Source: a virus
Strand: one strand, 5' to 3'
Length of the DNA stretch: 29,790 nt
Virus genome (UHGV): UHGV-1477313
The position numbers and the translations under genes are program-made. Every line of letters begins with the position of its first letter. Position 1 is the first letter of the stretch. Under the pieces are notes generated by a model. It was given only the letters and a program-made list of their open reading frames with translations. It was not told the origin of the DNA and did not search any database. Below, one piece after another: positions 1 through 29,790 of this stretch.

Positions 1-6941: not shown

Positions 6942-6953
6942 GTGACATGTCAC
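6942..6953. repeat. 12-bp perfect palindrome GTGACATGTCAC, copy 1 of 3
   Basis: Exact copies at 6942..6953, 24499..24510 and 26764..26775. This copy overlaps the stop codon of the 98-aa membrane protein gene. Confidence 0.6.
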
Positions 6954-7246
6954 GTCCCTTTTCTGAATGATAGCCATTCGAAAAATGATGACATTCCACC
7001 GCAGACAATAGCAAAGATTATCCCACCAAAGAATAGAAGGCCAGCCTGCCACCACTCCCACCGCCATACATCCACAGCGCCAACCATACCAACAATCGCT
7101 CCAACAAATGGAATATAGCTCACGATGAAAGCAATGGGGGCTGCAATTATCCAGTGCAATCCCCACCATGATTCAAGCCCAGCCATAATTGCTGCCAACT
7201 GAAAAAGACCAACGACGATATAAACAATGAATCCTATAGCTTGCAT
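6950..7246 (-). CDS. Small integral membrane protein (98 aa, 3-4 TM, Trp-rich), last gene of the structural operon
   Basis: AGGTGA SD 5 nt before the ATG; strongly hydrophobic translation. Confidence 0.65.
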   Translation of the reverse strand: MQAIGFIVYIVVGLFQLAAIMAGLESWWGLHWIIAAPIAFIVSYIPFVGAIVGMVGAVDVWRWEWWQAGLLFFGGIIFAIVCGGMSSFFEWLSFRKGT

Positions 7247-7250
7247 GTAG

Positions 7251-7433
7251 TCACCTATTTACCCAATAAAAAATAAGAGGCCTCCCCTCAATAAGGCTTG
7301 CAACAAGAACTACTCCCTGCACAACAAAGATGAACCAACAAATAGCTTGAGTCTGAGGGTTAAGAAAATATTTGTAGCGGTCAATAAATAACAATCCACC
7401 AGAAATTATCACACTCAAAATAATAAAAAACAC
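7251..7433 (-). CDS. Small membrane protein (60 aa, 2 TM)
   Basis: GTG start preceded by AAGGAAG; hydrophobic translation; 9-nt gap from the upstream gene. Confidence 0.5.
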   Translation of the reverse strand: MFFIILSVIISGGLLFIDRYKYFLNPQTQAICWFIFVVQGVVLVASLIEGRPLIFYWVNR

Positions 7434-7442
7434 AACACTTCC

Positions 7443-9917
7443 TTATTGCGGAGTGACATCCTGAGGTCTCCACCAGTATGTCTGGTTAAACTCTTTCTTC
7501 GAACGTTGCTCCATTTTTCGCAAATAGCCTGGTGAAAAATACTCCTGCATCTGGTTAAAGATCATGTGATCGAGAGCCGCCTTCAAGTACCAGAGATTCG
7601 CACCAGGCATCAGGCCTTTCCCCAGCTTAACCAGATCACCACCAGTCTGCTCATTCTTCCCTTCCACAGCATTTAACGGTATGCCCTGAGCAATCTTCAC
7701 TACGTCATCAACCAGACCAGCTACCGGGCCAAGCATCGACGCCAGCGCGCCGCTTCCGTACCTAGTGTGATCTGACAATAAAAAGTCACCGTAAAGGCCA
7801 AGACCACCACCTTTCAGTAGAGCACCAAGCCAAAATTTAGCAGCATCTTCTCCTGTCATCTCGCGAGGATTACGACCAGACGCAAGGTCGTTAAGTTGCT
7901 GCGACAAAGCGCCAAGAATGGTCGTACTGGCAATAAACGTCGCAATATATGCCGCACGCCCACCAGCAGACGGCATCCCCATAGCGCGTGACCAGTGACG
8001 CATAACCACCGAGATAGGGAACGATTTAAACAGGAAAACACTTCTCGTTAATTCACCTTTCCATGTTCCACGCTGAATACCAGAACCGGTTATCAGTTGC
8101 TCACGTGCTCCCGGTGTAATAACAGCCATATCAACTTCTTCAGTTACGGCACCGAGCAGTTTACGCATTGCCTCAAATTTCACGCGTTCAGGCTCACCAA
8201 GATGTTTAACTGCTGAATCAGGGATACGCATAATGCTTTCCGGTGTCAGCATCGTATTATTACCGTTCCCCCAGTCCTCCTGTTGCGCCAGCTTCCATAC
8301 GCTCCAGTCTGTGTCAGTAATCCCTTTGCTTTTCAGGATACGAAAATCAGAGTCATCGAGGCTACGAAGGTCTGGTGTCCGTGACACTACTTCTCCCAGG
8401 CTTCCCATCATGGTTACGCCATAGGCGCGCTTGTGCGCATCTGACCATGCTGTAAGCCCACTGGCACGCATTACCGCCGTTGCCGCCCAACGAGACACTG
8501 ACGGCCCCATATTATCCATCGCCCAGCGGTTAACGCTGCCAAGTAGAGATTCCATCGCCAGACCAGCGCGGCGCGCCCGCGCAAGTTCTGTACGGTTCGT
8601 TGGGTCCATAGCTTCAAGCTGGTTGCGGAATAACTGGTTCATTGGAAGGTTGGTCACCTTCGCAGACAGATACATGGTTCCAAGATCAGAGAACGATGAT
8701 AGCAACGCAGATCCGAGTCTGCTGGCAACCAGCCAGTTGCGGATATTGTCAGACCATCGCGCGATGTGCGGATTCGCTACAGGCTGTGTCTTTCCGGAAA
8801 TAAAGTTGTACAGATTCTCTGTGTTGTTCGCCAGCCGCTCGACTTTACCGGTTTTACTCGGGTTAGCTGTTGCCGTTTCTGCCTTCACCTGATCAAGAAG
8901 AGAGCGGAAAACATGATCGGGGTTTGGGCCATATGTTTCCACCAGTGCAATATCTTTACTGATACCTTCCAGGTGACCGACCATGATTTCCCATAGAGAG
9001 CGATCGCCATAAAGTTGCTGATATTGCAGATAGGAATCTGCATCTTTGAAATGTATCTGTCGTGATGCATTACCACGGTTAGCACGTGCGCCGGAAATTC
9101 GCATTCCGGTATCAGTAAGCTTATTCAGCCCACCAGTAGCGATCGTGTTATAAGCCTCTCCAAGAAATGCAGACAACTCGGCATCGTTCATCAGTTGTCC
9201 ATCGGCTCGGATATAATATTTGCGATCCAGCTTACCTATAACATCGCTAACCCACTTATCCTTTGATACCGCCCCAACCTTTTCCATAGAATGATGTTGA
9301 GGGAACCCCCAGTTTTCGAGATAGCCAATGTCCCCACCAGCATCATTAAACCGGCGGCGCAGTAGATCTGTCACTTCTCTCCACGCCTTAGCACCTTTTC
9401 TTGCTTTAGCATTGCCAGTATTTTGCCCTCGCATTTCATATACCAGGTCACGTACGCCCGCTTCATCTTCAAACAGACCAAAAAAGCGAGGATCAACTGC
9501 TTCGAATGCCTCCTGCAATTGACTCAATGCATAATCACGAGTGGCTTTTGTTCTGGACTCAACAGAGAGGAAATTCGATTTACCGTCTGCATTAAAAGCA
9601 ATAGTACGGTTAAGAGCGCCAAGTTTCCCATCAGCCCCTTGATAGCTATTGATAAATTTATCCAATCTCTGACGTGCGGCTATAGTGAGGGCCACACGAC
9701 GTTTCTTTAATGCCGCTTCTCGCTGTAATTCTTCAGATGCCAATTGTGCTGCACGATATAGCCGCTCTGATTCGGAAAGTTGTCTCCACGACATCGGGTC
9801 ATCACGAGCAATGGAGCGCATATTTCGATAAATGCGGTCTTCAATGCTCTGTATTTCTCGCGCCGTTAACGTGCGCTGCGCCGCCTGCTGGACCGCTTGT
9901 ATACATTCCTGTCTCAT
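7443..9917 (-). CDS. Large virion-associated protein (824 aa), probable internal/ejection protein
   Basis: Long ORF inside the structural operon with an SD before the ATG. Function inferred from position only. Confidence 0.7.
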   Translation of the reverse strand: MRQECIQAVQQAAQRTLTAREIQSIEDRIYRNMRSIARDDPMSWRQLSESERLYRAAQLASEELQREAALKKRRVALTIAARQRLDKFINSYQGADGKLGALNRTIAFNADGKSNFLSVESRTKATRDYALSQLQEAFEAVDPRFFGLFEDEAGVRDLVYEMRGQNTGNAKARKGAKAWREVTDLLRRRFNDAGGDIGYLENWGFPQHHSMEKVGAVSKDKWVSDVIGKLDRKYYIRADGQLMNDAELSAFLGEAYNTIATGGLNKLTDTGMRISGARANRGNASRQIHFKDADSYLQYQQLYGDRSLWEIMVGHLEGISKDIALVETYGPNPDHVFRSLLDQVKAETATANPSKTGKVERLANNTENLYNFISGKTQPVANPHIARWSDNIRNWLVASRLGSALLSSFSDLGTMYLSAKVTNLPMNQLFRNQLEAMDPTNRTELARARRAGLAMESLLGSVNRWAMDNMGPSVSRWAATAVMRASGLTAWSDAHKRAYGVTMMGSLGEVVSRTPDLRSLDDSDFRILKSKGITDTDWSVWKLAQQEDWGNGNNTMLTPESIMRIPDSAVKHLGEPERVKFEAMRKLLGAVTEEVDMAVITPGAREQLITGSGIQRGTWKGELTRSVFLFKSFPISVVMRHWSRAMGMPSAGGRAAYIATFIASTTILGALSQQLNDLASGRNPREMTGEDAAKFWLGALLKGGGLGLYGDFLLSDHTRYGSGALASMLGPVAGLVDDVVKIAQGIPLNAVEGKNEQTGGDLVKLGKGLMPGANLWYLKAALDHMIFNQMQEYFSPGYLRKMEQRSKKEFNQTYWWRPQDVTPQ

Positions 9918-9922
9918 TTAAT

Positions 9923-11725
9923 TTAACCTCTCAAGAAACACGCCACAGCGACATCAAACAGGCTGGAATCCTGTATTGCCTGCTCACTTTCCCTGTTCGC
10001 TTCATCCAGTACTTCACGCGCACTGCGCGATTGTGGATTACCATCATCATCCAGCACGGTGATTATCATGTCCGGAGATTCAAGCAGCGAGTCTTCAGCT
10101 ATACGCAGATCAATATCTCCTGCCGGATCTGCCATCATTTTTTGTTCTGTCTGTTGCAATATCTTACCGGGCTCAAAAGGAGCTACTTCGTCTGGCGTCC
10201 TGACCTCTGCTGTTTTATAGAATGAAACAGCCTGAGCATTAAGTTCACTTTCTGCCTGCTGTCGTCGTGCCAGTTCTGCTCGAGCTTCAAAAAACTGACC
10301 TCCAGGCTCGTGCGGCGCCAACGCGTTACGAGAAAATTCCAGGCGTTCTTGTGCCTGCCGGATTCGTTGGTCAATATCGCGAAGTCTGGCCTGTTTATCT
10401 GATCGAGCACGAGATAAAGCCTTACCGCTACCGGTTGGCTCTTCTGCAAGAATTTGTGCGCGCTGTTCAGTGAGATTTTCAATAATTCGTTGGCTATTAG
10501 CGATTTCAGACTGGTAAACCTGTCTATCGCCACGCGACAAAAGCTGCGCGGCCTGTTCTTCAAGCAACCGATTTTCTATAGCGCGCGCCGTTACTCCATC
10601 ATCTACAGATGACAGAGCCTCATTAACTGCCTGAGACAGCAGACTCTTGCGCCCAGGAATTTCACTGAAAGATGCAGACTCAACAATGCTGGCAACGTCT
10701 ACAGGTCTCCCCTGGCTAACATCAGACATGGCTTTTCGCAGAGCCTGAATGTGCGAATTACGCGAAAGCACGTTGATCGGAACGCCGGGAGCAATATCAA
10801 TTTCAGCATGATGAGCGGCATTCGCCGCCAGTGCAGCATCAATATCAACTGGTGAAAAATTTGGTGTGCTTGTAGACTCGCCGCGAGAGTTAATAAATCT
10901 GCCGACACCACCAAACGCCACCCCAAGAACAGCATCAATAGCAATTGCCTGTCGATCCAACACATCATACTGGTTAGCCATTTCGCTATAGCCACCATCA
11001 CGAAGCGTTTTTGCAGTAAGCCCACGCTGTGCCATACCGAACGCAATATTTGTACCTGCGGCATAGGCAATATCTGGCGTTGCACGTACTGCTGTTGCTG
11101 CGGCGCGTCGCACTGAACTTTCACCCGTCCGCGCAAGCTGAGCCGCCACACCTTCCGCCAGCGCACCACCAGCACGTAACCCGAGGCTCATAGGGATCAG
11201 TGTTCCGGCACCAGCAGTAATACCCTGCACTAATCCCGCTTCCTGCGCCGTCCTGAAATCAACACCCTGTGCTGTCAACCGTTCAAACTCAGAAAAACCC
11301 TGTAGAGAAGTTACCGCCGCAGCACCTCCGACCGGACCACCGAGCGTTGTACCGACAACAGCCTGCCCGCCCATATCGAACAACCCATAAAGGACCTGCC
11401 CGGCGGTTCCGGTTGTCGCGGCATCAGGCGTCAGCCGCTTAACCTGCTGCTCTGCTAGTTTTCTCTGCTCAGCAATGTATGAAACTGAAGTGTCATTGAG
11501 CGAGGTGTTTTCGTTAACAAGCTGAGCAATCGGTGATACGATTTTATCCATCCCTGCCCATAGCAACTGATCTGGCTTTGCCACCAGCCCGGAGTACAAA
11601 CCAGACAATGCCGCTCCTACAGCATTGTCGAAAAAACCAACATCGCTGTTAAAGCCAACTGGATTTGATGCTGCTTCGTCAAGCTGCTGATTCTGGTTTA
11701 CTGGATTAAGGCCAAAGTAACTCAT
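9923..11725 (-). CDS. Internal virion/ejection protein (600 aa, Gly/Ala-rich)
   Basis: Long ORF; ATGA overlap with the upstream gene. Gly/Ala-rich hydrophobic stretches are typical of podovirus ejection proteins. Confidence 0.7.
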   Translation of the reverse strand: MSYFGLNPVNQNQQLDEAASNPVGFNSDVGFFDNAVGAALSGLYSGLVAKPDQLLWAGMDKIVSPIAQLVNENTSLNDTSVSYIAEQRKLAEQQVKRLTPDAATTGTAGQVLYGLFDMGGQAVVGTTLGGPVGGAAAVTSLQGFSEFERLTAQGVDFRTAQEAGLVQGITAGAGTLIPMSLGLRAGGALAEGVAAQLARTGESSVRRAAATAVRATPDIAYAAGTNIAFGMAQRGLTAKTLRDGGYSEMANQYDVLDRQAIAIDAVLGVAFGGVGRFINSRGESTSTPNFSPVDIDAALAANAAHHAEIDIAPGVPINVLSRNSHIQALRKAMSDVSQGRPVDVASIVESASFSEIPGRKSLLSQAVNEALSSVDDGVTARAIENRLLEEQAAQLLSRGDRQVYQSEIANSQRIIENLTEQRAQILAEEPTGSGKALSRARSDKQARLRDIDQRIRQAQERLEFSRNALAPHEPGGQFFEARAELARRQQAESELNAQAVSFYKTAEVRTPDEVAPFEPGKILQQTEQKMMADPAGDIDLRIAEDSLLESPDMIITVLDDDGNPQSRSAREVLDEANRESEQAIQDSSLFDVAVACFLRG

Positions 11726-14235
11726 TGCGGAATATCTCCGGAGAATCTCTGACGCTTCTGTGTCAGATCAAGAACAACGGGAGAACCATCATCTTTTAGC
11801 AGATAACCAGTACCAAGTTTCACCAGGTACTGACTATCGCCGTAACTTTGCAAACCATACTGACCAGGCGGTGTTTTTATCCCTGTGCCAACAACTTGTT
11901 CATTCCAAGCCTGATTAACCTGCTTATCGAATTGCTCTGCAGACATTCCCCACGGCAAAAGAACATTCCCCATTCCGTTATAGTCATGCACGCCACCTGT
12001 AGCTACGTTAACAGCCTGTTTCCAGATATCATTGTCAATTTCGCCTGATACCACGCCTTTTTTCGCCATCACACCAGCGTAATAGTCCTTTGCGATCTCG
12101 TATGCCATTGATGCCCCCTGAGCATCACCAGCAAATGCATCCTTCACCATGTCAGAAAACTCAAGGCGAAGATCAGCATCTTTAGGCATCGGAATACCTT
12201 TCGCGTCATCAGTACCTTTACGAGCCGCCGCGCCAGCAAGAATTGTCTGCGCAGCGGTTTCTGGAGACACGGAAACATCCGGATTAAACCAGTTTTTTTC
12301 TGCCAAAATACCACCTGGCTTATCCATCAGTATCCCGGCAACGGCAGCAGATGGAGCGTTGGCACTGATCTGCTGTAGTGCTGACATATACACCTGCCCA
12401 CCACCAGTGCTCTGCCTGATGGTATCGAGATATGCTGCCTGTTGGGAAACGGGCGCATCACGAAAGAAAACACCGATCTGATTGGCCTCGTCTTTGGAAA
12501 AGAACGTCAGTGGAGTGCCATATGACTTAGCAAGGTCACTGACCTGAGCAGCACGCAAGGCAACGCTCTGTCCAAAGTTATCCTTATTGCTCATGTCGAT
12601 AGGCTTTGCCTGTCCGGCGGCAAGAGAGAACTGTACAGGATCAGCCTGTCGCTGCTTTATCACCTGACTTGCAGCCGACACAACGTTGTCATAAAGAGCG
12701 GCTCGTGCCGCATAACCCTCCCCTGTCTCACCAGTATCCGGGCGTAATTGCTCAACATATGCTGTAATGCTGCTTGTCGGCATGTTGCGGAAAGAGCCTA
12801 TATACTGTCCGGCGATTTGCGTATTTCTGAACTCGGTATATCGCAGGTTTCCTTCTCTTACTCCATAAGCTGCAATAAAATCAGCCTCACCAGGTGGGTT
12901 AGGAAATTCAACGCCACGCATATACGCAGCTGTCGCATCGCGAACCTGGCTGTCAATCATCGTTTTATATTCAGCCTGCTGCTGCCGACGCAGTTGATCC
13001 GCCTGTCGCATAAAACTTGCCTGCGCCTCAGGAGATGCCGCATCGAATGCTGCATTACCGGTATAGCGTTTGGTGTTGGTTGGAATTGTTGATAAACCAA
13101 GTGCTGCACTGACACCAGCAGTTAACTGCTGATCACTGTATGGCTGGCTACCGTTCTCATGATGGATAATGGCTGCACAAAGCGCCTTCAGGGTATCAGG
13201 ATTAGATGCATCGAGAGGCTCATCAGCAGAAACGCCAAGTTGTTCGCACACTGCTTTGATATACGACATAGTGTCATTTTTATCAGCAGGCGGTGCCCAG
13301 CGATTAATTATCTCGCTGACGGTATCAATACCCTGCCTCTGATACGACATCAGGTTCCGCCCTAATGCACGAATCCCGTGTTCAGGTGTTTCGAATTTAG
13401 CAAATCGACCATCATCACCGGTCTGGCCTACCCACGGATTAGTTTTGCTGTATTCGAGATTTCCTGGGTTATTGTTGCGTATGCCACGGGCACGCTCGGA
13501 AGAGTCACTATCTGCTACAGCACGGCGAGCTCCAGCAGCAGTATCACTTAACTCGCCATTACTTTGGATGAATGCGGTCGCATTGTTTGCCGACCACTGG
13601 GACAATGCAGCATCAGCAACCTTCTCTTTAAACTCGATTTTCTTGGCCTGGATTTGCTCGTTGCTCCAGCCATGTGCAACACCGTACTCCTCAATTTGCT
13701 GGAAAGTTTGCTTGTTAGCCAATACGTATGCGGCGTTGTCGCCATACAATGCTGCGGCATTTTTACCATTGTTCAGCAGTGTCGCCTGAAACTGGCCTTC
13801 TTCGTAGGCATTAATTTGCCATATCTCGTGTCGCCCGGCCTGCGTAGTGAACTGAATGCGCTGCTGCTGCGCCTGCTGCATGAAAGCATTACGAGCCTGT
13901 TCATCCGGCAGCGACATAGCCAGTTGTTCGACCTGAGCATCAAACTGCTGCGTATACTCATGGCCTTTTCCAATAGCATTTTTCCCTTTCAGGTTAAGCA
14001 ATCCTGTTTCAGGATTATTCAGCAGATCGCTGCTTATCTGACTGAGGTTAAGAGATGCCTCCTGAGCCAGAGCGATATTGGCACGCTGTTTTGCCTGCCC
14101 CAAAACATCAATTGCCTCTGTCCCTGCCCGAACAAAAGCATCACCAATACCTTGCTGAGAAAACGTCTGCAAGCCTGCTGACTGAACTCCACGACTCTCA
14201 ACCTGACGTCCGGATACTGTTGGTACGACTGGCAT
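11722..14235 (-). CDS. Internal virion/ejection protein (about 837 aa), possibly with a cell-wall-active domain
   Basis: Long ORF; likely start is ATG 14235 (ORF track extends to 14310). Placement is by analogy to T7 gp15/gp16-type proteins; the domain assignment is inference. Confidence 0.7.
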   Translation of the reverse strand: MPVVPTVSGRQVESRGVQSAGLQTFSQQGIGDAFVRAGTEAIDVLGQAKQRANIALAQEASLNLSQISSDLLNNPETGLLNLKGKNAIGKGHEYTQQFDAQVEQLAMSLPDEQARNAFMQQAQQQRIQFTTQAGRHEIWQINAYEEGQFQATLLNNGKNAAALYGDNAAYVLANKQTFQQIEEYGVAHGWSNEQIQAKKIEFKEKVADAALSQWSANNATAFIQSNGELSDTAAGARRAVADSDSSERARGIRNNNPGNLEYSKTNPWVGQTGDDGRFAKFETPEHGIRALGRNLMSYQRQGIDTVSEIINRWAPPADKNDTMSYIKAVCEQLGVSADEPLDASNPDTLKALCAAIIHHENGSQPYSDQQLTAGVSAALGLSTIPTNTKRYTGNAAFDAASPEAQASFMRQADQLRRQQQAEYKTMIDSQVRDATAAYMRGVEFPNPPGEADFIAAYGVREGNLRYTEFRNTQIAGQYIGSFRNMPTSSITAYVEQLRPDTGETGEGYAARAALYDNVVSAASQVIKQRQADPVQFSLAAGQAKPIDMSNKDNFGQSVALRAAQVSDLAKSYGTPLTFFSKDEANQIGVFFRDAPVSQQAAYLDTIRQSTGGGQVYMSALQQISANAPSAAVAGILMDKPGGILAEKNWFNPDVSVSPETAAQTILAGAAARKGTDDAKGIPMPKDADLRLEFSDMVKDAFAGDAQGASMAYEIAKDYYAGVMAKKGVVSGEIDNDIWKQAVNVATGGVHDYNGMGNVLLPWGMSAEQFDKQVNQAWNEQVVGTGIKTPPGQYGLQSYGDSQYLVKLGTGYLLKDDGSPVVLDLTQKRQRFSGDIPQ

Positions 14236-14780
14236 TATAATCCTCCGGGTAATCTGGTTCCTGCTGCTGCCCCGATTGGCGCAGGAGTGCTTTGAGTAAA
14301 CGGACTCCACGTCCCACCAAACATCTGGTAGGCACCGTATGCCTTCAGAGGCGCAGTGAGCAATGTTGTTGCTGCTCCCACATTCCCCTGTTTACGGGCT
14401 GAACTGGCTTCTGCTTTATAGTTGGCAGCCTGAACCTGATAACCGTAAGCCTCGCGTTGCGCGTTATTCACCGTCGTCAGCGAATCAAGAGCGCCAAACT
14501 GGGCAGTGTCGCCAAATATATCCAGCGCGTTACCTGTAGATAAATCAGCGCCGGTAGCCCCCATTGTCGCCGCCTGTGTACCAAGCCGCTGTCGGGTCTC
14601 TCTGCGTCGTTGCTCAGCTTCAGCGTTACCTCTGTTTATTGCATCATTTGCCTGAGCTGTGGCTATATCTGCGTTCGCTTCTGCAACCTTCGAGGCATAC
14701 TTTCCCTGTTGGTACTGGGTGTATGCCTGAATGCCACTCATGGCGAGCATTGCGCCACCAGCAATAACCGGATCGCACAT
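14235..14780 (-). CDS. Internal virion protein (181 aa), hypothetical
   Basis: ORF in the structural operon with an ATG start; Ala/Gly/Gln-rich. Confidence 0.65.
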   Translation of the reverse strand: MCDPVIAGGAMLAMSGIQAYTQYQQGKYASKVAEANADIATAQANDAINRGNAEAEQRRRETRQRLGTQAATMGATGADLSTGNALDIFGDTAQFGALDSLTTVNNAQREAYGYQVQAANYKAEASSARKQGNVGAATTLLTAPLKAYGAYQMFGGTWSPFTQSTPAPIGAAAGTRLPGGL

Positions 14781-15244
14781 TATTTTCTCTCCATGTGAAA
14801 TCTGTGGAAATTAAGACCAAGAGCACCATAAGGCGCGGCTTCTTCAAGCCTGAATCCAAGCCAGTGCAGCCATGCTTTGGCAACATGGTTTCGCTCGTCG
14901 ACGTAGTTTTCCAGGCGCGGATAAACTGCCAGCATCTGCTGCAATACAGGGCGGCAGTGGCGCAGAAATGTCTTCTGATATTTTTCAATACGGCTGGTTC
15001 CTACCAGCCAGGGCGTACCATTGCCACCGATCATTGACGCCGGAGATACACCAAACATGGTTACCAGTTCTCCGTTCGCGAACCCTGACCAGGCCATAGT
15101 CGCAGTGCGAAGACCAACGCGCAGCGCATCTTCGGTAGTCATCAGCGATACCGCATACAGTTCGTCAATATCAGCCTGACGAACATCCGGCAAAATCATC
15201 TGAAGATGCTCTTCGGTAGCGGGAATAATTTGAACATCGATCAT
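14780..15244 (-). CDS. Virion protein (154 aa), hypothetical
   Basis: ORF with ATG start; ATGA overlap with the upstream tail tube B-like gene. Confidence 0.65.
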   Translation of the reverse strand: MIDVQIIPATEEHLQMILPDVRQADIDELYAVSLMTTEDALRVGLRTATMAWSGFANGELVTMFGVSPASMIGGNGTPWLVGTSRIEKYQKTFLRHCRPVLQQMLAVYPRLENYVDERNHVAKAWLHWLGFRLEEAAPYGALGLNFHRFHMERK

Positions 15245-17715
15245 CAGAATCCCCCAACAGTAAGGCGAGGAATAACGGCAAGAACAGACAGCGGCAACGG
15301 GTCAAGCTGACGGATTTTTACACGCCCGTTTTTGCCCCAGTTACTGTCCAGTTTCACTTCTACTTTTCCGGTAGCATCATCAACAGGATCATCGTAGAAC
15401 TCGAATTCACGCTGTGGATATTCGTACCATTTACCGCCGGGCGTAGTCGCCCAGATGCCGCGACTGGCATTCACAACCAGAGTAACGGACGGGATCACCT
15501 GTTTTTTGTCCAGCAGCGTTTCCTGTCCGTTAATGTTGATATCCAGTGTTTCGAATTCAGCAGTTATTGGCAGGCCGATGTGCACAACAGCCCCCGGTGA
15601 TTCCAGCGTGACGGCACCTCCGGAAACCACTTTTTGTGGTTCCACGTTCGCATCAGAGAGGATGTTTACGGTCTGGCCTTCAAGATGAGACAAGCCGCCA
15701 AATGTCCGGCGCGCCATCTGCCAGTTCGTGGTGGCCACATTCCTGAGGGATGGCGGGACGTTCCTGTTAGCACGAACCACTACTGCGGTATTGCTGGTTA
15801 CAGAAATAATGTCGCAACGTAATTCTTTTGACACTTCATAGCCAGTATCAGGAACAGCTCCGGTATAAGGGAACTGTAGTTGCGCACCAACATCACTACT
15901 GGTGAAGTACGCACCACCAGAAACACTGATTGTATATTCCGCGCGGTAATCCCATTCGCCAGAACCACCAGTGATGGTCATCGTTCTGTCAGACGTGTTT
16001 CTTCCATCATAGCTAAGGCCAGAATCAACAAAGAAAGCATCTTCATCGCTGGTAAATAAACGGCTGGACAGTCGCTCGATGTATCTCACTGTTTGCCCGT
16101 TAACGGTTCGGTTAACGACGAAATACACCGCATCTTCATTTCCTTCGCTGATACTGCATGTGCTTTCATATTTTCCGGTACTGGATTGTGGTGCCCATGC
16201 AAAAACCTGCTGATCACGCAAATAGGTCATCACCAGTAATTTACCGTCATCACGAATGCAGAAGGCGCTGGAGTAAGGGACAATAGAGAAGCACCAGTCA
16301 ACAATGCTGTGCTTCTGAAAAAGATGATTGGCAAGGATGGTCAGGTCGTTCCCCTGATAGCCGTCAACATCGAATGAGTAGGCCAGATCACGGACAACGC
16401 TGCCTTTCTCCTGGACGAACAGAGCAATATTCGCCACAGCAATTGGTGGGACGTTGCTTGAGCCATTTGATCCCTGAGAGCTGAATGCAAATGATGATGG
16501 GGTTAACACTTTGTTCTGGTCGCCGGTGATGACGTACTCACCTCCGGAAGTCAGCGCCACCAGAGAACCAACATCAATCAGGTGACGGATCTCATTAACC
16601 TGACGCCCGGCATAGGTGTAGATAATTCTGTCGTCATCCTGCGTAGGATTGCTTTTGCCAAAATCCTTATAATCCCCGGTACGGCTGGCCCAGATAGTCT
16701 GAGGGAACGCAGTCGATGCGGCGAAGTAAAGACGTTGTTGATAATAAACAACAGTGCCAGGATAACCATTAACACTGTTCCAGGCATATTTAGCCCATTT
16801 ATAGCTGGCATTATCCTCGCCAACGACCTGCGAAGGGATATAGGAAATCACCTCGGCAGTTGCAGTAGTTCCATTTGCAGCAGTGATACGGGCAATGCCA
16901 AAACCACTGTGCAGATATTCCCACTCAATGCCAGTATCATCATCACCGGATCCGCCCCAGCCATCCCATGATGTGCCTTCTGTATGCGAAGGGCGCAAAG
17001 TGCCTGTTTTGCCTGCTGTAACGGCGCGATAGTAGTTACTGTCTGCACGGCGAATATCGCCAATCGACGTACTCTTACTGGTTTCCCATACCGGCACAGA
17101 ATCCACTGCAGGCTGTTCCAGATAGAACAATTTGCCTACCTGCTCCGCGCCAAAAATAGAGGCGCTTGCCGTTAACGTAATTGTCCCGGTGCTGGCGCTG
17201 GCATAAACCGTCACTGACTCATCAATATTGATATCTTCAAATGGCCCGTTCTTCGTTACCACATCAACCAGTTGCCAGTTGTCATGCGCATAGCGGCGCA
17301 GCTCTTTCGGCGGGTATGCCGGATGAACCAGCGTAAGCACGTCTGCGCTTTGCGTGAATTTAATTAGGAACAGATCGGCTTCAGTATATGGCGTGGCAAT
17401 TTCATAAATAACATTACTGCTGTTCAGCACCAACGCACCATCTTTGATAACACGCATGTACTGGTGTCCGAACTCCAGAGCATAAGTCTGAACCGTCGAG
17501 AACTGGAACGGGATCAGGCGGCATTTCCGATTTGGGTATTTGGCGGCACCGACAAAACGCGTACCAGGTCGATTCTCAACGCCGCCATACTGCCGCACGA
17601 TAAAGTTATCGCACTTGCGCAATGCCACCTGGTACTTCGCCATGTCGATACGTCCGTACAACGACGGTCCAATCTCACCACCGGCAAAGCTGGGCTGGAT
17701 CCAACTGATAGCCAT
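15244..17715 (-). CDS. Tail tubular/nozzle protein B-like (823 aa)
   Basis: Size and position (after a roughly 200-aa protein, before the internal virion proteins) parallel T7 gp11/gp12. Inference, not a sequence match I can verify. Confidence 0.7.
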   Translation of the reverse strand: MAISWIQPSFAGGEIGPSLYGRIDMAKYQVALRKCDNFIVRQYGGVENRPGTRFVGAAKYPNRKCRLIPFQFSTVQTYALEFGHQYMRVIKDGALVLNSSNVIYEIATPYTEADLFLIKFTQSADVLTLVHPAYPPKELRRYAHDNWQLVDVVTKNGPFEDINIDESVTVYASASTGTITLTASASIFGAEQVGKLFYLEQPAVDSVPVWETSKSTSIGDIRRADSNYYRAVTAGKTGTLRPSHTEGTSWDGWGGSGDDDTGIEWEYLHSGFGIARITAANGTTATAEVISYIPSQVVGEDNASYKWAKYAWNSVNGYPGTVVYYQQRLYFAASTAFPQTIWASRTGDYKDFGKSNPTQDDDRIIYTYAGRQVNEIRHLIDVGSLVALTSGGEYVITGDQNKVLTPSSFAFSSQGSNGSSNVPPIAVANIALFVQEKGSVVRDLAYSFDVDGYQGNDLTILANHLFQKHSIVDWCFSIVPYSSAFCIRDDGKLLVMTYLRDQQVFAWAPQSSTGKYESTCSISEGNEDAVYFVVNRTVNGQTVRYIERLSSRLFTSDEDAFFVDSGLSYDGRNTSDRTMTITGGSGEWDYRAEYTISVSGGAYFTSSDVGAQLQFPYTGAVPDTGYEVSKELRCDIISVTSNTAVVVRANRNVPPSLRNVATTNWQMARRTFGGLSHLEGQTVNILSDANVEPQKVVSGGAVTLESPGAVVHIGLPITAEFETLDININGQETLLDKKQVIPSVTLVVNASRGIWATTPGGKWYEYPQREFEFYDDPVDDATGKVEVKLDSNWGKNGRVKIRQLDPLPLSVLAVIPRLTVGGF

Positions 17716-18320
17716 CAGGACAACCTCGCAATGGTAAACTCATCAACCGGTGGCTGTGGTTCCTGTGATTCATTCTGGCTATGCGAGCCAGCACTAAGAA
17801 TCACGCGATTGTACATATTGAGGGCAAACGTACCGAGGTCTGCATTCCCAGTCAGCGCCATGTTAATAGCTGCCGCAAGACGCCAGGCCAACGCCTCCAT
17901 AAAAATGGCATCAAACATGTTCACATCTGAAACGCGAGAGACATACTTGAGCCATGCCTGCGGCTGGTCTGTGTAGATCAACTTTCCTGTTCCGTCGGTG
18001 TCTGCACCAACTTCGTACTGAACGCGCATTGCTGCTGTTGGATTGCGTACACCAGGAAGCATAATTTCAGTAATGCGCAGACAATCTGACGGGTACTGGT
18101 ACGCATATTCCCAGTCAGGCGGTGGATTGCTCGTATCTGCAAGCGCCACGCGTTTGGTAGCAAAGTTCCAGTCAAAATCAGAAAGCACAGCATCACGGCA
18201 GGCCTCAAAGTGCAGCGAACATTCCCCCGCTTCCTTGCTGGCTTCCGTCAGGCTGTTAATGCTGCGGCTATTGCCAATATTGGACAGCGCACGATTACAG
18301 ATCTCTACTACAGAGGCCAT
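17715..18320 (-). CDS. Tail tubular/adaptor protein A-like (201 aa)
   Basis: ORF; ATG at 18320 overlaps the upstream stop (ATGA). Function by size/order analogy only. Confidence 0.65.
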   Translation of the reverse strand: MASVVEICNRALSNIGNSRSINSLTEASKEAGECSLHFEACRDAVLSDFDWNFATKRVALADTSNPPPDWEYAYQYPSDCLRITEIMLPGVRNPTAAMRVQYEVGADTDGTGKLIYTDQPQAWLKYVSRVSDVNMFDAIFMEALAWRLAAAINMALTGNADLGTFALNMYNRVILSAGSHSQNESQEPQPPVDEFTIARLS

Positions 18321-18643
18321 CACTCACCTCCGTTACCGTACAGAGTTTCAGCCGCTGATTTTTCTACATCCCCGGAAACAGGAGCGATCGCCATATCAGT
18401 GATCTGCAGATCGGCGCTGCGATTAACACCATCGTCAGTTTCTCTGGCAGACAGGCCTCGAATAACAGCCTTTGCAGTTATCATCACTTCTGTTCCGATG
18501 CCCTGAGGTTGCGCCTTCAGCTTATTCAATGTGTCGTTATTAAGAGTGATGCACAGCCCCCACGGGTATTCATCGCGAGTTCTGGTTTCTCCGCTCTCAT
18601 CCTGGTAGCTGTCAGTGCCGGTTTTGAGGTTTACGAGTTCCAT
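18320..18643 (-). CDS. Hypothetical head/tail-associated protein (107 aa)
   Basis: ATG 18643 preceded by GGAG; ORF track used GTG 18649. Confidence 0.6.
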   Translation of the reverse strand: MELVNLKTGTDSYQDESGETRTRDEYPWGLCITLNNDTLNKLKAQPQGIGTEVMITAKAVIRGLSARETDDGVNRSADLQITDMAIAPVSGDVEKSAAETLYGNGGE

Positions 18644-18693
18644 ATACACTCCTGCAATAAAGGGGCCGAAGCCCCTTGTCTGATTCGCGAGGC

Positions 18694-19029
18694 TTACACG
18701 CCCAGTTCTTTACGCTTATCTGCGATCTTCTCGCGGAGCGTTTCGGCTTTGGCGTTATGGTGTGGCTTCTCGTTAAAGAGCAATTCGTACTCTTCACGGA
18801 GCTTATCCAGTTCACCATCATCTGACACATCGTTGATGATTTTGGTGCTGGTTGCTGCCATAGTCACCTTTCCTGCTACCTTTGCTTTTGCCTGTCTGGC
18901 TGCATCGTTAACAGGTTCCAGTGCGCTACCAGGCTCACCTTCGTATTCGATTTCTGCCCCCTCCGGCCACAGTGTGTTATGGATATGAGAGAGGCGCAGA
19001 ACGCGGTATCTTGGTTTCTCACCTGACAT
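18694..19029 (-). CDS. Hypothetical structural-module protein (111 aa)
   Basis: ATG 19029 preceded by AAGGTGA; ORF track used GTG 19038. Confidence 0.6.
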   Translation of the reverse strand: MSGEKPRYRVLRLSHIHNTLWPEGAEIEYEGEPGSALEPVNDAARQAKAKVAGKVTMAATSTKIINDVSDDGELDKLREEYELLFNEKPHHNAKAETLREKIADKRKELGV

Positions 19030-19039
19030 CGATATCACC

Positions 19040-19477
19040 TTAACCAGTTACTTTTGAGCGGATCGGATACGGCGTATTGGCATCAACATCAAGACTGATA
19101 CCAGCAGTGAATTCGCCAGCCGTTAGTGGGCCAGTTGCGACGGAGTAGTTAACACGCAGATATCGCTGAACACCGGCAGGCACCTTTGCAGAAACAACTC
19201 GTTTACCTGCTGTCAGGGCGGTCTTTGCCAGTGCACCACTATCATAAATAGTGGTCCATGAGCTGTTATCCTCACTCGTCTGCAACTGGATGTTTACAGT
19301 TGCATCACCGCTTGCTGCGGCGGCTGTGTTAACCAGCGCCCAAAACTCAAGCGGGTAACCCACGCCGATATCACGACGTTTTCCGTCAATTGGACCGAGA
19401 TCGATTACGTCAGTAGAAGCCGCGGTATCAGTTACCGCCTGTGCTTCGGAGAACATCAACAGTTTGTCGGTGATCAT
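19040..19477 (-). CDS. Putative capsid decoration/stabilisation protein (145 aa)
   Basis: GGAGAAAGAAG SD; immediately downstream of the major capsid gene. Function inferred from position. Confidence 0.6.
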   Translation of the reverse strand: MITDKLLMFSEAQAVTDTAASTDVIDLGPIDGKRRDIGVGYPLEFWALVNTAAAASGDATVNIQLQTSEDNSSWTTIYDSGALAKTALTAGKRVVSAKVPAGVQRYLRVNYSVATGPLTAGEFTAGISLDVDANTPYPIRSKVTG

Positions 19478-19528
19478 CTTCTTTCTCCATTAGTGGGTCT
19501 GTTACGACCCACAGGTTAATAACAGGCG

Positions 19529-20521
19529 TTACACCACGCGGGCTTCTGTTTCCAGAAGCGCATCAGTTTCACGGATTGGTACACCACGGAATGACGTCCA
19601 CCACTCGCCTTCAGTCTCTTTTACGCTAATCGCCAGAGATGTTTTCTCCAGAGACTGCAAATCAAGAGCCTGGCCTACAGTGCGGTTCATGTAGAACACC
19701 GGGCGACCCATGCCACGGTTTGGAATGCGATGCAGTGCTTTAACCATCAACTTCGCAATATTTGCGGCAGAGGAAGGTTCTGAAAGATTGCTGACATCGA
19801 TGTTTGCAATGCGAACAACATAACGCCAGTCACGCAGAGCAAGTCCGTTATCCCATTTGTAATGGGTGCGATAGCCTTCGTACTTGCCGCCATTAGCATC
19901 TTCCAGTGTCACCTGGCCTTTATCTTCCATCTGGATGCCAGCCTTCTGCCCTTTCGGGAAGATGCCATGCACGGTGTTTTCGCCCCACACCACTAACCAG
20001 ATTGAGGTGTTATCTGTACCCGTGCCACCAGCATCAATGATGTTCTGAGCATTACCCGCAGACAGGCTGGAATAGCGGGAGGACAGTCCCATAAACTGCT
20101 GAGGGTTAACGCTGGAATCACCATAAAACAGCGTCTGCGCCATCTGCTGATTCATCGCTTCAATAAATGCGCGGTCTTCAGACAGGCGGAATTCGGCGGT
20201 ATTGCCGTTCAGATCAGCCAGTGACTTATCGACTTCCGCATAGGTTTCCAGCATGCCAACGGAATCGGTTACCTGCACTGTGGTTGATTTGCTTGGCTGT
20301 ACGCCATAGTTCAGCAAACGCCAGGTAGCTGAAGGTAAACCAGAACGAATGGTGGTTCGGTGTCCGGTAGGAAGGTTCCCTTCGACAAAAGGCATATCCT
20401 GAAGGATCGGGTTAGTTTGACCGAGAAGCTCGATAATCTTATCGACTTTCCCGTTTGGATCGACGCGCTTACCCCAGTCAGCCAGCGTTAGCGCAGTTAA
20501 GCCTTTAACAGCCATTGTCAT
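19529..20521 (-). CDS. Major capsid protein
   Basis: 330-aa ORF downstream of the scaffold-like gene; size and position fit an HK97-fold major capsid protein. AGAGGAA SD. Confidence 0.8.
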   Translation of the reverse strand: MTMAVKGLTALTLADWGKRVDPNGKVDKIIELLGQTNPILQDMPFVEGNLPTGHRTTIRSGLPSATWRLLNYGVQPSKSTTVQVTDSVGMLETYAEVDKSLADLNGNTAEFRLSEDRAFIEAMNQQMAQTLFYGDSSVNPQQFMGLSSRYSSLSAGNAQNIIDAGGTGTDNTSIWLVVWGENTVHGIFPKGQKAGIQMEDKGQVTLEDANGGKYEGYRTHYKWDNGLALRDWRYVVRIANIDVSNLSEPSSAANIAKLMVKALHRIPNRGMGRPVFYMNRTVGQALDLQSLEKTSLAISVKETEGEWWTSFRGVPIRETDALLETEARVV

Positions 20522-20529
20522 TTCCTCTT

Positions 20530-21231
20530 TTATTTGCCATAGAGCACTTCGGCCGCACTACGCTGGCCTTCATTACCACCGGTGACCATGCCATCTTCAG
20601 ACATCGCCTTTCCGATTTTCACGAACGTTTTGACCAGATCAGGGTGATTACCCAGCCCGGTGGTGTTCAGATATTCTTTGAGTTCAGGTGTCCCGAACTG
20701 GTCAAGCGCACGCTGTGCGGCGCTAAGGTTAGAAATCAACTTGTCGCCACCGATTTCTTTGTCAGCTTTTACATCCGCAGCCCACTGCTCGGTTGTTTTC
20801 TGCCAGGCTTCTGCCTGGCGCTGCTGAACACCTGCCAGAATCTTCGGATAAGCATCAACCAGCTTTTGCGCTTGCTCGTTGGTCAGGTTAAGTTCTCGCG
20901 CCACCGGCTCGAATTCCTTCAACGCTTCTGTATCCAGCTCTACGCCTTCGGCAGCCTGAAACTCGTACTTCTCCGGCGCACCCTCCGGTTTATCGCCGTC
21001 ATTTTTTTCACCCTGCTTATCGCTTTCAGGCTTTTTGTCATCAGCAGGTTTATCGCCATCAGCAACAGGTTGTGGCTTATCACCTTCCTGTTGTGATGGA
21101 TCACCAACTGGAGCAGGGTTATCACCTGTAGGCGCTGACGGTTCTGACGCAGCCGGAGCTGCTCCACCATCGACTGGTTGCTCATTGCAAAGACGGCGAT
21201 ACAGCAAACGCTCAAATAAATTCATGATCAC
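20530..21231 (-). CDS. Scaffolding-like protein (acidic, low-complexity N-terminal region)
   Basis: 233-aa ORF between portal and capsid; Asp/Glu/Lys/Pro-rich with helical C-terminal part. Confidence 0.65.
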   Translation of the reverse strand: MIMNLFERLLYRRLCNEQPVDGGAAPAASEPSAPTGDNPAPVGDPSQQEGDKPQPVADGDKPADDKKPESDKQGEKNDGDKPEGAPEKYEFQAAEGVELDTEALKEFEPVARELNLTNEQAQKLVDAYPKILAGVQQRQAEAWQKTTEQWAADVKADKEIGGDKLISNLSAAQRALDQFGTPELKEYLNTTGLGNHPDLVKTFVKIGKAMSEDGMVTGGNEGQRSAAEVLYGK

Positions 21232-21524
21232 TCCTGTTCACTGGCCTCTTTGGCCATCTTCAAATACTGTTCAGGGCAATGCGCCATAACGCGCTGAAAC
21301 AGTTCCAGCGCCAGATTGCGTTGCCCCTCATTAAATGCCATTGCCATAGCGTCCATCGGTGAGATAGCGGAAAACACACGGCCTTTCTCCAGCACCGACC
21401 AGACAACGCGACGCCCCTGTTCACTGCTCATGACAAAGCGAATGTCATCAATTTCACGCTGCACCATGTCACGTTGCTTACGGGCGTTTTCTTCTTTCAG
21501 TTGATCGTCTTCGTAATCTGTCAT
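21228..21524 (-). CDS. Hypothetical protein (98 aa) between portal and scaffold
   Basis: ORF with ATGA overlap to the portal stop. Confidence 0.6.
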   Translation of the reverse strand: MTDYEDDQLKEENARKQRDMVQREIDDIRFVMSSEQGRRVVWSVLEKGRVFSAISPMDAMAMAFNEGQRNLALELFQRVMAHCPEQYLKMAKEASEQE

Positions 21525-23200
21525 TGTGATTGCCCACCCTGACCACTAACTGCATTCGCCATAGCTGACAAAACACTCGGATCCGAAGTTTTAGCTTCAC
21601 TTAGCGTCTTGGCACCCTGTGCCGCCGCCATCCCCATCGCCATCATTTGTTGCTGCTGTTGTTGCTGTGCCCGTTGCTGGCGAGCCTGCTCAACCTGTTC
21701 CTGCGGAACAATGACGGTTGGAGACACTCCGGACATATCAGCGAATGCATCGATCGCCTGATCAACGTTGAGTTTGTCGAGAGCTTCTGGTTTCGCTTGC
21801 GCAAGTTGACCAATGAAGTTAACCGTGGACGCCAGACTGGACAGGCCGATAGACTTCTGCGCCTGAGCCATGACGGAAATGTATTCGACCTTCAGGGGCA
21901 TGCCTTCCATCGCGTCAGGCGGTGGCGGCAGCATGTTTTTACGCACCATCATAGAGAAAGCGCGGTCAATGAGAGGATTAAGACATTCGTCGTTCAGACG
22001 CTCCAGAACCGGCCCCAACATCAGAAGTTTTTCTTCTTTCATTTCGATCACCGCTTCAACAGGCATCGAGCGGGTATTGATGTTCTGCAACATCATGAAC
22101 AGATCGACAAAGTAGGCGCTGTTAATGATTTGGCGAGTGTCCTGAATGTCTGCCACCAGATCTGCTGTACTGGGGTTAACCAGATAAGCAGGCCTGAAAC
22201 CATCCTGACCAGTAATCTGATCGATATACGTGATGTCGCCAGGAAGAAGGGAGGCGCGCTGATTCTTGAGGGAAGTCGGAGCAACCATCGGCGGATTGGT
22301 GGCTTTATCAATCAACTGCGACTTGCGCTTCTGGAGAAGCTGCAATGCCTTAACAGGTCCAAGCGCCAGCATACCCGGGCATGATGATCCATAAACATCT
22401 TCGCCGTTAACTTCCCAGCGCGGAGCCATAATTGGAAACTCATCGAATCCGGACTCACGCAACAACTTGTCGTTATCGCCGCCAACCTCGTAATAAACCG
22501 ATTTGAATGGCTTGTTCTTGCTATCCAGCTTCGATGTATCGCGGTCAATGTTCGGGTAAACCGAATGCATCACTTCGATCCACTTCTCGTAGGTGCCGCT
22601 TTCCCACATGCTTTTTACGGATTCGCTGACGTTATTTAGCCCGAACTCCTGAACAAGCTGACGAACAGTCATAGAGAACTTGCGAAAACAGGTGTCAACA
22701 CTGCCACGAGGTGAGTTAGCCAGGTAGTAACTGCCTATCGGGAATGGCATTGTGCGAATGATGTCCTCGTCATCCTCCAGCACTGCCATTGCACCAGTGC
22801 TGTATGTGCCGAGGCTTCCGTATAACTGCGGAAGAGACTGGTAGAGATTCGACTTATTGAACATATCGTTCATGCGGTTCTGCACCGCCTCAAGCCACAA
22901 CTTAACAGGGCCATAATCCATCATTTCAGGATCTGGCGTAGCCAGGCGAAACCACGGACGGGCGGGGCTTGTGATGCCTGACATCATGCCGCTGGCGAGA
23001 GTGCGCGCCGCCATAGTCCCGGTCGAATCAATAATACGTGTATTGCGTCGATCGTTACGGTTGACCTCAGAAGTCAGAAAGCGGGAACCACGCGGGTTAA
23101 TGTAATCACTCAACTCGCGCCAGTGCGGCTCGAACGACTGACGCTCGCTTTCAAGTTGTGCGAACTGTTTGTTCAATCGCTCTTTAGTTGTTTCCGCCAT
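21521..23200 (-). CDS. Portal protein
   Basis: 559-aa ORF immediately downstream of terminase in the packaging module; GGAG SD; Gln-rich C-terminus. Confidence 0.8.
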   Translation of the reverse strand: MAETTKERLNKQFAQLESERQSFEPHWRELSDYINPRGSRFLTSEVNRNDRRNTRIIDSTGTMAARTLASGMMSGITSPARPWFRLATPDPEMMDYGPVKLWLEAVQNRMNDMFNKSNLYQSLPQLYGSLGTYSTGAMAVLEDDEDIIRTMPFPIGSYYLANSPRGSVDTCFRKFSMTVRQLVQEFGLNNVSESVKSMWESGTYEKWIEVMHSVYPNIDRDTSKLDSKNKPFKSVYYEVGGDNDKLLRESGFDEFPIMAPRWEVNGEDVYGSSCPGMLALGPVKALQLLQKRKSQLIDKATNPPMVAPTSLKNQRASLLPGDITYIDQITGQDGFRPAYLVNPSTADLVADIQDTRQIINSAYFVDLFMMLQNINTRSMPVEAVIEMKEEKLLMLGPVLERLNDECLNPLIDRAFSMMVRKNMLPPPPDAMEGMPLKVEYISVMAQAQKSIGLSSLASTVNFIGQLAQAKPEALDKLNVDQAIDAFADMSGVSPTVIVPQEQVEQARQQRAQQQQQQQMMAMGMAAAQGAKTLSEAKTSDPSVLSAMANAVSGQGGQSQ

Positions 23201-23214
23201 TTCAATGACTCCGG

Positions 23215-23421
23215 TTACTGACCAAGCAGCGTTTTACCGCTGGTATTAGCGGTTGATGTGTCGCCCTGAGAACCGGTAAGCAGCGTAGAACTACGACCAG
23301 CAGCAGCGCGACGGCGACGAGTTTCTTCGTCGCGGGCATCAACAACGGCGGCATCCTGCTCCTGTGGTGCTGCCTGAACTTCTGGTGTTGCAGGCACTGA
23401 TGGTGAGCTACCCATGCACAT
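23215..23421 (-). CDS. Small hypothetical protein (68 aa) upstream of portal
   Basis: ORF whose translation initiation region (CGGAGTCATTGATATG) nearly duplicates the portal one (CGGAGTCATTGAAATG). A different-frame ORF (23202..23441) overlaps it, so the call is uncertain. Confidence 0.35.
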   Translation of the reverse strand: MCMGSSPSVPATPEVQAAPQEQDAAVVDARDEETRRRRAAAGRSSTLLTGSQGDTSTANTSGKTLLGQ

Positions 23422-23511
23422 ATCAATGACTCCGTACGCAATTAAATTATTACCAATTTAACCACATATGATTTATTTATCGTAGGTTGTTGACATTTAA
23501 CGCACGAATTA

Positions 23512-23526
23512 TTACCTTCAAGGTAA
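23512..23526. promoter_or_regulatory. Operator-like perfect dyad TTACC-ttcaa-GGTAA next to a TTGACA -35-like hexamer (23490..23495)
   Basis: Read directly; positioned at the start of the plus-strand tRNA island. Confidence 0.45.
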
Positions 23527-23847
23527 ATATAGGGTTCATTCCGGTTATTAACCTGACTGGCTTGTCGTTAAATTGAACAGGTGGAGTGAGCTTTTATTTT
23601 GAGTAGTACGGCGTATGGCACATGCGCCGATAGCGGTCTGGGTACGTTTAAGGGGCACCCTCCCTTGCTCGGGCAAACGAACCAGGTAGCCGGAATGTGC
23701 AAGTCGAGCGGTTTTATTCCGCGCACGGGGATTCACCATCCCGGCGATTCGGTGTGACGCCTCGGAAGAGACGAGGTACAACGATGAGAGCATTTATGGA
23801 GCCGCGACAAAGTGTGGCGCCTTAACAGGCTAAGTGCTCTCAGCGTT

Positions 23848-23924
23848 GTGGCATTAGCTCAGTTGGACAGAGCAATCGCCTTCTAAGCGGTTGGTCGCAG
23901 GTTCGAATCCTGCATGCCACGCCA
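23848..23924 (+). tRNA. tRNA-Arg (anticodon UCU), argU-like
   Basis: Manual cloverleaf: acceptor GTGGCAT/ATGCCAC, D-stem GCTC/GAGC, anticodon stem ATCGC/GCGGT with loop CTTCTAA (anticodon TCT), T-arm GCAGG-TTCGAAT-CCTGC, discriminator G plus encoded CCA. Core closely resembles E. coli argU. Confidence 0.9.
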
Positions 23925-23967
23925 GAATCACGCCTAAGGACCGTGATGCCAGAAGTTCCAGGTGCTT

Positions 23968-24009
23968 GGCGGTGATGGTTTCCCTTGAAGAACTATCACC
24001 GCCCTTTTT
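23968..24009 (+). terminator. Intrinsic terminator downstream of the tRNA (GGCGGTGAT...ATCACCGCC then CTTTTT)
   Basis: 9-bp perfect stem with T-run, read directly. Confidence 0.6.
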
Positions 24010-24087
24010 ACAGCAGGACGCCATTGCGATGACTTCATGCTGTAAACCAGTACAGCCACGGAAGGCATAACTCATTGCTTCCAGTTC

Positions 24088-24111
24088 GCCCGGTTCGCCG
24101 GGCATTTTTTT
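24088..24111 (+). terminator. Hairpin GCCCGG-TTCG-CCGGGC plus 7 T, immediately 5' of the RBS of the 24123 gene (terminator or attenuator)
   Basis: Read directly; UUCG tetraloop, U-tract ends 1 nt before the AAGGTGAG SD. Confidence 0.45.
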
Positions 24112-24122
24112 AAGGTGAGATT

Positions 24123-24494
24123 ATGAACGACCAGCAAATCGAAAAAGAAATCGTTGAGAAAGGCAAAACGGCACCGCGCGTTACGCCAGACCATATCGAA
24201 GGCATTATTGCTCAGGAGGCATATTTCACAGCAGAAGATGGTGCCTTTGGCAAAGCCATAAAAGCGAAACATACTGGCGGAGAGGTAAACTACCAGCCGC
24301 ACGAATCACTTTCTCTGCTGACGTTCTGCGTCCTGGTGCTGCGCAACGGCTTCACCGTCACAGGAGAGAGCGCCTGTGCAAGCCCGGAAAACTTTGATGC
24401 GGAAATTGGTCGGAAGATTGCCCGGCAGAATGCTGTAAACAAAATCTGGATGCTTGAAGGTTACTTACTGAAGCAGAAGTTAAGCGAGCAATAA
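24123..24494 (+). CDS. Small conserved phage protein (123 aa), hypothetical
   Basis: AAGGTGAG SD. The translation resembles a family of roughly 120-aa proteins I recall from enterobacterial phages (possibly the N4 gp49 / Sf6 gp66-like family); the family name is uncertain. Confidence 0.65.
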   Translation: MNDQQIEKEIVEKGKTAPRVTPDHIEGIIAQEAYFTAEDGAFGKAIKAKHTGGEVNYQPHESLSLLTFCVLVLRNGFTVTGESACASPENFDAEIGRKIARQNAVNKIWMLEGYLLKQKLSEQ

Positions 24495-24498
24495 CACC

Positions 24499-24510
24499 GT
24501 GACATGTCAC
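24499..24510. repeat. 12-bp perfect palindrome GTGACATGTCAC, copy 2 of 3
   Basis: Exact match; lies 5 nt after the stop of the 24123..24494 gene, followed by a weak hairpin and T-rich tract (24517..24541). Confidence 0.6.
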
Positions 24511-24584
24511 AAACAGCCAGCCGATGAGCTGGATTTGTTTTATCCTCACCAGAGGATATCTCCGTCATTATCCCCGCTAACGGA

Positions 24585-26060
24585 TTAAGCATAGGGATCG
24601 TACTCGGTAAGCGCCTTGCCTTGCTGGTTCTGCTGCCCGGGAAGTCGCAGGCGCTTCGACACCGGGAAAGCAAACGTCAGCAGTAGCGCATCGCCTTTAC
24701 CCGGCGAACGCCCAAGCCGCTCCTTGATATCTTCCTTCGGTTCGATAACGATTTTACCGTCCACGCGAACTTTGTACTCTGCCGCCGACAGGTCGTCCGC
24801 TGTTTCCTGGTCATCCAGCATCCCGCCGAGCCTCAGCCATGTCTTGCATGCATTGAACATCTCCCCGCGCTTATTGAGCATCTGCGGGTCAGTAGACGCG
24901 CCGCCGAACGGAACAAGTTGCCATGTACGACCCCAGCCGTCACCGATTGACTTCAGACCGGTACCGTAGCCGAAGTCGATGAACACCGCGTCAGCCTGAT
25001 ACTGGTCTTCAAAGTCAGCGATACGCTTTGCCATAATCAGATCGTCAGTGGTCTTGTTGCCGGTCCACAGCACCTTACTGTGCAGCCCCTGCCGCAGGTA
25101 TATCACCGCGTCATCAACGCCTGAGTATGCCGGGTCAACGCCGATTATCACCGGAGCATGTGCAACCTGCGCAGCGGTGACCACCCGTTTCATTGCCTCG
25201 TCAGTAAGACCGGTAGGGATAAACTGCAATTCAGATGCATCAGGGAATATGCCGCGCACACGGATTTTAACGAAGTCGCTGTCTTCCCCGTAGTCATCAA
25301 CCCATTTCTGCAACTGCTGTTTGTTGGTGCCTTCCACCGTCCGGCTGTCAATCTGCGCAGTTTTCCAGCGGTGTTTATATTTGCGGAAACATTCGCGGAA
25401 ACGTCCGGTATTACGCGTCGGGTTTCCGAACGCCACCCAGATAATCTCAGTGTCTTCGTCCGTTAGCGCACCCTCGGCAACTTCCCACACCAGATCCGCA
25501 ATGTTCGACGCTTCATCGAATACCACGATGATGCGTTTGCGCTCGTTGTGTAGTCCGGCGAATGCCTCAGTGTTGTGCTCAGACCAGGGTATTGCGTCAG
25601 CCCGCCACCGCTTGTCGTGCCCAGGGTCATTGCTGTACATCGCGGTAGCGGTACAGGTAAACCAGTCTTTCGTGATAGCAAGGTTCGACCACTTGATAAT
25701 TTCCGGCCAGGTCTTCGTTCGTAGCTGGTTGTCGGTGTTGGCAGTCACCACGACCTTACAATCCTCGCAAGTGGACATGCCCCAGTTGATCAGCATTGAG
25801 ATGAATGCTGATTTACCAATACCGTGACCCGAAGCGCGTGCCAGCATAAGCGGCTGATAGCGCGCCTCTGGATTCTGCAGGTGATCACGTATCTCTCGGA
25901 ACGCATCGGCCTGCCACTGACGTGGGCCGGTAGCATGTGCCAGTTCAGTCCCCTCTTCCCCCCACGGGAACGCATAGAGGGCATAGCCAAGCGGATCGTG
26001 AGTGAACCCTGCAATATCCTCGATCAACTGCTCTTCAGGAGATAACGCTGTATCTGTCAC
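24585..26060 (-). CDS. Terminase large subunit
   Basis: 491-aa ORF with Walker A-like ARASGHGIGKS and a nuclease-like C-terminal half. GTG start overlaps the small-terminase stop (GTGA). Confidence 0.85.
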   Translation of the reverse strand: MTDTALSPEEQLIEDIAGFTHDPLGYALYAFPWGEEGTELAHATGPRQWQADAFREIRDHLQNPEARYQPLMLARASGHGIGKSAFISMLINWGMSTCEDCKVVVTANTDNQLRTKTWPEIIKWSNLAITKDWFTCTATAMYSNDPGHDKRWRADAIPWSEHNTEAFAGLHNERKRIIVVFDEASNIADLVWEVAEGALTDEDTEIIWVAFGNPTRNTGRFRECFRKYKHRWKTAQIDSRTVEGTNKQQLQKWVDDYGEDSDFVKIRVRGIFPDASELQFIPTGLTDEAMKRVVTAAQVAHAPVIIGVDPAYSGVDDAVIYLRQGLHSKVLWTGNKTTDDLIMAKRIADFEDQYQADAVFIDFGYGTGLKSIGDGWGRTWQLVPFGGASTDPQMLNKRGEMFNACKTWLRLGGMLDDQETADDLSAAEYKVRVDGKIVIEPKEDIKERLGRSPGKGDALLLTFAFPVSKRLRLPGQQNQQGKALTEYDPYA

Positions 26061-26653
26061 TGATTACCATCCTGACGTTCTTTGAGTCGCTTCCTGGCTG
26101 CTGCTATGCGATCAGCAATTGTCACATTCACATTAACATCCAGACGTTCTTTGAACGCGTTGACATCAACATGCTTACCAATCAGCTCAAGGTTCTTCAC
26201 CTTGTCAGGCCATTTAATTTTTTTGAGGATTGTCTCTATCGAATCCTCGTTCATGTTCATGATGGTCGATGACAGATCAAAGCCGCTAAGCGTAGTGCGC
26301 CAGATTTTCGGCCACTCGCGGATTGGTTTAAGGCTCCCATCGTCGTTGAGGATGTCGATCACGTCCATCTGGTCGATCTCCACCAGGCGCATGAGAACGT
26401 AATCAGCACTGACGCGCATTCGTTTGTTGCGCTCCTCCATCAACTCAGCAATCCGTTTTTGAATGCGTTCATCGCGCATCATGACACTGGCTTTAACTGC
26501 CGCTGTATTTGGGGAGAATCCTGCGTTAATCGCTGCCTGAGTCTGGTTTTCAGGCGTTTTGATGTATGACTGGCAATAAGCCTCCTGCATTGCTGTTAGT
26601 GGCTTAAATTGCGTTGATTTGCGTTTATAGGTTTTAGGTTCAGCAGGCATCAT
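26057..26653 (-). CDS. Terminase small subunit
   Basis: Region KPLTAMQEAYCQSYIKTPENQTQAAINAGFSPNTAAVKASVMMRDERIQKRI looks like small-terminase DNA-binding domains. Likely start is ATG 26653 (MMPAEPK); the ORF track's TTG extension to 26731 is probably not translated. Confidence 0.75.
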   Translation of the reverse strand: MMPAEPKTYKRKSTQFKPLTAMQEAYCQSYIKTPENQTQAAINAGFSPNTAAVKASVMMRDERIQKRIAELMEERNKRMRVSADYVLMRLVEIDQMDVIDILNDDGSLKPIREWPKIWRTTLSGFDLSSTIMNMNEDSIETILKKIKWPDKVKNLELIGKHVDVNAFKERLDVNVNVTIADRIAAARKRLKERQDGNQ

Positions 26654-26670
26654 AACCACCGTGGTAATAG

Positions 26671-26685
26671 TTACCGTTGTGGTAA
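26671..26685. promoter_or_regulatory. Operator-like dyad TTACC-gttgt-GGTAA inside direct repeats GTGGTAATAGT (26661..26671 and 26679..26689), just upstream of the terS start
   Basis: Read directly. Confidence 0.4.
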
Positions 26686-26763
26686 TAGTACCATGCAAAA
26701 TAAAGCCGCCATAGTTGGCGGCAGTATTCAAAACCCGTCAAATTCATCATGCATAATCTACTC

Positions 26764-29790: not shown

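Follow-up and report, generated by a model that had tools for sequence, protein, structure and literature searches.

A predicted pseudoknotted leader RNA ahead of a tRNA-Arg(UCU) gene recurs in many unrelated phages

GOLLD and ROOL are large non-coding RNAs of phages that often lie beside tRNA genes. The put RNAs of phage HK022 make RNA polymerase resistant to termination through the beta' zinc-binding domain. They are defined as cis-acting processive antiterminator RNAs of ~70 nt with two stems, present in the copies putL and putR (PMC9378689). The leaders of rrn operons combine boxB-boxA-boxC antitermination with a leader-trailer helix (PMC10250234). Regulatory RNAs can also be cut from early leaders by RNase P, as for C4 of P1/P7 and CI of P4, and tRNA-like processing signals are known from the plant mitochondrial t-elements, both according to work cited in PMC5499578.

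Here, these systems are compared with a tRNA island in a viral genome (UHGV-1477313); the window refers to the whole stretch of DNA analysed, 29,790 nucleotides. Like put, the island would place a protein-independent structured RNA just 3' of a repressor-controlled early promoter and ahead of terminators; it differs in that its domain is ~180 nt, pseudoknotted and single-copy. Homology to put was rejected, as the best score of the domain model (R1, filters off) on HK022 24000-34000 was 4.9 bits, and a put-like copy after each early promoter (pL, pR) was not found, with one domain per phage. As with C4 and CI, an operon under repressor control has a small stable RNA within its untranslated leader, probably released by RNase P, whereas the island has no C4 sequence or Rfam relationship and its cargo is a real tRNA. 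A genuine isrK-C4-Ant module lies elsewhere in the window behind the same operator, and Rfam C4 (RF01695) matches 5125-5210. As in rrn leaders, a hairpin precedes a UGCUCU-like stretch and a junction rich in GU, and a stable RNA is enclosed by leader/trailer pairing (GUUGUGG...CCACAAC); the boxA-like sequence of the island is, however, base-paired and unconserved, which makes this a resemblance in design and not homology. GOLLD and ROOL share the position of a structured phage RNA adjoining a tRNA, but the island has no Rfam match to them, belongs to Enterobacteriaceae hosts, and has a much smaller domain with a defined joint to its cargo. In MALAT1-mascRNA and the t-elements, a tRNA or tRNA-like fold likewise abuts another RNA, so that one RNase P cut would set both ends; those systems are eukaryotic or organellar, and such processing of the island is putative. 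Phage-borne argU-like tRNA-Arg(UCU) genes are the same gene in the same place and do not differ in kind, the island tRNA following the cassette rule that the acceptor stem opens with GUGG. What is new is the leader RNA domain, the tRNA-Arg gene itself being already known in this phage family.

The tRNA island and its genomic setting

The coordinates of the island and its neighbours are listed in Table 1. The island lies on the plus strand between the TerL and portal genes, and all the features that a sequence-only reading had proposed for it were found in the sequence, including the orientation of the tRNA gene antisense to the packaging genes portal, TerL and TerS. That reading had further described the island as inserted and unusual for this phage architecture, and had named an ordinary place in related phage genomes as an outcome that would refute it; the comparison gave this outcome. 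Across the full 1.4 kb, phiV10 and O157 typing phages 9 and 10 keep the same order at about 96% identity, and TL-2011b, phiv142-3, SPN1S and others are colinear in part. A tRNA-Arg is annotated at the same place in O157 typing phages 9 and 10, phiv142-3, SPN9TCW and SPC32H. Judged from these alignments, the tRNA island is a standard, ordinary and conserved part of phiV10-type Uetakeviruses.

Table 1. Features of the tRNA island and adjoining genes (window coordinates; a full stop marks features without strand).
Feature	Position	Strand	Description
Portal	21521..23200	minus	Pfam Head-tail_con, 1.6e-187
gp3-like ORF, small	23215..23421	minus	
Candidate sigma-70 promoter	23490..23518	+	-35 TTGACA 23490-23495, 17-nt spacer, -10 TACCTT 23513-23518; read from sequence
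Operator dyad TTACCTTcAAGGTAA	23512..23526	.	perfect; overlaps -10 hexamer and start site
Lineage-specific 5' leader segment	23527..23606	+	includes motif UUGUCGUUAAAU..GGUGGAGUGAGCU; conserved only in Uetakevirus-like loci
Conserved pseudoknotted RNA domain	23607..23784	+	~180 nt; model R1 149 bits, E=1.5e-41
Helix Ha	23609-23629	+	loop GGCAC
Helix Hb	23638-23641/23682-23685	+	
PK1	23618-23621/23697-23700	+	
Helix Hg	23703-23706/23755-23758	+	
Helix Hd	23728-23731/23739-23742	+	
PK2	23734-23737/23751-23754	+	
Hairpin He	23760-23764/23772-23776	+	loop GAAGAGA; covarying 5-bp stem
Junction hairpin Hf	23777..23849	+	base ACAAC 23778-23782 : GUUGU 23845-23849; MFE fold
tRNA-Arg(UCU)	23848..23924	+	encoded CCA, argU-like body, acceptor stem from GUGG
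3' hairpin AUCACG..CGUGAU	23927..23947	+	after tRNA and non-tRNA cargos alike in Uetakevirus-like loci
Intrinsic terminator T1	23968..24009	+	14-bp stem (23968-24003) plus U5; conserved in related loci
Conserved T1-T2 spacer	24010..24087	+	hairpin about 24007-24046, GGAAG..CUUCC; kept even in epsilon15
Intrinsic terminator T2	24088..24111	+	GCCCGG uucg CCGGGC stem 24088-24103 plus U7
Gp49 / Sf6 gp66 family gene	24123..24494	+	123 aa; Pfam PF13876 Phage_gp49_66, 8.6e-35
Bidirectional terminator-like hairpin	24517..24532	.	between island and TerL 3' end
TerL	24585..26060	minus	PHROG terminase large subunit, 1e-52
TerS	26057..26731	minus	

The tRNA-Arg(tct) gene was the single tRNA that ARAGORN identified in the window, and it scored 70 bits with the Rfam tRNA model (RF00005) against a gathering score of 29. 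Its identity elements are present (anticodon UCU, A20 and C35, with anticodon loop CUUCUAA, D-loop AGUUGGACA and 3' end GCCA). Over nt 7-77 it shares 84.5% identity and the same anticodon with the tRNA-Arg at the argU position of K-12, and the host homologue aligns from nt 7 only. In E. coli ETEC1747, PGAP calls a tRNA-Arg at this gene. The E. coli average for AGA is about 2 per 1000 codons, and the ORFs of the window, with 6.5 per 1000, are thus about 3-fold higher; these codons are concentrated in the tail and injection genes. The need for the tRNA is only partial, because the head, portal and terminase genes are almost without AGA.

The predicted -35 hexamer with its operator dyad was present, one base off the position implied by the earlier reading, and an alignment placed the TTGACA-17-TACCTT arrangement in epsilon15 as well. 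A simple promoter scan of the region left this pair below threshold because the -10 hexamer matches only 3/6 positions; the same scan found no sites resembling promoters between T1 and T2. A sigma-54 -24/-12 reading of TGGCAC was rejected, as the -12 element is missing in the sequence. The dyad behaves as a real operator, since the window holds four copies (4594, 4974, 6020 and 23512) against 0.08 expected by chance and one of them precedes the isrK-C4-Ant immunity module of the phage. A repressor site is annotated at the homologous place in epsilon15.

Six terminator-like sites were counted in the region against 1.8 expected. The two intrinsic terminators read after the tRNA were recovered, and the U-tract of the second was indeed found directly before the Shine-Dalgarno sequence of the next gene, AAGGTGAG, which begins at 24112. 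The T2 stem shows covariation (GCCCGG/CCGGGC to GCCCAC/GUGGGC), and in related loci the terminator lies in every case directly against the Shine-Dalgarno sequence of the following gene. The small conserved phage gene that follows, named 'Gp49 family protein' by PGAP, was assigned to the Pfam family given in Table 1. From this arrangement, the suggested attenuation or antitermination control at T2 is possible. At the hairpin preceding the TerL 3' end, phiV10 has an annotated rho-independent terminator.

Structure and distribution of the leader domain

The 321 nt of the leader (23527-23847) lack any ORF conserved among homologues, as had been read for about 320 nt, and the suspicion that they form a processed or structured RNA was borne out for structure by a covarying pseudoknotted domain. 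The covariation count gave 94.8% of cells paired in this domain, against 24-41% in slid controls. Compensatory changes were identified at 13 pairs, with 66 cells changed on both sides, and none of 500 shuffles reached the observed score. Covariation was seen in at least five helices of the domain and in the pseudoknot PK2, whose pair composition was CG:23 and AU:3. G-U pairs are frequent (e.g. UG:24, GU:15), which fits an RNA of the plus strand. PK1 and several proposed contacts are invariant and hence outside the reach of covariation.

Two alternative pairings were rejected. Changes from G-C to C-G and from G-C to A-U speak for Ha and contradict the RNAalifold option, which replaces Ha by GCACAU:AUGUGC and UCG:CGG. 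In the MFE fold, GAUUCGGUGUG pairs at long range with the 3' end of the tRNA and with the trailer; by eye, this pairing was unconserved in homologues, and it also competes with the covarying PK2.

No Rfam 15 family matched the leader (23400-23847), either at the gathering score or with the limit relaxed to E=10; the families covered include GOLLD, ROOL, T-box, riboswitches, ribozymes, RNase P, 6S and tmRNA. With the gathering score on the whole window and E<=10 on 23400-24130, the tRNA was the only genuine match in the island; weak RyhB-like and sau-6072-like matches at 24035-24111 were terminator look-alikes. PGAP gives no annotation for the leader domain. A full-text literature search, literal sequence strings included, found no description of the leader RNA, which is unmentioned in the P1 transcriptome preprint and is not discussed in the vB_EcoP_ZX5 paper.

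Of 5426 complete E. coli genomes, 1837 carry the domain; it was also identified in at least 120 viral contigs and at 24 species-representative loci among the genome contigs. Homologues occur in P1 (between trnI and ban), P7, mEp460, cdtI, Stx2c phages, mEp390, SopranoGao and BUCT709; the phage groups represented are P1, P7, lambdoid, HK97-like, Klebsiella and 'Stenotrophomonas' phages. Identity remains at ~80% across unrelated phage families. Each phage has a single copy, located 3' of the promoter adjoining the repressor gene or, in P1, ahead of ban; no second copy was found on the pR side of mEp460 or elsewhere in the window. In mEp390, the repressor gene is followed by a hairpin with a T-run that looks by eye like a terminator, then by a TTGACA-18-TACATT promoter and the domain. 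No conserved protein gene accompanied the domain across the contexts compared, and the sequence on its 3' side is ban mRNA in P1, Hf and cargo here and other modules in mEp390. One or more intrinsic terminators were located 3' of the domain in 22 of the 33 representative contexts, mostly before the first downstream ORF. P1 carries the domain 2.3 kb into the ban operon, where it is flanked on its 5' side by tRNA-Ile and runs straight into the ban mRNA without Hf, cargo or an intervening terminator; antitermination suits this context no better than a 5'-UTR or trans-acting role. As far as comparative sequence analysis reaches, the leader is a widespread, unannotated and intricately folded RNA at the head of early operons in many unrelated phages.

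The junction hairpin and its cargo RNAs

The domain is linked to the RNA that follows it, its cargo, by the covarying hairpin Hf, whose base ACAAC:GUUGU is invariant and takes in nucleotides +1 and +2 of the tRNA. Pairing is retained in 28 distinct Hf sequences, the inner duplex reaching -17.4 kcal/mol for cognate strands against -10.9 for random pairings. The motif UUGUCGUUAAAU..GGUGGAGUGAGCU of the lineage-specific leader segment reappears within the Hf apices of other phages.

The cargo always starts with GUGG; it is tRNA-Arg(UCU) here, and other loci have in its place a tRNA-like RNA, of which there are about two dozen, closed by GUGG...CCAC-AAC. Among 147 copies of the domain, tRNA-Arg came next in 30 and no canonical tRNA was present in 89. 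The number of cargos under one domain ranges from none in P1 to one here and three in SopranoGao, and the domain is independent of cargo number and identity. Units after the first cargo repeat He and Hf and not Ha-Hd. A second ACAAC 3' of the non-tRNA cargos allows mutually exclusive helices. Rfam gave zero matches on the cargos of seven other loci, and antisense targets of an mEp460 cargo within 18 kb of that phage amounted to chance-level matches of 10-11 nt, a comparison that has no bearing on the tRNA cargo. Release of the cargos by RNase P, from tRNA and from scaffolds resembling an acceptor plus T stem, is what we infer from these folds.

Possible roles of the leader RNA

Our best guess is that the leader is an operon-head RNA that would protect or antiterminate an untranslated early transcript from which RNase P would free the cargo. 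The explanation as a whole, in which a single non-coding early transcription unit, a stable-RNA cassette, makes up the island, is the one we tentatively favour, at somewhat short of an even chance. Upon loss of the repressor, host RNA polymerase would transcribe the unit. Hf would initially mask nucleotides +1 and +2 of the tRNA, and the cloverleaf would form once the 3' acceptor strand had been made. A cut by RNase P at U-1|G+1 would then yield the free tRNA and a leader RNA ending in the Hf hairpin, and the tRNA would extend the capacity to decode AGA in the tail and injection genes, which are rich in this codon. Ha-Hd would act in cis on the operon as a whole, shielding the long untranslated transcript and the polymerase from premature termination or decay; the cargo RNAs could thus be made, and some polymerases would read through T1 and T2 and reach the Gp49 gene. 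This cis action, by analogy with put or an rrn leader, is the most speculative step, a tentative proposal that we consider well short of even odds. Several observations count against the favoured explanation. The -10 hexamer is weak and was not called in the scan, one Hg pair is an A.C mismatch in 17 of 26 sequences, and a unit that stops convergently against TerL after one gene offers a small payoff for a processive antiterminator. The cassette is also dispensable for growth, because epsilon15 has lost it, though retaining the T1-T2 spacer.

The leader might instead be the product itself, a stable ~240-320-nt non-coding RNA that ends in Hf and has a conserved host factor as its target in trans, candidates being RNA polymerase, Rho, Hfq/ProQ, the ribosome and a defence protein. 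Its ends would be set by RNase P at the cargo 5' end and, in P1, by tRNA-Ile processing on the 5' side, the tRNA or tRNA-like element being mainly a processing signal by analogy with MALAT1-mascRNA and the t-elements. We regard this as rather unlikely: long single-stranded stretches of the domain are invariant across hosts, no protein gene neighbour is conserved, a tRNA flanks the P1 domain on its 5' side, Hf could be a protective 3' hairpin, and C4 and P4 CI, among the work cited in PMC5499578, are precedents for RNase P-processed leaders, but the P1 domain has no Hf or cargo to mark a 3' end and the units after the first cargo carry He and Hf, not Ha-Hd. The same units bear on the unlikely proposal that the leader is only a platform for cargo maturation, a co-transcriptional folding clamp and entry point for RNase P, III or E that secures the 5' ends and stability of the tRNA and tRNA-like RNAs and leaves the polymerase unaffected. 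The pairing of the Hf base with cargo nucleotides +1 and +2, the mutually exclusive helices after non-tRNA cargos, the GUGG start in all cargos (including a tRNA-Arg to which the host homologue aligned only from nt 7) and an RNase III site predicted in the region by the epsilon15 annotators all agree with it. It accounts for He, ACAAC and Hf, which occur once per cargo, but not for a single Ha-Hd serving 0 to 3 cargos or for the retention of Ha-Hd ahead of P1 ban.

The remaining explanations are less probable. A riboswitch-like sensor of a metabolite, second messenger or uncharged tRNA, which would toggle between ACAAC:GUUGU and the cargo-closing pairing or modulate T1/T2, as in the earlier attenuation idea, is improbable; its aptamer-like size and pseudoknotted complexity, the two pairings competing around GUUGUGG and the Shine-Dalgarno sequence abutted by T2 are set against the lack of a matching Rfam riboswitch and the position of T1 and T2, 120-260 nt past the domain with the tRNA between. 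There is also no conserved expression platform, because what follows the domain is entirely different from one context to the next. An ordinary codon-supplementing tRNA moron, with a leader kept by recent common descent and not by function, would suit the argU-like tRNA and the elevated AGA usage of the tail genes, yet the compensatory changes, the covarying pseudoknot and the identity retained across unrelated families point to selection on structure, and most copies (89/147) lack a canonical tRNA; we judge it very improbable. Slimmer still is the chance of a lambda-type nut site, with He (CCUCG-GAAGAGA-CGAGG) and UGCUCU as the boxB and boxA of an N-like protein. The pL leaders of mEp390, BUCT709 and an E. 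whittamii prophage contain repeated He-like hairpins, and UGCUCUU(U) is similar to boxA; however, the first gene after the mEp460 element lacks an N-like motif rich in arginine, the annotation contains no N, pR yielded no second site, and the boxA-like UGCUCU is the 3' strand of the covarying Hf and is swapped for unrelated sequence in several units. P1 and the Uetakeviruses are not known to rely on N. The counterpart of the boxB hairpin with its GNRA-like pentaloop would be the covarying 5-bp stem of He with its 7-nt loop GAAGAGA. That the leader encodes a small protein is scarcely credible: an 81-aa minus-strand ORF exists (23548..23793) and some records annotate CDSs over homologous DNA, but this ORF has no Pfam match, no frame stays open across the whole set of 26 representatives, length differences ignore multiples of 3, and the substitutions compensate each other within the RNA structure.

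Returning to the operon-head RNA, we consider a broader version possible and somewhat unlikely. In it, leader and junction would form a previously unrecognised class of phage RNA cassette, in which the ~180-nt head licenses interchangeable tRNA or tRNA-like effectors from one of the first promoters used after infection or induction. The effectors would include scaffolds with variable arms, one arm being 16S-rRNA-like, that might be decoys, anti-defence RNAs or regulators, and tRNA-Arg would be one cargo among many, with codon supplementation not its primary role. Should the leader be functional, an unannotated structured RNA stands at the head of early operons in a third of sequenced E. coli genomes, the same RNA is present in the classic phages P1, P7, Stx2c phages and phiV10, and evolution has filled a modular slot with a tRNA or diverse tRNA-like RNAs. 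It would represent a new RNA player in early phage expression, through transcript protection, antitermination or host manipulation, and could provide a natural scaffold for the expression of structured RNAs. It would further explain why several 'hypothetical protein' calls over leader DNA are probably wrong. The annotation of the window should give a promoter-operator-leader RNA-tRNA-terminator unit, with a tRNA island that is normal for the phage family.

The tRNA island and its operator in related phages

Comparison with related genomes identified the window as a phiV10-type Uetakevirus. Over its full length, the region 23200-24600 shares 96.2% identity with phiV10 and O157 typing phages 9 and 10, in which the tRNA-Arg is annotated; it aligned partially to TL-2011b, phiv142-3, SPN1S, SPN9TCW and others. 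A 100% identical copy was found as a prophage in E. coli ETEC1747, where PGAP annotates the portal, a hypothetical protein, the tRNA-Arg and a Gp49 family protein, and leaves the leader unannotated. All island elements named by the sequence-only reading were located in the window, including two terminator-like hairpins with U-tracts 3' of the tRNA. Its view of an unusual, inserted island is not supported, as the same colinear island is standard in the related genomes, an outcome that this reading had itself named as refuting.

Features of the island, its flanks and the immunity region (window positions)
Feature	Position	Strand	Remark
Portal	21521-23200	-	Pfam Head-tail_con
gp3-like small ORF		-	flanks the island
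TTGACA	23490-23495	+	17 nt, then TACCTT
Dyad TTACCTTcAAGGTAA	23512-23526		perfect; overlaps TACCTT hexamer
Leader	23527-23847	+	
Conserved domain	23607-23784	+	149 bits, model R1
Junction hairpin Hf	23777-23849	+	
tRNA-Arg(tct)	23848-23924	+	ARAGORN, sole tRNA called in window; 70 bits, Rfam tRNA model
Terminator T1	23968-24009	+	
Terminator T2	24088-24111	+	
Gp49 gene	24123-24494	+	N4 Gp49 / Sf6 gp66 family
Large terminase	24585-26060	-	PHROG terminase large subunit, 1e-52
Small terminase		-	flanking gene
Dyad copy	4594-4608		
Dyad copy	4974-4988		followed by isrK
isrK	5025-5100		
C4 antisense RNA	5125-5210		
Ant anti-repressor ORF	5258-5953		
Dyad copy	6020-6034		

The large terminase gave no match in Pfam or by PDB sequence search; its homologue is annotated as TerL in phiV10 and epsilon15. 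The argU-like character of the tRNA was borne out by 84.5% identity to the K-12 argU-position tRNA-Arg over nucleotides 7-77, and it is unremarkable among phage argU-like tRNAs. The window's large ORFs contain 6.5 AGA codons per 1000, compared with an E. coli average of about 2 per 1000. Tail and injection genes (1541-4489, 7443-11725) and two right-end genes (27641-29442) carry the bulk of them; the head, portal and terminase genes (19040-26731) have next to none. A partial codon-supplement role for the tRNA-Arg is plausible.

The dyad is present in four copies in the window versus 0.08 expected. The copy at 4974 lies directly 5' of isrK, the C4 antisense RNA and the Ant gene, which together (4974-5953) give this Uetakevirus an immunity module like P1 immI, with the same operator as the tRNA island. 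The epsilon15 annotation has a repressor site at the equivalent position. Because the site is repeated and one copy precedes isrK-C4-Ant, the dyad behaves as the operator of the phage repressor.

A conserved pseudoknotted domain in the leader

The structure of the leader domain was read from the sequences and tested on an alignment (A2) of 26 divergent representatives. It comprises Ha, a hairpin whose GGCAC loop is invariant; Hb, a long arm in which the outer pairs alternate between CUG/CAG, CCG/CGG and CCAC/GUGG; a closing helix, Hg; a hairpin, Hd, with the loop yUCACCA, which forms a pseudoknot (PK2) with a downstream GGUG that changes from CACC:GGUG to AACC:GGUU; and a hairpin, He, with the loop GAAGAGA. 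Standard pairs occupied 94.8% of cells, compared with 24-41% when partners were slid by one to three columns. Two-sided changes were observed at 13 pairs (66 cells), and none of 500 shuffles reached the observed covariation score. G-U pairs were frequent, pointing to a plus-strand RNA. Covariation has no bearing on PK1, a further candidate pseudoknot between the Ha loop GCAC and GUGC, since it shows no variation; helix Hg is less well supported, one of its pairs being A.C in 17 of the 26 sequences.

A covariance model of the domain (R1) found exactly one copy per phage in the searched loci, full-length copies scoring 122-152 bits. The only trace in epsilon15 (2796-2872) was a 34-bit remnant in which Ha and one half of Hb are joined to the T1-T2 spacer, with the tRNA gone. 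This is a cassette deletion, and the cassette is therefore dispensable.

A sensitive BLAST search with the leader alone showed that 23608-23847 matches intergenic, unannotated DNA at about 80% identity in phages with no relation to Uetakevirus. These include P1 (71023-71191, between trnI and ban) along with P7, D6, SJ46 and RCS47, the lambdoid mEp460, cdtI and Stx2c converting phages, the HK97-like mEp390, Klebsiella phage SopranoGao and a phage labelled as infecting Stenotrophomonas. The element occurs in 1837 of 5426 complete E. coli genomes, on chromosomes and P1-like plasmids and nearly always without annotation, in at least 120 IMG/VR contigs, and in species representatives of Kosakonia, Phytobacter, Citrobacter, Kluyvera, Klebsiella, Erwinia, Buttiauxella and other genera. 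The value of the island lies in this leader, which is widespread and found in model phages.

In a 1753-bp sequence labelled as a Bacillota MAG, the enterobacterial domain is present at full score (149 bits), and the sequence is probably phage DNA binned in error; an Oscillospiraceae candidate was rejected as a chance 19-mer match (13.7 bits). Coding sequences annotated on the strand opposite the tRNA in phiV10 (NC_007804, PhiV10p04, 3656-3907), and opposite the structured domain in mEp460 (gp37, 2443-2811) and BUCT709 (WCS67766, 1323-1613), are probably mis-annotations.

The junction hairpin and its exchangeable cargo

He is followed by an invariant ACAAC and then by the junction hairpin Hf, which joins the domain to its cargo, a tRNA or tRNA-like RNA. 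Across 28 distinct units, the Hf stem was highly divergent in sequence among phages and retained its pairing, the inner duplex reaching -17.4 kcal/mol for cognate strands versus -10.9 for random pairings. The base of Hf is ACAAC:GUUGU in all cases and GG always comes next, therefore each cargo begins GUGG. In the window, the cargo is the tRNA-Arg, whose nucleotides +1 and +2 lie inside the Hf base. Its alignment to host argU begins only at nucleotide 7, and its acceptor stem (23848-23854) opens GUGG as in all non-tRNA cargos; on an argU-like body, these features suggest a separate constraint on the junction sequence.

Among 147 domain copies, 30 had a tRNA-Arg(UCU) on the 3' side, 26, all P1-like, had a tRNA-Ile2 on the 5' side, two had a tRNA about 530 nt downstream (tRNA-Ile(aat) by ARAGORN), and 89 had no canonical tRNA. 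In copies without a tRNA, what follows the junction is one of about two dozen RNAs, 60-200 nt long and all closed by GUGG(UGA)...(UCA)CCAC and then AAC; in P1 the domain is present and the cargo absent. Many of these RNAs have a tRNA-like scaffold with a 7-bp acceptor-like stem, a D-like hairpin, a variable insert and a T-like hairpin stacked on the acceptor strand, the D-like loop GCUGAU being complementary to the T-like loop AUCAGC. Some contain a genuine GGUUCGAnUCC T-arm. In two Uetakevirus-like IMG/VR contigs (L045, L063), the tRNA-like cargo after GUUGUGG has a 40-nt arm with 87.5% identity to E. coli 16S rRNA, in the helix 11 region. The tRNA slot is exchangeable, because four Uetakevirus-like loci (L045, L134, L138, L145) with a context identical to that of the window hold a tRNA-like cargo instead.

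Units of He, ACAAC, Hf and cargo also occur in tandem, up to three (SopranoGao, L140, L152), always behind a single Ha-Hd domain. Two or three such units were seen at SopranoGao 1437-2000, in L140 and L152, and also in L129; in SopranoGao, the domain start nearly coincides with the predicted transcription start. The motif UUGUCGUUAAAU...GG(U/C)GGAGUG(A/C)GCU lies 5' of Ha in Uetakevirus leaders (window 23563-23595) and within the Hf apices of HK97-like leaders (L126, L128, L130).

Genomic context, candidate function and known systems

In lambdoid and HK97-like genomes and BUCT709, the domain lies just 3' of a cI-like repressor gene in the same orientation, which is the position of pL and its leader. 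The order in mEp390 is repressor gene, terminator-like hairpin with a T-run (read by eye, not listed by the scan), TTGACA-18-TACATT promoter and domain. The P1 copy is within the C1-controlled ban operon, and the window copy is 3' of the operator-overlapped promoter. One or two intrinsic terminators follow the domain in 22 of 33 representative contexts, mostly before the first downstream ORF; in the Uetakevirus type, T2 covaries and adjoins the SD of the next gene, the site at which the sequence-only reading suggested attenuation or antitermination. The unit as established runs from a repressor-operator-linked promoter-like site through a pseudoknotted non-coding plus-strand RNA domain and a junction hairpin, both conserved, to an exchangeable cargo (tRNA or tRNA-like) and closing terminators.

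By analogy with tRNA maturation and with the P1 C4 and P4 CI RNAs (references in PMC5499578), RNase P may cut between U-1 and G+1; the cargo would then be free, and the remaining leader would have Hf at its 3' end. The ACAAC:GUUGU pairing would first mask the 5' acceptor strand, to be displaced later by the 3' strand. Non-tRNA cargos provide a second ACAAC copy for this exchange, resembling the leader-trailer design of rrn operons (PMC10250234). We favour an action of the domain at the operon level because one Ha-Hd stands at the head of a unit with zero to three cargos of any identity. Our best single guess, a tentative one, is that Ha-Hd shields the transcript, which is untranslated, and the polymerase making it against decay or premature termination. 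Such a mechanism would follow the logic of put and would also allow some polymerases to read through T1 and T2 and reach the Gp49 gene.

An almost equally likely alternative is a stable RNA acting in trans, namely the leader itself once freed by RNase P punctuation. Probability falls further, step by step, from pure cargo maturation through a riboswitch and a nut site to a coding region. The nut-site reading is weak, as mEp460 has no N-like gene adjoining the domain and each phage has one domain copy. The coding region was rejected because no frame is open across all 26 representatives and length differences ignore multiples of three. A put RNA was likewise rejected: the HK022 early region contains no match to the leader, which is present as a single copy and has another size and fold (PMC9378689). 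No Rfam 15 family matched the leader even at E<=10, which excludes C4, GOLLD, ROOL and other Rfam families.

In position and logic, the leader is similar to put and the rrn leader; its likely use of RNase P recalls C4/CI, mascRNA and t-elements. Searches of open-access full texts, literal sequence strings included, yielded no description of it. We regard it as a candidate for a new structured phage RNA family whose modular cargo slot takes a tRNA or a tRNA-like RNA; in kind it falls among structured early-leader RNAs and phage tRNA cassettes, and a distinct new class of RNA system is less likely than not.

The T1-T2 segment (24010-24111), about 100 nt with its own terminator at the end, is kept even in epsilon15, where the cassette is otherwise deleted. 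Its Rfam matches were weak and terminator-like only, and it could be a separate small RNA.
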